Source of the DNA: a virus
Length of the DNA: 33,468 nt
Direction: 5' to 3' (one strand)
Virus genome (UHGV): UHGV-0120943
In this document: positions 1 to 33,468 of the stretch, piece by piece
Position numbering within the stretch: position 1 is the stretch's first letter
Layout of the letters: each line of letters opens with the position of its first letter
The notes under the pieces: model-generated
Database searches by the model: none
What the model was told of the DNA's origin: nothing
The model's input: only the letters and a program-made list of their open reading frames with translations
Made by a program: the position numbers and the translations under genes

Positions 1-127
1 CCATCTCTCCACAGGCAAGAACGGCGTGCCCCGCCGCTAAAATGTTACGAGCGCCGTTTTCATCGGCGTTCGCTATATATCCACAGACCAGGCATCTGAA
101 TTTACTTTGTGACAGGCGATGCACCAT
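1..127 (-). pseudogene. TnpB-like (IS200/IS605 family) C-terminal fragment, truncated; continues past window start
   Basis: Minus-strand translation from 127 down to 1 reads [42 protein letters not shown]..., matching the C-terminal zinc-finger/RuvC-III region of TnpB (CxxCG...NADxNxAxNIL). An in-frame stop lies just upstream at 146-148 and the ATPase gene occupies the space where the N-terminal body would be. Confidence 0.35.
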
Positions 128-211
128 ATGTTGATGCCTTTCATTTTAAAGATTATTATCTAATATTGTTCGATTTAACGCATTGTTCCAAAATAAAATG
201 AGAGTACTTTA

Positions 212-1396
212 ATGATCAGAACAATAGCAATACGTAATTTCAAATCGTTGGTTGATGTCTCGATCAACCTACAAAAATTTAATTGTTTTGTAGGCATGAA
301 CAGTGCGGGTAAAAGTAGCATATTGCAGGCTATCGACTTCATATCGCAACAAATGCATGGATACCTCTACCTCTGGTTAGAAGATCGTGGCTGGGAGTCG
401 AAGGATCTGTACTCTCGAACGAGCAATACTAAAGCGTTTTCTCAACCACTGTTCATAGAAGTTATTTATGATCTGGACGGAAAATGCCTCGTCTGGCAAG
501 GTCATTTCAATCGTAGCCTTATGAGAATGACCCGAGAAAGTATCCATATAGACGGAGAAATGTACCTTGAGGTTATTGATGGGAAGTACAGAACACATGG
601 AAGAAGCTATGACTCAATACCTTTTGAGTATAGTGGTTCAATTTTGGCAACATTAAAAGATAACGTCATTTCTTCTGATGTTATTCATTTTCGTGATGCG
701 CTGAAAAATATCCGCTCTCTCGAGTTACTGTCTCCTCATTTATTGCGAAAGCGCTCCCGTTCGGAAATTAAACCCTCCGGAGTCGGCATTGGTGGAGAAA
801 AACTTTCGGGATACATTGATACGTTAACTCACGATGATAAAAAGATACTTCAACAGATACTCATAAAATTCTACCCACAGATAGTTGGTCTGAGAACGTC
901 GACGTTGAAAGGTGGTTGGAAACGACTGATTATTCAGGAGCGCTTTGTCGATGCAAACGGTGATGAGGCTATTTGCGAGACCGAAGCCGGACAACTCAAT
1001 GACGGATTGTTGCGTATTTTGGCCGTAATTGCTCAGCTAGAGTCCAAAGACGGGTCATTGCTTCTCTTGGATGAGATCGAAAACGGGATTAATCCGCAAG
1101 TTATTGAGCTGCTGGTAGATACTTTGGTTAATGCAAAAACGCAAGTCATTGTGACAACGCATAGCCCAATGATCCTCAATTATCTTGAAGATGATGTTGC
1201 GCGTAAGGGCATCCAGTTTGTTTATAAATCGCCACAAGGGCAAACGCGTGTCCGACCTTTCTTTGAAATGCAGCGTATAAATGAAAAACTTCAGGTCATG
1301 GGGCCTGGTGAAGCATTCATTGATACCGACCTTCAACGGCTGGCGCATGAAAATATAGAGCTTGATGAGATGCGACAAGACCTTATTAAGGATTGA
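212..1396 (+). CDS. ABC/OLD-type ATPase (AAA_15/AAA_21-like), candidate PARIS AriA-like defense ATPase
   Basis: 394-aa ORF. N-terminal IRNFKSL plus Walker A GMNSAGKSS; Walker B/D-loop LLLLDEIENGINPQ; H-loop VIVTTHSPMILN. Stop overlaps the downstream start (TGATG). Confidence 0.8.
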   Translation: MIRTIAIRNFKSLVDVSINLQKFNCFVGMNSAGKSSILQAIDFISQQMHGYLYLWLEDRGWESKDLYSRTSNTKAFSQPLFIEVIYDLDGKCLVWQGHFNRSLMRMTRESIHIDGEMYLEVIDGKYRTHGRSYDSIPFEYSGSILATLKDNVISSDVIHFRDALKNIRSLELLSPHLLRKRSRSEIKPSGVGIGGEKLSGYIDTLTHDDKKILQQILIKFYPQIVGLRTSTLKGGWKRLIIQERFVDANGDEAICETEAGQLNDGLLRILAVIAQLESKDGSLLLLDEIENGINPQVIELLVDTLVNAKTQVIVTTHSPMILNYLEDDVARKGIQFVYKSPQGQTRVRPFFEMQRINEKLQVMGPGEAFIDTDLQRLAHENIELDEMRQDLIKD

Positions 1397-2154
1397 TGAT
1401 GATTGTTGTATTGAGTGGAGAGGGGCCGTCTGATCTCGGCAGTTGTGTAAACGGGCAGGGAGAATGTCTGATAAATGATTTCAACCATGGCCCGATGACA
1501 TATTTTATAGATAAAGAGCTGGAAACATTGCTTGGGTTCTCTCTTCTTGAAATAACGCCAGATCGTTACATTTTTGTCTCAAAATCTGAGCTGATCAGAC
1601 TGACTTCAGCGAAGCGACAAAACCGATCTAGTATGAGTCTGTTAGGGAAGAAAAGGCCTGAAAAAGAGACAGGTTACTTTTATCTCAATGCTTTAATACT
1701 GGGGAATAGAGCTGCTGAGCTTGCAATTGAGCATGAAGATCCCGCAGTGATCGCAGTACTTTTTAGGGACTCTGATGGCACACGTTCTGCGAATTTATCG
1801 CTATGGCAGGATAAAGTAAACTCGATACGTCATGGATTTGATAATTCAGCTATAGGCGAACGCGGTGTTGCCATGGTTCCTAAGCCTAAGTCTGAGAGTT
1901 GGATGCTATGTGTGCTGAGAGATGGTTATGAACACTGCGCAAGGCTGGAAGATTTATCCGGGAATGATAATGTCCCCGACTCAGCTAAAAGGCAGCTGGA
2001 AGAGGCTTTAGGAAGTAATGCTTCGACATCGGCACAGATTCATCACCTCAAGCAAAGTGGCATTGATACGGCAAGACTTGCTGCACAGATGCCGAGTTAT
2101 GACGCGTTCCAACTAAGTTTGGCTGCTGCATTTCGCTTGGCTGCACAGGTTTAG
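1396..2154 (+). CDS. TOPRIM-like (OLD-family/DUF4435-like) partner of the upstream ATPase, candidate AriB-like effector
   Basis: About 252 aa, translationally coupled to the ATPase. N-terminal IVVLSGEGPSD fits the OLD-family TOPRIM hhhxEGxxD motif; a later AVLFRDSDGT supplies a DxD-type acidic motif. Track start 1393 is TTG; ATG at 1396 or 1399 is more likely. Confidence 0.65.
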   Translation: MMIVVLSGEGPSDLGSCVNGQGECLINDFNHGPMTYFIDKELETLLGFSLLEITPDRYIFVSKSELIRLTSAKRQNRSSMSLLGKKRPEKETGYFYLNALILGNRAAELAIEHEDPAVIAVLFRDSDGTRSANLSLWQDKVNSIRHGFDNSAIGERGVAMVPKPKSESWMLCVLRDGYEHCARLEDLSGNDNVPDSAKRQLEEALGSNASTSAQIHHLKQSGIDTARLAAQMPSYDAFQLSLAAAFRLAAQV

Positions 2155-2192
2155 AGTCCGTACATAATTCGGTGCAAATGCCTTTATCTGAC

Positions 2193-2212
2193 GTGACCGC
2201 TCAAGCGGTCAC
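2193..2212. repeat. Perfect inverted repeat GTGACCGC-TCAA-GCGGTCAC, no U-tract
   Basis: 8-bp perfect stem with 4-nt loop, 39 bp after the stop of the TOPRIM-like gene. No T-run on either strand, so not a typical intrinsic terminator. Confidence 0.5.
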
Positions 2213-2539
2213 AGACCTCGATAATAAGCAACTCATAATCATTCGCCAGCCACACCGTATGCTCTCCTGCAAACGAACCATCTATTTTAAGAAAGTCTCT
2301 GGTACTCGAACTTCCGCTTATGGCACAGAGCGGACTGTCATATTAGGTTTGGCTCCACGCCATAGATATGTCAGTTCATATCTTATCTAATACACACAAT
2401 AACTTTCTCATTCTTAGAGAATTATTCTTTTAAGGGTAGGTGTTGACGTTAGAGCAAAAGAATGGTGATTTTTTTGATGTGTATTACGTTGGAACTAATG
2501 GGAATAACTATCTGTTTTCAACGCACAGCTAATTTATCA

Positions 2540-2559
2540 AGGCCCTTTGATCAGGGCCT
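2540..2559 (-). terminator. Hairpin downstream of the minus-strand peptidase/membrane-protein operon
   Basis: AGGCCCT-TTGATC-AGGGCCT, 7-bp stem, 26 bp past the stop at 2585; modest U-run on the minus-strand transcript. Confidence 0.35.
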
Positions 2560-2584
2560 CCGAAAGACTGTTGGACCGAGAGAG

Positions 2585-3190
2585 TTACTTGCGTTTAAAA
2601 AGGTATTTTGTCACGACCAGCACGAGGCCGAATACCTCTGTCAAAGTACCGCCCATGTACAACTGGAGCGTTAAGTCTTTAAATACAAGCCATCCAGCAC
2701 CAGTGGCAAAAAATACACCATTCATTATCAGAAGTTGGCAAGCAAGGATAATCAGGAACCATTTGCCATAGCGTTTTTTTAGATCGATTTCAGCTTCAAA
2801 ATCTTTGTTGTTGAGTTGTTTGCGCTCATGCTCGGTATCAAGTGAATCCACCTGCTTCACAGATGTGAACTCGGTCAAGATTTTGCTCTCAGTACGGGTG
2901 ACTTGTTGAGATGGTGTAGCAGTTGGAATTCTTTTGATTGACGCAGCTACAGCCATTTTGCGAGCTTCGGCAGCTCTTTTTCTGGCTATTCCGTGAATAC
3001 GGGCAGACGGTTTTTTTGGAGCGTGCGAAACCTTTGGCTGAGGTGAAGTTTCGTCGGGAGACTGAACCGGGGTTTCATCGTCCCCCGGCTCAACCTCTTC
3101 TGCTAACTGACGGTGTAGGTTGAGGGAATCCTTCAGTCGGCGTGCAACTTCCTGTTTGAAACGGCTGTTAAAATCGTCATCCGATGGCAT
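2585..3190 (-). CDS. Membrane-anchored protein with charged low-complexity N-terminal region and two C-terminal hydrophobic helices; candidate effector
   Basis: 201-aa ORF starting 9 bp after the ImmA-like stop. C-terminus WFLIILACQLLIMNGVFFATGAGWLVF ... EVFGLVLVVTKYLF is predicted transmembrane. Confidence 0.6.
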   Translation of the reverse strand: MPSDDDFNSRFKQEVARRLKDSLNLHRQLAEEVEPGDDETPVQSPDETSPQPKVSHAPKKPSARIHGIARKRAAEARKMAVAASIKRIPTATPSQQVTRTESKILTEFTSVKQVDSLDTEHERKQLNNKDFEAEIDLKKRYGKWFLIILACQLLIMNGVFFATGAGWLVFKDLTLQLYMGGTLTEVFGLVLVVTKYLFKRK

Positions 3191-3199
3191 TCTAAAGCG

Positions 3200-3688
3200 T
3201 TACCCCAACCTCAAGTTCTTTAAACGATAAGTCATCGCATCGTCAGATACGCCAAAATAATGCGCCATTATATAACTTGGTTGGCCGTCAGCGTGCAGTT
3301 TTCTGACCTCATCAACCGGCATCAGAAGTTCTGCTGCGAACTTGTTCGCAAAAATTTCATCAGGATGCGTTCCGGCGCTTGCGGTTTCGCCACGTAAATC
3401 AACGTACTCATATTCATCACTATGCGATGCTTGCCGGGCGATGTAATGCCCCAACTCATGCCCACATGAAAAACGTTGACGAACTTTGTTGTCATCACTG
3501 TTTAGAAAGATCGCTGGATCTTGATCTTTTTGTTTAATCAGTGCGCCAGAAACTTTCCCAGGAAGATCGGTAATAAAAACATCTAATCCCATGTCGTGAG
3601 CAATTTTCGCTGGATCAACAGGGAAACCACGCCCGCACCAGAACGTGTCCAGCACTCGCCGGGCGTGCTCTCTTGGGTTGGTAGCCAT
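3200..3688 (-). CDS. ImmA/IrrE-family zinc metallopeptidase (HEXXH)
   Basis: 162-aa ORF with HELGHY zinc-binding motif in the FSCGHELGHYIARQ context typical of ImmA/IrrE (COG2856/DUF955). GGAGGAG Shine-Dalgarno upstream of the ATG. Confidence 0.8.
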   Translation of the reverse strand: MATNPREHARRVLDTFWCGRGFPVDPAKIAHDMGLDVFITDLPGKVSGALIKQKDQDPAIFLNSDDNKVRQRFSCGHELGHYIARQASHSDEYEYVDLRGETASAGTHPDEIFANKFAAELLMPVDEVRKLHADGQPSYIMAHYFGVSDDAMTYRLKNLRLG

Positions 3689-4164
3689 AGCTCCTCCAGT
3701 TACTGCATTACGATTGTTGGTCGAAATATAGACAACATGTTCCGTACCACATTCCTGTAAAAGTGCAAATTCTGCACTTCTGGTACGATATTAACTGTTA
3801 GTAGTAAAGTCTTCCAGATAAATCACTTTAAAATCGTGTGAATTGCTTGCTTTTTACGCTGCATTGTGGATGGCTCAATGTTTCCAGTAAAAACATACAT
3901 GATAATCATGAGATTAGTGGTTTTTTAGCATGATCTTAAGCCTGGTGCAGAAAATATCCCTTTAACGTATACCGCATTTTATGTCACACGCCAGAAGCCA
4001 CACCCCAAGCGGCCTGATAAGAAAGCATCTACTGTTTGAAGGATTTTGAAGCTTTTTCCCGTGACAAGATCCAGTTAACTGTTAGAATTCTTCGAGCCGA
4101 ATCGGTGGTTTTAGCCCATTCGTTAAAAATAAAAAGCATAAATATCATAGAGTAAGTTCAAAAC

Positions 4165-4932
4165 ATGCAGGCTCAACCTAAGACTAAACACCAAGAATTG
4201 GTCGATAAGCTATCATTCTACATAGACACCAAAACGCCTATAGAAGCTTTTGTGGCAGCAGATATTCAGCATGAGATTGGTTCTTTACCACCAGAATCCC
4301 GTTCTTATGTTACTGCTTTGCTTAAGGTTGCACTTAAAGATCATGATGCCGCTGTTGAGTGGTTCAAAGACGCCATGATGACTTCTGGTGATAATTCGGC
4401 GATAGTTGCTGGTAACTATGTGGGCTACCTGAGCTGCTCTGGTCATAATCTTTTCCATAGAATGGAAGTGTTCCGCCTGGTTGACGTATTCTGTACGCAA
4501 CGGATCAGAAAAATGGCGCGGAATGCTGCTTATTGCATCGGTAACGATAGGCTTGTTAAAAAGTATACCGTTATGATGAAAGCCTTACTTGATGGCGAAG
4601 AGCGAGATAGTATTGAACGTGAGGGCGCACAAATGGCAGAAGCTATTGTAAAATTCAAAGAGGCCACAGAGCTAACCTCATCTGAAATCGAGCAATTATG
4701 TGATGCTGCTGAACAGATTGCTAACAACCACGGCGTAAATTGTATCGGCATCGAATACTTCCTCAGTGGCGGATATGACAATGCAATTATCCTTTTCGCT
4801 GAAACTGAAGATTCCGATACACTTACGACGATGAATCTTGAACTAGTTGATCTTCTTGCTCATGATACTTACATTGACCGGCCTTTTACTTCGTGGTTTA
4901 AAAGCGCTGAAATGAAAGGAGCTGAACTATGA
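4165..4932 (+). CDS. Hypothetical protein, first gene of an overlapping two-gene module
   Basis: 255-aa ORF in the low-GC island; stop overlaps the start of the next ORF (ATGA). No family recognised. Confidence 0.6.
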   Translation: MQAQPKTKHQELVDKLSFYIDTKTPIEAFVAADIQHEIGSLPPESRSYVTALLKVALKDHDAAVEWFKDAMMTSGDNSAIVAGNYVGYLSCSGHNLFHRMEVFRLVDVFCTQRIRKMARNAAYCIGNDRLVKKYTVMMKALLDGEERDSIEREGAQMAEAIVKFKEATELTSSEIEQLCDAAEQIANNHGVNCIGIEYFLSGGYDNAIILFAETEDSDTLTTMNLELVDLLAHDTYIDRPFTSWFKSAEMKGAEL

Positions 4933-5327
4933 GCGTAACTGGTCAGAACTTCATTGAGTTTGCAGATAAATGCATCGCATTTGGAGATGAAATAGGATTC
5001 AGAAACGCGGTGGGACGTTCATACTATGGCGTGTTTCATGAAATCTGCAGCAAGTTAGAGCACTGCTACGTACTGACATCTCATGAAGGTGTGCGTAAGT
5101 ATTTAATGAGTGAAGCTCAGTGTAAGAAAGAGCCTTACGATAAAACAGCCCTGAGAAAGATTGGTGTCCTTTTACATCATCTGCATGTTCAAAGGAAATG
5201 GGCTGATTACACACTTGAGCGTGACTTGACCAAGGCTGACGCCGAATCTGCGATGAAATCCGCAAAGGAAGCCATGAAGCAAATCAAGACAATGCATGAG
5301 ACGGTTTATCCGCCTTCCGCTGCATAA
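4929..5327 (+). CDS. Hypothetical protein with possible HEPN-like R-x6-H motif
   Basis: 132-aa ORF coupled to the upstream gene. R30-SYYGVF-H37 matches the Rx4-6H pattern of HEPN RNases, but its N-terminal position is atypical; tentative. Confidence 0.55.
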   Translation: MSVTGQNFIEFADKCIAFGDEIGFRNAVGRSYYGVFHEICSKLEHCYVLTSHEGVRKYLMSEAQCKKEPYDKTALRKIGVLLHHLHVQRKWADYTLERDLTKADAESAMKSAKEAMKQIKTMHETVYPPSAA

Positions 5328-5343
5328 GTAACATAGTCCTTAG

Positions 5344-5363
5344 CCCCACCCTGGTGGGGTTTT
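5344..5363 (+). terminator. Rho-independent terminator
   Basis: CCCCAC-CCTG-GTGGGG followed by TTTT, 17 bp after the stop at 5327. Confidence 0.6.
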
Positions 5364-5610
5364 ACGCCTGGCTGCTGAGGCAGGTGTGTTTAAACAAATC
5401 CCCGCGAGATGCAGTGGGTCAGTTCTTTTTCCCTTTTCGTCGAGCGCTTCTTTTACCCACTCTTCAAGTTTCATTTTGCGAGCTCTGGCGCTGTTGTTCC
5501 ATACTGCTTTTGAGAGCCGTTACAGGAACGCCTTTTTCTCTCCAGTCATTATCTTTCCCTGGAGTACTGATAAAGACGACTCCATCAACAAACATTTTAT
5601 GATGTGATGT

Positions 5611-5638
5611 ACAAAAAGAAAAATCCCGCTATGCGGGG
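5611..5638 (-). terminator. Rho-independent terminator for minus-strand transcription
   Basis: Hairpin CCCGC-TAT-GCGGG; on the minus strand it is followed by UUUUUCUUUUU. Confidence 0.45.
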
Positions 5639-5819
5639 TTAACCTAATTTTTTTTTCGCTTCTTACTTCTTATCCCACATTCCATGCATTCTTTCTATCT
5701 CAGCATCAGTTAAATCATCCAGCCCAACAATTTCAGAGCCGTGACGATAAACGAAAACGCACACACTCTCCAACGTTAGTCAAAAATAGTCACGCGCAGC
5801 GCAGCACCCGCGCTCACTC

Positions 5820-5850
5820 GATTATTTATAATACCTATTGATTATTTATA
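5820..5850 (+). promoter_or_regulatory. Two 11-bp direct repeats (GATTATTTATA) overlapping a consensus -10 (TATAAT); candidate operator/promoter
   Basis: Repeats at 5820-5830 and 5840-5850, 20 bp centre to centre; TATAAT at 5827-5832; no good -35. Confidence 0.35.
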
Positions 5851-5867
5851 TATCATATGGGGATATT

Positions 5868-6503
5868 ATGAATGGTTTTTACGACGACTGGCCTGAAACG
5901 TTCGTCACCCGACTGGACATGTTGCGAGCGCTGGATAACAGAGGGGCAACCCGGAGACTCTACACAAAACGTACAGGGGCGATTTACAACGCGCTGGCTG
6001 ACGAGGTTCGTGATGCCGTGGCTGGATTCAATACCAGTGAACTCGACTTAGGACCACTCTACCGGTATTACAAACGTGGAGGAGAGGGCGAAGTGCTGGC
6101 AGACACACTGATCGCACTGGCACCGCCTGTGTGCAGGCGCGTAATGATTTCCCCTGACGTATATACAATACCGTACCTGTTTTTTGCGCTGTTGATAGCG
6201 CGAGGAGAGGACGACGATGCACGTGATTTTTTCAATATGATGATGCGGCCGCTAATCGTGGCGTACCGGTTCAAACAACTGGCGCGTTACCTGGGAACAA
6301 AGGGCGGAGGGAGGCCACAGCACAGGCTTAAAGACGAGGCATTACAGATTGCAGAGGTTTTTTTCACAAATAACCCCCACGCACGGGTTAGTGCGGCGGT
6401 GGCACGTATTAACGAAATTCTCGTAAAAAAATATGCGGACGTTCCGGCGGAATCAACAATCAGAAAATGGTTAACCCCTGTTTATGGAAATGAAAAAAAA
6501 TAA
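5868..6503 (+). CDS. Hypothetical prophage protein
   Basis: Track ORF starts at TTG 5838; ATG at 5868 has a GGGGA Shine-Dalgarno 6 nt upstream. No family recognised. Confidence 0.6.
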   Translation: MNGFYDDWPETFVTRLDMLRALDNRGATRRLYTKRTGAIYNALADEVRDAVAGFNTSELDLGPLYRYYKRGGEGEVLADTLIALAPPVCRRVMISPDVYTIPYLFFALLIARGEDDDARDFFNMMMRPLIVAYRFKQLARYLGTKGGGRPQHRLKDEALQIAEVFFTNNPHARVSAAVARINEILVKKYADVPAESTIRKWLTPVYGNEKK

Positions 6504-6610
6504 CCATAAACCGTTTTTTCCGGGAATAAACCGTTTAATCAAATTCACGAGATGAATATAATTGCTCATTATTCCCCCATCGCATTTGACGTTATGACAT
6601 ACGATAAAAA

Positions 6611-6630
6611 ATACTGTATATATATACAGG
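6611..6630. promoter_or_regulatory. Near-consensus LexA (SOS) box
   Basis: ATACTGTATATATATACAGG against consensus TACTGTATATATATACAGTA: perfect CTGT-N8-ACAG core. Sits between a TTGACG -35-like hexamer (6586-6591) and the RBS of the ORF at 6650. Confidence 0.7.
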
Positions 6631-6649
6631 ATTTCTGTCAGGGGGAAAT

Positions 6650-6829
6650 ATGAACACACACGAGGCGATCAGCAAATTACCGGATACGTGCCGGGCTGTA
6701 ATCAAACGAGAAGATGGGCGCGTAGTGAGTGTGCGTGTTCTCAGCGACGACGAGCGGATTGCCAGCCTGATGGCGTTTCTCGAGTTGGCAGAAATAGCTG
6801 GATATACTATTACACCCCCTGACGCGTAA
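6650..6829 (+). CDS. Small hypothetical protein (59 aa), candidate SOS-regulated gene
   Basis: ATG at 6650 preceded by AGGGGG Shine-Dalgarno; TAA at 6827-6829. Below the 60-aa cutoff of the ORF track. Translation MNTHEAISKLPDTCRAVIKREDGRVVSVRVLSDDERIASLMAFLELAEIAGYTITPPDA. Confidence 0.45.
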   Translation: MNTHEAISKLPDTCRAVIKREDGRVVSVRVLSDDERIASLMAFLELAEIAGYTITPPDA

Positions 6830-6906
6830 AACACGGTATAATATCGGTGCTGGATTGAACACCCGGCACCATTTTCTGAACACTGCCGCGCCACCTGGAG
6901 TTAACC

Positions 6907-7503
6907 ATGGCGCAGCATTCATTTATCAGGGTATCCGGCGGTTCGCTAATACCCGCGACACCAGACACGCAACGCTGGTTGACTGAACGAGTCAAACCAG
7001 GTGCTGTTGTGTATGCAGATTTCAAACAGGCGCGTAATCCCGCGTTTCATCGTAAATTTTTCTCACTTCTCAACCTGGGCTTTGATTACTGGCATCCGTC
7101 CGGAGGGGCTATTTCTCCTGCGGAGCGCGAACTGGTTCACGGCTACGTTAAATTACTGGCGTATTACGGTGGACACGGCGATGTCATGGCAGAGCTGGCT
7201 GATCAGTATCTTCTCGATGAATCGGAAAAGCGCGCGGGGAATATCAGTGCGGTGAAGTCGTTCGAGGCGTTTCGCGCATGGGCGATTATGGAAGCTGGGT
7301 TTTATGACGTTCATCAGATGCCAGACGGTAGTTTGATGCGCGTACCTCGTTCAATCTCGTTTGCTGCGATGGACGATCTTGAGTTCGGTCAACTGTATTC
7401 AGCCGTTTTAGATGTGCTGTGGAATTATATTTTGTTCCGCACGTTTGCCTCTCAGGAGGCCGCTGAAAATGCTGCCGCGCAGCTGTTGGATTACACATCA
7501 TGA
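6907..7503 (+). CDS. Lambdoid nin-region protein, YbcN/DUF1367-like
   Basis: 198-aa ORF; my recollection of the YbcN/DUF1367 family and its position before a YbcO-like gene and Q. Start has a GGAG Shine-Dalgarno. Confidence 0.6.
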   Translation: MAQHSFIRVSGGSLIPATPDTQRWLTERVKPGAVVYADFKQARNPAFHRKFFSLLNLGFDYWHPSGGAISPAERELVHGYVKLLAYYGGHGDVMAELADQYLLDESEKRAGNISAVKSFEAFRAWAIMEAGFYDVHQMPDGSLMRVPRSISFAAMDDLEFGQLYSAVLDVLWNYILFRTFASQEAAENAAAQLLDYTS

Positions 7504-7793
7504 AAAAAATCGACCTGAGAAAAGCTGCACGTGGTCGCGCTTGTACTGTGCGTATCCCCGGTGTGTGCAATCACAAGCCTGAAACCAGCGTACTGGCTCA
7601 TTATCGTCTCGCCGGAACGTGCGGCACAGCCATCAAACCTCACGATATGCAGGGCGCTATCGCCTGCAGTGCGTGTCACGATGCCATCGACGGACGTACA
7701 AAAACGGATTACGAGCGTGATTCCTTATTACTGATGCACGCTGAGGGAGTTTTCAGAACACTGGCTATCTGGCGCGATGAGGGGGTTATCTGA
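7500..7793 (+). CDS. Cys-rich nin-region protein, YbcO/DUF1364-like
   Basis: 97-aa ORF, ATGA overlap with the upstream gene; conserved cysteines (CTVRIPGVCN ... IACSACHDAIDGR). Confidence 0.6.
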   Translation: MKKIDLRKAARGRACTVRIPGVCNHKPETSVLAHYRLAGTCGTAIKPHDMQGAIACSACHDAIDGRTKTDYERDSLLLMHAEGVFRTLAIWRDEGVI

Positions 7794-8464
7794 TGAATAA
7801 CGAGTATTTATTGGAATATACCCGCATAAAACTGCGCGCTGCATTGCGGAATTTGTCTGGTGGTTCTAAGGGGCAACTGGAAGCATTGTGTGAGCACCCA
7901 CCGGCAGACAAAAACGCATACCCACGCAAACATATTCACCGTGTGCAGCTGGAGGACCGGACCGTTGATGCTCTGGTTACGCCAGTTTACGCTCTGGAAA
8001 GTTTTAGCAGACGTCGCCCCGCGCCGCCGATGAATGATTTTGAATTTGCTGATTCATCCTGGCGGCGTTCTGTGAACTCGCTGGATGCAAGTCAGCAAGC
8101 GTGGTTGCGTTATTGCTACGGTGGTAACCTGGCGTTCAAACACCAAACAGCTATTTGTGAGGCTGTCTGGAGTCGCTATAAAGGACACATCCCCGCGTCA
8201 ACTCAGAGAAAAGTAGTTAAGCGCCTGCTTTCGTTGGTGTGGTTGTCCGTGCAGGCGGTTGCAGCAGCAAATAAACGCGAGGATTTTAAGGAGATGGCCG
8301 GGTCTGCGCTAGCTGGAATGTTGTCTGTTTCTCGTTCCACCTGGTGCGAAACATACTCCCCGCACTGGGCAGGAATGAAAGAGGCGGTGAGAGCACTTGA
8401 TGAAATGGCACTTCTTGCAACTTTGCATCATTATCAGAACCATTTAGACGACGTTTGCGTATAA
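7793..8464 (+). CDS. Putative late-gene antiterminator (Q-like)
   Basis: 223-aa ORF at the end of the nin region, immediately before the lysis cassette. Call is positional; no motif verified. Confidence 0.45.
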   Translation: MNNEYLLEYTRIKLRAALRNLSGGSKGQLEALCEHPPADKNAYPRKHIHRVQLEDRTVDALVTPVYALESFSRRRPAPPMNDFEFADSSWRRSVNSLDASQQAWLRYCYGGNLAFKHQTAICEAVWSRYKGHIPASTQRKVVKRLLSLVWLSVQAVAAANKREDFKEMAGSALAGMLSVSRSTWCETYSPHWAGMKEAVRALDEMALLATLHHYQNHLDDVCV

Positions 8465-8532
8465 TGCTTGCAAAACCGAACAAAATAGACCATATTTAAC
8501 GCTAATTTGGTATGTTGCCAAATTTCTAAGAA

Positions 8533-8560
8533 CCTCGCCACGGCGGGGTTTTGTCGTTTC
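8533..8560 (+). terminator. Intrinsic terminator in the Q-holin intergenic region (tR'-like)
   Basis: CCUCGC-CACG-GCGGGG (one G-U pair) followed by UUUUGUCGUUUC, 17-45 bp before the holin start. Confidence 0.45.
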
Positions 8561-8576
8561 TGAATCAGGAAAAATC

Positions 8577-8960
8577 ATGTCTGAACCTCTAACCGCTGGC
8601 GTTGCTGCTGGCTCGGCGGGGGTGACGTTTGCTGCGTTATTTCCTGAGGCAACACCTGCAGTGATGATCTGTGCGCTGGCAGGCGCAGCTCTCTATGTGT
8701 TGTCATCCGGGCAGCATCGATTCTGGAAGCAGGTTATTTTCGCACTCATTTCGTTTGTTGGCGGTGTGTATTGCGCTGAGACAGCGTCAGCAATCATTAC
8801 CGGTATTCTGAATGCGATGCTGAGTCACCTGAACCCTCCCGTAACAGTAAAAGTCTCTCCCGCCATTGGTGCACTGGTTGCATCAGTAATCAGCGTTACA
8901 TCACTGTTGCGGATCATGTCACAAGCTCGTTTATGGAAATCAGATAAGGGGATGAAATAA
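8577..8960 (+). CDS. Putative holin
   Basis: 127-aa protein with several hydrophobic helices, first gene after the Q region. Confidence 0.6.
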   Translation: MSEPLTAGVAAGSAGVTFAALFPEATPAVMICALAGAALYVLSSGQHRFWKQVIFALISFVGGVYCAETASAIITGILNAMLSHLNPPVTVKVSPAIGALVASVISVTSLLRIMSQARLWKSDKGMK

Positions 8961-9235
8961 TGACCCTGCACTCTGTCCTCATCAATGCCAATGCAATTAT
9001 CTGTCTGATGCTGGCACTGCGGTTAATGTTTTTTCAAAAAACAGGCCGCTATCGTTTTTTCATCTCACTAACTGCTTACCTGGCGATTCTGTCTGCTGCG
9101 TGGATAGCCCTACGAATTTTTTACGGGAAATATACGCAGGTTGATCCCGCAGAGTTCTTTCTCAACCTCACCATCTGTATTGCTGTCTGGCGGGCACGAG
9201 GGAATATTTCAAAAATAACAGGAGACAGGTCATGA
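8960..9235 (+). CDS. Holin-like/antiholin-like small membrane protein
   Basis: 91-aa protein with about three hydrophobic segments; 1-nt overlap with the upstream gene. Confidence 0.5.
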   Translation: MTLHSVLINANAIICLMLALRLMFFQKTGRYRFFISLTAYLAILSAAWIALRIFYGKYTQVDPAEFFLNLTICIAVWRARGNISKITGDRS

Positions 9236-9714
9236 CCGATCCTAAATGGCTAATTGAGGCTCGAAAAAACCTCGGCATTCGGGAAATGAAAGGGAAGCAA
9301 CATGCTGCAGAAATTGTGCAGTACTGGAAAGATATTAAACGCGGCGGTATTAAGGATGACGAAACACCATGGTGCGCCGCCTTCACCGGAGCAATGCTGG
9401 AACGTGTTGGTATTCGCTCAACGCGTTTTGAGTCTGCGAATTCTTATCTCGATTGGGGTAATGAACTGAAGGAACCCGCCTATGGATGCATTGCTATTCT
9501 GTCTCGGTCTGGCGGTGGTCACGTTGGCTTTGTTGTCGGGAAAAATGCCGCCGGGGATTTAATGATTTTGGGTGGTAACCAGGCAGATGAAGTAAATATC
9601 AAAGCTTTTTCTCGTTCCCGCATAACAGGCTATCGCTGGCCTGTTGATGTGCTGGATGTGCCGTCAACCTTGCCGCTGCTGATGGGAGGTGAATTATCAA
9701 CTTCGGAGCAGTAA
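9232..9714 (+). CDS. Putative endolysin, TIGR02594-like CHAP/NlpC-P60-type peptidase
   Basis: 160-aa ORF with candidate catalytic Cys (ETPWCAAF) and His (GGHVGFVVG), plus LGGNQAD. Sits at the endolysin position. Confidence 0.65.
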   Translation: MTDPKWLIEARKNLGIREMKGKQHAAEIVQYWKDIKRGGIKDDETPWCAAFTGAMLERVGIRSTRFESANSYLDWGNELKEPAYGCIAILSRSGGGHVGFVVGKNAAGDLMILGGNQADEVNIKAFSRSRITGYRWPVDVLDVPSTLPLLMGGELSTSEQ

Positions 9715-9716
9715 CC

Positions 9717-9908
9717 ATGAAAAAGTTCTTTCTACTGGCAGCGTTGGTGCTTGCGGGTTGCTCAAACACGACGTACACGGAAGCAACGCATCCCAACGGC
9801 ACGACCGTAAAGCACATTTCTATCGCACCGGGTACGAAGATCACAACCGCAAGTGGTGGCTGTATCGACTCTACCGGGGCTGCGGCTTCATGCCCATTGG
9901 ATCAATGA
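9717..9908 (+). CDS. Small lipoprotein (possible o-spanin/Rz1-like)
   Basis: 63-aa ORF with signal peptide and lipobox LAGC. No partner i-spanin recognised. Confidence 0.5.
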   Translation: MKKFFLLAALVLAGCSNTTYTEATHPNGTTVKHISIAPGTKITTASGGCIDSTGAAASCPLDQ

Positions 9909-10107
9909 GGGTAATTGGCATAGGCAATTTAACCGTATAAGTGCGCCTTCACCGGCTTCCTGCAAATAAGTGCATTTCGTAATTTATAAAGTTCTAAGAA
10001 GCAAGTCCATAAGCTTAACATTACAGCACAAACGATCTGTTTTTAGTTCTATGGGTGTTCTCTTTTTTCGGGAATATATTTTAGTAACCAGAATTAAATT
10101 CTAAAAG

Positions 10108-10131
10108 GCCTCGCAACTGCGGGGCTTTTTT
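10108..10131 (+). terminator. Rho-independent terminator
   Basis: GCCUCGC-AACU-GCGGGGC followed by TTTTTT. Confidence 0.55.
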
Positions 10132-10284
10132 ATATCCGTATTTCGCTGCGCACCGCATGCGCATATCAACCACCGAACCAGACCCTTTGGAATGAGCCGT
10201 TGAGGATGTCAGTTAGTGCTGGCGAGCCTCGGTGGGCTGACTTCCTATGCGGCAACGGTTCATCTCAAAGAGTAGGTACACGCT

Positions 10285-10782
10285 ATGAAATCATTAACCC
10301 TCTTCAATCAACCAATCCGCGTCGGGGATGATGGCATGATCTGCCTCACCGACATGTGGAAAGCCAGCGGCAAAAGTGACGCTGAATCGCCGTACCACTA
10401 TCTGCGAAACAAGCAGACAAAAGAGTTCCTGGCCGAGCTGGAGAAAAACCACGAATCTGTGGTTTTCACTGCCCGCGGCGTACACGGCGGAACCTATGGC
10501 GGGAAGTTTGTTGCTTACGATTATGCGGCTTGGTTAAACCCAGGGTTCAAGTATGCAGCCTATAAAGTACTCGATGACTACTTCACCGGAGAGCTTCGGC
10601 ATCGTAATAGCTTAAGTGCGCAGCTCAACATGAAGTGTTATGAGTTTGACCAGAAGAAAGACATGGCGAGCTTCTGTGGGCAAGGACTCGCGGCATGGCG
10701 TTATACAAAGCCTGTGCTGATCGCTGAGATGAACACCTTGGCAAACCAACTGCAGATTACGCTCCCTGGACTTCCTGGATGA
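10285..10782 (+). CDS. KilA-N domain protein
   Basis: 165-aa ORF; N-terminus LTLFNQPIRVGDDGMICLTDMWKASGK resembles the KilA-N/APSES-type domain common in prophage accessory genes. Confidence 0.6.
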   Translation: MKSLTLFNQPIRVGDDGMICLTDMWKASGKSDAESPYHYLRNKQTKEFLAELEKNHESVVFTARGVHGGTYGGKFVAYDYAAWLNPGFKYAAYKVLDDYFTGELRHRNSLSAQLNMKCYEFDQKKDMASFCGQGLAAWRYTKPVLIAEMNTLANQLQITLPGLPG

Positions 10783-11021
10783 GTAATCGCGTCATCGAAT
10801 GCGCCTCCAGAGCGGGGCGTGACTTCTCAGAGTTCATGAAAGGCGAGAAGGGTATGGAGGACGCGCTGTCCTCGGTGGATCAGTTTGGCGAGCAGATTCG
10901 ACTCAACGGCTGCGTCAATCATCACTTTGTCAGTTACATGATGAGGAACTCGATCATGCAGGCATTCATGGACATGGCAAGCGCTGAGAAAAAAGAAGAG
11001 CGCCGACGTAAACGAGCGTAA
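10779..11021 (+). CDS. Hypothetical protein
   Basis: 80-aa ORF, ATGA-coupled to the KilA-N gene; basic C-terminus. Confidence 0.45.
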   Translation: MSNRVIECASRAGRDFSEFMKGEKGMEDALSSVDQFGEQIRLNGCVNHHFVSYMMRNSIMQAFMDMASAEKKEERRRKRA

Positions 11022-11171
11022 GCAAAAGCTGAGTAGTCATTCCAAAGCTCATCCCCGGGTGGGCTTGATAATGGATAGTCATCACAGATTTAAAATGTGG
11101 CAATGAAGTCTCTTTAATAAGCCAATTCTTAGCATTATTCTGACCTCTCCAATTGAAAAGGAGGTTGAGTA

Positions 11172-11363
11172 ATGTCAGATGAAATCCGTCGCTGTAAAAT
11201 CGTCAGTATGTATGAACAACCCGAGGGAACGTTCATTAAGTTCGCCCCAGTGAAATTCTATGACGAAGGCAACAACCCTCATGTCGGCGAGCAAGCAATC
11301 GTAGAGATGGATAACGGCAAAGTGATTACCGTAAACCCGGGTGAGATTCACTTTATTAAATAG
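11172..11363 (+). CDS. Small hypothetical protein (moron-like)
   Basis: 63-aa ORF with strong RBS (AAAGGAGG) and its own terminator. Confidence 0.55.
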   Translation: MSDEIRRCKIVSMYEQPEGTFIKFAPVKFYDEGNNPHVGEQAIVEMDNGKVITVNPGEIHFIK

Positions 11364-11385
11364 TGACAAAACTGATTGTGATGAA

Positions 11386-11406
11386 ACCCACTGCGGTGGG
11401 TTTTTT
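11386..11406 (+). terminator. Rho-independent terminator
   Basis: ACCCAC-TGCG-GTGGGT followed by TTTTTT. Confidence 0.6.
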
Positions 11407-11440
11407 ATTGCTATCACCATGGGCAGACCCATCGTAATGG

Positions 11441-11467
11441 CAAAAGCAGGGCGAGGTTATCGCCCTG
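11441..11467 (-). terminator. Hairpin terminator for the minus-strand two-gene unit
   Basis: 8-bp stem CAGGGCGA/TCGCCCTG; minus-strand transcript continues CUUUUG. Confidence 0.4.
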
Positions 11468-11471
11468 TGTC

Positions 11472-11741
11472 TTAACCGCGTGCCTCACGACCCTCCTCGT
11501 CCTCAGGTACACGATATCGCCAGTATTTGTCCGGCCTAACCCAAACAACATCCCCGCCGCTATCAACTCTGAACTTATTTATGACTTTTGTTGAAAGTGC
11601 TTGGTTGCCGTCTGCATTTTCCTTCAAATGTTGCTCATTACCAACTTTGACCAAATAATCAACGACGTCCTGCTGGTATAAGCATCCATCTTTTTGTAGT
11701 GCAGATAACATCCAATTTGATACATCTGCAACAGCTAACAC
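11472..11741 (-). CDS. Hypothetical protein
   Basis: 89-aa minus-strand ORF immediately downstream of the DUF2158-like gene. Confidence 0.5.
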   Translation of the reverse strand: MLAVADVSNWMLSALQKDGCLYQQDVVDYLVKVGNEQHLKENADGNQALSTKVINKFRVDSGGDVVWVRPDKYWRYRVPEDEEGREARG

Positions 11742-11755
11742 AGTGGTTGATTGGG

Positions 11756-11974
11756 TTATGGCTTTGGGATGAATTTATCTAACGACTCTTCTGGGAAATT
11801 ACCACTGTCTAATTTCCTTCCTGCAAACCATTGGCAACGGTAGTTACCATTGAAGGTATCCGATAAGGTAGTAAGTGGTTTTTCAACAGTCATTGCTGGG
11901 CCACCTGATTTCAATACGACTAGCTCCCCTTTATTAAATTTTGCAACTGGAGTTTGTGAAGGTGCTTTAGCCAT
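11756..11974 (-). CDS. Small protein, YodC/DUF2158-like
   Basis: 72-aa ORF; FNKGELVVLKSGGPAMTV resembles the DUF2158 signature (KxGDxVxLKSGGPxMTV). Confidence 0.5.
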   Translation of the reverse strand: MAKAPSQTPVAKFNKGELVVLKSGGPAMTVEKPLTTLSDTFNGNYRCQWFAGRKLDSGNFPEESLDKFIPKP

Positions 11975-12081
11975 TTTATGTCCTTAAAAGTTAGTGATAT
12001 GACAATGATTAGATGGCGACAATAGGTATAAATTTCAATAATAACAACTTGACTTAGCTCACAAAATTTAAAGGAAATCTT

Positions 12082-12246
12082 ATGGCAAAACCGAACTGGG
12101 GAGCACTGCAACACCAGTTCCTCGCCGACCATGCCAAAACGGGTATATCACCGAAAGAATGGTGTGACGCGTAGGGACTGAGCTACGCAACAGCTCGCCG
12201 ACGTATAAAAAACAACTGCGCAATGTGCCAAAGAGCTGGTGGCTGA
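12082..12246 (+). pseudogene. Fragment of a small-terminase-like gene with in-frame amber codon
   Basis: Good RBS (AAGGAAA) and ATG at 12082 encode MAKPNWGALQHQFLADHAKTGISPKEWCDA, then TAG at 12172-12174. The same frame continues GLSYATARRRIKNN... and stops again after about 23 codons. The N-terminus resembles an HTH-type small terminase subunit as I recall it. Confidence 0.4.
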
Positions 12247-12439
12247 TGAAAGAGACGTTTTACTTAAACGAGAGGCCGCCTTTTTTGTTTCAAGGCGGCA
12301 CACATTCAACAGATTAAGGTAACCGATTTGACCATTTAGTTGCGCGCCAGTTGTTCTGAACCATAATCACCTGAAGTATCTCATCTGAAGGCTCCGCTTC
12401 GCGGCGTAAACATTCTCTTAAAGTTGAACAATGTAGATA

Positions 12440-12625
12440 AGAGGAGCTCGCACGAGTTTGATAGACCTGATGCGAGCCCCCGATTCCTGTCCTGAAAGGG
12501 AGATAGCCCCCCTGGTCGCGGGTCCTTTCCGAAATCCAAAACACCGAGGGTCGGTAGACGCGCAAAAACTCGCTCGTTTTTAGTATTTTTTCATTTTGGG
12601 TATTTCCGGTTCCGGTGAGGATTTT
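12440..12625. other. Putative cos/packaging-signal region
   Basis: Non-coding stretch directly upstream of the terminase genes, with T-rich and TTCCGGTT elements (TTTCCGGTTCCGGTGAGG). Inferred from the lambda-like gpA terminase; termini not determined. Confidence 0.25.
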
Positions 12626-12627
12626 TA

Positions 12628-13176
12628 ATGGCAAGTCAGGCTGAGGTATCAGATCGTCGTCTGCGCGATCTCGCAAAACTTCCGGGAGCTCCAGTCCCAC
12701 AGGGACGTGGCGATTGGGAACTTGACGCATGGCGCCATTTTTATATTCGTTATCTCCGGAGCAATAGACGCGACACAACTAGTAATGACGAACCGGAAGC
12801 GGGGGACAATTCTCCCGAAAAAAATCGCGAGCAGTGGCTGAAAAATGAGGAACGACAGGAGCGAATCCTGATGGCACGAGTAAAACGCCGCATTCTCGCT
12901 AAACGTTACGCGCCAATTGAATTAATTAGCGTCGCTGTATCTCGCGTCGCCGTTGAATTACGTACCCGCGTCGAGTCGTGGCCACCACGATTGAAAAAGG
13001 TGTGGCCTGAAATGCCGCAGGAGGCGAGCAGTGTATTACGAGAGGAGCTGGCGATAGCCCTGAATGAACTGGCAGACATACGAGTCGACTTCAGCGATTA
13101 CGATGTCAGCGATATCGAACGCGATCTCGACAGGGTTGAATCCCTTGCGCGTGACGATACCGATGACGGGGGTTGA
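12628..13176 (+). CDS. Putative terminase small subunit (Nu1 position)
   Basis: 182-aa ORF directly upstream of and overlapping the gpA-like gene. Positional call; no strong motif match. Confidence 0.5.
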   Translation: MASQAEVSDRRLRDLAKLPGAPVPQGRGDWELDAWRHFYIRYLRSNRRDTTSNDEPEAGDNSPEKNREQWLKNEERQERILMARVKRRILAKRYAPIELISVAVSRVAVELRTRVESWPPRLKKVWPEMPQEASSVLREELAIALNELADIRVDFSDYDVSDIERDLDRVESLARDDTDDGG

Positions 13177-15025
13177 GTGGGCTGATAAATATTTTTATCT
13201 CCCTGAGGGCTCCAGCCACATCGCTGGCCACTGGACGACTCAGCCGGTCCAGGTAGTGATGCTCAATATGATGACTAACGACGCGATAAAAATCGTGTCT
13301 GTTCGCAAATCAGCTCGTCTCGGTTATACAAAAATACTCGTCGCGGCGCTGCTCTATTTCGCTGAGCACAAAAAACGTAGTGCCGTGGTCTATCAGCCTA
13401 TCGATGACGAATCGGATGGATTTGTCGCCGACGAGGTTGACCCCGCTATCGCCGAAATGCCGGTGATTCAGAAAATTTTCCCCGACTGGGATAAAAGCAA
13501 CGAGCGTAACAATCTCCAGCGTAAAGAAATGAACGGCGCGATTATTGATTTTCGCGGCGCGAGTACGCCAGGAAATTTCCGGCGACTAACGAAACAGGTT
13601 GTCGAGGGTGACGAAGTTGACGGCTGGCCGCTGGAAGTTGCCAAAAAAGGCAAAGGCGAGGGCTCGCCCATCGAACTGGCGCTCGTTCGAATTAAAGGGG
13701 CAGCGTACCCGAAGGCGATTTTCGGTTCGACACCGACAGTCACCGGTAAAAGTCATATCGAAATGTTGGAAGACGCTGCTGATCTGACGTTTCGTTTTTA
13801 CCTGACATGTCCGCATTGTGGCGAGGAGCAGGTCCTGGTATTTGGTTTCGACGGTATCGAATACGGTCTCAAGTGGGATGACAGCCTGCAGACCAACGAG
13901 GCGAAATCGTCGTCCGCGTATTACCAGTGCTGCCACTGCCCGGAGCATTTTTACTATCGCGATCTCGAAAAAATGGAGCTCGGGGGGCGCTGGATAGCCG
14001 AGGACTGCACCTGGACCCGTGACGGCATTCATTTTTTTGATCATGACGGTGGCGTCGTTCGCGCGCCGAAACACGCTGCGATCGTGATAAACGCCCTGTA
14101 TTCACTGAATCTCGACGGCTGGGGCGAGATTGTCAGCGAGTGGCTGAAAGCGAAAGGCGACCCGCTCAAGGAAAAGACGTTTCATAACACGACGCTCGGC
14201 GAACTCTGGAGCGACGTGGCCAGCGAGCAGCTGGAGCACGATATTCTGGTTAATCGCCGGGAAAAATACGCCAGCCAGGTTCCTGACGGTGTTGTTTATA
14301 TAACCGGCGGCATCGACTCTCAGACGTCCGGGCGCTACGAGTGTTATGTGTGGGGCTGGGGAGCCGAGGAGGAGTGCTGGCTGATTGATAAAACAATCGT
14401 CCTCGGTCGCTACGACGAGGAGGACACGCTGCAGCGCGTCGACGGAGTGATTCGCAAACAATACCGGCGCAGCGACGGGACCACAATCGGCGTCAGTCGC
14501 TGGGCGTGGGATACCGGTGGTATAGATGCGCAGGTCGTTTATAACCGCTCGCTGAAACTCGGTCCGCTGTGGGTCATTCCAATTAAAGGTGCGAGCTCAT
14601 ACGGTCAGCCAGTCGTAAATATGCCGCGTACACGTAACGCGAATAAAGTCTATTTGTCGTTAATCGGTACTGATACGGCAAAAGATTTGCTCGCAATGCG
14701 CCTGCCGCTGGAACCCGATTCTAAATCGGCGACACCAGGTGCGATTCATTTTCCCAACGACGTCGAAATATTCGGCACAACAGAGGCAAAACAGCTCGTT
14801 TCTGAAGTTCTGATCCCGAAACTGATTAACGGTCGCGTCGTTTATCGCTGGGACAACCAGGGCCGGCGAAATGAAGCTCTCGACTGCTGGGTATACGGGC
14901 TGGCTGCGCTGCGTATCAGTAAAATTCGTTTCCAGCTCAATCTCGAGGCGCTCGCTGAGCAACGGAAAAAATCACAAAACAAACTGTCTCTCGAGGAGAT
15001 GGCGAGAATGCTCGGAGGGAGCTAA
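13064..15025 (+). CDS. Terminase large subunit (lambda gpA-like)
   Basis: Blocks matching lambda gpA: VEWADKYFYLPE, CPHCGEEQ, IPIKGASSYGQPV, GTDTAKD, NEALDCWVYGLAALRIS. True start may be an internal Met at about 13103 or 13163. Confidence 0.9.
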   Translation: MNWQTYESTSAITMSAISNAISTGLNPLRVTIPMTGVEWADKYFYLPEGSSHIAGHWTTQPVQVVMLNMMTNDAIKIVSVRKSARLGYTKILVAALLYFAEHKKRSAVVYQPIDDESDGFVADEVDPAIAEMPVIQKIFPDWDKSNERNNLQRKEMNGAIIDFRGASTPGNFRRLTKQVVEGDEVDGWPLEVAKKGKGEGSPIELALVRIKGAAYPKAIFGSTPTVTGKSHIEMLEDAADLTFRFYLTCPHCGEEQVLVFGFDGIEYGLKWDDSLQTNEAKSSSAYYQCCHCPEHFYYRDLEKMELGGRWIAEDCTWTRDGIHFFDHDGGVVRAPKHAAIVINALYSLNLDGWGEIVSEWLKAKGDPLKEKTFHNTTLGELWSDVASEQLEHDILVNRREKYASQVPDGVVYITGGIDSQTSGRYECYVWGWGAEEECWLIDKTIVLGRYDEEDTLQRVDGVIRKQYRRSDGTTIGVSRWAWDTGGIDAQVVYNRSLKLGPLWVIPIKGASSYGQPVVNMPRTRNANKVYLSLIGTDTAKDLLAMRLPLEPDSKSATPGAIHFPNDVEIFGTTEAKQLVSEVLIPKLINGRVVYRWDNQGRRNEALDCWVYGLAALRISKIRFQLNLEALAEQRKKSQNKLSLEEMARMLGGS

Positions 15026-15258
15026 TGACCGCGCGCGAGGTTTTAACAGAACGGCTGCTGGAAGCGGAAATCGCTCTGCACAAATTATTAACGGGTAAAT
15101 CGACCGTGTCGCTGTCTCACGGCGATTCAGCGGGAAATAACCGGAGCTATCAGTACTCCCAGGCGAGTATTGAACAGCTCCGAACGTACATTATCGAGCT
15201 GAAATCACAGCTCGGTCTGAGTACGGGACGCCGCCGTCCCGTGGGAGTTCGATTATGA
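15025..15258 (+). CDS. Head-tail joining protein (lambda gpW-like)
   Basis: 77 aa; LHKLLTGK ... LRTYIIELKSQLG ... RRRP parallels lambda gpW (LHDLMTGK ... LKKYIAELEVQTG ... RRRGP). Confidence 0.8.
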   Translation: MTAREVLTERLLEAEIALHKLLTGKSTVSLSHGDSAGNNRSYQYSQASIEQLRTYIIELKSQLGLSTGRRRPVGVRL

Positions 15259-16829
15259 CTGCTCCACAGCAGCTGCTCGGGCCTGACGGTAAAACGCCAC
15301 TACGCCGTTTTGCGGGGTATAACGGCGGCGGTCCCGGCTTCGGTGGCCAGCTGATTGACTGGAATGCACCACAGCAAAGTGCCGATGCGGCACTGCTGCC
15401 TAATTTTTATCGCGGTAACGCGCGAGCAGACGATCTCGTTCGCAATAACGGCGTCGCATCGAACGCTGTGCAGCTGCACCAGGATCACATCGTCGGCAAT
15501 CTGTTTAAGCTGAGTTACCGCCCTAACTGGCGTTACCTAGGGATATCTCGCGAGGACGCCAGGGCGCTGGCGCGTGACGTTGAGGTCGCGTGGACTGAAT
15601 ACGCCGAGGACCCTCACTGCACGATTGATATCGAGCGGAAACGGACGTTCACAATGATGATCCGCGAGGGCGTGGCTACTCACGCTTTCAACGGTGAAAC
15701 CTGCGTACAACCAGTCTGGGAGAGTAGTGCCGGCAGCGTTTTTCGGACGCGATTCAAAATGGTCTCACCGAAACGGATTCGAAATCCGGGTTACGCAGCT
15801 GACACCCAATTTCGCCGCGCCGGTGTTGATATCGATAAAAACGGGGCCGCGGTCGGGTATTGGATAGCCGAGGATACCTACCCCCTCGGCGGAGTCGGTA
15901 AATGTCGGCGTATCCCAGCACAGCTCAGCAGCGGCAGACACGCATTCATCCACATATTCGAGCCGCTCGAGGACGGACAGACCCGCGGAGATAACATTTT
16001 TTACAGCGTAATGGAGCGGTTGAAAATGCTCGATACGCTGCAGCAAACACAGCTGCAGAGCGCCATCGTGAAAGCGATGTACGCCGCCACAATCGAATCA
16101 GAGCTCGACAGACAGCAGGCGTTTGAATATATCGCCGGCGCGGGTACTGATATCGACTCGAACCCGCTGAATTCGTTTATTCAGAGTTACGTGACGTACT
16201 ACAACGGCGCAAATATCAAGCTCGGTGGTGTGAAAGTTCCCCACCTGCATCCCGGCGACAAACTCAGTTTACAGACCGCTCAGAATGCTGATGCTGGTTT
16301 CAGTTCGCTGGAAAAATCACTCCTGCGTTACGTTGCCGCTGGCGTCGGCGCGTCATATGAGGAACTGAGTCGGGACTACAGCCAGGTCAGTTACTCCAGC
16401 GCGCGGGCCAGCGCAAACGTGAGCTGGCGTTTTTTCATGGGCCGTCGACGTTTTATCGCCGCACGACAGGCGTCACTGATGTTCTGCTGCTGGTTTGAGG
16501 AAGCTCTGGCGCGCGGAGTTATCACCCTGCCACGCTCAGCGGTCCGGTCGTTTTATGAGGCGCGGAACTCCTGGACGAATGCGCTCTGGATCGGTGCAGG
16601 TCGCATGGCCATCGACGGACTGAAAGAGGTTCAGGAGAGTGCAATGCGTATCACGACTGGCCTCAGCACGTATCAGAACGAACTGGCGCTGCAGGGGCAG
16701 GACTACGAGGAGGTCATGGAACAACAGGAATACGAAATTCAGCGCCGGCGCGAAATGGGGCTGAGCGAACCATCCTGGTCAGTATCTCACCCCTCAAATA
16801 CCAACGATAACGGCTGGGGAGGTAACTGA
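15255..16829 (+). CDS. Portal protein (lambda gpB-like)
   Basis: 524-aa ORF between gpW and the protease, size and position as lambda gpB. Confidence 0.85.
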   Translation: MTAPQQLLGPDGKTPLRRFAGYNGGGPGFGGQLIDWNAPQQSADAALLPNFYRGNARADDLVRNNGVASNAVQLHQDHIVGNLFKLSYRPNWRYLGISREDARALARDVEVAWTEYAEDPHCTIDIERKRTFTMMIREGVATHAFNGETCVQPVWESSAGSVFRTRFKMVSPKRIRNPGYAADTQFRRAGVDIDKNGAAVGYWIAEDTYPLGGVGKCRRIPAQLSSGRHAFIHIFEPLEDGQTRGDNIFYSVMERLKMLDTLQQTQLQSAIVKAMYAATIESELDRQQAFEYIAGAGTDIDSNPLNSFIQSYVTYYNGANIKLGGVKVPHLHPGDKLSLQTAQNADAGFSSLEKSLLRYVAAGVGASYEELSRDYSQVSYSSARASANVSWRFFMGRRRFIAARQASLMFCCWFEEALARGVITLPRSAVRSFYEARNSWTNALWIGAGRMAIDGLKEVQESAMRITTGLSTYQNELALQGQDYEEVMEQQEYEIQRRREMGLSEPSWSVSHPSNTNDNGWGGN

Positions 16830-18139
16830 TGCCGTGGAACAATTTTCCGCACCTCGCCGCCAGGGCGTTCAATCAACCGCTTTTGCTGGAGCCCGCCTAC
16901 GCGCGGGTATTTTTTTCTGCGCTGAGCGACCGGTTCGGTACCGGGCGACTGATTGATACAGCGTCCGGAGAGGTAATGAACAGCGACGAAATGAACGCGC
17001 TCGCGATGGGGTGGGACAGCAGCGAGCGAACACGCCAGAAATCGTATCGCGTGGAGCGTGGTATAGCCGTTCTGCCGGTTACCGGGACGCTGGTTCATAA
17101 ATTGGGTTATATCAATCCGGTCAGCGGGATGAGTGGTTACGACGGAATCGCAAAACGCCTGCAGCAGGCGATTTCTGATCCAGATGTTAAGGGGATCCTG
17201 CTGGATATTGATTCCCCTGGCGGTGAGGTCGCCGGCGCGTTTGATACCGCTGATTTAATCGCCCGGGCGCGAGAGCAAAAACCAGTCTGGGCGCTGGCCA
17301 GTGATACAGCCTGCAGCGCCGCCTATTTGCTGGCGTCAGCGTGTTCGCGCCGGCTGATAACGCAGACCGGCACAGTTGGTTCAATCGGCGTCCTGATGGC
17401 TCACCGCTGCGTCGAAAAAGCGCTGGAGATTGCTGGTGTTGACGTGACGTTGATTTACGCCGGAGCGCACAAAGTCGACGGGAACCCGTATTCCCAGCTA
17501 CCCGACGACGTTCGCGACGAATTCCAGCAGAGTATCAACAGCACGCGCGAGCAGTTCGCGCAAAAAGTCTCGGATTATACCGGGTTGAAAAAATCCAGGG
17601 TGCTGGCCACAGAGGCCGCAGTATTTATCGGCGCGGACGCGATTAAATCTGGTCTCGCTGATCAACTCGTTAATTACGCGGACGCTATCGCAGTGATGGC
17701 CGACGCACTGAAACCAAAAATGGAGCGATTTATGCCAGGTACAACAGAAACCACGGCGGAGACCACGACCACAGAACAAACCGCGGCTACGACTACGGTC
17801 GCGCCGGTTGAGTCCAACGCGGAGCAGATTCGCGCGGACGCCGCATCGAGCGAACTGGCACGCGTGATGGCCATCATCAACTGTCCCGAAGCTGTTGGGC
17901 GCGAGGCGCAGGCAAAAGCGCTCGCTGGCGTCCCCGGGATGACGGTCGGGCAGGCGCAGACGGTCCTCGCGGCAGCACCGCAAACAGCGCAGGCGCGGAC
18001 AGAAACGGCGCTCGATACACTCATGAGCACTGAATCACCGGAAACTATTCAGGATGCCGGCAGCACCACGGCAACAGGAACAGCCGCAAACGTCTCGATG
18101 CTGGTTGCTGCAGGGCGTTCAATTTTAGGGGATGAATAA
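16829..18139 (+). CDS. Head maturation protease / minor capsid protein C (S49 family), possibly with nested scaffold
   Basis: 436 aa; S49 signature GILLDIDSPGGEVAG; Thr/Ala-rich linker then an Ala/Gln-rich C-terminal region. Confidence 0.85.
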   Translation: MPWNNFPHLAARAFNQPLLLEPAYARVFFSALSDRFGTGRLIDTASGEVMNSDEMNALAMGWDSSERTRQKSYRVERGIAVLPVTGTLVHKLGYINPVSGMSGYDGIAKRLQQAISDPDVKGILLDIDSPGGEVAGAFDTADLIARAREQKPVWALASDTACSAAYLLASACSRRLITQTGTVGSIGVLMAHRCVEKALEIAGVDVTLIYAGAHKVDGNPYSQLPDDVRDEFQQSINSTREQFAQKVSDYTGLKKSRVLATEAAVFIGADAIKSGLADQLVNYADAIAVMADALKPKMERFMPGTTETTAETTTTEQTAATTTVAPVESNAEQIRADAASSELARVMAIINCPEAVGREAQAKALAGVPGMTVGQAQTVLAAAPQTAQARTETALDTLMSTESPETIQDAGSTTATGTAANVSMLVAAGRSILGDE

Positions 18140-18468
18140 TGACCACAGAAACGTATAGCCCGGATGATTTTATTCTGGGACCCGATCTTGTTGTTACGAC
18201 CGTCGGTCATTTTCAGGGCGGGATCAACGTACCCCGGCTGACACCGATTATGCTCGACGCTACTGTCGGGACGTTTAAGGTTTGGGACGGCTCAGTCGGT
18301 AAAGCTATTGGCCTCACTGCCACCGCAGTTAATACTGGCTCCAGTTCTGCAGACTGCTCGTACTATAAATCAGGCTCGTTCCGTTACACGGCGATTAACT
18401 GGGGTACGGTTACCGACGTAGCTAAACGCAAATCAGCGTTTGCTGGTACGCCTGTCAGCGTCGGCTGA
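18139..18468 (+). CDS. Head decoration protein (lambda gpD-like)
   Basis: 109 aa; TPIMLDAT, YYKSGSFRY and KRKSAFAGTPVSV parallel lambda gpD. Confidence 0.85.
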   Translation: MTTETYSPDDFILGPDLVVTTVGHFQGGINVPRLTPIMLDATVGTFKVWDGSVGKAIGLTATAVNTGSSSADCSYYKSGSFRYTAINWGTVTDVAKRKSAFAGTPVSVG

Positions 18469-18489
18469 TAGCAAAAAACTCAAAACAAG

Positions 18490-18511
18490 CCGCCTCCGGG
18501 CGGTTTTTTTT
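18490..18511 (+). terminator. Hairpin plus T8 between decoration and major capsid genes
   Basis: CCGCC-TCCG-GGCGG followed by TTTTTTTT. Confidence 0.5.
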
Positions 18512-18526
18512 ATACAGGATATCTAA

Positions 18527-19561
18527 ATGAGCGATTCGTTTACTACGTCAGAATTGATTACCGCGACACAGCAGGTATTTAAGTTCAATCCGTTGTTTTT
18601 AAGACTGTTTTTCCGTGAGACCTACACGTTTACGAGCGAAGAGGTTTTTCTGGATAAAATCCCGGGTAAGGTCAATATGGCGGTGTATTGCGCGCCGATG
18701 ATCACCGGCAAAGTAGATCGCACCCGCGGCTATTCAACTAACCATTTTAAACCGGGTTACACGAAACCCAAACACACGATCAATCCGAATATGAGCATCA
18801 AGCGCGCCGCCGGAGAGCAGATTGGCCAGCCGGAAACACCGGTCGAACGTCGTGCAAAAATCATCATGCAGAACCTGCTTGATGAGGAGCTCAGTATCAG
18901 TCAGCTCGAAGAATTTCAGGCTGTGCAGGCGGTTCTGTACGGTAAATACACAGTTTCCGGCAGCAATATCGAGACCTATGAGATCGACATGAGCCGCAGC
19001 GCGACGAATAACGTCACTCAGTCTGGTTCGACAGCCTGGTCGACTCAGGATGCGGAAACGTATGACCCGAGCGACGATATCGAATCCTATGCAGACCTCG
19101 CCTCCGGTGCTGTTAACGTGATCATCATGGACGGTAAAGCCTGGAAGCAGTTGAAACGATTTAAAAAATTCTGGACGGCACTGGATACGCGCCGCGGCTC
19201 AAACAGCCAGCTCGAAGTCGCGCTGAAAAACCTGGGCGACGTTGTGAGCTTTAAAGGGTATTACGGCGACACGGCGCTGTTCGTCTATAAGGGGCAGTAC
19301 ATCGACCCGGTAACAGGCACTGAAACGCGTTATATGCCGGATAACACGATGATCCTGGGCAACACAAAAAATCGCGGACTCCGCACCTACGGCGCGATCC
19401 AGGACGAGGACGCGCTGAAAGAGGGTATCAGCGAAGCGACGCGCTATCCAAAAGTCTGGACCACTACTGGCGATCCGGCAGTGACGCAAACAATGACGCA
19501 ATCCGCGCCAGCAATGGTCCTCACGGATGCCGACGCGTTCGTTGTCGTAAAAATCGCGTAA
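18527..19561 (+). CDS. Major capsid protein (lambda gpE-like)
   Basis: 344 aa; KFNPLFLRLFFRETY, GYTKPKH, RRAKIIMQNLLDEEL, TYDPSDDIE, LDTRRGSNSQLE, LPDNTM(I/V)LGNT, RGLRTYG, YPK(V/N)W(T/V)TTGDP all parallel lambda gpE. Confidence 0.9.
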   Translation: MSDSFTTSELITATQQVFKFNPLFLRLFFRETYTFTSEEVFLDKIPGKVNMAVYCAPMITGKVDRTRGYSTNHFKPGYTKPKHTINPNMSIKRAAGEQIGQPETPVERRAKIIMQNLLDEELSISQLEEFQAVQAVLYGKYTVSGSNIETYEIDMSRSATNNVTQSGSTAWSTQDAETYDPSDDIESYADLASGAVNVIIMDGKAWKQLKRFKKFWTALDTRRGSNSQLEVALKNLGDVVSFKGYYGDTALFVYKGQYIDPVTGTETRYMPDNTMILGNTKNRGLRTYGAIQDEDALKEGISEATRYPKVWTTTGDPAVTQTMTQSAPAMVLTDADAFVVVKIA

Positions 19562-19581
19562 GAGCCGAAAGGCTCTTTTTT
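19561..19581 (+). terminator. Hairpin terminator immediately after the major capsid gene
   Basis: AGAGCC-GAAA-GGCTCT followed by TTTTT. Confidence 0.5.
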
Positions 19582-19595
19582 GTTAAGGAAGCAAC

Positions 19596-20009
19596 ATGAG
19601 CACAAAAACAGAATTGCTGGCGCGCATTGACGATCTGAGCGCTCAGCTCGGTCGCGAATTACCGCGCAGCGGGACTATTGCTGAACTGGAATCAATCGTC
19701 GCTGGCGCTGAGTCAGAGCTCGATATTTTGAACGAGCAATCCGGTGACGCGAGTGATGCCAACATTAATGCGAACGCATCAGATGAAACTGATGATGACA
19801 GCGCAGAACAACCGTCAATCGCGAGCACGACGTCACAACCAGAACTGTCTCCCGCTACGCGCCGCGTTAAGCTGCGTAACACGCTGGATGTATATCACTA
19901 CGTGAACGGGCGTCGCGTTCGCGAGATTGTTGCCGCTGGCCGTGAAATTGTTGTTGATTCACCAGAGGTTGCAGACCTCATCGCAGCTGATCACGTTTAC
20001 GCTCTATGA
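19596..20009 (+). CDS. DNA-packaging/head-completion protein (lambda gpFI-like)
   Basis: 137 aa, acidic; N-terminus MSTKTELLARIDDLSAQLGRELPRSGTIAELESIVAGAESEL parallels lambda FI. Confidence 0.6.
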   Translation: MSTKTELLARIDDLSAQLGRELPRSGTIAELESIVAGAESELDILNEQSGDASDANINANASDETDDDSAEQPSIASTTSQPELSPATRRVKLRNTLDVYHYVNGRRVREIVAAGREIVVDSPEVADLIAADHVYAL

Positions 20010-20386
20010 GCTACTACGATGACCTCCGGGCCGGCGATGAGGAGATGATTCTGGAGTGGGGACGGCCCGTTAAATTACGCGGTAAAACCGCCCCCATTAT
20101 CGCTATTTTCAACGAGCCTTACGCGCGCGTTGACGTTCCTCACGCTGGTTTTATTACCGGTACAGTAACGAGCCTGACAGCGCTCTCAGACGACGTCGCC
20201 GGCATTGTTGCGCGTGACGTCGTCCGGGTTCCAAAGCAGCGCAGCATCGAACCTGACGGCTCTGTTACCTGGTCTGGCTGGACCGATTACGTGGTTAAAG
20301 AGTCTCAGCCAGACGGTGTCGGGCTCACGAATATTTTTTTAGAGCCTCATACGTCCAGCGAAAACAGCGAGTATTCAAAATACTAA
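20006..20386 (+). CDS. Putative head-tail connector (FII position)
   Basis: 126-aa ORF, ATGA-coupled; positional call. Confidence 0.5.
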   Translation: MSYYDDLRAGDEEMILEWGRPVKLRGKTAPIIAIFNEPYARVDVPHAGFITGTVTSLTALSDDVAGIVARDVVRVPKQRSIEPDGSVTWSGWTDYVVKESQPDGVGLTNIFLEPHTSSENSEYSKY

Positions 20387-20416
20387 GTGGGACCGCGGTC
20401 CTACTAAGGGGGAACC

Positions 20417-21097
20417 GTGGCCGATTTACGTAGTAACGCGCAGATGTTCGATATCGATGTTTCGGCGCTGGAGCAGCTCAGAGTCGAAATCAGCGCGACG
20501 CAACATCAAATGTTAATGGCATACAACAGGGCGCTGAACCGAACTGCAAAACATATGCACCGAATTTCAGCAGGAATGATTTTGACTGCACTGGCAGCTA
20601 AAAATCATAAGGCCGTAGATAAACGAATCAAACCGTTCATTAAGCGCCGCGATTTTACAAAAGAAGGGGCAGGAGATCTGAGTAGCGTAAAACTCTGGTA
20701 CGGCCTGAACGATTTCCGTGTATCTGAGCTAAAGGGGCGATTACAAAATCCCAGGAAGCAGAAGCAGCCTCGCAATCCAGAGACCGGTCAATTTTTGAAA
20801 ACAAAAAAAGGCGCTCGAGGGGCAACTTTTACACCCAAAAGTGCAGGGCTGGCGATGCTGAGCTGGCCCGATTCATTCGTAGCGAAACGCTACGGTGCGA
20901 AAAGTGTCTGGATTCGACTGGCTCGCGGAGGAATCGAAGAGGCTCGCGTACCGGTGCACGAAGCGCTGGAGGATGCTATCGATGATTATATTTTTGAAAA
21001 CATTGGCACCGTGTTCATGGGTTTTTTTGAACAGGACTTGCGTGGTCGCGTGAAAGGTAATGTCCACGTAGACCCAAAAACAGGGAAACGATTATGA
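20417..21097 (+). CDS. Putative virion morphogenesis / tail completion protein
   Basis: 226-aa ORF between head and baseplate genes; positional call. Confidence 0.45.
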   Translation: MADLRSNAQMFDIDVSALEQLRVEISATQHQMLMAYNRALNRTAKHMHRISAGMILTALAAKNHKAVDKRIKPFIKRRDFTKEGAGDLSSVKLWYGLNDFRVSELKGRLQNPRKQKQPRNPETGQFLKTKKGARGATFTPKSAGLAMLSWPDSFVAKRYGAKSVWIRLARGGIEEARVPVHEALEDAIDDYIFENIGTVFMGFFEQDLRGRVKGNVHVDPKTGKRL

Positions 21098-21630
21098 GCG
21101 GACTGGATGCATTTGACGAATATCTTGATCGCGTTAAAGGCGCGGTTTTACAAATACCGTTCATCAAAACATTCGGCATTTATCCAGAAATTCCGGCAGG
21201 ATTTGAAACGCCAGCTCTGTTCCTGGAAATCAGCAACTGGTCACAGAGTGACGAATCGGTTCCAGGCTCAATTCAGTCAGTCGAGCTGTCGTGTAATTTG
21301 TATTTGCTGCGTGAGTTTGCGGCTGATCAGTACGGACTGAAATCGCAGAATGCAGCGCTCTATATGACGAGCTGGATTAATGGGCGAATGTTTGGTGCCG
21401 GAACTAAACCAGCAAAATTCAGCGACGCGGAACCGTGTGACTGGATTAAAAACGGGCAGTCAGTCGGTTCGCATTCAGTTCAGTGCGTGTCGTTCACGCA
21501 GGTTGTAGGCGTTGGTCCAGATATTTTCGATTATCCCTCACAGGGAACCCTGAAAAATATATACGTCGGAATAGCGCCAGATATCGGCGCAGAACACGAG
21601 AGCGACTACTATGGCCCAATCGGACGATGA
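21094..21630 (+). CDS. Putative tail completion / neck protein
   Basis: 178-aa ORF, ATGA-coupled; positional call. Confidence 0.45.
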   Translation: MSGLDAFDEYLDRVKGAVLQIPFIKTFGIYPEIPAGFETPALFLEISNWSQSDESVPGSIQSVELSCNLYLLREFAADQYGLKSQNAALYMTSWINGRMFGAGTKPAKFSDAEPCDWIKNGQSVGSHSVQCVSFTQVVGVGPDIFDYPSQGTLKNIYVGIAPDIGAEHESDYYGPIGR

Positions 21631-22513
21631 ATATGCCGCAGCGGAGAACGCGCGCCGGCTGCGTGACGCAGTTAAACGCGGCACGATAGCTGCAGTTAAA
21701 ATGAATCCTCCCCGTTGCCGAGTCTCATTTGGTGGCGAACACCAGTCGGGCTGGCTACAGTGGTTTACTCACGCCACCTCAGAACGCGTCGACTGGAGCG
21801 CACCATCAGTGGGCGATCCCGTTACTGTTGTTTCTGAAGGTGGGGACACGCGGAATGGTGTAGTTATGCTCGGGCTGCACATTGACGACAAAGCTCCGCC
21901 CAGTAGCGACCCCCATGATCATGTCACTGCATACTGTGACGGGGCTACGATGACGTATAACACAAAAAATCATACTCTGACATGGCAGGGCGTACCGGAC
22001 GGCGTGGTAAAAATACTCGGTGAGTCTGAAATAGAAATATTTGGACGCGCAGATGTTACTATTAATAGCGAAAATGTAGTTAATATCCATGGCGGGAAAT
22101 TAATTAACGCGAACGCTGATACTATTAATGTCACAGCGACAGATACAATTAACGCACATGCTGATTTAGTGAACGTTATAGCAACGAGTTCTGTTAGTGT
22201 TACTGCTGCGAACAGAATATCGCTGACAGCTCAAACAATCAGTGCGTGGGCTCCGGGTGGGATAACACTAGCTGGTCCAACGCATATCACCGAGACATTA
22301 ATTGTAGATAAATTAGCGACATTCCGTAACGATATTTCTGTCACTGGAGATAACGGTGGAACCGGTAATATCACAACTCGCGGTAGTGTGTTAGCAGGGC
22401 AAGAGGTGCAGGACCGACAAGGCACAGTAAATGAGGTCCGCACAACGTACAACGGACACACTCATACATGTCCGGACGGGGAAACACAACAACCGAACCA
22501 ACCAATGGCGTAA
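21611..22513 (+). CDS. Baseplate spike (P2 gpV-like)
   Basis: 300 aa; beta-helix-like repeats (TINVTATDTINAHADLVNVIATSSVSVTAANRISLTAQ) and apical YNGHTHTCPDG metal-binding-like tip, just before the gpW homologue. Confidence 0.7.
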   Translation: MAQSDDEYAAAENARRLRDAVKRGTIAAVKMNPPRCRVSFGGEHQSGWLQWFTHATSERVDWSAPSVGDPVTVVSEGGDTRNGVVMLGLHIDDKAPPSSDPHDHVTAYCDGATMTYNTKNHTLTWQGVPDGVVKILGESEIEIFGRADVTINSENVVNIHGGKLINANADTINVTATDTINAHADLVNVIATSSVSVTAANRISLTAQTISAWAPGGITLAGPTHITETLIVDKLATFRNDISVTGDNGGTGNITTRGSVLAGQEVQDRQGTVNEVRTTYNGHTHTCPDGETQQPNQPMA

Positions 22514-22515
22514 AT

Positions 22516-22857
22516 ATGCTTGGAATGGACCGTAACACTGGTAAGCCTTTATCCGGGGTTGACCACATTTGTCAGTCTATCGTTGATATTTTAACGACCC
22601 CGCTGGGAACACGTGTAATGCTGCCGGAATATGGAAGCAAATTATTTGACCTCGTTGATAATCCCAAAGATCCGTCGCTTGCTATGCGAATAATTATGGA
22701 AAGCGCTGGCGCAATAGCACGCTGGGAACCACGCGTCAGAATTGACAGAATAAATGTGTTAGCAGTGGATATTGGGAAAATAACAATATTAATTATCGCA
22801 ACAGATATCGAAACACAACAGCGATTAGAGTTTAATAATATGGAGCTGATATTTTGA
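22516..22857 (+). CDS. Baseplate protein (P2 gpW / gp25-like)
   Basis: MLGMDRNTGKPLSGVDHICQSIVDILTTPLGTRVMLPEYGSKLFDLV matches the gpW pattern (LGMNR ... EHISQSIGDIL TP G RVM ... YGS). Track ORF starts upstream at 22468 and would overlap gpV. Confidence 0.8.
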   Translation: MLGMDRNTGKPLSGVDHICQSIVDILTTPLGTRVMLPEYGSKLFDLVDNPKDPSLAMRIIMESAGAIARWEPRVRIDRINVLAVDIGKITILIIATDIETQQRLEFNNMELIF

Positions 22858-23774
22858 TAACATCAACAGTTCAGAATTCGATAGTGAAAACTATTGATAT
22901 GAGTCTGCTGCCGCCGCCAGCATTCGTTAAAACCCCGTTATTTTCAGATGTTAAATCTAATCTACTGTCAGAGCTGCAGATATTATATCCACAATTTAAC
23001 GCACTCCTGGAGTCAGACCCGGCCGTTAAACTGCTGGAAATAGTTGCATACAGAGAAATTATCATTACAGCCCGGGTAAATCAGGGGATGCTCGCTGTAT
23101 TGCTCGCGTTTGCAAAAGAGTGGGACCTCGACCAGATTGGCGCTAATTTTGACTGCCTGCGGCTGTTGATAACGCCAGCTAATCCTGACGCAATCCCCCC
23201 GACTGAGGCGGTTTACGAGAGTGACGACGAGTATCGACACCGAATACAACTATCGTGGTACGCGCGGAACACCGCTGGCAGTACGAACGCGTATAACTAT
23301 TTCGCGCTATCGAGTGATCCCGACGTTCTGTCAGCTCAGGCGTACGGGCCGCCGGTGACTCAGCCAGGGTACGTTGATATGTATGTTTTGTCCCGGACAG
23401 GTGACGGCGTACCCCCGCAATCACTACTGAATACAGTGAACGCGGCCCTGTCTCCTGACGACACTCGGCCACTAACTGATTTCGTGACAGTAAAACCTGC
23501 GTCGAACCTGAATTACCGGGTTGAAGCCGTTATCGTAGCGGGGCTCGGTCCCGATCAGAACGTGTTGCTCAATGGTGCTCAAAGCGATTTAGCTATATAC
23601 GTGGCTACACAACATAAAATCGGGGCGACAGCAGCCCTGTCGGGAATTTACGATGCGATACACCGTGACGGCACTGAGCGTGTGATTCTGATATCGCCAA
23701 CAGAGGATGTGATCGCTGGCGTCGGACAGGCCCCGCACTGCACAGAAATCAAACTCAGCGTGCAAATGGGGTAG
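22854..23774 (+). CDS. Baseplate protein (P2 gpJ-like)
   Basis: 306 aa, in the conserved W-J-I order. Confidence 0.8.
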   Translation: MITSTVQNSIVKTIDMSLLPPPAFVKTPLFSDVKSNLLSELQILYPQFNALLESDPAVKLLEIVAYREIIITARVNQGMLAVLLAFAKEWDLDQIGANFDCLRLLITPANPDAIPPTEAVYESDDEYRHRIQLSWYARNTAGSTNAYNYFALSSDPDVLSAQAYGPPVTQPGYVDMYVLSRTGDGVPPQSLLNTVNAALSPDDTRPLTDFVTVKPASNLNYRVEAVIVAGLGPDQNVLLNGAQSDLAIYVATQHKIGATAALSGIYDAIHRDGTERVILISPTEDVIAGVGQAPHCTEIKLSVQMG

Positions 23775-23776
23775 CC

Positions 23777-24403
23777 ATGACAAGTCAAAGCGTACTGCCT
23801 CCGAACGCAATAACCCCCGAGAGAGCGCTGGAATCTGTTTTATCTCACGTTGGCGATCTGCCTGGCGATATTCGAATTATTAAAAATCCCGATTTGTGTC
23901 CTGCAAATCTGTTGCCGTGGTTGGCGTGGGAATACGCCGTCACCTACTGGAACCCCGACTGGAGCGAGCAGCAAAAACGCGAAATTATTAAAGCAGCTGC
24001 GTGGCAGAACAAGCACCGCGGAACGCGTGGAGCTGTTGAACGAGCGTTATTAACAGTTGGATTTGAGAGCAAAATGAGAGAGTGGTTTGAAGCCACACCC
24101 AGGGACGACCCGTATACATTCGCAATTAAAATATATCTGCTAAAAAGTATGGGGTTAGATTTAGAGCTATTGAATACATTTATTGCACAAATATTTGATG
24201 CAAAAAATTGTCGTTCATTATTAAAGGAAATAAATTTCGGAACAGGTGTTGACGGTGAGTTTTTTATTGCCGGAAGTCCTTACGCAAAATTGGATGTTGA
24301 TATACCAGCCGATGGTGATGGTGGCGTGAAATTAAATGGCGGATTATATATATCAGGCTCACCAATTGTGAGTCTGTTAGTGGAGATTGGACCTAATGGC
24401 TAA
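23777..24403 (+). CDS. Tail protein I (P2 gpI-like) with AT-rich C-terminal extension
   Basis: 208 aa, in the conserved J-I-H order; last third is markedly AT-rich. Confidence 0.75.
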   Translation: MTSQSVLPPNAITPERALESVLSHVGDLPGDIRIIKNPDLCPANLLPWLAWEYAVTYWNPDWSEQQKREIIKAAAWQNKHRGTRGAVERALLTVGFESKMREWFEATPRDDPYTFAIKIYLLKSMGLDLELLNTFIAQIFDAKNCRSLLKEINFGTGVDGEFFIAGSPYAKLDVDIPADGDGGVKLNGGLYISGSPIVSLLVEIGPNG

Positions 24404-33413: not shown

Positions 33414-33468
33414 GCGGGCAAGGTGACAACAGATCGTACTTTGATGTATCGCATAGGGTATGGATCAA
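33414..33468. repeat. Direct repeat copy 2 (55 bp, lipoprotein 3' fragment without start), reaches window end
   Basis: Exact match to 32105-32159; in the lipoprotein frame it is preceded by TGA TAA, so it is a gene fragment. Confidence 0.9.

Follow-up and report, generated by a model that had tools for sequence, protein, structure and literature searches.

The insertion sequence IS609 of Escherichia coli belongs to the IS200/IS605 group and is annotated in K-12 ('insertion sequence:IS609') as a 1748-bp element between ydcL and ydcO, with the tnpB gene insQ (b1432) and a tnpA pseudogene (yncK). In ISDra2, the 3′ end of tnpB together with the right end (RE) of the element is the segment that gives rise to a guide RNA of ∼150 nt, the omega RNA or reRNA, whose last ∼16 nt come from the flanking DNA (PMC8612924). 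Palindrome-associated transposable elements (PATEs) lack a protein of their own and may encode an omega-RNA scaffold that can serve in trans only, and they are thought to provide omega RNAs to TnpBs encoded elsewhere (PMC10055086). PATEs keep both a left and a right end, and TnpA supplied in trans can move them. RAGATH-18 RNAs (RF03064) represent the reRNA core of IS607 TnpBs and guide these proteins (PMC11061315).

Here we analysed a viral genome of 33,468 nt (UHGV-0120943; hereafter the window), which holds a fragment of IS609 at its left edge. Over the last 222 bp of the element, IS609 and the fragment are 94–96% identical in DNA, which settles membership, and both have the RE terminus ...GGAGGATGTCAA, a subterminal hairpin, the TTTAT target and the tnpB frame with its stop codon. 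Unlike IS609 itself, the fragment preserves only 13% of the 1748-bp element. It retains the segment corresponding to the ISDra2 guide RNA, the same one that covaries strongly in the IS609 family, but it has no TnpB in cis and no evident promoter, its inferred TAM is TTTAT and not the TTGAT of ISDra2, and its RNA is only putative. The fragment resembles PATEs in being protein-less, but it has kept the RE alone and is immobile, because it has neither a left end nor a TnpA. With one end only, it was ruled out as a PATE or any other non-autonomous IS200/IS605 derivative, and in the absence of a protein it was ruled out as a TldR. Its minus strand, from CUGUGGAGAG to CUCGUUGAAGCAGGAA, aligns to the whole RAGATH-18 model, but its 26.1 bits fall below the gathering score of 44.9 (E = 0.017 for 801 nt searched). 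Moreover, the central stem-loop of RAGATH-18 measures 44 nt as opposed to 17 nt in the fragment, where the motif lies inside an IS605-type coding sequence. Falling short of the Rfam gathering score, the fragment was not accepted as a member of that family.

The minus-strand frame of window 1–145 translates into a 48-residue peptide, with an in-frame stop at 146–148. This peptide matched Pfam PF07282 (Cas12f1-like TNB, the zinc-ribbon domain of TnpB; E = 2e-6, 28.3 bits, cut-off 26.3), and the DNA of window 1–120 matched genes annotated 'RNA-guided endonuclease InsQ/TnpB family protein' at 96.7% identity (E = 3e-47), which is far beyond chance. Matches to insQ over these bases were present in 4,900 of 5,426 complete E. 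coli genomes. The encoded stretch corresponds to approximately residues 345–384 of the 402-residue TnpB/InsQ and includes the second zinc-ribbon CxxC, the RuvC-III motif NAD(V/E)NGARNI and the start of the C-terminal tail. Aligned to a 1747-bp reference copy of IS609 (strain RM14723, between yfeD and gltX), it covers IS positions 1526–1645. By these alignments, window 1–120 is the inner part of a broken IS609 (tnpB/insQ) copy. A preliminary description of the locus had read the minus strand as the zinc-finger/RuvC-III end of an IS200/IS605 TnpB, with a stop at 146–148, an adjacent ATPase gene and the N-terminal body of the protein missing. All of this agrees with our results: the stop is exactly where it was quoted, the neighbouring ORF is an ATPase gene (Table 1) and 86% of TnpB is absent. 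The extent given there, 1–127, is correct up to base 120. Here the TnpB and IS homology stops, and bases 121–127, like all of 121–148, are unrelated DNA that merely happens to be in frame.

Window 1–3928 shares 99.85% identity with a lambdoid prophage in E. coli GF131 (NZ_CP172134.1), and the sequence to the left of window base 1 was extrapolated from contigs with this identity over that interval (the 26-kb GF131 locus is referred to as L001). In the related contigs, the fragment extends for another 102 bp to the left of the window, comprising 59 nt of tnpB coding sequence up to the native stop codon and a 43-nt RE. A leftward extension and an alignment to TnpB had been proposed as checks; the former led to the native tnpB stop and an IS right end, not to an unrelated intact gene, and the latter confirmed homology to intact TnpB. 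Of the IS200/IS605 end hairpins that were to be searched for, the right one is there, in subterminal position, and the left end is absent. The full fragment in GF131 is 222 bp long and represents the last 222 bp of IS609, with 58 of the 402 tnpB codons (345–402), the stop codon and the 43-bp RE. Its identity to IS positions 1526–1747 of the 1747-bp reference is 94.6%. Among intact E. coli IS609 copies, the best reach 96.4%, and none of the 5,426 complete E. coli genomes holds a closer one.

What is missing from the fragment is the left end, tnpA and tnpB codons 1–344, that is, the N-terminal 86% of the protein with RuvC-I, RuvC-II and the first CxxC. A BLAST search of the window and L001 with the whole reference IS (word size 7) returned positions 1526–1747 only, and no left end, tnpA or other IS609 sequence was found in the 33.5-kb window, the 26-kb GF131 locus or 12 kb leftward. 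A TnpB nuclease combines a D-E-D triad and a four-Cys zinc finger in one polypeptide, of which only the third Asp and the second CxxC are left. With RuvC-I, RuvC-II and half of the zinc finger lost, no nuclease can come from the fragment. The PGAP annotation of the locus is likewise that of a pseudogene ('zinc ribbon domain-containing protein; incomplete; missing N-terminus'). The fragment is thus a piece of IS609 and not a functional member: its sequence, RE and target site are those of the element, and the left end, tnpA and a full-length TnpB are lacking. This kind of object is already known, with a described insertion sequence and an existing pseudogene annotation, and truncated IS copies at the edges of variable islands are commonplace.

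Table 1. Features at the left edge of the window (window coordinates)
Feature	Position	Strand	Evidence
3′ coding fragment of IS609 tnpB (insQ)	1–120	−	translation; PF07282; 96.7% DNA identity; alignments to intact copies
Inner breakpoint: IS609 interior ...GACAGGCGAT fused bluntly to cassette GCACCATATG...	120/121		homology ends
Non-IS bases in frame with the tnpB fragment, to the stop at 146–148	121–148	−	translation
PDC-M25 candidate defence cassette, adjoining the remnant and not part of the IS	121–2289	+	PADLOC; Pfam; DNA identity
Promoter-like site of the cassette, TTGATG-17-TATTAT	131–159	+	sequence; left intact by the breakpoint
PDC-M25A, ABC/AAA_21 ATPase	212–1396	+	PADLOC E = 3.3e-157; Pfam AAA_21/AAA_15
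PDC-M25B	1393–2154	+	PADLOC E = 5.3e-96

At its outer end, just outside the window, the fragment runs into phage DNA. Four sister prophages without the IS match GF131 at 99.2% identity as far as the last base in front of the RE, beyond which the sequences diverge. Read on the IS strand, the empty site in these prophages is ...CAATTTAT/CCAGTG..., and the occupied site in GF131, L005/L006 and L099 reads ...CCACGTCCTTCAGGGCGCGGAGGATGTCAA/CCAG, with the slash marking the junction. The RE itself carries the subterminal hairpin and the expected terminus next to unrelated flanking DNA. To place this terminus in its family, we drew 65 distinct REs from 80 fetched related loci in Proteobacteria (L007–L086). 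All of them, from Enterobacterales to Burkholderiales, end in ...GGA(T/C)GTCAA followed by unrelated flank, and this invariant terminus (...GGATGTCAA) characterises IS609-like elements across the Proteobacteria. In some Cupriavidus and Gallionella copies, an extra hairpin is inserted in the RE. TTTAT directly precedes the left end, on the 5′ side, in two independent IS609 copies, the one between yfeD and gltX (compared with the empty site of K-12) and the one between ydcL and ydcO. The fragment, too, lies directly 3′ of a TTTAT target/TAM, without duplication of the target. Judged by these comparisons, the outer end is a genuine transposition junction, located directly after TTTAT, within the final 59 nt of an ORF6N gene of the prophage.

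This ORF6N (KilA-N-like) gene (L001 11163–11957) ends 43 bp before window base 1. Its last 19 codons and stop codon are now read from the RE of IS609, so that VDILRALKDVDSCYVQAVV replaces the native DKLMVMGKKSAISVANSAF and the ORF6N protein has an odd C-terminus. By coincidence, the tail swap leaves the length of the protein unchanged at 264 aa. The same ORF6N–RE fusion is present in Escherichia whittamii. Among the 5,426 complete E. coli genomes, the ORF6N/RE junction occurs only in GF131, where the IS is already truncated, and 444 have an uninterrupted ORF6N site. The intermediate, with an entire IS609 inside ORF6N, was found neither among complete E. coli genomes nor in IMG/VR or the JGI metagenomes, and the exact ORF6N/RE junction pattern gave 0 matches in viral_contigs and 0 in metagenome_contigs.

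The inner end of the fragment has a different character. IS homology ends at base 120 and cassette homology starts at base 121, 91 bp upstream of the start of the PDC-M25 ATPase gene, with no microhomology seen at the junction. From base 121 onwards, the cassette DNA is 96.8% identical to a P4-like island of Klebsiella oxytoca (121–2289) and 92.9% identical to the chromosome of a Pectobacterium (121–2348). The Klebsiella and Pectobacterium cassettes have extra upstream sequence in common that is absent from the window, as is a direct repeat flanking the cassette in Pectobacterium, and neither has IS609 within 6 kb. Because the homologies abut at this base and the other cassettes continue further upstream, 120/121 is a junction unique to this lineage, and the inner end is, on present alignments, an illegitimate break. 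This point is also the left edge of the variable defence island. The preliminary description had placed the remnant at that edge and had offered it as a sign of where the cargo was truncated, and both statements hold: at 120/121, a breakpoint separates IS609 from the PDC-M25 cassette.

The surroundings of the cassette are variable. Beyond base 3928, the window and the GF131 prophage become mosaic (92–95% identity, with rearrangements); the DNA between 3928 and ∼6036 differs, with window 3929–6035 standing opposite L001 15929–16828. The window thus stems from a close relative of the GF131 prophage and not from GF131 itself, and the mosaicism of the hotspot extends to prophages that have both the IS609 fossil and PDC-M25. 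In the sister prophage of EC28, the same place is occupied by an unrelated 8.9-kb cargo that includes a SAM methyltransferase and a SMEK-domain protein. No homologues of the PDC-M25 genes with at least 65% DNA identity were found in the phage and plasmid collections, in which the cassette region matched only through a short dispersed repeat and an ImmA/IrrE gene. Short dispersed repeats lie just downstream of PDC-M25B (window 2205–2394). One part of them, window ∼2313–2394, is similar to the 'left/right inverted repeats' on either side of the cargo in the P2 Z-region hotspot (AJ512683.1) and has ∼76% matches in more than 600 Klebsiella and E. coli plasmids; another, window 2205–2251, recurs upstream of the Pectobacterium cassette as a direct repeat. 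These repeats may be recombination handles that move the cassette between hotspots. Further downstream, on the minus strand of window 2585–3688, a 162-aa ImmA/IrrE metallopeptidase (Pfam Peptidase_M78, E = 8e-18; PADLOC CapP-like, E = 2e-25) precedes a 201-aa protein without a family match. This pair is shared at 98% with Escherichia phage vB_EcoM-705R4 and is possibly a second regulatory or defence pair in the island.

The two junctions suggest a simple history. IS609 would have inserted by single-strand 'peel and paste', the usual route of its family, directly 3′ of TTTAT in the last 59 nt of ORF6N, a KilA-N/antirepressor-like gene in the nin-region hotspot of a lambdoid prophage. A single illegitimate, blunt-ended deletion or recombination would then have eliminated the left end together with tnpA and tnpB codons 1–344, joining tnpB codon 345 to the point upstream of the ATPase gene where the fragment now ends. 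We infer this order, insertion first and then one deletion, from the state of the two ends. All 24 of the 24 contigs we read that encode the exact ATPase protein show the GF131-like local arrangement, and E. whittamii has it as well, with a 99%-identical ATPase. The 120/121 junction in E. whittamii is identical, too. As both junctions of its copy are the same, the module arose once. The module of ORF6N, fossil and PDC-M25 has since spread by phage recombination among E. coli and E. whittamii prophages while slowly gaining substitutions. The E. whittamii copy has three, one of which breaks a conserved helix. Compared with intact IS609, window 1–120 has four differences, of which three are nonsynonymous (Q>L, T>I and V>E) and one is synonymous.

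We also asked whether the fragment retains the omega-RNA scaffold. An alignment of the last 240 nt of 55 related elements, evaluated with RNAalifold and a RAGATH-18-like pairing, defined 45 pairs. In this alignment, 96.1% of the cells are paired, and compensatory changes were observed for 26 of the 45 pairs. The covariation score was 0.354, compared with 0.07–0.10 for slid partners, and none of 500 shuffles reached this value. A helix within the AAGHAV codons changes from GC to CG or AU, with the protein sequence changing alongside so that the pairing is kept. The last ∼200 nt of the IS609 family thus hold a conserved, covarying RNA structure, as an omega-RNA scaffold should. Window 1–120 is also the 5′ part of this scaffold region, and 83 nt separate the truncation point from the first helix with compensatory changes, which lies 3′ of it; the scaffold is thus present as a whole in the fragment. 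In the GF131 remnant, two of the 45 pairs are broken and all helices are kept, with A·C mismatches in two of them; in E. whittamii, a substitution breaks Ha, a strongly covarying helix and the best supported one. The single-sequence fold of the fragment was not significant (z = −1.5), and comparative analysis alone was informative here. In Rfam, three families matched the minus strand below threshold: RAGATH-18, sot0042 and HgcC. The latter two presumably also overlap tnpB 3′ ends. There was no gathering-level match on the fragment, nor was there one for RAGATH-18 in a gathering-mode scan of the window. The only Rfam match at gathering level in the window was sRNA-Xcc1 (RF02221) on the minus strand of 33031–33116 (69.3 bits; gathering score 53), adjoining a 251-aa minus-strand ORF (32239–32994).

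GF131 also has an IS609 copy elsewhere on the chromosome, which we located by walking from sodB and ansP to ydcO. This resident copy (L090 5543–7265, between ydcO and ydcL) has an intact, full-length insQ of 402 aa with the D/E/D triad and both CxxC pairs, and a tnpA pseudogene with an internal stop. The scaffold region of the resident insQ differs from the remnant at ∼10 of 222 positions. tnpA is a pseudogene in K-12 (yncK) and RM14723 as well, as in GF131. In E. coli, the IS609 family therefore seems to survive as a non-autonomous element with tnpB alone.

We considered three further readings of the fragment, two of which concern the DNA on its right. The preliminary description had suggested that the remnant could show how the cargo was mobilised. 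An IS609 derivative that TnpA could move would have brought the cassette, and the fragment would be the surviving end of the vehicle. It is true that the fragment directly adjoins the cassette and that the block sits in a recombination hotspot whose content varies between sister prophages. However, neither the window nor L001 contains a left end, tnpA or a second IS609 end, the outer end points away from the cargo and adjoins a true TTTAT target of the phage DNA, and the side that faces the cargo is an internal break in tnpB and not a transposon end. In addition, the 93–97% identical cassettes of K. oxytoca and Pectobacterium have no IS609 within 6 kb, and instead come with extra upstream sequence and flanking direct repeats. 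A cargo transposon was accordingly rejected after the sensitive BLAST search had returned no left end or second IS end in the window and the 26-kb GF131 locus, and we regard a role of IS609 as the carrier as very improbable: without a left end or tnpA, and with the cassettes elsewhere free of IS609, the IS marks a breakpoint and did not carry or mobilise the cargo. It is scarcely credible, too, that an ORF of 60–62 codons starting in cassette-derived DNA yields a small, functional zinc-ribbon-like peptide. An ATG (128–126) or GTG (124–122) does lie ∼9 nt downstream of an AAGG, and two gene callers report a gene of 60–61 aa with a weak PF07282 match. Yet the zinc ribbon has lost one of its two CxxC pairs, which makes TnpB-like folding impossible, no promoter-like site was found, PGAP calls a pseudogene and most of the changes relative to intact IS609 in window 1–120 alter the protein (three of four). 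The ORF is spurious; the stray 60-codon 'zinc ribbon' reported by gene callers results from the IS609 fossil being in frame with bases 121–148.

The third reading deserves a closer look, since it concerns the part of IS609 that the fragment has kept. A minus-strand transcript could be a complete omega RNA, made of the scaffold and ∼16 nt of ORF6N guide (CCAGCGUCAUACUUCG), and could be loaded in trans by chromosomal InsQ/TnpB. Such an RNA would run for ∼150–240 nt and end ∼16 nt past the RE terminus ...GGAUGUCAA. It would direct the cutting of ORF6N alleles that lack the IS and are flanked by TTTAT when sister phages enter, or serve as an InsQ decoy. Its target would be TTTAT followed by CCAGCGTCATACTTCG; a perfect match would read TTTAT followed by CCAGCGTCATACTTCGCAG, and the natural allele reads CCAGTG.... 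In favour of this idea are the compensatory changes in the last ∼200 nt of the family, the position of the break 5′ of the first compensatory helix with so few pairs lost, the Rfam matches below threshold and the presence in GF131 of a full-length insQ with a closely similar scaffold. The precedents of ISDra2, where the guide consists of the tnpB 3′ end, the RE and ∼16 nt of flank (PMC8612924), of the protein-less PATEs (PMC10055086) and of RAGATH-18 (PMC11061315) point the same way. Against it, no sigma-70-like promoter was found on the minus strand within 280 nt upstream of the fragment, and the tnpB mRNA from which the RNA would natively derive has been lost. Furthermore, the would-be guide CCAGCGUC... 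has one mismatch to the empty-site alleles (CCAGTGTC...) in all 444 complete E. coli genomes, at position 5, next to the TAM. Mismatches so near the TAM are poorly tolerated in TnpB targeting. The break in Ha in E. whittamii and the A·C mismatches in GF131 look like drift and not selection, the single-sequence fold is unremarkable, and much of the covariation sits in the RE hairpin, which doubles as a DNA signal for TnpA. Taken together, we consider an orphan guide RNA unlikely, and it is quite improbable that read-through or cryptic minus-strand RNA from the fragment, loaded in trans, acts as a weapon against IS-free sister phages or as an InsQ decoy.

The fragment is therefore very probably an inert, 222-bp fossil of IS609. 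We infer its inertness from several signs of neutral drift, namely the lack of a minus-strand promoter, the guide mismatch, the helix breaks, the nonsynonymous changes, the distance to the nearest intact copy (96.4% identity) and the plain fold. Counter to a plain fossil, its preservation exceeds what a random relic would require: every covarying omega-RNA helix is kept, with 43 of 45 pairs, which is within the range of full-length copies. GF131, with the same fragment, also has the full-length insQ with its intact triad, and on sequence alone a residual role as RNA is conceivable. The only demonstrable present effects of the fragment are passive, in that ORF6N owes its last 19 codons and its stop to it and that it marks the left junction of the island.

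For the prophage, these results locate the left edge of the variable defence island with single-base precision (window 120/121) and show that the PDC-M25 cassette was not delivered by IS609. The fragment would be more than a fossil only if it gave rise to a working guide RNA used in trans; in that case, the prophage would have an RNA-guided weapon or an InsQ decoy adjoining its PDC-M25 cassette. Beyond this locus, the covarying guide-RNA structure, the invariant terminus and the TTTAT target of the IS609 relatives may aid the annotation of TnpB elements.

Follow-up and report, generated by a model that had tools for sequence, protein, structure and literature searches.

The 33,468-nt stretch of viral DNA analyzed here (UHGV-0120943; hereafter, the window) carries near its left end a two-gene cassette that, by profile matches of both of its proteins, is a member of the PADLOC candidate system PDC-M25. 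Gene A (PDC-M25A; positions 212..1396, + strand) encodes a 394-aa ABC ATPase, and gene B (PDC-M25B; 1396..2154, + strand) a 252-aa protein, a putative TOPRIM-like, metal-dependent nuclease whose C-terminal domain is helical. It is moderately likely that the pair acts as an ATPase-controlled nuclease defense. Its family identity, the linkage of the two genes, the conservation of their motifs, their mobility, purifying selection, and the embedding of relatives in BREX loci are direct observations; to these, the proposal would add formation of a complex by A and B, nuclease activity, a trigger, a substrate, and a defense phenotype.

PDC-M25 corresponds to cassette CAS_00102 (FAM_00005>>FAM_00372) of a recent preprint and was originally defined by its embedding in BREX, DISARM, or type I restriction-modification (RM) loci (Payne et al., 2024); PADLOC PDC systems are candidates by their own description. 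A literature search for “PDC-M25” found no mention of it, and no published fold or function assignment was found for the partner family. Both proteins match their models nearly end to end: A matches PDC-M25A with an E-value of 3.3e-157 (521.5 bits; residues 1-387 on model positions 1-375 of 380), and B, which hits all five PDC-M25B sub-models, does so with an E-value of 5.3e-96 (319.2 bits; residues 3-249 on model positions 1-243 of 248). The original prediction allowed that the pair might differ from canonical PARIS, as a divergent or undescribed variant, and this was apt; “undescribed”, however, does not apply, because PDC-M25 is already catalogued as a candidate.

In A, the Walker A (GMNSAGKSS; aa 28-36, nt 293-319), signature-like (LNDGLLR; aa 262-268, nt 995-1015), Walker B with the D-loop (LLLLDEIE; aa 283-290, nt 1058-1081), and H-loop (TTHSP; aa 315-319, nt 1154-1168) motifs all lie on the + strand, and the proposed Pfam searches return AAA_21 (1.7e-23) and AAA_15 (2.3e-23), in keeping with the 394-aa ABC/OLD-type ATPase that had been predicted. 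In PADLOC, A scores better on PDC-M25A, HEC-01A (9.4e-32), and PDC-M07A than on the AriA models, which give partial, two-stretch matches (7.4e-25 and 1e-22). Among the sequences of solved structures, the sole match is to residues 1-46 of Ts OLD, and a single-sequence AlphaFold model (pLDDT 36.3) is too poor for comparison with the AriA, GajA, and OLD ATPases. By its sequence, A is an ABC ATPase of the AAA_15/AAA_21 group, together with OLD, AriA, and HEC-01A.

The two genes are joined at a junction (1388..1399, + strand) that contains a Shine-Dalgarno-like AAGGAT (1388-1393), the A stop codon TGA (1394-1396), and two ATG codons (1396 and 1399). An open reading frame lister starts B at TTG 1393; RefSeq and the homologs, which begin MIVVLSGEG, support ATG 1396 or 1399. 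The stop of A therefore overlaps or abuts the start of B, as expected for the translational coupling predicted earlier, and a 1- or 4-nt overlap recurs in homologous loci, L082-L086 among them. Would the two genes also be found together elsewhere, as the original prediction demanded? In 79 of 80 species genomes, the gene immediately 5′ of B, in the same orientation, encodes an A homolog (37-54% identity); the sole exception still retains a 30-aa remnant of A.

The mobile unit spans positions 121..2341 (2,221 bp) and comprises an upstream region, both genes, and a 3′ flank of ~190 bp. At the nucleotide level it is 96.5% identical to copies in other Enterobacterales (L082, L083, and L085), where the flanks are unrelated; many E. 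coli prophages begin to match the window only at position ~2313. Terminal repeats were not found at the cassette ends, where matches occur at the chance level only. The recipient is a lambdoid E. coli prophage, in which the cassette occupies a cargo slot flanked by the replication genes on one side and the Q antiterminator on the other; this slot is variable, and sister prophages hold other genes there. The left junction is marked by the C-terminal remnant of a TnpB/Cas12f-like gene (1..121, − strand; zinc ribbon and RuvC-III motif), which extends past the window start. The TnpB-like fragment reported earlier is thus real: it matches Pfam Cas12f1-like_TNB with an E-value of 6.1e-06 (26.7 bits against a cutoff of 26.3 bits), and RefSeq labels it a “zinc ribbon domain” pseudogene with a missing N-terminus. 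The remnant lies outside the two-gene system and was rejected as a mobilizer of the cassette because it is truncated exactly at the junction and is absent beside the other copies. Horizontal acquisition, which had been proposed for the pair, is borne out by the unrelated flanks around 96.5%-identical copies, the adjoining TnpB remnant, and low GC content. The claim of a low-GC block needs qualification: the cassette (43.0%) does fall below the remaining window (49.5%), but this is not specific to the pair, since the entire variable region (1-6000) has a GC content of 43.6%.

Phages are atypical carriers of PDC-M25: a search of 50,697 sequenced phages turned up no relative of B, and a single genome among 5,426 complete E. 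coli genomes has the cassette. Both genes are intact and under purifying selection, with dN/dS ratios of 0.115 (A) and 0.158 (B) relative to the 96.5%-identical cassette elsewhere. A σ70-like promoter candidate upstream of A (TTGATG, 17-nt spacer, TATTAT; 131..159, + strand) is weakly supported, as the region contains four such sites against 5.1 ± 2.5 in shuffled sequence, i.e., no excess. Downstream, 39 nt past the B stop and inside the cassette, a perfect 8-bp hairpin can be read from the sequence (GTGACCGC-TCAA-GCGGTCAC; 2193..2212, + strand); it lacks a T tract and is thus not a canonical intrinsic terminator, and a terminator scan 3′ of B called none.

Where do the relatives of the pair reside? 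BREX-1 operons host it in 25 of 80 loci, most often at a position between pglX and pglZ; on two plasmids it lies between brxC and pglX, and in one locus (L056) between hsdM-like and hsdR-like genes. The Moellerella pW1-a and Oceanisphaera pA loci are examples of BREX-embedded copies. M25 is also arrayed in tandem with HEC-01 and PDC-M38 modules, and the HEC-01 and M25 pairs adjoin in the same BREX gap in L024, L035, L021, and L026. A defense role for the pair is suggested by this embedding in BREX and RM loci, by the arrays, by the ATPase family FAM_00005 shared with HEC-01, by the variable prophage slot, and by the intactness of both genes.

Could M25 serve BREX or type I RM themselves? As a guard, it would watch over their integrity or sense phage inhibitors of them, firing its nuclease only after this primary barrier has been disabled; the copy in the prophage would be a portable back-up. 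The recurrent pglX-pglZ position, the plasmid-borne pairs, and the hsdM/hsdR locus fit such a role, as does the precedent of PARIS, an analogous split ATPase/TOPRIM pair that senses Ocr, an inhibitor of BREX and type I RM. However, 55 of the 80 loci have no BREX genes within 10 kb, close homologs sit between housekeeping genes or on islands devoid of BREX, and neither BREX nor RM genes lie near the cassette in the window; furthermore, embedding may merely reflect a permissive insertion site, as many unrelated systems are embedded in the same manner (Payne et al., 2024). A guard function is thus possible but doubtful. The same tentative standing applies to a broader conjecture, in which the family would have arisen independently of PARIS as a second anti-anti-restriction guard, similar in principle but using another TOPRIM-like effector family, and its recurrent pglX-pglZ position (25 of 80 species) would stem from functional coupling to BREX. 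Its ATPase would respond to phage inhibitors of BREX or RM, or to failure of BREX, by unleashing a two-metal nuclease with its own substrate. If this were true, the prophage copy would let a temperate phage supply its E. coli host with a back-up layer, and the HEC-01/PDC-M38/PDC-M25 arrays would represent a diversified sensor battery, with one ATPase scaffold and swapped effectors.

The more general proposal, an ATPase-controlled nuclease, depends on what B is. The two motifs noticed originally are present: SGEGPSD (the EGxxD motif; aa 7-13, nt 1414-1434, + strand) and FRDSDG (the DxD motif; aa 123-128, nt 1762-1779, + strand). The candidate catalytic residues are E9 (nt 1420-1422), D13 (1432-1434), D125/D127 (1768-1776), S166/E167 (1891-1896), and W169; lysines K140, K165, and K198 and a cysteine pair, C172/C181, are also conserved. 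E9, D13, D125, D127, and E167 are each kept in 252-263 of 263 family sequences, with E9 retained in 252 of the 253 that are ungapped at this position, D125 in 263/263, and D127 in 262/262. Such near invariance, together with dN/dS values of 0.12-0.16 for both genes, argues that the motifs did not arise by chance. In an AF2 model of B (pLDDT 89), the secondary-structure elements follow the TOPRIM order: E9 comes directly after strand 1 (residues 3-7) and D125/D127 directly after strand 3 (118-123). The acidic residues, in the pattern EGxxD/DxDG/SE, lie exactly where strands 1, 3, and 4 end. Their positional equivalents in Bp OLD are E400, E404, D455, D457, and T506/E508. The structure prediction agrees with a TOPRIM-like fold in element order and in the placement of the Glu and DxD residues; an invariant Gly directly after strand 2 (58-61) was not found, the nearest being G84 in a low-confidence loop, Foldseek returned no significant match to the model in PDB or BFVD, and the B-family profile matched none of the sequences of solved structures at E≤10. 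B probably has a TOPRIM-like core that bears a candidate two-metal acidic site, with a helical domain behind it.

Distant profile relatives of the family point the same way. HEC-01B models match 25, 19, and 11 of 57 M25B family members (best E-value 1.2e-06), and DUF4276 (PF14103) matches 11 of the 57, collinearly and in every case below the gathering threshold of 30.2 bits (best E-value 0.0023; two individual matches score 15.7 and 13.1 bits); B of the window itself matches none of the HEC-01B or DUF4276 models. Profile-profile alignment with four-sequence DUF3226 and DUF4276 profiles was underpowered (the control reached only 13% probability) and was repeated with deeper ones. In hhalign, M25B then aligned to DUF4276 over 188 columns with an E-value of 0.0016 and 15.9% probability, better than the DUF4276-DUF3226 control, and gave no signal with DUF3226 (E-value 0.3), which is closer by profile to DUF4435 (69% probability). 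By these comparisons, M25B is a distant relative of DUF4276, not a member. The profile checks proposed for B therefore yielded a mixed result: positive for the defense-model set (PDC-M25B), sub-threshold and confined to 11 of the 57 members for DUF4276, and without signal for DUF3226 and DUF4435. PH0156 (2p62) is presumably a DUF3226 protein; a phmmer search with a bacterial DUF3226 sequence gave no match that would link the two, and no mention of DUF3226 was found in the literature. Since both HEC-01B and DUF4276 have been assigned to TOPRIM in the literature, their matches combine with the AF2 element order, the conserved acidic residues, and the Bp OLD equivalents to suggest a nuclease role for B.

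Alternatively, B may be an α/β adaptor that binds a nucleotide or cofactor through a flavodoxin- or lumazine-synthase-like fold, leaving the effector role to the ATPase or to a host factor. The lack of a significant Foldseek match would be in line with this, as would the lack of any match to B in Pfam and NCBIfam. Against an adaptor, five universal acidic residues occur exactly where strands 1, 3, and 4 end, in a two-metal TOPRIM pattern, the only named families matched (HEC-01B and DUF4276) are of the TOPRIM type, and paralogous modules in the M25 arrays have DUF3226 and DUF4276 partners, of which the DUF3226 ones weakly match OLD-like_TOPRIM. Lumazine synthase and TOPRIM share a common 2-1-3-4 four-strand topology in SCOP; thus, the flavodoxin/lumazine-synthase-like matches do not contradict a TOPRIM fold. 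On these grounds, a non-nuclease B is improbable.

How might an ATPase-controlled nuclease work? Translational coupling would provide A and B in a fixed ratio, and the two would form a complex in which A would be both sensor and gatekeeper. Upon an infection cue, A would release or activate B, and activated B would cut nucleic acid, be it host tRNA, other RNA, or DNA; cleavage would then halt phage replication, probably at the expense of the infected cell. A pair of this kind could also be a selfish, toxin-antitoxin-like addiction module that stabilizes its carrier elements and has no part in phage defense. Pfam describes AAA_21 as a “putative AbiEii toxin, Type IV TA system”, and the compact cassette has moved among a prophage, plasmids, and chromosomal islands. 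In addition, HEC-01, the closest tested relative, gave no protection in E. coli against any phage tried in the sole assay reported, an observation counted against the defense proposal as well, together with the lack of an invariant Gly directly after strand 2 of B and the atypical phage carriage. However, recurrent embedding in BREX and tandem clustering with defense candidates are typical of immune genes, several chromosomal copies lie between housekeeping genes, where there is no mobile element to stabilize, and the ATPase/TOPRIM pairs of known function (PARIS, Gabija, and OLD) are defense systems. An addiction module is accordingly quite unlikely.

Pairs of ABC ATPases and TOPRIM domains, exemplified by OLD, Gabija, and PARIS, figure prominently in bacterial immunity, and many sister families are only computational candidates. 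The cassette is a native, prophage-borne E. coli copy of one such family; with its small size (2.2 kb) and two intact genes kept by purifying selection, it makes the ATPase-controlled nuclease proposal directly testable in a natural host background. The B family comprises 574 clusters at 50% identity, nearly all of them stand-alone proteins of 230-260 aa, and no second, distant B-like gene was found in 1.35 Mb of homologous loci; these ~570 clusters match no domain in Pfam and have no close relative among solved or predicted structures, yet possess the complete acidic constellation of a putative two-metal site. Should B prove to be a nuclease, and its trigger and substrate be found, it would define a new effector branch among TOPRIM-based defense systems; its function would explain frequent insertion in BREX operons and show whether embedded modules back up BREX. 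Inactivity, like that of HEC-01 in one assay, would instead caution against reading embedding as function.

How does PDC-M25 compare to known systems? The split layout, the TOPRIM signature, and the coupling that had suggested a PARIS-like module all stand, but the pair is very unlikely to be PARIS itself, in which an AriA hexamer holds the DUF4435-TOPRIM AriB until Ocr-like anti-restriction proteins free it to cleave tRNA-Lys: the shared layout, the AriA matches of A (7e-25 and 1e-22), and a mobile habit reminiscent of PARIS on P4 satellites are outweighed by (i) the failure of B, or any of 57 family members, to match DUF4435 or AriB in Pfam and PADLOC at E≤10, a negative test that refutes membership; (ii) hhalign probabilities of just 0.07% and 0.3% against DUF4435 profiles; (iii) AriA matches that are partial and >130 orders of magnitude weaker than that to PDC-M25A; (iv) a Glu-to-DxD spacing of ~116 residues in B versus ~49 in DUF4435; and (v) an Oceanisphaera BREX locus in which separate modules encode an AriAB-like and an M25 pair. 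PARIS (class 4 OLD-like) and M25 both combine a split ABC ATPase with a TOPRIM-like effector in adjacent, co-oriented genes on mobile elements; the AriB effector is a DUF4435 TOPRIM, to which M25B has no detectable relationship. PARIS is a plausible analog for sensor-controlled release of a nuclease in M25.

In OLD classes 1-3 (P2 Old, GajA, and the retron Eco8 effector), TOPRIM is fused to the ATPase in one polypeptide, whereas M25 uses separate genes, in the window as in 79 of the 80 loci, and B has no OLD-like_TOPRIM match in Pfam. PDC-M38 pairs its ATPase with a DUF3226 partner, a family of which M25B bears no signal. HEC-01 has the same two-gene layout as M25, an ATPase of the common FAM_00005 family and a small TOPRIM-like partner; M25B exceeds HEC-01B by ~50 residues in length; a hairpin of ~20 residues is inserted behind its Glu loop, and long helices separate strands 2 and 3. 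[quoted passage not shown]

The pair in the window belongs to PDC-M25, sister to HEC-01, rather than to PARIS. ORF A (212..1396, + strand, 394 aa) is an OLD-type ABC ATPase, as the original prediction held: it matches AAA_15 (2.3e-23) and AAA_21 (1.7e-23) in Pfam and, over its full length, PDC-M25A in PADLOC (3.3e-157); the runner-up PADLOC families are HEC-01A (9.4e-32) and PDC-M07A (7e-28), with further matches to AriA (7e-25, partial), Old (7e-20) and GajA (1e-18). Both ORFs and all the motifs first quoted for them are present: Walker A GMNSAGKSS (A residues 28-36), Walker B LLLLDEIE (283-290) and H-loop TTHSP (315-319), together with SGEGPSD (B residues 7-13) and FRDSDG (123-128); a signature-like LNDGLLR lies at A residues 262-268. 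The PDC systems are 145 “phage defence candidates”, of which PDC-M25 is cassette CAS_00102 (FAM_00005>>FAM_00372, count 142); its ATPase family, FAM_00005, is common to PDC-M25, HEC-01, PDC-M07, PDC-M38 and PDC-M47 (Payne et al.). The pair is thus catalogued (PADLOC; Payne et al.), not undescribed, as had been entertained; our literature search found no paper naming PDC-M25. ORF B (+ strand, ending at 2154) begins at TTG 1393 in a mechanical ORF list, but the RefSeq annotation of a near-identical E. coli GF131 locus and the N-terminus of its homologues (MIVVLSGEG) both favor ATG 1396 or 1399. From there, the TGA of A (1394-1396) overlaps or abuts the start of B, with AAGGAT just upstream, and overlaps of 1 or 4 nt likewise recur in homologous loci. 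Neither gene is disrupted, and both evolve under purifying selection (dN/dS 0.115 for A and 0.158 for B).

What kind of protein is B? It matches PDC-M25B over its full length (5.3e-96) and has no match in Pfam (DUF4435 included), NCBIfam or PHROGs. A database search found 375 homologues, with no precomputed Pfam domain among the matches listed; searching 1.84 billion representatives with a profile recovered 574 clusters, nearly all of them stand-alone proteins of 230-260 aa. AlphaFold, given an alignment of 57 sequences, returned a confident model (pLDDT 89.1, pTM 0.89): strand 3-7, a Glu loop, a hairpin insert (15-31), helix 33-46, strand 58-61, helices 63-76 and 90-112, strand 118-123, the DxD, helix 135-149, strand 157-160, helix 166-174 and a helical C-terminal domain. 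This predicted order is that of TOPRIM, with Glu after strand 1 and DxD after strand 3; Foldseek found nothing significant in PDB or BFVD. In SCOP, lumazine synthase and TOPRIM have one four-strand 2-1-3-4 three-layer topology; for this reason the top Foldseek hits are compatible with TOPRIM, not diagnostic of it, and the structural searches are moderately supportive only.

The residues expected of a catalytic site are conserved across a 263-member set: E9 and D13 (252/253 each), D125 (263/263), D127 (262/262), S166 (249/263), E167 and W169 (263/263 each) and K198 (260/263). Judged by position, they would correspond to the two-metal site of Burkholderia OLD, in which E400, D455 and D457 hold metal A, E404, T506 and E508 hold metal B, and an additional Lys is catalytic (PMC6755086). 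B also has two cysteine pairs, C17/C24 (window 1444..1467) and C172/C181 (1909..1938), which could form a structural metal site or disulfide; the second is almost always present (252 and 248 of 263 sequences), and the first, in the hairpin insert, is found in ~65% of members and is missing from a BREX-embedded plasmid clade.

Profile comparisons lend a TOPRIM assignment weak but consistent support. DUF4276 is the commonest sub-threshold Pfam match among B relatives (seen in 11 of the 57 members, with E 0.0023 at best), and the alignments shown individually are collinear, spanning the part from the DxD to the C-terminus; three HEC-01B models match 25, 19 and 11 of the 57 (best E 1.2e-06). With deepened profiles, hhalign aligns M25B to DUF4276 over 188 columns (E 0.0016, 15.9% probability), pairing FRDsDG with LTDVY, KSEAWLLC with DFEAWLLP and MPSFxxF with CPElKaF; the control, DUF4276 against DUF3226, both accepted as TOPRIM-type, is weaker (E 0.0067), and M25B against DUF3226 gives no signal (E 0.3). 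The TOPRIM assignment of HEC-01B and DUF4276 was made by others. By these profiles DUF4276/HEC-01B is the nearest named family, with B itself below the Pfam threshold for DUF4276, and B is probably a member of the TOPRIM superfamily.

The two genes travel together: an absence of co-occurrence in other genomes, named at the outset as grounds for rejecting the pairing, is decisively excluded. B relatives are encoded by 144 of ~100,000 genomes scanned, one per species; these come from Gamma-, Beta-, Delta- and Epsilonproteobacteria, Verrucomicrobiota, Planctomycetota, Cyanobacteria and one CPR genome. In 79 of 80 retrieved loci the gene just before B, on the same strand, is an A homologue (37-54% identity); in the exception (L048:9840-10654), a decayed copy, 30 C-terminal residues are all that is left of the ATPase, ahead of an intact-looking B. 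The family is embedded in immune loci: at 25 of the 80 the pair sits within a BREX-1 operon, in nearly every case in the pglX-pglZ gap; two plasmids carry it between brxC and pglX, and L056 has it between hsdM-like and hsdR-like genes. At six loci the same BREX gap holds paralogous pairs, ATPase + DUF4276 (HEC-01) and ATPase + DUF3226 (PDC-M38); three consecutive pairs stand in tandem on one strand of the pglX-pglZ gap at L024:5001-10690, and the other arrays of HEC-01, PDC-M38 and PDC-M25 modules are at L035:6983-14007, L021, L023, L026 and L055. These arrays give the impression of a single ATPase scaffold whose TOPRIM-like partner has been exchanged. Among close homologues, the settings include a two-gene insert standing alone amid housekeeping operons and a site next to a CP4-57-like island; in others IS elements interrupt the ATPase. 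A decayed Janthinobacterium copy (L087:5161-7906) has its ATPase gene split by IS elements; on Hydrogenimonas plasmid pISO32_1 (L090:2393-4942), a divergent M25 pair (24% identity in B) immediately precedes a same-strand HNH_2 endonuclease gene, with which it may form a three-gene variant.

The window is a lambdoid prophage. In E. coli GF131 (99.8% identity across window 1-3928) the prophage lies beside tRNA-Leu, downstream of uvrC/pgsA, with replication genes (RepO, DnaB-type helicase, ORF6N) on one side of the pair and Q, lysis and terminase genes on the other. The cassette occurs in only 1 of 5,426 complete E. coli genomes and the adjoining segment 2313-3928 in ~4,900 of them; sister prophages fill the same slot with a methyltransferase and a SMEK-domain gene, or with an LprI-family gene. 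Cassette limits are sharp: loci with unrelated flanks in other Enterobacterales match 121..2341 at 96.5% identity, and no terminal repeats were found at its ends. The left junction falls where a TnpB remnant (1..121, - strand; Cas12f1-like_TNB, E 6.1e-06, just above the Pfam cutoff) is truncated; this remnant, the TnpB-like fragment noted earlier, is missing from other cassette copies. The low-GC island reported with it is real (cassette 43.0%, rest of the window 49.5%) but not pair-specific, the variable region 1-6000 being 43.6%. A search of 50,697 sequenced phage genomes turned up no B relative; carriage by phages is thus atypical of the family, and this copy is the first prophage-borne PDC-M25 member we could find. 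A prophage of Escherichia whittamii Sa2BVA5 (L002:11267-14768) has the same cassette (99% identity), with an extra ~3.5-kb insertion between it and the ImmA-side segment. Enterobacterales loci with a 96%-identical cassette all have a convergent “Upx-like” gene (PF28173, 1,265-1,272 aa; L082:9332-13150, L083:9330-13148, L085:4999-8796), missing from the window. A perfect 8-bp hairpin, GTGACCGC-TCAA-GCGGTCAC (2193..2212), lies 39 nt past the B stop within the conserved cassette and has no T tract. Beyond it, an ImmA/IrrE-type metallopeptidase gene (3200..3688, - strand; Peptidase_M78 7.5e-18, PADLOC capP 2.8e-25, RmrA ~6e-12) lies directly upstream of a gene for a 201-aa protein that matches no family and is hydrophobic at its C-terminus (2585..3190, - strand). 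Two genes overlapping by 4 nt (4165..5327, + strand; 255 and 132 aa), in the low-GC variable region and with no Pfam or PADLOC match, form a coupled pair that could represent further cargo.

The analysis establishes family membership, gene linkage, conserved residues of catalytic type, embedding in immune loci, mobility and selection; complex formation, nuclease activity, trigger, substrate and phenotype are inferred. The model with the best support is a defence module in which an ATPase controls a TOPRIM-like nuclease. Translational coupling would yield a stoichiometric A/B complex, in which the ABC ATPase may sense an infection cue, the presumed trigger, and gate B; activated B would cleave its putative substrate, nucleic acid, via a two-metal site, with phage defence as the expected phenotype. 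An attractive variant makes M25 a guard of BREX or RM: its position in BREX operons is recurrent, and PARIS, which senses Ocr, an inhibitor of BREX/RM (PMC11464382), sets a precedent; however, most M25 copies, that of the window included, are without nearby BREX genes. One caution comes from HEC-01: of the relatives put to the test it is the closest, and it gave no protection against any phage tried. A specialist would find the ATPase/TOPRIM architecture unsurprising; of more interest are an effector family without domain assignment or structure, its strong association with BREX, and a copy directly testable in E. coli.

How, then, does M25 relate to PARIS? The original reading stands as to a split OLD-type ATPase with a TOPRIM-like partner, horizontally acquired, and fails as to the family. 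AriB is defined by DUF4435 (PMC11464382); Pfam and PADLOC profile searches gave no DUF4435/AriB signal at any threshold in B or its relatives, and profile-profile comparison of M25B with DUF4435 returned probabilities of 0.07% (28-sequence profile) and 0.3% (58-sequence profile, E 0.21). The Glu-to-DxD spacing is ~116 residues in M25B, whereas in DUF4435 it is ~49. Finally, one BREX-1 operon, on Oceanisphaera sp. plasmid pA (L092:3833-5747 and L093:76-1955), contains both: M25 between brxC and pglX and, separately, an AriAB-like ATPase + DUF4435 pair between pglX and pglZ. M25 and AriAB-like pairs are distinct module types.

Follow-up and report, generated by a model that had tools for sequence, protein, structure and literature searches.

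Two adjacent genes at positions 2585-3688 of a viral DNA stretch of 33,468 nucleotides (UHGV virus genome UHGV-0120943; the whole stretch is referred to here as the window) likely form a self-contained two-gene cassette of the RosmerTA type, that is, a toxin-antitoxin or abortive-infection module that a lambdoid prophage carries as a 'moron' in a hotspot of variable content. The function proposed for the two genes is that of their homologues in Gordonia phage Kita. Both proteins of the pair were compared with protein-family, defence-system and phage databases, their genomic neighbourhoods were examined in related loci, and the results were weighed against three other explanations.

The peptidase and membrane-protein genes

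The features of the module, listed in the direction of transcription, are as follows.
3689..3928 (-): non-coding stretch upstream of the peptidase gene, which moves together with the module; its end at 3928 is the limit of the block shared among E. coli genomes
3200..3688 (-): RmrA-like antitoxin gene, 162 aa, a stand-alone M78 (ImmA/IrrE) zinc peptidase
2585..3190 (-): RmrT(D5)-like membrane toxin gene, 201 aa, assigned from family alignment, AlphaFold2, hydropathy and homology to Kita RmrT (gp33)
3095-3181 (-), residues 4-32 of the 201-aa protein: N-terminal helix (AlphaFold2)
residues 33-118 of the same protein (-): disordered charged linker (AlphaFold2)
residues 119-164 (-): juxtamembrane helix and first membrane helix, the membrane part at roughly 2699-2764 (AlphaFold2, hydropathy)
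2594-2674 (-), residues 173-199: second membrane helix, nearly invariant, with a conserved membrane-embedded Glu185
2400..2584 (-): downstream non-coding tail, with a boundary common to E. coli genomes

The sequence-only reading had identified the first gene as an ImmA/IrrE peptidase with a HEXXH motif, and profile searches agreed. The 162-aa protein matched Peptidase_M78 in Pfam (PF06114, E 7.7e-18, residues 32-157) and fell into phrog_87, 'metallo-protease' (E 3.9e-30). In PADLOC it matched capP (E 2.4e-25), covering positions 3-151 of that 242-position profile, as well as RmrA models with E-values down to 5.8e-12. The RmrA profiles (357-400 positions) represent HTH-peptidase fusions, and the peptidase matched their C-terminal half, that is, the peptidase part alone (for example positions 166-266 of 363). 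The sole solved structure that matched in a sequence search was CapP (PDB 7T5T). The HELGH motif lies at residues 77-81 (bases 3446-3460). H77, E78 and H81 were invariant, together with E111, in an alignment of 13 peptidases ranging from Actinobacteria phages to Proteobacteria (the first row of this alignment lacks Met1 and is therefore numbered one lower). E111 (bases 3356-3358) is the putative third zinc ligand. No HTH was found in the peptidase by Pfam, and a GAF-like C-terminal sensor domain was absent, the protein ending at residue 162, just past the M78 domain. A strong Shine-Dalgarno sequence, GGAGGA, precedes the gene.

The membrane-protein gene follows on the same strand. The spacing of 9 bp between the peptidase stop and the second start (TAA CGCTTTAGA ATG) and the coordinates of both minus-strand ORFs were as first read. 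Unlike the peptidase gene, this second gene has no obvious ribosome-binding site. Its 201-aa product belongs to phrog_5346 (PHROG 5346), a group of unknown function, and matched nothing in Pfam, NCBIfam or PADLOC, including the RmrT models of PADLOC 2023. An AlphaFold2 model built with 24 homologues, which is of low confidence (mean pLDDT 59), placed helices at residues 4-32, 119-164 and 173-199 and gave no confident structure for residues 33-118. Hydropathy revealed a clear first membrane helix at 142-166 and a less hydrophobic second one. A charged disordered stretch followed by two C-terminal membrane helices, as proposed from the sequence, is thus borne out, with the addition of an N-terminal helix that precedes the linker. 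Conservation among close relatives covers the N-terminal helix, the juxtamembrane segment and the membrane hairpin, with an almost invariant second membrane helix; the linker is highly variable in length. The Glu of the second membrane helix is conserved across phyla, which would fit a pore-lining role. Hydropathy and the flanking Lys/Arg clusters are consistent with an N-in, C-in topology of the hairpin.

The first reading had also found no HTH gene near the pair. A search for a hidden small HTH gene among ORFs of at least 30 aa between 2155 and 4165 yielded no Pfam match at E <= 1, and the genes flanking the pair in the window gave no HTH match in Pfam. The lack of an HTH partner is therefore confirmed, but it is less unusual than had been implied, since the toxin-antitoxin literature already contains pairs of a small membrane toxin and an ImmA-type peptidase without an HTH.

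A mobile cassette in a prophage hotspot

To place the pair in its genomic context, we compared the window with E. coli prophages. The window is a lambdoid prophage in which DUF1367 and DUF1364 genes and an antiterminator Q homologue lie downstream of the pair. Past the Q homologue, its ORFs are collinear with genes annotated as holin, lysis, terminase and head-tail in near-identical E. coli prophages. In these prophages the pair sits between replication genes (RepO and a DnaB-type helicase) and the DUF1367/Q block, in a region whose gene content varies from strain to strain. The cassette lies on the strand opposite to the phage genes, in an accessory hotspot and not in the immunity region.

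Of 5426 complete E. coli genomes, 448 contain the block at 2400-3928, which comprises both genes flanked by about 240 bp on the upstream side and about 185 bp on the downstream side; in most cases the identity is 95-99%. On its left the module is bordered either by a PDC-M25 pair, as in the window, or, in another context, by unrelated hypothetical genes; small neighbour genes in two E. coli contexts had no significant Pfam match. Recurrence of the same block beside differing neighbours indicates that the cassette moves as a unit. This recurrence, together with the 696 clusters of the toxin family described below, argues that the pair consists of real genes rather than chance ORFs.

The upstream region (3689-3928) presumably holds the module's own promoter and leader, although a consensus promoter scan called none on the minus strand there. 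The same region contains perfect, nested inverted repeats (CGTACCA..TGGTACG around AAGTGCA-N5-TGCACTT) between 3743 and 3787, which places them about 55-100 bp ahead of the start codon of the peptidase gene. These are identical in E. whittamii, and the region is unrelated in Buttiauxella and Leclercia. With identity confined to Escherichia, the palindrome was dropped as a conserved operator; it may serve as an operator in this lineage only or form an RNA hairpin. The tail beyond the toxin gene has a GC-rich hairpin at 2541-2558 (GGCCCT-GATCAA-AGGGCC), a candidate terminator with a weak T-run that was not called by a terminator scan. Several E. coli genomes have an IS1 insertion in this 3' non-coding tail, close behind the toxin gene, with both genes intact (for example E. 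coli S9, NZ_CP107122.1, locus L020, 1703-2400).

Other accessory genes adjoin the pair in the window. PDC-M25, a PADLOC candidate defence system consisting of an AAA_15/AAA_21 ATPase and a 253-aa partner, occupies 212-1396 (+) (A, E 3e-157) and 1393-2154 (+) (B, E 5e-96) and directly borders the RosmerTA-like pair, which makes the region a small defence island inside the prophage. On the other side, a two-gene unit with an ATGA overlap encodes proteins of 255 aa (4165-4932 (+), phrog_17809) and 132 aa (4929-5327 (+), phrog_5176). Neither protein matched Pfam, PADLOC or NCBIfam, and the two PDB matches were at chance level (E about 0.7). The DNA at 3929-5830 had no megablast match in any of the 5426 complete E. 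coli genomes, and the unit at 4165-5327 seems to be a rarely found cassette of this hotspot. The 132-aa protein contains the motif 'GRSYYGVFH ... RKWADY', which may resemble HEPN motifs.

Conservation of the pair and homology to the RosmerTA of phage Kita

Failure of the two genes to be conserved as a pair had been named beforehand as a possible refutation, and we examined the gene neighbourhoods of their homologues. The gene for the membrane-protein homologue was immediately preceded, on the same strand, by one for a short M78 peptidase in all of 18 related loci (taken from other genomes and from metagenomes), and likewise in Kita. The 18 loci comprise ten genome loci, obtained by a pattern scan with one genome per species, and eight sampled representatives of the family. 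All ten genome loci were paired (Escherichia, Buttiauxella, Leclercia, Thalassotalea, Gallibacterium, Microbulbifer, Desulfuromonas and MAGs). In all eight representatives, Firmicutes-like prophage contexts included, the upstream gene encoded a Peptidase_M78 protein of 160-190 aa. The loci extend from Proteobacteria to Firmicutes-like prophages, and the paired genes either overlap or lie at most about 30 nt apart. The pairs are found in prophage lysis or integrase regions or in small islets next to tRNA genes; two are beside tRNA genes (L006 and L010) and one has no phage-like ORFs among its neighbours (L007). Searching 1.84 billion representative sequences with a profile of the toxin (HMMER, E <= 1e-3) gave 696 clusters at 50% identity, most of which contain proteins of 100-150 aa with a short N-terminal region in which the C-terminal module alone is matched.

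We next compared the two proteins with those of sequenced phages. By tblastn, the peptidase had one 100% identical match, in an E. coli phage record that is cut off at this point; Kita-like Gordonia phages came next (44% identity, E 5e-31). The identical match is in the 27-kb 'complete' record of Escherichia phage vB_EcoM-705R4 (ON470624.1; L019, 6097-6489), which ends inside the peptidase gene. With the toxin gene cut off by the record boundary, this record appears to be a partial prophage sequence. Kita gp32 (YP_009301393.1) and gp33 (YP_009301394.1) are RmrA_D25 and RmrT_D5, their accessions matching those in Ernits et al. 2023 (PMC10440598); gp33 (119 aa) follows gp32 with a 4-nt overlap. 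The window peptidase is 43% identical to gp32 (E 1e-41). A tblastn search of 50,697 phage records, Kita included, gave no match for the 201-aa protein, and its homology to gp33 was detected with pairwise and profile methods. BLASTP aligned the two over 57 residues spanning both membrane helices (E 5e-7) and hhalign over 77 columns (E 8.5e-5), the likeness being confined to a membrane module of roughly 60-80 residues, where composition inflates scores. Because membrane segments can give spurious similarity, a shuffle control was run: an HMM built from the proteobacterial C-terminal modules alone scored gp33 at 25.0 bits, compared to 7.7 bits for the best of 2000 gp33 shuffles. Metagenomic intermediates bridge the two toxins. 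The family members L021 and L026 matched gp33 at 4.8e-9 and 1.1e-9, and an actinobacterial MAG homologue (L012, 44 bits) has motifs common to both the proteobacterial and the Kita sides. PADLOC also treated both pairs alike, ranking capP above RmrA for the peptidases and matching nothing in the toxins. Since both proteins match the Kita pair in architecture and sequence, we conclude at the sequence level that the window pair is a member of the RmrA(D25)/RmrT(D5) subfamily of RosmerTA, previously unannotated, and not a new kind of system.

What is known of the Kita pair comes from its expression in E. coli (Ernits et al. 2023, PMC10440598). The toxin causes fast shutdown of macromolecular synthesis and renders the membrane depolarised and permeable, the HTH-less peptidase is an antitoxin that partly neutralises it, and the pair protects against the BASEL phages Bas54 and Bas59, a very narrow spectrum. 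By its relationship to this system, the window pair is probably defensive. The toxin-antitoxin or abortive-infection reading made from the sequence alone is therefore supported by strict pairing, by the lack of a hidden HTH gene and by homology to Kita RmrA/RmrT. Its picture of a protease acting with a membrane effector holds as to the type of module; as to roles, homology makes the peptidase the neutraliser of the effector and not its activator.

We considered whether the membrane protein might be non-toxic, mediating superinfection exclusion or modulating the timing of lysis, with the peptidase processing it or turning it over. A small inner-membrane protein that is prophage-borne and encoded on the lysogen-expressed strand would suit such a role, and the pair is next to lysis genes in several relatives. 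However, the protein is homologous to a demonstrated depolarising toxin, its peptidase partner is invariably present, as is typical of toxin-antitoxin logic, and a near-invariant second membrane helix with a buried Glu suggests the lining of a pore. This makes a non-toxic role very improbable.

Similarly, the peptidase could act as an ImmA-like anti-repressor that cleaves a repressor encoded elsewhere, for instance the main repressor of the prophage, and so controls induction, with the membrane protein as an accessory regulator that might tether and so sequester the peptidase. Cleavage of XRE-type repressors is known from the M78 peptidases of ICEBs1, Deinococcus and CBASS loci, the PDB match was to CapP, and the related peptidase of Pseudoalteromonas phage ACA1 (gp1) is labelled 'antirepressor', a label given by homology only that may be wrong. 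Yet an HTH gene is adjacent neither in the window nor in any of the 18 related loci, the partner is strictly a membrane protein, and the pair also occurs outside recognisable prophage regulatory regions, as in the tRNA-gene and phage-free neighbourhoods above. In addition, the Kita pair is autonomous in a heterologous host, E. coli, and the window cassette lies outside the immunity region. We regard the anti-repressor explanation as quite unlikely.

Other phage homologues of the short HTH-less peptidase were also inspected. In all of these the peptidase gene is followed by one for a small protein with a hydrophilic N-terminus and one or two membrane helices, at the following positions.
L014 2489-3665: peptidase/membrane pair of P2-like phage NC_070905
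L015 1917-2812: peptidase/membrane pair of Mycobacterium phage Che9c
L016 422-1449: peptidase/membrane pair of Burkholderia phage Carl1
L017 277-1520: peptidase/membrane pair of Pseudoalteromonas phage ACA1
L018 1456-2413: peptidase/membrane pair of a Helicobacter prophage

The membrane proteins gp42 of the P2-like phage and gp2 of ACA1 form a second family (E 4e-17), to which Carl1 gp2 is weakly related. None of the five was accepted as a D5 member. The D5-family HMM did not match the proteins of the P2-like phage, ACA1 or the Helicobacter prophage, Carl1 gp2 had a marginal pairwise match to Kita gp33 (E 0.035), and Che9c gp33 did not score above shuffled controls.

Proposed action and relation to other systems

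In the mechanism that we favour, the downstream gene would encode a small inner-membrane toxin with a cytoplasmic N-terminus, whose C-terminal hairpin with its intramembrane Glu would oligomerise and leave the membrane depolarised and permeabilised. The upstream HTH-less M78 peptidase would be the antitoxin that keeps the toxin harmless in uninfected lysogens, and it would be translated first, from its strong ribosome-binding site. Certain phage infections would then relieve the neutralisation, and the membrane would collapse, with death or arrest of the cell before phage release. The layout of the genes, with the antitoxin first behind a strong ribosome-binding site and the toxin 9 bp later, fits toxin-antitoxin logic.

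Neutralisation is probably proteolytic, by cleavage in the cytoplasmic N-terminal region of the toxin, since the catalytic site is invariant across phyla, which argues that catalysis and not binding alone is needed. The toxin's own exposed cytoplasmic N-terminal region is the simplest candidate substrate. Even for Kita, incomplete neutralisation and the failure of AlphaFold to predict the peptidase-toxin complex (pDockQ 0.05; PMC10440598) count against taking direct antitoxin action as settled. Our literature search on the RosmerTA neutralisation mechanism, on cleavage and on catalytic mutants found nothing. A more specific version, a 'protease antitoxin', can be put forward tentatively. Here the peptidase may dock on the Enterobacterales-specific N-terminal helix and continuously clip the disordered cytoplasmic tether, blocking pore assembly, and a phage factor or host shut-off would stop the clipping and arm the pore. 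We hold this version to be possible but less than even in its chances.

The same features would admit the opposite assignment, by analogy with bacterial gasdermins, in which the N-terminal helix and linker auto-inhibit the membrane protein and the peptidase is a sensor and activator that cleaves the linker on infection and frees a pore-forming hairpin. ImmA, IrrE and CapP, relatives of the peptidase, act as signal-activated site-specific proteases. The catalytic residues are invariant here, and a long disordered, protease-accessible linker separates the conserved N-terminal helix from the hairpin. However, the Kita toxin is toxic alone and uncleaved, and its peptidase lowers the toxicity. Most family members have only 100-150 aa, which leaves little room for an inhibitory domain. 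Deletion of the antitoxin in the original RosmerTA, moreover, was not obtained or was untransformable, possibly from toxicity (Millman et al. 2022). We therefore consider activation by the peptidase unlikely. The 201-aa protein also differs from bacterial gasdermin effectors in having no Pfam or PADLOC match and in its model, a simple helical hairpin.

Neutralisation by the peptidase remains the preferred reading, and on this basis we compared the window pair with described systems. It shares with the Kita RosmerTA its gene order, its operon layout, a stand-alone HTH-less M78 peptidase of about 160-180 aa and carriage by a temperate phage; in both toxins the N-terminus is hydrophilic and the C-terminus forms a homologous module of two membrane helices with a conserved Glu. 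In contrast to the 119-aa Kita gp33, the window toxin has 201 aa, with a conserved N-terminal helix that is specific to Enterobacterales and a long linker whose length varies, both without counterpart in the Kita protein. The host phylum differs as well, and the window pair is known from sequence alone. Like the original RosmerTA (Millman et al. 2022) and PD-lambda-2 (Vassallo et al. 2022), the pair combines a protein with a zinc-peptidase domain and a toxin, an arrangement that in those systems is a toxin-antitoxin phage defence. Their antitoxins, at about 360-400 aa, have an N-terminal Xre-HTH that the window peptidase lacks, and their toxins are unrelated and soluble. In PD-lambda-2 the peptidase-containing component is itself toxic (Vassallo et al. 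2022). An HTH in RmrA has been described as 'often' present, and the validated Kita RmrA is also without one; an HTH is thus not strictly defining for RmrA.

ImmA/ImmR of ICEBs1, IrrE/DdrO of Deinococcus and CapP/CapH of CBASS have the same M78 catalytic domain with an HExxH...E site. ImmA, IrrE and CapP cleave an adjacent XRE-family repressor, whereas the window pair has no repressor and its conserved partner is a membrane protein; IrrE and CapP in addition have extra C-terminal domains that the window peptidase lacks. PanA/PanT (Panacea) systems, such as B. choladocola PanT_D11, also comprise a small depolarising toxin with an unstructured N-terminus and one or more C-terminal membrane helices, neutralised by an adjacent cytoplasmic antitoxin, but the fold of that antitoxin is Panacea and not M78, and homology between the toxins was not detected. 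The E. coli toxin-antitoxin module of Rousset et al. (E101_02645/02644) has its toxin gene upstream of the partner and different accessions, and is not this pair.

About 8% of complete E. coli genomes carry the cassette, whose genes have no annotation beyond 'hypothetical protein' for one and 'ImmA/IrrE family metallo-endopeptidase' for the other. The link to the Kita RosmerTA gives both genes a candidate function, membrane-depolarising abortive infection, and adds a candidate defence system to a prophage hotspot. If true, a protease antitoxin would amount to post-translational, proteolytic neutralisation of a toxin, for which we found no demonstration in any toxin-antitoxin system in the literature searched. 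It would also explain why, in temperate phages, the small membrane proteins that accompany HTH-less M78 peptidases belong to at least two unrelated families. The cassette would offer a tractable model, native to E. coli, for how a repressor-less ImmA-type peptidase neutralises a membrane toxin and which phage signal releases it.

Follow-up and report, generated by a model that had tools for sequence, protein, structure and literature searches.

HEPN RNases are among the commonest effectors of prokaryotic conflict systems, and to our knowledge their restraint and triggering are understood for only a few of them. The virus genome UHGV-0120943, whose 33,468 nucleotides are referred to here as the window, carries two overlapping genes, for proteins of 255 and 132 aa, the second of which had been suspected of containing a HEPN-like motif. 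This locus raises the question of what the two proteins are, whether they belong together, and what they may do for the phage that carries them. The gene pair lies within a cassette with the following layout.

3929–5864, no strand: swap cassette of 1.9 kb, which differs from the near-identical E. coli GF131 prophage
4054–4088, plus strand: conserved promoter block, with the -35 element GTGACA at 4061–4066, a 16-nt spacer and the extended -10 element TGTTAGAAT ending at 4088
4165–4932, plus strand: partner gene, 255 aa (ORF call), predicted neutraliser/sensor
4916–4921, plus strand: Shine–Dalgarno sequence AAGGAG of the HEPN gene, read from the sequence, within the 3' end of the partner gene
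4929–5327, plus strand: HEPN-domain gene, 132 aa (ORF call), predicted RNase toxin/effector
5342–5361, plus strand: GC-rich hairpin (RNA fold) with an 8-bp stem and a 4-nt loop, then UUUUAC; possibly a weak intrinsic terminator of the module

Both reading frames are real genes under purifying selection (dN 0.17–0.2, with saturated dS), with dN/dS of about 0.05–0.11 where it could be computed and about 0.1 for the partner gene. They share the ATGA at 4929–4932, as the first-pass annotation had it, and the AAGGAG inside the partner gene, a perfect Shine–Dalgarno sequence, is the translational coupling of the HEPN gene. The module's own promoter travels with its genes: the promoter block is 88–94 % identical among loci whose proteins are only 62–72 % identical, and the -35 and extended -10 elements are kept in 13 of the 16 aligned loci. 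The promoter scan places a sigma-70-like site at 4061–4088 on the plus strand (GTGACA-16-TAGAAT, extended -10 TG, score 10/12). The pair had been described as lying between divergent promoters and ending in a clean terminator at 5344–5363, and each description stands in part. The scan found this one good plus-strand site but no minus-strand site in the 3689–4164 gap, and the GC-rich hairpin at 5342–5361 is present but is followed only by UUUUAC, was not called by the terminator scan and has a folding energy that is ordinary when compared with shuffles (z = -0.93). The cassette contains no RNA element with an Rfam match at E ≤ 1. An inverted repeat of 6–7 bp recurs downstream of the -10 element across loci; a structured operator or 5' hairpin at this position was rejected, as RNAalifold gave an energy of about 0 and covariation is weak, with one compensatory pair only.

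The boundaries of the cassette are sharp. Window positions 1–3928 are 99.85 % identical to positions 3302–7229 of the E. coli GF131 prophage locus (L006), which has an unrelated 720 bp in place of window positions 3929–5864, and homology resumes at 5865 with 89 % identity. The gene pair was found in none of the 5,426 complete E. coli genomes searched, even by distant blastn. The low-GC setting noted earlier holds for the cassette (GC 0.429, as compared with 0.484 for the whole window), and the entire left 6 kb of the window is likewise low in GC (0.436). The cassette therefore has the attributes of a phage moron, namely its own promoter, presence or absence in syntenic prophages and atypical GC, with a weak hairpin only in the place of a terminator.

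[quoted passage not shown] Its AF2 model (pLDDT 87, pTM 0.82) contains helices at residues 5–18, 21–42, 72–94 and 102–126, with an insert helix at 52–60, arranged as the four-helix up-and-down HEPN bundle. The best Foldseek match of the model is 2hsb (prob 1.00, TM 0.60), followed by 2q00, 1ylm, 5yep, Csm6, 4nqf, 1ufb and 7ae6, and the top matches include AF_0298, SsR10, HepT SO_3166, Csm6 and an AMPylated HEPN toxin, with E-values that are weak throughout (best 1.3e-2). A profile built from 82 relatives matches in the PDB the HEPN protein 9xbd (1.4e-13) and AF0298 (2hsb, UPF0332; 8.2e-9), and the Pfam HEPN family PF05168 is matched individually by 36 of the 82 relatives (best 1.3e-7). The window's protein taken alone has no significant match to Pfam HEPN; since this is so and the Foldseek E-values are weak, it is the family profile that places it in the superfamily. 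The protein also matches phrog_5176 (2.9e-35), and the exact sequence carries the JGI label 'UPF0332 family'. A literature search found no paper for PDB entries 9xbd and 9xbc. The HEPN-like guess for the small protein, for which structure prediction had been named as a possible refutation, was thus borne out by a predicted HEPN helical bundle and by the family profile. The guess about its active site fared differently, as is apparent from the position of three segments.

5016–5039, plus strand: R30-x6-H37 (RSYYGVFH), in helix 21–42, the helix-2 family signature sRaYYa.fH
5082–5084, plus strand: H52 codon, the predicted catalytic His and 'alternative' His of AF0298-like HEPNs
5193–5210, plus strand: R89-K-W-A-D-Y94, at the end of helix 72–94, the canonical Rx4-6H position with Y for H

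The R30-x6-H37 motif that had been likened to the HEPN RNase motif does exist (codons 5016–5018 and 5037–5039), and R30 and H37 are invariant in the close family and, together with Y32 and H52, at least 90 % conserved in the 82-sequence alignment. However, it lies in helix 2, whereas HEPN proteins carry the Rx4-6H motif where core helix 3 ends (PMC3710099). The region aligns with SRAYYAMFY of 9xbd and STAYYAMFH of AF0298, and R30 is replaced by T in AF0298 and H37 by L in the Retron-Kva2 HEPN, so that the motif was rejected as catalytic. At the canonical position, R89, D93 and Y94 are invariant in all 82 sequences, as are E21, R25 and Y33, at an overall identity of ~30 %; RKWADY aligns there with RNRSDY of 9xbd and REESDY of AF0298. 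The canonical Rx4-6H is missing, with no His found 4–6 residues from R89 in any of the 82 sequences. In the AF0298 subgroup the motif His is lost, and catalysis has been proposed to rely on the motif Arg and on a conserved His contributed by the insert that separates helices 2 and 3 (PMC3710099). The 132-aa protein has the same arrangement as these AF0298-like HEPN-T (UPF0332) proteins: the motif Arg R89 is kept, the motif His is lost, and H52, which starts the insert helix between core helices 2 and 3, provides the alternative His. In the alignment, H52 falls on the conserved His shared by AF0298 and 9xbd and on H64 of the Retron-Kva2 HEPN. In this type IX retron HEPN, which is also devoid of Rx4-6H, either H64A or R122A abolishes toxicity and defence. 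By analogy with these equivalents, the catalytic pair of the 132-aa protein is likely H52 and R89, and the protein would be an active RNase.

The AF2 model of the 255-aa partner (pLDDT 88) divides it into two parts.

4186–4581, plus strand: TPR-like helical-repeat region, aa 8–139
4678–4905, plus strand: C-terminal alpha-beta-beta-alpha-beta domain, aa 172–247, from the secondary structure of the model

The model shows what appears to be a TPR-like solenoid, a right-handed alpha-solenoid of helix pairs, joined to a small C-terminal alpha/beta domain. Among TPR sequence models, Pfam TPR has no match to the window's partner, faint TPR_1/TPR_2 matches are seen for one homologue (P0039), and the matches of the partner to designed CTPR proteins are individually insignificant. 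Conservation is concentrated in the C-terminal part, with a score of 0.92 for aa 216–247 versus about 0.1 for aa 91–170, and the helix at 217–231 (DS.TLTTMNLELVDLL) is the best-conserved segment across the family. Across seven divergent sequences, invariance is limited to L16, N224 and L227. The partner matches phrog_17809 (1.9e-59), with homologues in 26 clusters, all from Enterobacterales, and the earlier failure to recognise a family for it holds at the level of sequence libraries, as no Pfam, NCBIfam or PADLOC family was found. An MNT nucleotidyltransferase was considered and rejected, since the partner lacks an NTase/Pol-beta fold as well as a GSx10DxD-like motif and has no Pfam NTP_transf match. 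The partner does not appear to be an enzyme, because the divergent family shares no conserved polar residue, the NTase fold is absent and Pfam gives no match. Neither was a DNA-binding domain of the HTH, RHH or AbrB type matched in Pfam, as would be expected of an autoregulating type II antitoxin. We infer that the partner would neutralise the HEPN protein by binding, in an antitoxin-like manner, rather than as a modifying enzyme.

The pairing of the two proteins is obligate and beyond chance. The partner gene lies directly upstream of the HEPN gene in 29 of 29 IMG/VR viral loci, with overlaps of 1, 4, 11 or 14 nt, and the pair recurs in about 14 other loci at identities down to 13–20 % for the partner and 24–31 % for the HEPN protein. 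The paired loci belong to Enterobacteriaceae, Serratia, Pectobacterium, Vibrio, Erwinia, Salmonella, Pseudomonas, Alteromonas and Kosakonia, and three sequenced phages have the pair too. The partners form one fast-diverging family, and the co-occurrence of homologues, which the first-pass annotation had proposed to examine, proved to be without exception in every related locus examined. The bicistronic organization, with the partner gene upstream and overlapping, and the strict co-occurrence are those of a type II-like TA system. The most distant HEPN relatives (L047 and L048) have partners of 102–114 aa, which are not MNT by Pfam. These were rejected as equivalents of the partner's C-terminal domain (hhalign probability 0.2 %): the secondary-structure pattern is similar, yet their HMM scores were reached by 120 of 500 and 80 of 500 shuffles. 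A scan of genome contigs with alignment A1, which is narrower than alignments A3 and A4, found nothing.

The sites occupied by the module are accessory ones. In the window, the cassette adjoins a complete PDC-M25A/B candidate defence system and an ImmA/IrrE pair; the Vibrio copy is within the P2 gpA-gpQ hotspot, and the copy in a Pseudomonas phage directly follows cI, in the same orientation. Viral copies mostly flank antiterminator Q, methylase and lysis genes, Q proteins being the commonest neighbours, and the module is found in the nin region and the Q region. Several copies lie beside integrases at the edges of integrative elements, one adjoins a YafO toxin gene, and some are in non-phage chromosomal islands, while no copy was found on the 72,556 plasmids searched.

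Several known systems resemble the module in part. AF0298-like HEPN-T/UPF0332 proteins (2hsb, 9xbd) share the fold, the ..YYa.fH of helix 2, the insert His and the R-x3-D-Y at the end of helix 3. They are, however, typically stand-alone or beside MNT genes (PMC3710099), whereas here the neighbour is the TPR-like partner of ~255 aa, and only the paired clade has the N-terminal helix MSV.G.DF..FA, for which 9xbd gave no alignment. As in the type VII HepT/MntA systems, the gene of a small, putative HEPN toxin is downstream of and overlaps that of a putative neutraliser on mobile elements, and the predicted mode of action, that of a growth-arresting RNase, is the same. Unlike in HepT, there is no Rx4-6H or RX4HXY (R89-x4-Y94 is found instead, so that Y94 is at R+5, not R+7), and the adjacent MNT nucleotidyltransferase antitoxin is missing. 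With a partner that is no nucleotidyltransferase, oligoAMPylation is an unlikely means of neutralisation.

The type IX retron (Retron-Kva2) HEPN-WH provides another parallel, since it too is without Rx4-6H and its active site is formed by a His, which aligns with H52, and an Arg from two protomers. In Retron-Kva2, a larger partner wraps the HEPN protein and occludes the active site until phage infection. The sequence link is nevertheless weak (E 0.066 over 60 residues), the partner is TPR-like here but winged-helix in the retron, and no reverse transcriptase, ncRNA or msDNA is present at this locus.

HepS (Gifsy-1) and Tha/Ith (S. aureus prophages) are lysogen-expressed HEPN RNases among temperate-phage accessory genes; both HepS and Tha are abortive-infection proteins triggered by incoming-phage proteins, and Tha has a cognate inhibitor. 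HepS differs in having a canonical R100-H105 motif and no partner, and neither HepS nor Tha is among the matches of the family profile in the PDB. Lactococcal AbiV is likewise a HEPN RNase that serves as an abortive-infection toxin and is countered by an antitoxin, and AF0298 is among its closest structural neighbours, but it has a canonical RNHKSKH motif and an RNA antitoxin (type III), and no PADLOC AbiV match was found here. Kinship with HepS, Tha or AbiV was thus rejected, given their canonical motifs and the absence of profile matches, and HepS and Tha/Ith are regarded, as is AbiV, as functional analogues of this module rather than relatives. The morons lambda rexAB and P2 old/tin, which encode unrelated proteins with unrelated mechanisms, are similar in being small lysogen-expressed cassettes that follow cI or sit in the gpA-gpQ hotspot, and homologues of the module occupy exactly these two kinds of site. 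Two outwardly similar systems were also compared and rejected. The DefensePredictor system DS-28 'ANEX' (HEPN plus a 252-aa protein) has an hhalign probability below 1 % for both components and has the opposite gene order and a canonical RNSVAH motif, and the Rousset 'HEPN-TPR' system pFR83 is unrelated (probability 0.08 %). In PADLOC-DB v2.0.0, the small protein has no match at E ≤ 1 and the large one matches only DndA at 0.021, which is noise.

The explanation that we favour, with somewhat more confidence than doubt, is that the pair is a TA-like abortive-infection or exclusion module in which a HEPN RNase is held by its TPR-like partner. The cassette would be a phage moron, an independent transcription unit expressed from the prophage by a constitutive sigma-70 promoter. 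The active site of the RNase would consist of H52 from the insert helix and R89 from the end of core helix 3, probably brought together across a homodimer interface, and the 255-aa partner may bind the RNase and hold it inactive by sequestering or occluding it. Infection by another phage would relieve this inhibition, either through loss of the partner or through binding of a phage protein to the partner's variable repeat region. The freed RNase could then cut host tRNA and/or rRNA, so that translation stops and the infection is aborted. An anti-phage role of this kind is suggested by the sites that the module occupies. On the other hand, the position of many copies between Q and the lysis genes would imply late transcription during lytic growth of the phage itself as well, and with it a problem of self-toxicity.

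The same architecture, in which the partner gene comes first, the two genes overlap and the promoter is the module's own, would also suit a plain addiction or stabilisation TA system, in which the HEPN RNase and its partner retain the prophage or integrative element rather than block phages. The copies beside integrases at integrative-element edges and the one beside a YafO toxin gene are in keeping with such a role. We nevertheless consider it a distinctly less probable explanation, as the P2 gpA-gpQ, downstream-of-cI, nin and Q-region sites are known for exclusion or defence cargo, the module adjoins other defence candidates, and plasmids, where addiction modules are common, carry no copy. 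Addiction and anti-phage roles are not mutually exclusive. The absence of the canonical catalytic His means that the 132-aa protein could instead have a non-catalytic RNA-binding role, as has been considered for degenerate HEPNs (PMC3710099). Such a catalytically dead HEPN, acting as an RNA-binding or regulatory protein with the helical-repeat protein, could serve the phage's own gene expression, for example through the processing or stability of late transcripts near Q, in agreement with antiterminator Q proteins being the commonest neighbours. This is unlikely, given that the alternative His/Arg site is strictly conserved and that catalysis by the retron HEPN depends on the corresponding site; moreover, the module is missing from closely related, presumably viable prophages, and the variety of its positions in genomes is not that of a core regulatory function.

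That the pair serves in counter-defence or inter-phage competition, by inhibiting a rival element or an immune system of the host, would accord with its being phage-borne accessory cargo of variable regions and with TPR-like proteins being generic protein binders. Such a function seems quite improbable, since HEPN domains in phage–host conflict are overwhelmingly defence or TA effectors, lysogen expression is expected of the copy downstream of cI, and copies also occur in non-phage chromosomal islands. There is very little room, finally, for a divergent type VII HepT/MntA-like system, in which the upstream protein would covalently modify Tyr94 (e.g. by AMPylation) to neutralise the HEPN protein: neither a nucleotidyltransferase fold, nor a GSx10DxD-like motif, nor a Pfam NTP_transf match, nor any polar residue conserved across the divergent family is found in the partner. 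This is despite the gene order being that of mntA-hepT, despite Y94 being invariant right after the motif Arg, near the HepT AMPylation site (RX4HXY), and despite PDB entries 9xbc and 9xbd differing by a Y to F change at the Y94-equivalent residue.

Returning to the abortive-infection reading, the module joins a HEPN protein from a little-studied subgroup, AF0298/UPF0332, to a partner family without a name in Pfam, NCBIfam, PADLOC and PHROGs, and it shares phage hotspots with rexAB, old/tin and HepS as well as with many recently found defence systems. We tentatively suggest, while leaning somewhat against it, that the pair may be the founding example of an uncatalogued and widespread two-gene abortive-infection family of temperate phages and integrative elements in Gammaproteobacteria, with a fast-evolving TPR-like protein as inhibitor and phage sensor and a HEPN RNase that would cleave RNA through a non-canonical His/Arg site. 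Such a family, if it exists, would be controlled by protein sequestration, distinct from MNT AMPylation, RNA antitoxins and retron msDNA cages. If validated, the module would constitute a new defence/TA family and, after the type IX retron, a second and simpler system for the study of His/Arg HEPN catalysis. It would also offer a tractable example of a repeat protein serving as sensor and inhibitor, with trigger specificity perhaps residing in its hypervariable middle region. Even if the pair should prove to be an addiction module only, it would still represent a new type of antitoxin for HEPN toxins.

The two plus-strand open reading frames proposed by the first-pass annotation (4165–4932, 255 aa; 4929–5327, 132 aa) were both confirmed, as was their ATGA overlap at 4929–4932. 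A perfect AAGGAG lies inside the large gene, 7 nt ahead of the start codon of the small one, indicating that the two genes are translationally coupled. In comparisons with homologous loci, dN is ~0.17–0.2 and dS is saturated for both genes, and dN/dS, where computable, is ~0.05–0.11, which identifies both as real genes under purifying selection. Their functional coupling is considered almost certain.

The 132-aa protein by itself matches no Pfam, NCBIfam or PADLOC model, and its only match is phrog_5176, which carries no functional annotation. Structure prediction with AlphaFold nevertheless confidently returned the HEPN-type helical bundle anticipated for it (pLDDT 87, pTM 0.82), with helices at residues 5–18, 21–42, 52–60 (a short insert helix), 72–94 and 102–126. 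The best Foldseek match in the PDB was AF_0298 (2hsb; probability 1.00, TM 0.60), and the other best matches comprised SsR10, YutE, HepT SO_3166, Csm6, TT1696 and an AMPylated HEPN toxin, all with the weak E-values that are usual for small helical bundles. An HMM scan of 1.84 billion representatives yielded 1,179 relatives at E ≤ 1e-3, all of them single-domain proteins of ~115–150 aa. A profile built from 82 relatives matched the PDB chains 9xbd ('HEPN domain-containing protein', 1.4e-13) and 'UPF0332 protein AF0298' (8e-9), and 36 of the 82 matched Pfam HEPN individually. NCBI already names some relatives HEPN, and the JGI label of the exact window protein is 'UPF0332 family'. Taken together, the model, Foldseek, the family profile and the Pfam matches of relatives leave little doubt that the protein is a HEPN member.

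The HEPN proposal of the first-pass annotation thus stood as regards fold and membership, but the motif on which it was based, R30-x6-H37, although present and conserved, is not the catalytic one: both residues lie in helix 2, R30 is unconserved in AF0298 and H37 is unconserved in the retron HEPN. The Rx4-6H motif of HEPN proteins is located at the end of core helix 3, while in the AF0298 family the His is typically absent, the Arg is retained and an alternative conserved His occurs in the helix 2–3 insert (Anantharaman et al., PMC3710099). The canonical feature is absent from the 132-aa protein, as is characteristic of the AF0298 subgroup; R89-KWAD-Y94 closes helix 72–94 and H52 starts the insert helix, so that the published pattern is matched exactly. 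Across 82 sequences (~30 % identity), E21, R25, Y33, R89, D93 and Y94 are invariant, and conservation reaches at least 90 % at R30, Y32, H37 and H52. The protein is an AF0298-type HEPN with a conserved His52/Arg89 site and without the canonical His. That such a site can be catalytic has an experimental precedent in the HEPN protein of type IX Retron-Kva2: Rx4-6H is missing there too, H64 and R122 are contributed by two protomers, and mutating either one (H64A or R122A) eliminates toxicity as well as defence (bioRxiv 10.64898/2026.07.14.738597). In a profile-to-PDB alignment the conserved His of the family (H52 here) aligns with Kva2 H64 at a weak E-value of 0.066, a lead rather than proof that the two are counterparts. 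Where the closest solved HEPN chains, PDB 9xbc and 9xbd, are aligned, a Y-to-F exchange distinguishes them at the Y94-equivalent residue, suggesting that this tyrosine has been probed experimentally; a literature search located no publication for these entries.

The 255-aa partner matches only phrog_17809, likewise lacking a functional annotation, and its confident model (pLDDT 88) consists of three parts:

aa 8–139, eight helices
aa 144–168, a long helix
aa 172–247, a compact alpha-beta-beta-alpha-beta domain

Two full-length structural matches in BFVD, of 242 and 259 aa, belong to uncultured siphoviruses (TM 0.57–0.70, 12 % identity). One of them, A0A8S5NZ34 (TM 0.70), bears the name 'Type 4 fimbrial biogenesis protein', which was probably transferred because of a TPR-like resemblance to PilF/PilW. 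Among 15 divergent partners, conservation is highest in the C-terminal helix (aa ~214–235, DP..LA.MN.EL, with N224 invariant) and next highest in the N-terminal ~90 residues, with aa 91–170 being hypervariable and containing indels; no family-wide conserved polar residue was detected in this set. This pattern points to a fast-evolving helical-repeat protein with a binding role, not to an enzyme.

The expected co-occurrence of homologues was observed in all 29 IMG/VR contigs and in the further loci examined. In each of the 29 viral contigs the large partner (HMM E-values 1e-133 to 7e-21) lies immediately upstream of the small-protein relative, with a gene overlap of 1, 4, 11 or 14 nt, and the pairing recurs in Enterobacteriaceae, Pectobacterium and Serratia loci. 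It is kept even for HEPN relatives of 24–38 % identity in Vibrio, Erwinia, Salmonella, Pseudomonas, Alteromonas and Kosakonia, each preceded by a 244–270-aa ORF without a Pfam match. Identity of these upstream proteins to the window's partner is 13–21 %, so that divergence is much faster in the partner than in the HEPN protein. Full-length collinear alignments connect the upstream proteins transitively (window–Erwinia, 2e-5 over 257 aa; Serratia–KpST405, 4e-12; Kosakonia–KpST405, 2e-24). The pair is obligate and ancient. Some large-protein homologues seemed partnerless because the HEPN ORF had not been called, as in Serratia rubidaea LS483492.1 (locus L004), where an intact HEPN gene at 6759–7154 is missing from the source annotation. 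Three sequenced temperate phages carry the pair, namely Klebsiella ST405-OXA48phi1.3, vB_Kpn_Chronis (gp57/58) and Pseudomonas YMC11/02/R656 (gp095/094). In ST405-OXA48phi1.3 (MK416008.1) an intact 131-aa HEPN ORF at 4001–4396 was split by GenBank into the wrong-frame QBP08146 and QBP08147, and the partner ORF probably starts earlier than annotated, at GTG 3214, giving 267 aa. The association reaches its limit in the most distant HEPN relatives (138–144 aa, metagenomic), which pair with a 102–114-aa upstream protein through a 4-nt overlap (loci L047, 2160–2935, and L048, 2196–2917). These upstream proteins have no Pfam match and are not MNT by Pfam; their equivalence to the partner's C-terminal domain could not be established, and they may be another uncharacterised HEPN antitoxin family.

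Signals surrounding the module

4061–4088, plus strand, sigma-70-like promoter (GTGACA-16-TAGAAT, extended -10 TG; promoter scan)
4089–4130, inverted repeat after the -10 (also 5170–5187 in locus L020 and 5911–5926 in Serratia L004)
5637–5625, minus strand, terminator-like site
5856–5828, minus strand, promoter-like site

Of the divergent promoters proposed earlier, the scan supported one good sigma-70-like site on the plus strand and no minus-strand counterpart. Approximately 110 nt 5′ of the module travel together with its genes; a 35-nt promoter block is 88–94 % identical in loci whose proteins are just 62–72 % identical, and the -35 GTGACA and extended -10 TGnTAnAAT are kept in 13 of 16 loci. 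In many loci a short inverted repeat (e.g. GATTCAC-N4-GTGAATC) lies just 3′ of the -10; its sequence differs from clade to clade with weak covariation support, and it could be an operator or a 5′-UTR hairpin. The proposed clean terminator was retained only as an 8-bp GC-rich hairpin at 5342–5361, which is trailed by no more than UUUUAC, was not called by the scan and has a folding energy that is ordinary against shuffles. Rfam gave no family match in the module region, and the 500 bp 3′ of the hairpin do not accompany the module across the loci compared. The interval 5364–5864 contains no convincing gene, only minus-strand ORFs of 36–44 aa, and no PHROG or Rfam match; it accompanies the module elsewhere only in an identical phage contig, and a transcript of ~200 nt could run between its two minus-strand sites.

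The window is a lambdoid prophage of E. coli. Positions 1–3928 are 99.85 % identical to a prophage of E. coli GF131, which has an unrelated 720 bp in place of 3929–5864, with homology returning from 5865. This replacement, together with the absence of module DNA from 5,426 complete E. coli genomes at blastn sensitivity, indicates that the module rides in a 1.94-kb swap cassette; its exact proteins occur on ~110 E. coli draft contigs, invariably annotated as 'hypothetical'. The cassette (GC 0.429 versus 0.484 for the window) occupies the nin-type region, between replication genes and DUF1367/DUF1364/Q, and two further candidate defence units lie directly to its left:

212–1396, plus strand, PDC-M25A, a 394-aa ABC/AAA ATPase (model match 3e-157)
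1393–2154, plus strand, PDC-M25B, 253 aa, overlapping PDC-M25A (model match 5e-96)
2585–3688, minus strand, divergently oriented, a 162-aa ImmA/IrrE (Peptidase_M78) metallopeptidase and a 201-aa protein

The PDC-M25A/B pair, a candidate defence system, is complete; its ATPase is also related to the AriA, HEC-01A, AbiLi, Old and GajA models (AriA/AbiL/OLD-like), and GF131 has the same pair, annotated as 'AAA family ATPase' and 'hypothetical'. The ImmA/IrrE protein gave matches to capP (2e-25) and to RmrA models (~1e-12); the 201-aa protein that follows it (phrog_5346) is membrane-anchored and has a hydrophobic C-terminus, and the left flank is conserved in 431 E. coli genomes. No HTH repressor is evident beside the ImmA/IrrE gene, and the two genes may form a unit of the RosmerTA or CapP kind.

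The sites at which the module is found across loci are classic accessory (moron) positions. The commonest flanking genes in the 29 viral loci are antiterminator Q (12), DUF968 (8) and N6/N4 methylase (8), along with lysozyme, antirepressors, NinB/NinG/DUF1367 and prophage-edge genes; further copies sit beside an integrase or a tail-fibre gene where a prophage ends. In Vibrio, a P2-like prophage carries its copy in the interval from portal gpQ to replication gpA, defined by Rousset et al. as the old/tin defence hotspot. The copy of Pseudomonas phage YMC11/02/R656 is directly downstream of a CI-like repressor on the same strand, in the rexAB position. In that phage (NC_028657.1, 2258–5727), gp095/gp094 are followed by one further gene and a YafO-family toxin, an arrangement resembling a small island in the immunity region, made up of conflict genes expressed in the lysogen.

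The module is an independently promoted, translationally coupled pair in accessory/defence-type positions. The HEPN protein would be a metal-independent RNase, active as a dimer, to which the partner would bind, blocking the active site or dimerisation; infection by another phage would lift this block, and RNA cleavage would then stop translation and abort infection. Such inhibition would resemble that of the retron HEPN, which is wrapped by a WH protein (bioRxiv 10.64898/2026.07.14.738597), and of Tha by Ith, while HepS and Tha, triggered by tail proteins, are analogues for abortive RNA cleavage. The whole scheme is judged to fall slightly on the probable side. Under this defence reading, copies 3′ of Q would also be transcribed in the phage's own late phase, and avoidance of self-toxicity would be needed. 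That the pair is purely an addiction toxin–antitoxin module is unlikely, it is rather improbable that the HEPN is a non-catalytic regulator working for the phage itself, and a counter-defence factor is a doubtful proposition; an MntA-like modifying partner acting on Y94 is very improbable.

Among known systems, type VII HepT/MntA was ruled out by the absence of MNT and of RX4HXY, and AbiV by its canonical motif and RNA antitoxin; the module is neither HepS nor Tha, nor DefensePredictor DS-28, nor the HEPN-TPR of Rousset. It fits none of the PADLOC v2 families, NCBIfam of June 2026 holds no model for either protein, and literature searches located no description of the pair. The module is a candidate defence system with good support that awaits demonstration, and what is new about it is the pairing of a putative HEPN toxin/effector with a partner protein of a new class.

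Follow-up and report, generated by a model that had tools for sequence, protein, structure and literature searches.

The Gifsy prophages of Salmonella are induced by the small antirepressors GfoA, GfhA and GftA, not by repressor cleavage (PMC3121763). The immunity region does not include the antirepressor genes, which belong to an operon repressed by LexA, with the order LexA box-dinI-antirepressor-irsA (Lemire, Figueroa-Bossi, Bossi 2011, PMC3121763). Both LexA-dependent induction and repressor-antirepressor complexes were demonstrated in that work, the data being consistent with a 2:2 complex, and lexA-dependent control by the Gifsy box was proven genetically (PMC3121763). Lemire et al. counted irsA as part of the LexA operon, reported that dinI is dispensable for induction, and predicted that short non-cleavable repressors as a class depend on antirepressors (PMC3121763). 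FsoA, a relative of the Gifsy antirepressors, is found in Fels-1 and is dispensable for induction of its own phage (PMC3121763). In E. coli K-12, Rem of the Qin prophage relieves DicA repression, and three other K-12 candidates failed to do so (PMC10448788).

We fixed the identities of FsoA, GftA and GfoA through the primers in Table S1 of PMC3121763. GftA is STM1020.1n of Gifsy-2, a 73-aa protein with a GTG start, and FsoA is STM0898.2n of Fels-1, with 78 aa. Primer pp644 of Lemire et al. identified irsA as STM1020, which encodes a DUF1367 protein. GfoA has the N-terminus MSNSALQK and the C-terminus RRLGYRVTPPSDI, and by these termini gp49 of coliphage mEp237 is a GfoA-type protein. Exact-pattern scans of viral contigs with the two gfoA primer sequences gave no match; the pattern used in the first of these scans had an ATG where the gene starts with another codon. 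We reached GfoA instead through its near-orthologue, mEp237 gp49.

The locus described here lies on a viral sequence of 33,468 nucleotides (UHGV-0120943), referred to below as the window. It contains a candidate LexA (SOS) box, TACTGTATATATATACAGGA, at 6612-6631. The box agrees with the 20-nt LexA consensus TACTG(TA)5CAGTA at 19/20 positions, with 1 mismatch, and its CTGT-N8-ACAG core occurs only once in the whole window. That bare core is weak evidence alone, since 26 of 100 dinucleotide-preserving shuffles of the window yielded at least one copy. Sites with 3 or fewer mismatches to the full 20-nt consensus appeared in 0/100 shuffles. A -35-like hexamer TTGACG (6586-6591, plus strand) was paired by a consensus scan with the -10-like hexamer AATACT (6610-6615, plus strand) at a spacing of 18 nt, and the -10-like hexamer therefore overlaps the left arm of the box. 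As a consensus match only, we describe this TTGACG/AATACT pair as promoter-like. The site thus shows two features of a LexA operator, a palindrome with an AT-rich spacer and a predicted overlap with the core promoter. By direct sequence reading, a Shine-Dalgarno-like GGGGGA (6641-6646, plus strand) stands 4 nt 5' of an ATG, which itself follows the box by 38 nt and opens a 59-codon ORF. We looked for an intrinsic terminator 5' of the LexA promoter, as in Gifsy, and found none in the window.

An initial annotation of this DNA had proposed a near-consensus LexA box with a perfect CTGT-N8-ACAG, located between TTGACG and the ribosome-binding site of a small ORF. The consensus match and the shuffles bear out the box, and direct sequence reading bears out its placement. 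The 20-mer originally given covers 6611-6630, and the box aligned to the consensus covers 6612-6631.

Comparison with relatives strengthened the case for the operator. Between the box and the first start codon lie 38-40 nt in the window, E. coli, E. whittamii, Gifsy-2 and mEp237, and the same spacing holds in most of the 56 viral contigs described below. Across E. coli, E. whittamii, Gifsy-2 and mEp237, the box arms TACTGT and ACAG are invariant, and the AT-rich spacer and both flanks vary. Fixed arms with a changing spacer and changing flanks are the footprint expected for a LexA operator. Gifsy-2 and mEp237 have TATACT fused to the LexA box before dinI, the same arrangement as in the window, and the fused -10 reads (T/A)ATACT in all three. 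The -35-like hexamer is TTGATG or TTGGCG in E. coli relatives, and the G-rich block 5' of the start codon is also retained in relatives.

The 59-codon ORF occupies 6650-6829 on the plus strand, with its ATG at 6650 and its stop codon at 6827-6829. Against E. coli homologues (29-31 differences per 180 nt), substitutions number 7/3/19-21 at codon positions 1/2/3. Because of this bias toward the third position, and because distant homologues of about 60 aa exist, we judge the ORF to be a real gene. The earlier view of it as a small unannotated ORF was correct as to the gene and incorrect as to its annotation, since RefSeq E. coli genomes do annotate the ORF, only as a 'hypothetical protein'.

A word-indexed search for homologues of the 59-aa protein returned close Escherichia relatives only, whereas a full HMMER search of 1.8 billion representatives reached a wider family. 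The latter search gave 22 proteins at E <=0.001, most of them 61-66 aa long, which share the motif GRV-x5-NG-x3-S-x-R-x4-DEH[IV]A[ST]L-x2-F-x-E[LM]A-x2-AGY-x-[IV]-x-PP. Among the PHROGs, the protein falls into phrog_340 ('unknown function') with an E-value of 5.9e-20. Pfam, NCBIfam and PADLOC gave no match, and neither a sequence-profile nor a fold search of the PDB turned up a credible one. AlphaFold2 predicted one compact unit (pLDDT 91) made up of a short helix, a beta-hairpin and a helix. With no credible fold or sequence match among solved structures, the model provides no mechanistic detail. Two distant homologues, P0022 (240 aa) and P0025 (120 aa), carry two antirepressor-like domain copies per polypeptide, which is consistent with a protein that works as a dimer.

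The window protein is related to several of the proven small antirepressors. Pairwise BLASTP aligned it with FsoA at 49% identity over 43 aa (E 2e-10) and with the GfoA-type gp49 of mEp237 at 35% identity over 51 residues (E 2e-10). A 19-sequence family profile matched mEp237 gp49 with 97.5% probability (E 6.5e-12), and the same profile matched Rem of Qin in hhalign with 92% probability (E 6.6e-7). FsoA (E 1.1e-26) and the GfoA type of mEp237 (E 1.4e-20) also match phrog_340, and GftA is filed in phrog_4847. The relationship to GftA is marginal (hhalign E 0.0056), and direct BLASTP of the 59-aa protein against GftA gave no alignment. By homology, then, the 59-aa protein belongs to the small-antirepressor family of FsoA, the GfoA type and Rem. 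At 59 aa it is a small single-domain protein like the other members (about 60-85 aa), and its gene lies outside the immunity region, directly 5' of irsA/DUF1367, as theirs can.

The initial annotation had suggested that a gene under LexA control at this position would be an antirepressor or an induction modulator. Searching with the 59-aa protein yielded FsoA, the GfoA type and Rem as relatives, and this homology, together with the position of the gene before an irsA homologue, supports that suggestion. FsoA, the GfoA type and Rem have been shown by experiment to inactivate short prophage repressors (PMC3121763, PMC10448788), and the homology therefore backs a predicted antirepressor function.

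Three genes follow on the plus strand. The first (6907-7503; PF07105, E 2e-78) encodes a DUF1367 protein that is a homologue of Gifsy irsA, with 56% identity to STM1020 of Gifsy-2 (E 9e-83). It had previously been labeled YbcN-like; that label was dropped, as BLASTP against K-12 YbcN gave E 0.44 and the protein is of the IrsA/STM1020 type. The other two labels, YbcO-like and Q, agreed with our searches. The YbcO-type nuclease gene (7500-7793; PF07102, E 1.8e-41) has a start that overlaps the DUF1367 stop, and the Q-type late antiterminator gene (7793-8464; PF06323, E 3.4e-37; phrog_304, E 9e-76) has a start that overlaps the YbcO stop. No intrinsic terminator was called between 6300 and 7000. 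LexA control may reach DUF1367, YbcO and Q, as the initial annotation had suggested.

The gene order is box-dinI-antirepressor-irsA in Gifsy-2 and mEp237, and box-antirepressor homologue-irsA homologue in the window. A phmmer search with Gifsy-2 DinI found no DinI-like ORF between the box and DUF1367 in the window. Since dinI is dispensable in Gifsy, its absence marks a variant and does not exclude the locus from the group. Given the order and spacing of the box, the small gene and the irsA homologue, the window locus is, as read from its sequence, the LexA box-antirepressor-irsA module of Lemire et al. 2011 minus dinI.

We compared 56 viral contigs that encode a relative of the DUF1367 protein (64-100% identity). 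A phrog_340-like ORF ends 66-85 nt before DUF1367 in all 56. In 37 of them a perfect CTGT-N8-ACAG stands directly 5' of the small ORF without dinI, and a further 12 deviate from the core at one of its eight positions (e.g. TACTGGATATCTATACAGTT). One contig has a perfect box and keeps dinI, four keep the small gene and have no LexA-type box, and two end too early for the box to be evaluated. A LexA-type box therefore stands directly before the small gene, with no dinI, in 49 of the 54 evaluable contigs. The phmmer search with Gifsy-2 DinI found no DinI-like ORF between the box and DUF1367 in 55 of the 56. Many of these contigs are closely related to each other, so the counts describe prevalence and not independent events. 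Among the close relatives sampled, the dinI-less layout is the common form. The locus is also present in 445 of 5,426 complete E. coli genomes, once each and always on the chromosome, including strains H105 and 81009. A genome scan with close sequences detected a single locus, in E. whittamii. No complete RefSeq E. coli genome matched the window over long stretches with an identity above about 96%.

The spacer between the small gene and DUF1367 is 77 nt long and contains a second conserved feature. A nearly invariant TATAAT without a -35 partner (6837-6842, plus strand) is followed 3 nt later by a stem-loop, GGTGCTGG-ATTGAACAC-CCGGCACC (6846-6870, plus strand). The promoter scan did not call TATAAT at 6837-6842. 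The hexamer is conserved in 41 of 43 distinct intergenic sequences and reads CATAAT in Gifsy-2 and GATAAT in mEp237. All 43 distinct relatives aligned, including these two, have a TATAAT-type hexamer plus a stem-loop, and the loop YTGAACAC is conserved in Gifsy-2 and mEp237 too. The stem covaries: 6 of its 8 pairs change on both sides, and we counted 47 compensatory cells versus 14.9 in shuffles. None of 500 shuffles reached 47, and slid controls were far lower.

We considered and rejected two familiar roles for this hairpin. As a terminator it has only 4 U after the stem and was not called, and it folds with no exceptional stability (z -0.66). A nut-like role is unsupported because no further copy of the hairpin lies near the early promoters of complete relatives. 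Rfam gave no match at the module locus. In mEp237 (L009, 1668-1716) there is a second such element, CATAAT plus a 14-bp stem with the loop CCTGAACAT, which lies just upstream of the dinI operon's terminator and LexA promoter. It is possible, although we hold this only tentatively and think it rather unlikely, that TATAAT and the hairpin form an undescribed cis-regulatory element that gates transcription from the LexA promoter into DUF1367-YbcO-Q. Such an element could act as a gate at the RNA level, through processing, pausing or antitermination, or serve as a promoter that needs an activator and carries a 5' stem-loop. Under this reading, late-gene antitermination would be licensed directly by LexA, in addition to repressor inactivation.

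The window is an entire metagenome contig that starts in an accessory region, and it therefore contains no immunity region and no repressor gene. The missing left arm reflects an assembly break and not a deletion, because longer contigs with an identical protein run into replication genes. Complete E. coli relatives with the same backbone (H105, GF131 and two NCBI assemblies) show what the full prophage looks like: an integrase beside a tRNA-Gly/Cys/Leu cluster, a 130-aa HTH repressor, YdaS, YdaT, replication genes, accessory genes and then the module. The repressor gene is about 12 kb upstream of the module. Its 130-aa product, WP_000853106.1, has an HTH_3 domain only, without a peptidase domain, and is 33% identical to GtgR of Gifsy-2 over its full length (E 5e-23). 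It thus falls into the short non-cleavable class for which Lemire et al. predicted a dependence on antirepressors. This GtgR-related repressor is the expected target of the 59-aa protein; with the repressor gene absent from the contig, the predicted cognate pairing rests on the relatives.

We consider it likely that this locus feeds the SOS signal into a prophage switch of the Gifsy style and that the 59-aa gene encodes a LexA-controlled antirepressor. In an undamaged cell, host LexA bound at 6612-6631, over the -10 region, would silence the 59-aa gene. After DNA damage, RecA-stimulated self-cleavage of LexA would free the promoter and allow the small protein to accumulate. The 59-aa protein would then bind a short non-cleavable HTH repressor (GtgR/GfoR/DicA type, about 130 aa), and once the repressor left its operators, lytic transcription could begin. 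We infer LexA binding, SOS induction and repressor binding by analogy with the proven systems; the same transcript may continue into DUF1367-YbcO-Q. A point against the antirepressor model is that belonging to this family does not guarantee activity on a given repressor, as the three K-12 candidates that failed on DicA and the dispensable FsoA illustrate. The shortened N-terminus of the protein, its marginal similarity to GftA, the lack of Pfam, NCBIfam or PDB matches and the four related loci that keep the gene with no LexA box also count against the model.

One could argue that the palindrome is an AT-rich inverted repeat that arose by chance, or the operator of a phage protein, and not a LexA site at all. 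The bare core does turn up in 26 of 100 shuffles, as described above, but no shuffle contained a site within 3 mismatches of the consensus that the window matches at 19/20 positions. The box also recurs at the same position in unrelated backbones with only the LexA-contact arms invariant, and the homologous Gifsy box confers lexA-dependent control (PMC3121763). The consensus match and the conservation together make a chance palindrome very unlikely. A different possibility is that the LexA site is genuine and its promoter mainly serves DUF1367-YbcO-Q, providing SOS-driven recombination/nuclease activity and late antitermination, with the small gene a first cistron of minor or trans importance. 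Several features would suit such an arrangement. No terminator was called from 6300 to 7000, the DUF1367, YbcO and Q genes are packed with overlapping start and stop codons, Lemire et al. place irsA in the LexA operon, and FsoA shows that members of the family may be dispensable for their own phage (PMC3121763). However, the Gifsy-2 antirepressor gene alone suffices for induction, and non-polar irsA deletions have no effect (PMC3121763). The conserved TATAAT and covarying hairpin between the small gene and DUF1367 suggest separate control, and expression of Q before replication would be an unusual design. We consider this explanation unlikely.

The gene and its box are under purifying selection in many prophages that carry the matching short repressor, which is hard to reconcile with a small protein that is an inactive copy or that acts solely as an orphan, cross-talk antirepressor on the repressors of other resident prophages. 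This trans-only reading does have some basis: GfoA, GfhA and FsoA act in trans on heteroimmune repressors (PMC3121763), the 59-aa protein is shorter than the proven members, and the contig has no immunity region. The last point loses its force because the missing left arm is an assembly break, as the longer contigs with an identical protein indicate. We regard it as quite improbable that the protein is an orphan or inactive. Both the trans-only reading and the one centered on the downstream genes are less well supported than an SOS-controlled antirepressor acting on the prophage's own repressor.

Other features of the window are worth recording. At 212-2154 (plus strand) there is a two-gene candidate defense system, consisting of an AAA_15/AAA_21 ATPase (PADLOC PDC-M25A, E 3e-157) and an overlapping 253-aa ORF (PDC-M25B, E 5e-96). 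An ImmA/IrrE Peptidase_M78 gene lies at 3200-3688 (minus strand); its best PADLOC match is CapP, which is defense-associated (E 2.8e-25), and it is followed on the same strand by a gene for a 201-aa protein (2585-3190, minus strand) with no family match. We considered induction via this ImmA/IrrE-type peptidase and rejected it: the gene is on the opposite strand in the accessory region, its best match is CapP, and it adjoins no HTH partner, none being found among ORFs in the 470 nt upstream. Past the lysis genes, a gene at 10285-10782 (plus strand) codes for a KilA-N/ORF11CD3 protein. Proteins of this type are often annotated as antirepressors. A CTGT-N8-ACAG scan of the window found no LexA-type box near this gene. 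Near the right end of the contig, Rfam detected sRNA-Xcc1 (RF02221) at 33031-33116 (minus strand) with 69.3 bits (gathering score 53).

Published work has covered the mechanism, the protein family and the operon layout since 2011. This analysis adds a predicted function, that of an antirepressor, for the unlabeled phrog_340 family and for the proteins that RefSeq lists as a 'hypothetical protein' in a widespread Escherichia prophage. The predominance of the dinI-less layout among relatives and the conserved element before irsA are also new. We predict that these prophages are induced through LexA and an antirepressor and not through repressor self-cleavage. Following Lemire et al. (PMC3121763), such a route could be reversible and could cross-induce co-resident prophages.

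The closest described systems are the dinI-gfoA-irsA operons of the Gifsy prophages and the corresponding operon of mEp237. GfoA/GfhA of Gifsy-1/Gifsy-3 and gp49 of mEp237 share with the window protein the phrog_340 family and a C-terminal GY-x-[IV]TPP motif. The genes occupy the same position, directly 5' of irsA/DUF1367 and outside the immunity region, and share a promoter layout in which the box is joined to the -10 and stands 38-40 nt ahead of the first start. A short repressor of the Gifsy type occurs in relatives of the window. Unlike Gifsy and mEp237, the window has no dinI, and the antirepressor homologue is therefore the first cistron. Its product is 59 aa long, not about 80 aa as in the GfoA type, starts with ATG and not UUG or GUG, and is missing 15-25 residues present at the N-termini of GfoA, FsoA and Rem. 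The nin region downstream is reduced to DUF1367-YbcO-Q, and the E. coli relatives carry a myovirus-type virion module with tail sheath, tube and baseplate genes. GftA of Gifsy-2 has the same operon position and the same function, but its sequence similarity is marginal and it belongs to another PHROG (phrog_4847).

By sequence, the proven member nearest to the window protein is FsoA of Fels-1, a small protein able to inactivate GtgR, the repressor of Gifsy-2. The fsoA gene belongs to the early left operon, which the cleavable Fels-1 repressor controls, and is not under LexA (PMC3121763), whereas the window gene follows a LexA box. A TACTGT-N8-ACAG sequence does occur in Fels-1 (L002, 1341-1358), inside the coding sequence of the repressor gene fsoR (STM0898), and may be due to chance. 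Rem of Qin is a family member whose gene is directly 5' of ydfU-ydfT(Q). It has no intact LexA box 5', only a look-alike, AAAAATACTtaagtagcgcgCAGG, which resembles a decayed copy of the window's AAAAATACTgtatatatataCAGG. Decay of this box may explain the absence of known SOS control of Rem. The look-alike and a terminator resembling those that precede the LexA promoters of Gifsy and mEp237 both lie 5' of rem in Qin of E. coli K-12 (L012, 6903-7060, minus strand). Tum of coliphage 186 and AntC of N15 are set apart by their description as larger, unrelated proteins (Tum has 146 aa and a DinI-like half). Their regulation nevertheless follows the same scheme, in which LexA represses an antirepressor gene located outside the immunity region (cited in PMC3121763).

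Follow-up and report, generated by a model that had tools for sequence, protein, structure and literature searches.

The window analysed here, the whole 33,468-nucleotide stretch of the virus genome UHGV-0120943, carries on its plus strand a 223-aa Q-like gene (7793-8464) and, downstream of it, a lysis cassette that holds the first late genes (8577-9908; named from Pfam, PHROG and the RefSeq names in E24377A). The Q-like reading frame closes with a TAA codon at 8462-8464, and the holin reading frame opens with the ATG at 8577 and has no possible upstream extension; for these two reasons the 112 nt between them (8465-8576) are a true intergenic gap. Upstream of Q lie DUF1367 and YbcO genes (Pfam), which are typical of the lambdoid nin region. 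On the other side of the gap, the first late gene is preceded by a Shine-Dalgarno sequence read directly from the letters (AGGA, 8567-8570, 6 nt before the ATG) and encodes a holin of the Phage_holin_8 family (8577-8960); it is followed by a 3TM holin of the Phage_holin_3_7 family (8960-9235; both holins by Pfam and PHROG), a CHAP/TIGR02594-type endolysin (9232-9714; PHROG, the CHAP match itself being sub-threshold at 25.7 bits against a cut-off of 26) and a small 63-aa lipoprotein (9717-9908), all on the plus strand. For the lipoprotein, whose signal peptide is read from the translation and for which no family match was found in Pfam or PHROG, we infer a spanin role. The cassette thus has two different holin-family genes in tandem and a CHAP/TIGR02594-type endolysin in place of a lysozyme. 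Long plus-strand reading frames continue downstream to about 31.6 kb; in E24377A and in Escherichia phage vB_EcoM-705R4 terminase genes follow the lysis genes. Downstream of the gap, lysis genes and then structural genes lie on the same strand.

An earlier note on this DNA had called the 223-aa gene a Q antiterminator, and profile and homology searches support this assignment and place the protein in the Q82 family. Pfam PF06323 recognises the protein at E 3.4e-37 (128.7 bits, the cut-off being 25; profile positions 3-206 of 220), and so does phrog_304, "anti-termination protein Q-like", at E 9e-76. A tblastn alignment that covers 93% of the protein gives 33.8% identity to phage 82 Q (E 3e-29), and phage 434 Q gives a comparable match. 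There are three unrelated families of Q, and PF06323 corresponds to the Q82 one (PMC9388147). A sequence search of the PDB with the 223-aa Q returned no related chain, and therefore we draw no structural inference for Q.

Directly after Q, and pointing towards the late genes, lies a putative late promoter of the PR' type. Its -35 element is TTGCAA at 8468-8473, the identical hexamer being found at the same place in phage 434 and in related loci, and its -10 element is CATATT, 17 nt past the -35 at 8491-8496, in alignment with the TATACT of phage 434. The 17-nt spacer between them (8474-8490) is a candidate Q-binding element (QBE), assigned by its position only; the QBE of the phage 82 late promoter, 82 pR', sits between -35 and -10 (PMC4914094). 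Each hexamer agrees with the consensus at four of six positions. A generic promoter scan did not report the late promoter at 8468-8496, its -10 being missed because the consensus match is only 4/6, and the promoter call therefore relies on homology: at the sequence level, TTGCAA-17-CATATT is a putative sigma70 promoter, homologous to and co-linear with that of phage 434. Transcription would start at 8503-8504, where T8503 aligns with +1 of 82 pR' and A8504 is the nearest purine; this placement draws on the spacing to the -10, on the ungapped alignment with phage 434 and on the numbering of PMC5001585, according to which the 82 pR' transcript starts AAA.

Two other promoter-like features overlap this region. 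A perfect TATAAT hexamer at 8460-8465, overlapping the Q stop codon, was not accepted as a promoter: a -35 or TG partner is missing, and the more distant relatives shown have not kept the hexamer. On the minus strand, bases 8470-8483 read TTGTTCGGTTTTGC and fit the CII-binding consensus TTGYN6TTGY, and the phage 434 record carries an annotated CII site and paQ -35 at the homologous place, overlapping the late-promoter -35. No usable -10 was found for this CII-type site on the minus strand. The same bases also form a 10-bp-spaced repeat (GCAA/ACAA) inside the candidate QBE.

Just past the predicted start, the gap matches 82 pR' in a predicted sigma70-dependent pause element, the extended -10-like TG-n-TATGTT at 8508-8516 (TG at 8508-8509, TATGTT at 8511-8516). 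In 82 pR' a -10-like element with an extended -10 is recognised by sigma70 at an RNA length of 21; the pause needs GCC at +15 to +17, which also sets its position, and it falls at +25/+26 after an AT-rich segment, U being the best terminal base (PMC5001585). By aligned position, GCC at 8517-8519 is equivalent to +15 to +17, and it is followed at 8520-8528 by an AT-rich stretch (AAATTTC, 8520-8526) and a predicted pause site, T8527/A8528, equivalent to +25/+26. As to membership in the Q82-type module, the extended -10-like element, the GC-rich and then AT-rich segments and the U at the pause are all present. The composite motif occurs once in the 33-kb window, against 0.02 occurrences expected by chance.

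The RNA transcribed from this segment could form a 5' hairpin in which 8504-8510 pairs with 8518-8524 (AAUUUGG/CCAAAUU; -6.4 kcal/mol, z -3.8). Covariation was absent from this hairpin across 32 relatives (score 0.063 vs 0.078 in shuffles), and we set it aside as a functional RNA structure on that ground; the conserved TG and AT-rich signals in the DNA probably account for it.

The earlier note had also placed a hairpin with a U-tract between Q and the holin gene, at 8533-8560, and these coordinates are correct, the core lying at 8533-8548 and the tail at 8549-8559. The GC-rich intrinsic terminator hairpin of the tR' type, identified by scan, folding and covariation, extends on the plus strand from 8529 to 8552, with a core stem of 8533-8538 paired to 8543-8548; the U-tract TTTTGTCGTTT covers 8549-8559, and the RNA 3' end is predicted at about 8555-8559, 17 nt separating the end of the tract from the holin ATG. 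In a terminator scan of 6500-11000 this hairpin ranks first, with 10 pairs, of which 5 are G-C, the loop CACG and the tail GTCGTTTCTG. Terminator-like hits are common in that interval (11 found, vs 5.1 ± 2.5 expected from shuffles), and for this reason a match to the terminator consensus is weak evidence if taken alone. The fold itself is unusually stable at -13.6 kcal/mol (z -4.30), none of 200 shuffles being equally stable; the predicted 56-nt RNA (8504-8559) folds at -21 kcal/mol (z -3.38), and the 112-nt gap taken as a whole is not unusual in structure (z -1.36). The U-tract is weaker than in most relatives because it is interrupted: it has 5 T in its first 8 positions, where most relatives have 6-8, and termination may therefore be leaky. 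The same interrupted tail occurs in Rahnella and Pantoea loci (L021, L022, L080). We rejected a bidirectional terminator, the minus-strand tail being U-poor and no gene converging on it. In the read-through RNA, the distal part of the U-tract, UUUCUG, may pair weakly with CAGGAA (window 8557-8571) and cover the holin Shine-Dalgarno.

From the predicted start and end, the terminated RNA would be about 52-56 nt long. A permissive search of 8380-8680 against Rfam 15 gave no match above 19.3 bits, all of them far below gathering scores, and a gathering-score search of the whole window gave nothing in the Q-holin region, its sole match lying elsewhere. Short terminated RNAs from late promoters are known for lambda, 21, phi80, 82 and P22, that of phage 82 being reported with a citation of Schechtman et al. 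1980 (PMC7547250).

Conservation of the gap was assessed across loci of increasing distance. It was first lined up with phage 434 and with loci whose Q is about 50% identical (Aeromonas phage pAEv1818, Citrobacter phage phiNP and Escherichia phage Eeyore), and the layout between the Q stop and the hairpin is identical in these four. Close relatives from IMG/VR (L001-L013) are uninformative because their gap is nearly identical. A scan of one genome per species added 80 more loci, drawn from many Enterobacterales, with Q identities of 29-99%; the resulting comparison set consists of 81 sequences, the window and the Q-homologue loci, and base conservation is given for its 69 distinct sequences. 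The loci were anchored on the pattern TTGCAA, 17 nt, nATATT, 11 nt, TG-n-TAT-nn-T, and conservation at some positions is partly imposed by this pattern: the 100% conservation of the -35 hexamer is partly circular in this way, and T8511 and A8512 of the pause element are imposed. At positions not imposed by the search, T8506 and T8516 are conserved in 100% of the distinct sequences, and in the spacer A8474, A8475, A8480 and A8484 are invariant (100%) and A8485 is kept in 90%, these A residues framing lineage-specific bases. Also among the positions left free by the search, the two key ones of the -10 stand at 100% (A8492) and 99% (T8496), C8519 of the GCC is kept in 97% and T8527, at the position of the phage 82 +25 pause, in 87%. 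T8508 and T8513, which are optional or four-base positions of the search pattern, are each conserved in 93%.

The geometry is equally constant. In 74 of the 81 sequences the pause element follows the start of the -35 at a distance of 41 nt, and the late-region elements align without gaps to those of phage 434 and of about 75 further loci. Over the 60 nt from promoter to pause, conservation exceeds that of the coding DNA of the neighbouring Q gene, with mean nucleotide identities of 68% vs 55% over the set and 75-83% vs 53-63% among closer relatives. A motif search of IMG/VR on DNA alone returned 80 loci, of which 74 have a Q82-family ORF directly upstream; of the other six, one is cut by a contig end, three have an ORF6N/antirepressor-type gene upstream and two are chance matches inside coding sequence. 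The three with the ORF6N/antirepressor-like gene (L103, L105, L155) carry a clearly homologous Q82-type late promoter with a gene other than Q directly upstream; their Q may lie further upstream.

The terminator keeps its position as well. Under strict criteria, 73 of the 81 sequences have a hairpin plus T-tract no more than 130 nt from the pause element, vs 75 of 2123 control windows (3.5%) from the same loci; the first figure is a lower bound, several of the eight misses being artefacts of the detector's trimming rule (e.g. L035, L036, L060). It is this conservation of position that makes the terminator more than a chance feature. The homologous hairpin of phage 434 was annotated as a terminator by its depositors (L014, 2239-2264). 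The loci fall into two classes: in class A, to which the window and phage 434 belong, about 24-25 nt lie between the pause element and the start of the terminator stem, and in class B an additional hairpin lies between the pause element and the terminator. Among 30 distinct class A sequences 91.7% of the cells in the stem are paired, vs 82.5% in shuffles (0 of 500 reach the observed value), and slid partners give 26-61%; two pairs show 8 double changes each, from G-C to C-G, and these compensatory changes may trace to only one or two evolutionary events. Class B loci have quite different stems at the same place, and this replacement of stems between lineages points to selection for a terminator as such.

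The extra hairpin is present in most Q82-family late leaders (e.g. L043, L045, L047-L061, L066-L095 and many of L101-L180) and absent from the window. Its 5' arm starts right after the -10-like TATnnT and its 3' arm 12-16 nt further; the arms vary by lineage with complementarity kept (GUCG/CGAC, UGCCA/UGGCA, GCUGCC/GGCGGC, GUGCC/GGCAC, UGUCA/UGACA, UUUGCC/GGCAAA). We found no description of it in the literature cited here.

The elements of the gap, their order, their spacing and their conservation, together with the family membership of Q, are direct observations on this DNA and its relatives, and the gap very probably controls the late genes of an E. coli prophage of lambdoid type, being a control region of the kind found in phage 82 (Q82). 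This bears out the PR'/tR'-like lambdoid arrangement that the earlier note had suggested, with a promoter and a pause element upstream of the terminator in ungapped alignment with phage 434; the promoter, the pause element and the Q family, which that note had left unplaced, are placed by the sequence alignment and the profile matches. As read from its letters, a complete phage-82-type switch of promoter, pause site and terminator is a textbook arrangement, not a new one.

Promoter firing, pausing, termination efficiency and Q-dependence at the gap would follow by analogy with experiments on phage 82. On that model, host sigma70 RNA polymerase would start just past the Q stop, using the -35 at 8468-8473, the -10 at 8491-8496 and a start at about 8503/8504. 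After about 21 nt, sigma would rebind at TG-n-TATGTT (8508-8516) and the complex would scrunch, then pause near T8527 with an RNA of about 24-25 nt. When Q is lacking, the polymerase would leave the pause, transcribe the hairpin at 8529-8552 and terminate at about 8555-8559, releasing an RNA of about 52-56 nt, and this termination would leave the lysis and morphogenesis genes silent. Once the 223-aa Q has accumulated, it would bind the DNA of the promoter spacer (8474-8490) and join the paused complex, probably helped by NusA, which stimulates Q82 (PMC4914094). Q would then travel with the polymerase, which would ignore this and later terminators, so that transcription would enter the holin gene 17 nt downstream and then the late operon.

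The closest relatives of this control region are those of phages 82 and 434, whose late regions are near-identical to each other. The window shares with them the Q family PF06323, the -35 TTGCAA, the 17-nt spacer, the 41-nt distance from -35 to pause element, TGGTATGTT, the GCC aligned with +15 to +17, the AT-rich run and the U aligned with +25; it differs in its Q, which is only about 34% identical to that of phage 82. With phage 434 it also shares a terminator hairpin that begins about 24 nt past the pause element. The spacer that forms the candidate QBE, in contrast, is AACCGAACAAAATAGAC here and AACTGGATTAAAAGCCA in phage 434, the -10 is CATATT instead of TATACT and the start context TAA instead of AAA, and the terminator stem is CCTCGC/GCGGGG instead of CCCGCT/AGTGGG, with an interrupted U-tract here. 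The genes beyond differ too: the holin gene begins 17 nt past the terminator in the window, whereas in phage 434 several accessory genes come first.

The resemblance to the PR'-qut-tR' region and 6S RNA of lambda is one of arrangement. Lambda has a late promoter that fires constitutively downstream of Q and contains a QBE, a promoter-proximal pause that depends on sigma, a terminator ahead of the lysis genes, read-through that needs Q and a short RNA released at the terminator (PMC4914094, PMC7547250, PMC9388147); the same logic is predicted for the window, where the QBE is a candidate one. Lambda Q, however, belongs to the unrelated family PF03589, and lambda pauses at +16/+17 and terminates at +193 (PMC4914094), whereas here the pause is predicted at about +24/+25 and the RNA at about 52-56 nt. 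With the PR'-tR' region of Stx phages and its RNA StxS, the window would have in common a terminated leader from a late promoter that is always active in lysogens (PMC7547250). The Stx phages differ in their Q family (Q21/Q933W) and in their leader, a longer one from which processing yields a 74-nt Hfq-binding RNA whose targets are known. A sequence relation of the window's leader to the Stx-phage leader or StxS was not found in Rfam.

Of 5426 complete E. coli genomes, 444 contain the 401-nt segment 8300-8700 at an identity of at least 95%, each of them once and on the chromosome, and the flanking genes carry the annotations "bacteriophage antitermination protein Q" and "putative holin" there. 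Escherichia phage vB_EcoM-705R4 has the segment at 98% identity. In the two records that were inspected (E24377A and vB_EcoM-705R4) only protein-coding genes are annotated, with nothing in the Q-holin gap.

Four other readings of the hairpin were weighed against a Q82-type late switch. It is quite improbable that the hairpin does no more than end the transcript of the early genes or of Q, with the late promoter elsewhere or absent. The hairpin does lie 65-95 nt past the Q stop, where an operon-end terminator is expected, and the promoter hexamers are weak by consensus; against it, the stretch from the Q stop to the hairpin holds a -35, a -10 and a pause element that are conserved and whose spacing is invariant across the family, this segment is under tighter conservation than the Q coding DNA, and the composite motif is unique in the window. 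Ending the Q transcript and controlling the late genes are, moreover, roles that do not exclude each other. Still less credit can be given to the hairpin as a 5'-UTR element, instead of a terminator, that would govern how stable the holin mRNA is or how it is translated. Its position 17-25 nt upstream of the holin start would suit such a role, as would the weak pairing of 8557-8562 with 8566-8571 that could cover the Shine-Dalgarno; against this, the hairpin has the classical form of a terminator, and its distance from the pause element is kept, T-tract included, even in loci with quite different genes downstream, such as tRNA genes, accessory (moron) genes or methylases.

A hairpin that arose by chance and has no function has next to no probability left. 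Terminator-like consensus hits are frequent in this region (11 vs 5.1 expected), but none of the 200 shuffles is as stable as this hairpin (z -4.3), its stem covaries, and its positional conservation is at least 90% against a background of 3.5%; folding, positional conservation and covariation together refute the chance reading as far as the DNA itself can do so. Less remote than these three, though still unlikely, is an additional function: the terminated RNA of about 54 nt, made up of the 5' hairpin, a short linker, the terminator hairpin and a U tail, might be not just a by-product of the switch but a trans-acting sRNA in lysogens, like StxS. StxS is a precedent, antiterminated phage promoters have been proposed as a source of sRNAs (PMC7547250), the predicted RNA is compact and well folded (z -3.4), and the region is present in 444 of 5426 complete E. 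coli genomes. The RNA matches no Rfam family, however, its 5' hairpin is without covariation, its unpaired linker is only about 4-8 nt, and almost every conserved base is already explained by DNA-level signals.

The Q82-type late switch, if correctly read, leaves the current understanding of antitermination unchanged; what it provides is a base-level annotation of the late switch in a prophage that roughly 1/12 (about 8%) of the complete E. coli genomes carry and in which databases give names to the two flanking genes only. Across the Q82 family as a whole the promoter-to-pause geometry is rigid (41 nt in 74 of 81 sequences), and a simple DNA motif therefore finds Q82-type switches with high specificity, which makes it useful for annotating prophages and for predicting short leader RNAs. 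In the 112-bp unit described here the terminator stem starts only 2-6 nt past the predicted pause site. If true, this unit would be the most compact natural substrate for working out the mechanism of the Q82 family, the structural side of which PMC9388147 and PMC12360218 leave open; PMC9388147 raises the question whether Q82 builds a closed nozzle in the first place. It is a long shot that the leader of about 54 nt, which would be made constitutively in lysogens, has acquired an StxS-like role in trans and that, separately, the 112-bp unit is the most compact natural Q82 substrate.

Two features far from the Q-holin region complete the description of the window. At 212-2154 on the plus strand, two genes that overlap each other have matches to a candidate pair for anti-phage defence, PDC-M25 (PDC-M25A, an AAA_15/AAA_21 ATPase, E 3.3e-157; PDC-M25B, E 5.3e-96), and the pair adjoins a gene for an ImmA/IrrE-type peptidase on the minus strand (3200-3688). 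Towards the other end, just beyond a minus-strand gene with a Bro-N domain (32239-32994), bases 33031-33116 of the same strand match the Rfam family sRNA-Xcc1 at 69.3 bits (gathering score 53), the only match in the whole window at gathering level.

Follow-up and report, generated by a model that had tools for sequence, protein, structure and literature searches.

In two-component spanins, such as Rz/Rz1 of lambda and the DUF2514/phrog_312 proteins, an i-spanin in the inner membrane is paired with an o-spanin, an outer-membrane lipoprotein of about 60 amino acids with periplasmic cysteines, and the genes stand at the end of the lysis cassette. Colicin release lipoproteins, which have no dedicated partner protein, permeabilise the outer membrane. 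To our knowledge, the disruptin of phage phiKT is the only known alternative to spanins. PhiKT infects E. coli, and its gp28, one small protein, takes the place of spanins in the outer-membrane step (bioRxiv 10.1101/515445). The u-spanin gp11 of phage T1 is likewise encoded by one gene at the cassette end, and combines an N-terminal lipobox with a predicted beta-rich periplasmic domain (PMC6139136). Spanins could not be identified in about 13% of the phages surveyed; Vi01-like phages, in which TIGR02594 homologues occur, are among those listed as lacking one, and 31 phage genomes encode a lipoprotein with no linked type-II membrane protein (Kongari et al., 2018; PMC6139136).

The locus described here lies in the virus genome UHGV-0120943, of which a stretch of 33,468 bp reaching from early to tail genes was analysed (the window). 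Its four lysis-cassette ORFs, all on the plus strand, stand where a preliminary description made from the sequence alone had placed them, and are joined by overlaps or a 2-nt gap. Directly 5' of the cassette, a gene at 7793..8464 (+) encodes a Q-type late antiterminator (Pfam Phage_antiter_Q, E 3.4e-37), whose RefSeq relatives carry the label 'bacteriophage antitermination protein Q'. Between this gene and the first lysis gene there is a terminator-like GC hairpin with a T-run (8529..8552, +; 10 pairs, 5 of them GC), and we infer that its position is like that of lambda tR', the site read through by Q-modified polymerase. The identity and gene order of the cassette are established. It is a late, Q-dependent lysis operon, carried by a temperate E. 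coli prophage of myovirus type.

The first gene of the cassette (8577..8960, +) encodes a 127-aa multi-pass membrane protein of the Phage_holin_8 family (PF16931, 44.4 bits; GA 26.4), with three hydrophobic segments by hydropathy (28-44, 53-69 and 89-105) and a further match to the phrog_198 holin (E 2.5e-34). The ATG of the second gene (8960..9235, +) overlaps the stop of the first. Its product, a 91-aa protein with three transmembrane segments, belongs to the Phage_holin_3_7 family (PF05449, 67.7 bits; GA 25.4), also matches the phrog_217 holin (E 2.9e-31), and could serve as a second holin or as an antiholin. Both Pfam families are named 'putative' holins, and the assignment is based on Pfam score, topology and the neighbouring endolysin. 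Their family membership supports well that these two proteins would permeabilise the inner membrane and so let out the cytoplasmic endolysin.

The endolysin gene (9232..9714, +) encodes a soluble protein of 160 amino acids that scores 140.9 bits against the NCBIfam model TIGR02594 (cut-off 70.55), with residues 6-136 aligned to model positions 2-132 of 132. Its score for Pfam CHAP, 25.7 bits (E 1.6e-5), falls just short of the GA of 26, and precomputed PF05257 matches are present on most of its homologues. A hydropathy scan revealed neither a signal sequence nor an SAR or transmembrane segment. Sequence comparison with the PDB returned no relatives, and a fold search was used instead: for the AF2 model (pLDDT 86), the best Foldseek matches were MepS, LytE, RipB, CHAP-K and Tse1 (probability 1.00, TM 0.45-0.54), consistent with a papain-like fold of the NlpC/P60-CHAP type. 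Residues C48, H97, N116, Q117 and D119 are invariant among 42 homologues, and Cys48 and His97 are candidate catalytic residues. Upon release, as family membership well supports, this cysteine peptidase would cut the peptides of peptidoglycan. With relatives in 587 phage records, a peptidase endolysin is in itself ordinary. The preliminary description had read the cassette as two small membrane proteins, a peptidase-type endolysin with Cys/His residues that an HMM search should assign to no glycosidase family, and a terminal lipoprotein. Each of these readings is borne out, by scores above the holin-family GA for both membrane proteins, by the TIGR02594 score, predicted fold and invariant C48/H97 for the endolysin, and by the lipobox LAGC with Ser at +2 in the last gene.

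This last gene (9717..9908, +) begins 2 nt after the endolysin stop, with GGAG 9-12 nt 5' of its ATG, and encodes a 63-aa prolipoprotein. The signal peptide (residues 1-14, MKKFFLLAALVLAG) is followed by the lipid-bearing Cys15 and by Ser16. The 58 homologues show no variation at G14, at C15 or over most of the mature domain, and vary most at the C-terminus. All members have Ser, Thr or Ala at +2 and none has Asp; an outer-membrane location is therefore predicted. The mature protein of 49 amino acids (Cys15-Gln63) contains a conserved Cys49-x9-Cys59 pair and is predicted to be beta-rich, with a net charge near zero and no amphipathic-cationic character. Its AF2 model is of low confidence (pLDDT 59) and too uncertain for a mechanism to be deduced; fold searching was confined to the endolysin. 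The median dN/dS of the mature core is 0.065 over 112 pairs, with saturated synonymous sites. Thus, the gene is real and under strong purifying selection.

The lipoprotein founds an undescribed family. Past the signal peptide there is no match to any Pfam, PHROG or NCBIfam family, the mature domain resembles no known lysis protein, and a literature search found no paper on the family, which is narrow and unannotated, with only 13 representatives among 1.84 billion proteins. The lipoprotein profile also matched two large proteins (P0066 and P0069), and these proved to be repeat artefacts arising from WD40-like and Ig-like strand-turn-strand motifs.

In its outer-membrane lipoprotein topology, its size of about 60 amino acids, its position at the cassette end and its conserved periplasmic cysteines, which are found in many o-spanins (PMC6139136), the protein matches an o-spanin. 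It could accordingly be read as the outer-membrane half of a two-component spanin whose partner is a host protein or is encoded far off in the prophage, and widely separated partners would indeed escape detection (Kongari et al., PMC6139136). However, when all ORFs on the two strands of the window, from early through tail genes, were scanned from each start codon for hydropathy and lipoboxes, neither a type-II membrane protein of a size fitting an i-spanin nor an embedded Rz1 was found; the sole other lipobox ORF (31775-32194) lies far off in the tail region. In 15 other neighbourhoods, no i-spanin or second Rz1-like ORF was found in any frame within 3 kb of the lipoprotein gene. Additional metagenome contexts were covered by BLAST against reference spanins or by reading ORFs of at least 55 aa by eye. 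The preliminary description had reported a lipoprotein with no recognisable i-spanin partner and had proposed searching alternative frames for an embedded Rz; re-annotation of all frames in the window agrees with it, and no Rz/Rz1 pair was found.

Candidates for an embedded or overlapping Rz, sought in six frames in the window and 15 related loci, were either internal holin starts or unconserved ORFs. Two ORFs overlie the lipoprotein gene itself, one of 83 aa in the +2 frame (9689-9940) and one of 81 aa on the minus strand (9599-9844), and both were rejected, being not conserved elsewhere, with saturated synonymous sites; across the gene, no alternative frame is consistently open in 14 homologous loci. 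Because one mature domain serves unrelated phages, a phage-encoded partner would need to be conserved and transferred together with the lipoprotein, and none is seen. The variable C-terminus also argues against a spanin half, as the C-terminus is the site of i-spanin contact in Rz1. Furthermore, the mature domain is not Pro-rich, is predicted to be beta-rich and is near-invariant across phages, whereas Rz1 proteins are highly diverse, and a comparison with the spanin PHROGs gave no sequence similarity. Taken with these differences, the o-spanin explanation appears improbable.

The single-component systems offer other points of comparison. The lipoprotein shares with T1 gp11 its single gene at the cassette end, its N-terminal lipobox and a predicted beta-rich periplasmic domain. 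Unlike gp11, which has a C-terminal TMD (…VVCWILVFIVLLLFYFLI…), it shows no hydrophobic segment after the signal peptide and is half as long, and homology between the two is rejected by an hhalign probability of 2.4%. Colicin release or lysis lipoproteins (BRP, Lysis_col) are small (~45-50 aa), enterobacterial, and provide a precedent for a lone lipoprotein as disruptor; they differ in being plasmid-borne, SOS-regulated and located outside phage lysis operons. Against an alignment built from seven plasmid genes of this type, hhalign aligned the signal peptides only (19 columns, probability 68%), the mature domains being unrelated, and there was no match to Pfam Lysis_col at E<=1. Homology to the colicin lysis proteins is thus also rejected. 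The phiKT gp28 protein is described as cationic and similar to an antimicrobial peptide, in contrast to the near-neutral, lipid-anchored and predicted beta-rich lipoprotein. By analogy of function, the partnerless outer-membrane disruptors, namely the colicin release lipoproteins and the phiKT disruptin, may nonetheless be its nearest precedents.

The lipoprotein is the terminal gene of the lysis cassette in about 15 distinct neighbourhoods, which comprise four unrelated types of endolysin (TIGR02594, M15_3, M15_4 and GH24), four or more holin types, and phage backgrounds of myo-, sipho- and BPP-1-like podovirus kind. Since it also follows GH24 lysozymes, it is not tied to peptidase endolysins, and a specific association with them is ruled out. 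BPP-1 itself was discarded as a direct comparator, as its lysis genes are located elsewhere and are of another type. The lone-lipoprotein genomes surveyed earlier present the same situation, a lipoprotein without an i-spanin, but are isolated cases in scattered phages, whereas the lipoprotein described here forms a conserved family in a fixed position (Kongari et al., 2018).

Related cassettes reveal what otherwise occupies this position. Enterobacter kobei and Cedecea davisae have cassettes of the same architecture (Holin_8, Holin_3_7, TIGR02594), and in the slot of the lone lipoprotein these encode an 'Rz-like spanin' (DUF2514/phrog_312) whose TMD is N-terminal, together with an embedded ORF for a Pro-rich lipoprotein. 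In Aeromonas phage PhAER-2, an embedded Rz/Rz1 comes after an endolysin of 65% identity. Similarly, among M15_4 cassettes, Rz-like/DUF2570 genes are found in 9NA and P88 and the lipoprotein in a Salmonella prophage (L013). The preliminary description had suggested that the spanin function may be non-canonical or absent, and the comparative data point in this direction, with homologous cassettes holding Rz/Rz1 in the slot. From such sequence comparisons, we infer a role for the lipoprotein in lysis, and it may well substitute for the spanin as an outer-membrane lysis factor that needs no partner, a reading to which we assign a probability of about 50%.

Within the window, the nucleotide similarity to the common E. 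coli cassette (EC28/ST131-type) stops at endolysin residue 137, next to the end of the TIGR02594 domain at residue 136, where a mosaic junction extends over 9641..9716 (+) and megablast matches end at query position 1242, equivalent to window position 9641. The C-terminal tail of the endolysin and the lipoprotein gene were thus exchanged together.

A different role in lysis might also be envisaged, in which the lipoprotein acts in the periplasm as a modulator of lysis timing or wall degradation, or protects progeny from envelope debris. The conserved position in the lysis operon agrees with such a role, and hidden additional factors have recently become known in lysis cassettes, such as Lcc6 in LambdaSo and the releasin of Mu. 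However, a specific regulator is difficult to reconcile with four mechanistically different endolysins and several holins, and in homologous cassettes the lipoprotein replaces the spanin genes rather than being added to them. We therefore give little credence to this explanation.

The main rival to spanin replacement is an accessory lipoprotein, that is, a moron riding in the late operon and serving exclusion or receptor masking, like T5 Llp or Cor, or host fitness, like lambda Bor. In lambda, the lipoprotein moron gene bor adjoins the lysis genes, which sets a precedent. The stretch following lysis cassettes is a hotspot for accessory genes: anti-defence genes (Acb2/Tad1-like and Tad2-like) and antirepressor genes (Rha/ANT) adjoin the lipoprotein gene or stand between it and the endolysin gene. 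One locus (L008) carries two diverged lipoprotein copies, and a near-invariant mature domain would suit the binding of a conserved host surface protein. In addition, a common Klebsiella prophage, with an MPH-type holin and a TIGR02594 endolysin, has neither the lipoprotein nor a spanin within 3 kb. If the lipoprotein is a moron, the cassette has either lost its spanin or never needed one.

Llp, Cor and Bor are small phage outer-membrane lipoproteins with a disulfide, some of them encoded near lysis genes. However, they show no similarity to the mature domain described here; the best PHROG match of the prolipoprotein, to the Cor family (phrog_1119, E 0.005), is limited to residues 1-18 and so to the signal peptide, and no PADLOC family matches at E<=0.1. 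Their genes accompany the receptor or tail module, or else are driven by a promoter of their own, and exclusion lipoproteins track the receptor specificity of a phage and not its lysis genes, whereas this gene follows the endolysin gene in phages of three tail types. It has no promoter-like site 5' of it and is coupled to the endolysin gene, elsewhere through ATGA-type overlaps. Its linkage to lysis genes has also been kept through saturated synonymous divergence and a change of four endolysin and several holin families. Finally, the lipoprotein never occurs together with a spanin in the ~15 neighbourhoods, though about 87% of phages that infect Gram-negative hosts do encode a spanin. On this evidence, the accessory role is unlikely, albeit the strongest of the competing explanations.

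If the lipoprotein instead replaces the spanin, comparative data would suggest the following course. The gene would be co-transcribed with the other lysis genes and probably translationally coupled, and the Lol pathway would deliver its product to the outer membrane, on the inner leaflet. The lipoprotein alone would carry out the last step after loss of the wall, breaking or fatally weakening the outer membrane. Lacking both an anchor in the inner membrane and a phage partner, it cannot bridge or fuse two membranes in the manner of a spanin. The near-invariance of its mature domain across unrelated phages suggests that it acts on a conserved component of the host envelope or on the membrane itself. 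A further reading, possible but tentative and short of an even chance, is that it represents a third class of phage outer-membrane lysis proteins that are partnerless, Lol-sorted and non-bridging, that stand in for the Rz/Rz1 or gp11 spanins, and that form a single-gene module able to move between unrelated cassettes because it acts on an envelope component conserved in Escherichia and Salmonella. The Klebsiella cassette weakens the case for spanin replacement; together with the spanin-less Vi01-like phages, it implies that such cassettes may need nothing in the slot.

These observations bear on how spanin-less phages, ~13% of those surveyed and 31 with a lone lipoprotein (PMC6139136), pass the outer membrane. 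The occurrence of the same holin-holin-endolysin cassette with Rz/Rz1 in some hosts and with a single lipoprotein in others amounts to a natural experiment, in genetically tractable prophages of E. coli and Salmonella. The prophages are compatible with E. coli K-12, in which complementation of lambda Rz/Rz1 amber mutants is a routine assay. Should the lipoprotein suffice for the outer-membrane step, it would be a new and very small outer-membrane-disrupting module, and would probably point to a conserved vulnerability of the envelope. Should it not suffice, it is still an unannotated and strongly conserved prophage lipoprotein, encoded in at least 439 of 5,426 complete E. coli genomes (~8%), including ST131. 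The gene is often missed by annotation pipelines.

Four contiguous plus-strand ORFs, all present where the preliminary description had placed them, make up the lysis cassette at 8577-9908. ORF1 (8577-8960, 127 aa) matches Phage_holin_8 (44.4 bits, GA 26.4) and phrog_198, and ORF2 (8960-9235, 91 aa), whose ATG overlaps the ORF1 TAA, matches Phage_holin_3_7 (67.7 bits, GA 25.4) and phrog_217. ORF3 (9232-9714, 160 aa) encodes the endolysin and begins in an ATGA overlap, while ORF4 (9717-9908, 63 aa) encodes a lipoprotein, starting 2 nt past the endolysin stop with GGAG 9-12 nt before its ATG. A Q antiterminator gene (7793-8464; Pfam Phage_antiter_Q, E 3.4e-37) lies directly 5' of the cassette and is separated from ORF1 by a terminator-like hairpin (8529-8552), an arrangement typical of Q-dependent late operons. 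Elsewhere in the window, genes for a GpA-type large terminase, a tail sheath and a GPD-like baseplate hub protein indicate a temperate myovirus-type prophage. It shares 98% identity with a prophage in E. coli GF43 and 95.5% with a metagenome contig. The GF43 locus (L002, NZ_CP172127, 3178-4655) carries the only near-identical copy of the cassette in an E. coli genome; an IS3-family element lies inside its Holin_8 gene.

The endolysin had been proposed to be of the peptidase type, and both its family score and its modelled fold bear this out. ORF3 reaches 140.9 bits on NCBIfam TIGR02594 (cut-off 70.55) and 25.7 bits on Pfam CHAP, slightly below the threshold of 26. The top PDB matches to its AlphaFold2 model (mean pLDDT 86, alignment of 42 homologues) are MepS, LytE, RipB, CHAP-K and Tse1 (probability ~1.0, TM 0.45-0.54), without exception NlpC/P60 or CHAP papain-like peptidoglycan peptidases, and Cys48, His97, N116, Q117 and D119 are invariant among the 42 homologues. 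No hydrophobic N-terminus was found in a hydropathy scan, so export is predicted to depend on a holin. By family membership, the cassette is thus predicted to combine two holin-family proteins with a cytoplasmic papain-like peptidoglycan peptidase under a Q-controlled late promoter. Such a putative peptidase endolysin is not unusual, with relatives in 587 phage records (tblastn) that include ICP1, Vi01-like and Pseudomonas Kakheti25-like phages. Many of these relatives are wrongly labelled "baseplate hub subunit and tail lysozyme" via phrog_1259, a long profile that matches TIGR02594 through its C-terminal positions 987-1143 of 1179. As the proteins concerned (matches H44-H77 in the phage collection) are free-standing, of ~140-175 aa and spread over hundreds of phage genomes, the label is probably a systematic mis-annotation.

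The holins and endolysin are ordinary members of known families, and the novelty lies in the lipoprotein family found in the spanin slot, the cassette-end position after the endolysin gene. The N-terminus of ORF4, MKKFFLLAALVLAG followed by CSN, is a textbook lipobox with Ser at +2. The residue after the lipid Cys decides Lol-dependent sorting to the outer membrane, and ORF4 is accordingly predicted to be sorted there. Beyond the signal peptide, there are no matches in Pfam, NCBIfam, PHROGs or PADLOC. Among 5.8 billion proteins, 58 homologues were found (57-84 aa, mostly 61-69 aa), with named sources that are all Escherichia, Salmonella or Citrobacter; when 1.84 billion cluster representatives were searched exhaustively with an HMMER profile, only 13 matched, two of them repeat artefacts. 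Within the family, freely varying signal peptides precede a nearly invariant mature domain (C-T-H-T-T-Y-T-E-A-T-R-A-D-G-S-T-V-K-H-V-A-I-A-P-G-T-K-I-T-T-A-x-G-G-C-I-D-S-T-G-A-x3-C-P), with a conserved internal Cys-x7-9-Cys pair. In the first 40 codons of the mature domain, synonymous substitution has reached saturation, with dN at 0.08-0.21 and a median dN/dS of 0.065 (112 pairs), indicating a real protein under strong constraint. The saturation also rules out a hidden second gene in another frame, and a direct frame check across the family's loci likewise found none. An AF2 model (pLDDT 59) has four short strands, and the mature domain is probably beta-rich. Among 50,697 deposited phage genomes, a single one encodes the protein, and its record apparently derives from work on prophages from clinical isolates; at the DNA level, at least 439 of 5,426 complete E. 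coli genomes, ST131 among them, have a homologue. In RefSeq the gene is labelled "hypothetical protein" or left uncalled, and PGAP omits it in GF43 and in strain D217-5. As judged from these comparisons, ORF4 represents an undescribed, narrowly distributed and strongly conserved family.

The preliminary description had also noted that the lipoprotein stands alone and that spanin function may be non-canonical or absent. A scan of the entire window, on both strands and from each start codon, for lipoboxes and type-II membrane proteins of 70-260 aa yielded no credible partner, and no embedded Rz was found in alternative frames; the observation is thus confirmed and its interpretation supported. 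The only "type-II" candidates were an internal start of the 3TM holin, a gpU-like tail protein and unconserved antisense ORFs. The sole other lipobox ORF (31775-32194, plus strand, 139 aa, lipobox LVGC) lies in the tail region and matches the phrog_890 'lipoprotein' (E 2e-52), with no matches in Pfam or PADLOC. Its position, 3' of a GPD-like tail gene and 5' of a reverse-strand Bro-N gene, suggests a moron at the prophage end.

Most telling is the slot comparison, in which homologous cassettes hold predicted canonical spanins exactly at the position of ORF4. Enterobacter kobei (L062) and Cedecea davisae (L063/L064) share the order Holin_8, Holin_3_7, TIGR02594 (endolysin 65% identical), followed by a DUF2514 protein assigned to phrog_312 "Rz-like spanin" (E 2.9e-46). 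This protein has an N-terminal TMD, and embedded in its gene, in the +1 frame, lies a lipoprotein ORF whose mature part is Pro-rich. In Aeromonas phage PhAER-2, an endolysin of 65% identity precedes an embedded Rz/Rz1, and in 9NA and P88, M15_4 endolysins 63-67% identical to the enzyme of Salmonella prophage L013 precede Rz-like or DUF2570 genes. By this comparison, a pair of spanin genes appears to have been replaced by a single short lipoprotein gene in the E. coli and Salmonella cassettes. Nucleotide similarity between the window and the common E. coli EC28/ST131-type cassette stops at 9641, endolysin residue 137 and one residue beyond the TIGR02594 domain, which suggests that the endolysin C-terminal tail and the lipoprotein gene move as one exchangeable module. 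Across this breakpoint (9641-9716), the 24-aa tail co-varies with the lipoprotein variant.

Roughly 60 loci with a family member fall into about 15 distinct neighbourhoods, and the gene ends a lysis cassette in every one except L040, a degraded remnant, and L039, which is holin-less. It accompanies TIGR02594 endolysins with the Holin_8/Holin_3_7 pair or with an unrelated "MPH…" holin (phrog_126), Peptidase_M15_4 with this same holin, Peptidase_M15_3 with Phage_holin_3_3 (in a BPP-1-like podovirus prophage, between portal and capsid genes) or with a lambda-S-like holin, and GH24 lysozymes of two unrelated lineages (L020/L033; L078, whose ORF list was read by eye). The phages concerned have contractile, non-contractile and short tails. 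By gene order, at least four kinds of lysis cassette have the family in their spanin slot. No i-spanin-like gene or second Rz1-like ORF lies within 3 kb in any of 15 neighbourhoods scanned in all frames, and in later metagenome contexts, checked by BLAST only, no ORF of at least 50 aa matches reference spanins. In one IMG/VR prophage (L035, 6157-6405), the family gene is followed after 4 nt by the gene for another, unrelated lipoprotein of 82 aa (phrog_902, no assigned function).

These patterns are best read, with a probability of about 0.5, as those of a candidate lysis factor for the outer-membrane step. The lipoprotein would be made late and coupled to the endolysin, lipidated at Cys15 and transported to the outer membrane, which it would break or weaken once the wall is degraded, without an inner-membrane partner. 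Lacking an inner-membrane anchor, ORF4 fits the definition of neither an o-spanin nor a u-spanin and cannot use their bridging-fusion mechanism. That it is instead an o-spanin with an unlinked or host partner is improbable, as the invariance of the mature domain across unrelated phages disfavours a co-evolving phage partner and argues for a conserved host component as the putative target; some other lysis-related role is likewise given little weight. Colicin-release lipoproteins are a partnerless precedent for outer-membrane disruption. The phiKT disruptin is another (bioRxiv 10.1101/515445). Both are analogues of ORF4 rather than relatives, and neither colicin-release lipoproteins nor T1 gp11 show similarity to its mature domain. 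For E. coli, the family supplies a candidate solution to the "spanin-less phage" problem that can be tested directly.

Several observations weaken the lysis reading. The mature domain has a net charge of ~0 and no resemblance to known membrane-active proteins. A frequent Klebsiella prophage has no lipoprotein or spanin gene close to its MPH holin and TIGR02594 endolysin genes, and the published list of spanin-less phages (PMC6139136) includes Vi01-like phages, which encode TIGR02594 homologues; a TIGR02594-type cassette may thus work without a dedicated outer-membrane protein. The prophages with the family may be non-functional, and the single phage record is apparently prophage-derived. The cassette end is also a hotspot for accessory genes, with Acb2/Tad1-like and Tad2-like anti-defence genes and Rha/ANT antirepressors adjoining the lipoprotein and, in L014 and L020, separating it from the endolysin, as would suit an accessory or exclusion lipoprotein. 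This alternative is doubtful, though it deserves some weight: ~87% of surveyed phages infecting Gram-negative bacteria have an identifiable spanin (PMC6139136), so a lysis-independent gene should often co-occur with one, yet none was found in the 15 all-frame-scanned neighbourhoods.

Anti-defence genes at the cassette end were seen in L008 (4001-5004), L013 (4210-4446), L014 (3501-3986) and L057 (2131-2592), with Acb2/Tad1-hairpin-like genes directly 3' of the lipoprotein gene, a Tad2-like gene between endolysin and lipoprotein genes, and an AcrIF11-like gene in a Klebsiella cassette. In L008, two diverged lipoprotein gene copies flank the Acb2-like gene beside an IS605 TnpB. The Cedecea davisae cassette (L063/L064, 1829-3465; Holin_8, Holin_3_7, TIGR02594, DUF2514-spanin) lies amid non-phage genes (GDSL lipase, YCII, TonB, ShlB-type transporter), an arrangement that resembles holin/endolysin-based type 10 secretion systems more than a prophage. 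Directly 3' of the window's own cassette, a small mosaic patch of ~190 bp (10104-10290), lying 5' of the KilA-N gene, matches the terminator/rha-upstream region of ES18, P22 and many Salmonella phages at 85-91% identity and includes the hairpin GCCTCGCAACTGCGGGGCTTTTTT, labelled a terminator in ES18.

Follow-up and report, generated by a model that had tools for sequence, protein, structure and literature searches.

A decayed small terminase gene fragment at a mosaic junction beside the cos/terminase module of virus genome UHGV-0120943

The locus and its surroundings

The window, by which we mean the whole 33,468-nucleotide stretch of UHGV virus genome UHGV-0120943 that was analysed, carries a short gene stub to the left of its terminase genes, at a module junction in what is an E. 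coli prophage (Table 1). According to both direct reading and the list of open reading frames, an ATG at 12082 opens 30 codons (MAKPNWGALQHQFLADHAKTGISPKEWCDA) that end at the TAG 12172-12174, and past it the frame runs on for 23 codons (GLSYATARRRIKNNCAMCQRAGG) to a TGA at 12244-12246. The start is preceded by AAGGAAA (12071-12077), which offers the Shine-Dalgarno sequence AAGGA at a 6-nt spacer. Further upstream lies TTGACT (12049-12054), which is followed by no acceptable -10 hexamer; any correctly spaced one would overlap the Shine-Dalgarno sequence of the stub, and a consensus scan of 11700-12800 for promoters and terminators found no sigma-70-like promoter. The ribosome-binding site is credible and the TTGACT promoter is unsupported. 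The original prediction had described a well-signalled start; its ribosome-binding site and ATG stand and its promoter does not. The rest of its description (the ATG, 30 residues, an in-frame TAG and about 23 further codons) agrees fully with the direct reading, as does its placement of the functional packaging genes some 450 bp rightward: the resident small terminase starts at 12628, 454 nt from the TAG and 382 nt from the TGA. No RNA family was found in or near the stub by Rfam at gathering thresholds. The minus-strand ORFs lying over the stub (11920-12132, 12080-12223 and 12148-12309) have neither homology nor signals and overlap real features, and they were rejected.

On the left, between the lysis region and the stub, there is a minus-strand segment (11472-11974) consisting of two moron-like genes, DUF6953 (11472-11741) and DUF2158/YodC (11756-11974); among 5,426 complete Escherichia coli genomes, only GF43 has this left flank. 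On the right, the stub is followed by a hairpin that is also present in the stub-less phage vB_EcoM-705R4 and lies at the left edge of the cos module; it is probably the terminator of the minus-strand gene ending at 12314. That gene is reduced to its last ~45 codons and is a second gene stub beside the first one: a deletion of about 300 bp at 12453-12455 has taken away the 5' half and the promoter of a WP_001559319-like gene. The missing ~300 bp are present in GF43, CFSAN061769, 705R4 and three of the four sequence contexts read for the exact 30-residue ORF of the window (P0037); the deletion is also seen in ETEC1738 and Logan contig L030.

We infer a cos site about 300 nt to the right of the stub, at about 12549-12560. 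The linear records of the Aeromonas phages phiARM81ld and PhAER-1/2/5 begin or end aligned with position 12549, reading GGGCGTTAGACC, and these record ends carry a lambda-like GGGCG..GACC motif, from which conserved sequence runs to the start of the small terminase gene. A local dyad (12542-12556) lies at the putative cosN, whose sequence resembles the lambda cohesive end GGGCGGCGACCT. The stub lies ahead of the real terminase genes and, as originally predicted, probably upstream of a cos site. Within the 12549-12627 region, a block to the right of the putative cosN (TTTCCGGTTCCGGT, ~12604-12617) is conserved in both E. coli and Aeromonas phages and is possibly the cosB or TerS-binding site of the Nu1-like terminase.

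The resident small terminase has 182 residues instead of 188 as a result of an 18-nt in-frame deletion near 12647, which removes AAHLLL from MASQAEV[AAHLLL]SDRRLRDL. The AAHLLL codons are present in all seven relatives examined, including the 99.7%-identical contig L030. The deletion appears to fall within the DNA-binding helix region at the N-terminus, so that the resident small terminase may be impaired in this prophage, or the deletion may be an assembly error. The true start of the large terminase is probably internal, near 13145. Further downstream come gpW, a lambda-family portal (portal-B head module), an S49 protease and an E-type capsid protein. A gpA-type large terminase with both of its domains (ATPase and nuclease), accompanied by gpW and a lambda-family portal, makes the module one of the lambda type, and with the PHROG 57 TerS the resident packaging set is complete.

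Other parts of the window hold several features of separate interest. An ATPase gene (AAA_15/AAA_21; 212-1396, plus strand) matches the PADLOC model PDC-M25 A with an E-value of 3e-157, and the overlapping gene of its 253-residue partner (1393-2154, plus strand) matches PDC-M25 B with an E-value of 5e-96, making this pair a candidate anti-phage system carried by the prophage. A 162-residue ORF on the minus strand (3200-3688) matches the PADLOC capP / RmrA-type metallopeptidase models (E 2e-25) and is possibly one member of a repressor-protease pair within the immunity region. The sole Rfam match in the window is a full-length sRNA-Xcc1 (RF02221; 33031-33116, minus strand), scoring 69.3 bits against a gathering score of 53.

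Table 1. Features of the stub and of the adjoining cos/terminase module (positions in the window unless a contig is named)
Feature	Position	Strand	Basis or detail
TerS-derived pseudogene remnant (N-terminal HTH module and collapsed linker of a Terminase_2-type small terminase)	12082..12249	+	PHROG, tblastn, blastn, PGAP
30-codon ORF closed by the in-frame amber TAG 12172-12174, replacing the ancestral CAG (Gln)	12082..12174	+	
5' segment of the chimera	12082..12142	+	58/61 identical to intact RothC and E. coli 98197 TerS; 35-41/61 to types B/C
3' segment of the chimera, including the common truncation point	12143..12258	+	110-114/116 identical to types B/C; <=65/116 to RothC/98197 TerS
Collapsed TGCGCA-repeat linker	12205..12224	+	Alignment to Klebsiella ST405-OXA48phi1.3 TerS
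Junction nucleotides between TerS remnant and cos module	12250..12258	.	Breakpoint range
8-bp G+C-rich hairpin	12275..12299	-	Fold -19.7 kcal/mol, z = -4.3
3' part of 81-residue minus-strand gene	12314..12455	-	C-terminus ...NNWRATKWSNRLP kept; stop codon at 12314
Putative cosN / left cohesive end (GGTCGGTAGACG)	12549..12560	+	Aeromonas phage record ends
Resident small terminase, 182 residues	12628..13176	+	PHROG 57, Nu1-like position
Resident large terminase, lambda gpA type	13064..15025	+	GpA_ATPase and GpA_nuclease domains; relatives called 626 residues
Repeat clusters at nt ~130-280 of intact TerS genes	L006 2630-2700, L017 2637-2690, L018 2638-2780, L007 2644-2700, L001 565-640, L019 2611-2710, L008 2632-2670		

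Homology of the stub to small terminases

The conceptual read-through product (Gln in place of the amber codon, 54 residues) matches positions 1-49 of PHROG 51 with an E-value of 8e-18 and positions 1-45 of PHROG 370 with an E-value of 1e-16; both are 'terminase small subunit' families, and the match holds for the read-through translation only. Strong matches were also obtained by searching phage sequences with the stub peptide: tblastn returned 253 phage records, with the best identity of 79% over residues 1-43 (E 3e-18) for the Klebsiella phages RothC and RothD, and further matches to several Klebsiella, Yersinia, Providencia and E. coli phages annotated as 'terminase small subunit'. Compared with annotated small terminases (TerS), the N-terminal 43-47 residues are 70-79% identical. 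At the DNA level, the stub is 88-90% identical to Klebsiella phage RothC (positions 12081-12181 match the beginning of the RothC CDS 455-1195 at 90% identity) and 88-95% identical to the starts of intact TerS genes by blastn and segment alignment. Pfam and NCBIfam searches with the fragment gave only sub-threshold HTH-type matches (HTH_23, E 0.033; IS66 TnpA, E 0.005), and Pfam gave no Terminase_2 match to the stub. Because these matches are below threshold, membership in a curated family is not claimed, and the case was carried by PHROGs and direct homology. The suggested likeness to the HTH N-terminus of a small terminase is therefore beyond chance in terms of PHROG matches, tblastn and DNA identity to intact genes, and these comparisons support the reading of the fragment as the N-terminal HTH-coding end and linker of a small terminase gene.

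The intact homologues examined, those of RothC, ST405-OXA48phi1.3, vB_YenM_29.18 and the E. coli prophages ExPEC, TUM9803 and 98197, are 246-364 residues long and encoded directly upstream of a large terminase (TerL). The TerL of RothC has a T4-like N-terminal Terminase_6N domain; the downstream neighbour in ExPEC has no Pfam match. In ExPEC (L017 3462-4733 and 4745-5144), RefSeq names the gene directly downstream of TerS, at the place of TerL, 'MalT transcriptional regulator family protein', and the gene at the portal position is named 'anti-CBASS protein Acb1 family protein'; both names look misleading. Six full-length homologues were tested for the Terminase_2 (PF03592) core: in five it begins at residues 75-122, and the sixth, RothC TerS, gave no Pfam match to it. 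At the position of the amber codon, the codon is CAG in RothC, ExPEC, 98197, TUM9803 and KpST405, CAA in the Yersinia phage TerS and an Arg codon in phage 611R4. The CAG (Gln) named in the original prediction is thus found in five intact genes, next to one CAA and one Arg codon, and Gln (CAG) is the ancestral codon.

This TerS lineage is built of an N-terminal HTH module of ~45 residues, a low-complexity linker encoded by TGCGCA/TGCGAA tandem repeats and the Terminase_2 core. Intact genes have 5-9 copies of TGCGCA, or 4-5 copies of TGCGAA in the RothC/Yersinia subtype, within ~60-150 nt past the HTH-coding part, and these repeats dictate the odd TAQ/SAQ/ANS composition of the linker; TGCGCA occurs ten times in the whole 33.5-kb window. 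The cluster is a candidate pac or TerS-binding site and, evidently, a slippage hot spot for indels. In the literature, we found a description of neither this stub nor of TGCGCA repeats as a pac site. Many database entries of 50-86 residues (among P0001-P0036) are N-terminal TerS pieces of this lineage whose sequence turns into out-of-frame junk precisely at the repeat-encoded linker, which could reflect real decay, phase variation or homopolymer sequencing errors. It is plausible that the repeat cluster is the reason why breaks and frameshifts concentrate in the linker.

Truncation, linker collapse and junctions

Relative to the TerS of ST405-OXA48phi1.3, the linker of the stub has collapsed by ~53 nt, which shifts the reading frame, and a single TGCGCA (12217) survives, compared with 5-9 in intact genes. 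Beyond the collapse, homology resumes in a different frame. Nucleotides 12224-12249 (TGTGCCAAAGAGCTGGTGGCTGATGA) match nt 196-221 of the KpST405 TerS at 22 of 26 positions, a score equalled in none of 2000 shuffles, and in frame 2 this tail reads CAKELVADE, the counterpart of CAEELVDDD in Klebsiella TerS, which is the last stretch ahead of the Terminase_2 core. TerS homology stops at 12249, the equivalent of residue ~73 and just before the core, leaving ~168 nt of foreign TerS DNA. The original prediction had the frame staying terminase-like for about 23 codons after the TAG and then ending; the likeness was confirmed, but the homology runs past RRRIK, in the other frame, up to 12249. The tail NNCAMCQRAGG of the read-through frame is linker DNA read out of frame.

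Both edges of the remnant coincide with changes of relationship. Upstream of its ATG, the sequence is unrelated to that upstream of seven intact TerS genes. Downstream, homology to stub-less prophages (e.g. phage vB_EcoM-705R4) begins at ~12259, and of the 488 complete E. coli genomes that have the cos module, about 464 start to match only at this point. The unrelated upstream sequence together with the cos-module homology from 12259 places mosaic junctions at the start codon and at 12250-12258. The ORF 12239-12322 (MADERDVLLKREAAFFV...) was considered as a continued TerS ('LTDQQRLFV') and rejected, since from 12259 onward the sequence occurs in stub-less prophages and the stretch is the hairpin.

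The locus does not read as a working TerS gene. Instead of an ORF of family length, there are 30 codons to the TAG or 53 on read-through, followed by the linker frame shift. The next features are not a cognate TerL but the truncated minus-strand gene, the putative cos, a PHROG 57 TerS and a gpA-type TerL. Recoding, that is, amber read-through to a full-length family protein, gives just 53 residues with a junk tail. What the locus does display is typical of a pseudogene: family homology with disabling lesions, lesions that vary between lineages, and unrelated flanks, with the cos module also occurring free of the stub. The main defect is the 3' truncation (~12250-12258), combined with the repeat-mediated collapse of the linker, and the amber codon is secondary and lineage-specific.

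Distribution and types of the stub

We compared 17 copies of the stub (the window, three RefSeq genomes, seven IMG/VR contigs and five metagenome contigs, plus the ETEC and CFSAN loci) and assigned them to types A, B and C by their left flanks. Type A (the window, E. coli GF43 and metagenome contig OHAB01000317) has TAG at codon 31, with an extra 1-nt deletion in GF43. The six type B copies have CAG at this codon and indels near codons 3-8. The seven type C copies, also with CAG, differ in their upstream sequence and offer neither a start codon nor an ORF in the frame of TerS; in three of them codon 3 is TAA. The linker collapse and the 3' end are common to all 17 copies; there is no ORF that the three types have in common. 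In type B, a 59-residue ORF (P0014, on 38 contigs) covers most of the HTH and exists only by virtue of a fortuitous in-frame upstream ATG. From 12143 on, all copies are 94-100% identical, and because they are so closely related, this conservation neither shows nor excludes constraint.

To the left of 12143 the picture is different for type A, which is close there to intact TerS genes and distant from types B and C, the reverse of the situation to the right (Table 1). Type A is thus a chimera formed by a crossover near 12143, within the stub. As this crossover gave the stub the 5' end of a different TerS allele, the stub has served as a recombination substrate since its truncation. The TAG lies to the right of the crossover, where types B and C have CAG, and it is therefore a late point mutation of type A in an already dead gene.

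Carriers of the stub are rare among complete E. coli genomes: ~24 of 5,426, and ~24 of the 488 with the cos module. With so few of the module-bearing genomes carrying it, the stub is not ancestral to the cos module as a whole. In draft and run-level assemblies, the exact type A 30-residue ORF (P0037) is on 87 contigs in ~130 collection blocks and the GF43 allele (P0040) on 184 contigs. All contexts that were read have the same layout: Q, holins, endolysin, KilA-N, DUF6953, DUF2158, stub, cos, TerS, gpA, gpW, portal. The presence of the 30-residue ORF on many independent contigs with the same prophage layout means that the TAG is a genuine inherited allele. A search of species-representative genomes for the exact junction 20-mer gave one match, to an unrelated Eubacteriales MAG, which we judged to be due to chance, and a scan of IMG/VR for the type A upstream sequence found nothing. 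The protein database search returned short proteins only (30-86 residues); known full-length homologues were absent from its candidates, and for this reason a predominance of short forms was not concluded.

Interpretation

Very probably, 12082-12249 is a non-functional TerS relic derived from a phage with a different packaging module, an inert recombination scar that has since decayed. We infer the lack of function from the lesions and from the absence of a shared ORF. According to this scheme, the start of a TerS gene, with the break lying where the linker ends, would have been fused by recombination to a lambda-type cos/Nu1-like/gpA/gpW/portal-B module at the left edge of that module (12259), with the Terminase_2 core and the foreign TerL being lost in the joining event. 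This might have happened by replacement of the module, or an already broken stub might have been imported with the left arm. The lesions of decay include the ~53-nt linker collapse in all copies, 5' indels in types B and C, TAA at codon 3 in some type C copies, the 1-nt deletion in GF43 and the change of CAG to TAG at codon 31 in type A. Type A arose by the later crossover at ~12143 with a TerS allele like that of RothC or E. coli 98197, and the stub thus still acts as a passive homology patch. Late transcription would cover the stub, and type A is perhaps translated into a 30-residue peptide that would lack the recognition helix and for which no role is expected.

The original prediction regarded the locus as a recombination scar, or a decayed second packaging module at a mosaic junction. 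The scar and the mosaic junction hold; a second module is an overstatement for the ~168 nt of foreign DNA that are left, and the amber codon is not the main defect, as truncation and linker collapse are. The comparison with close relatives, proposed there as a search for an intact gene at this site, showed the stub truncated in all 17 copies compared.

Several alternatives have to be weighed against the inert relic. The stub might be kept for a role in cis, either as a residual pac-like site for TerS from co-resident phages belonging to the same lineage or as a patch of homology selected for the exchange of arms with such phages. The dense TGCGCA/TGCGAA cluster past the HTH part of intact genes does look like a DNA-level signal, and crossovers between types A, B and C fall inside the stub (~12143) and at its ATG. 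However, the stub retains a single TGCGCA (12217) of the 5-9 in intact genes, the repeats are only a candidate pac site, with no support found in the literature, ~95% of prophages with the cos module do without the stub, and recombination at any shared sequence is expected even without selection. We consider such a role unlikely. It is quite unlikely, too, that the surviving TGCGCA and the HTH homology would let a co-resident or superinfecting phage of the RothC/98197 lineage start packaging here, making the stub a pseudo-pac, or swap arms frequently. If true, a pseudo-pac would mobilise the adjacent head genes (by the headful mechanism, if the lineage packages so), and the scar would bridge lineages of packaging modules.

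A functional mini-protein, in which the isolated TerS HTH would serve as a regulator or as a decoy against competing phages of the same lineage, is very improbable. The good Shine-Dalgarno sequence (AAGGA, 6-nt spacer), the weak similarity to HTH_23 (E 0.033), the type B ORF of 59 residues over most of the HTH (P0014) and the many short N-terminal TerS fragments in databases are in its favour, but the three types have no ORF in common. Moreover, the type A reading frame closes at codon 31, short of the predicted recognition helix; type C lacks an in-frame start for TerS, with TAA as codon 3 in three copies; the C-terminal tails are junk read in a shifted frame; and no promoter was found in 11700-12800.

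Finally, there are two readings that we can practically dismiss. If the TAG were a sequencing or assembly error in an intact second small terminase gene, a single C-to-T change would be all that separates the window from homologues with CAG or CAA; yet the same TAG is found in independent assemblies (GF43, metagenome contig L023/OHAB01000317 and the 87 + 184 contigs), the frame with CAG restored still has 53 codons and is no long ORF when set against 246-364 residues, the Terminase_2 core is missing, and downstream there is no TerL of the kind that follows the homologues. Chance resemblance of a short HTH-like ORF, which the shortness of the fragment and the sub-threshold Pfam/NCBIfam matches might suggest, is hardly credible against PHROG E-values of 1e-16 to 1e-22 aligned from position 1, 88-95% DNA identity to intact TerS starts and a tail match that 2000 shuffles never equalled.

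The reading as an inert relic has a direct consequence for annotation: the 30-codon ORF should carry the label of a pseudogene fragment and not that of a second small terminase, and its amber codon needs neither recoding nor a sequencing error as an explanation. It also provides an example of mosaicism, in which a TerS gene would have been broken at the end of its repeat-encoded linker by a module exchange, the stub decayed independently in three sub-lineages and a crossover later fell inside it. The TGCGCA/TGCGAA cluster of the intact TerS genes may prove more useful than the scar itself.

Comparison with known systems

The stub shares with the intact TerS of RothC/RothD, ST405-OXA48phi1.3, vB_YenM_29.18, ExPEC, TUM9803 and 98197 the N-terminal 43-47 residues (70-79% identical) and the position after the lysis cassette, and over its first 61 nt it is 95% identical to both RothC and 98197. 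In contrast to the window copy, the intact proteins have 246-364 residues, a Terminase_2 core (all but RothC) and their own TerL directly next to them.

Gene stubs at module boundaries are familiar from the mosaicism of lambdoid phages, and the cryptic prophages of E. coli K-12 carry truncated packaging genes such as the Nu1 homologues nohA and nohD. Remnants of the nohA/nohD type resemble the stub in being a truncated packaging gene beside cos, at the boundary of an exchanged module, that decays without apparent function. They differ in being of the Nu1 type and residing in defective prophages, whereas the stub belongs to a foreign TerS lineage and lies beside an apparently complete cos-type module.

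The closest counterpart is the PGAP pseudogene QDY55_RS30540 of ETEC1738 (NZ_CP122768), described as 'terminase small subunit; frameshifted; incomplete; missing C-terminus', which is the same locus. It has the same 3' truncation, the same cos/terminase neighbour and 94-100% identity from 12143; unlike the window copy, it is of type B, with CAG instead of TAG, diverged 5' 61 nt containing indels and another left flank. In addition, the NCBI entry P0037, a 30-residue 'terminase small subunit [Escherichia coli]', is identical to the 30-residue ORF of the window. Through this pseudogene call and this entry, both the kind of stub and, effectively, this very one are already on record.
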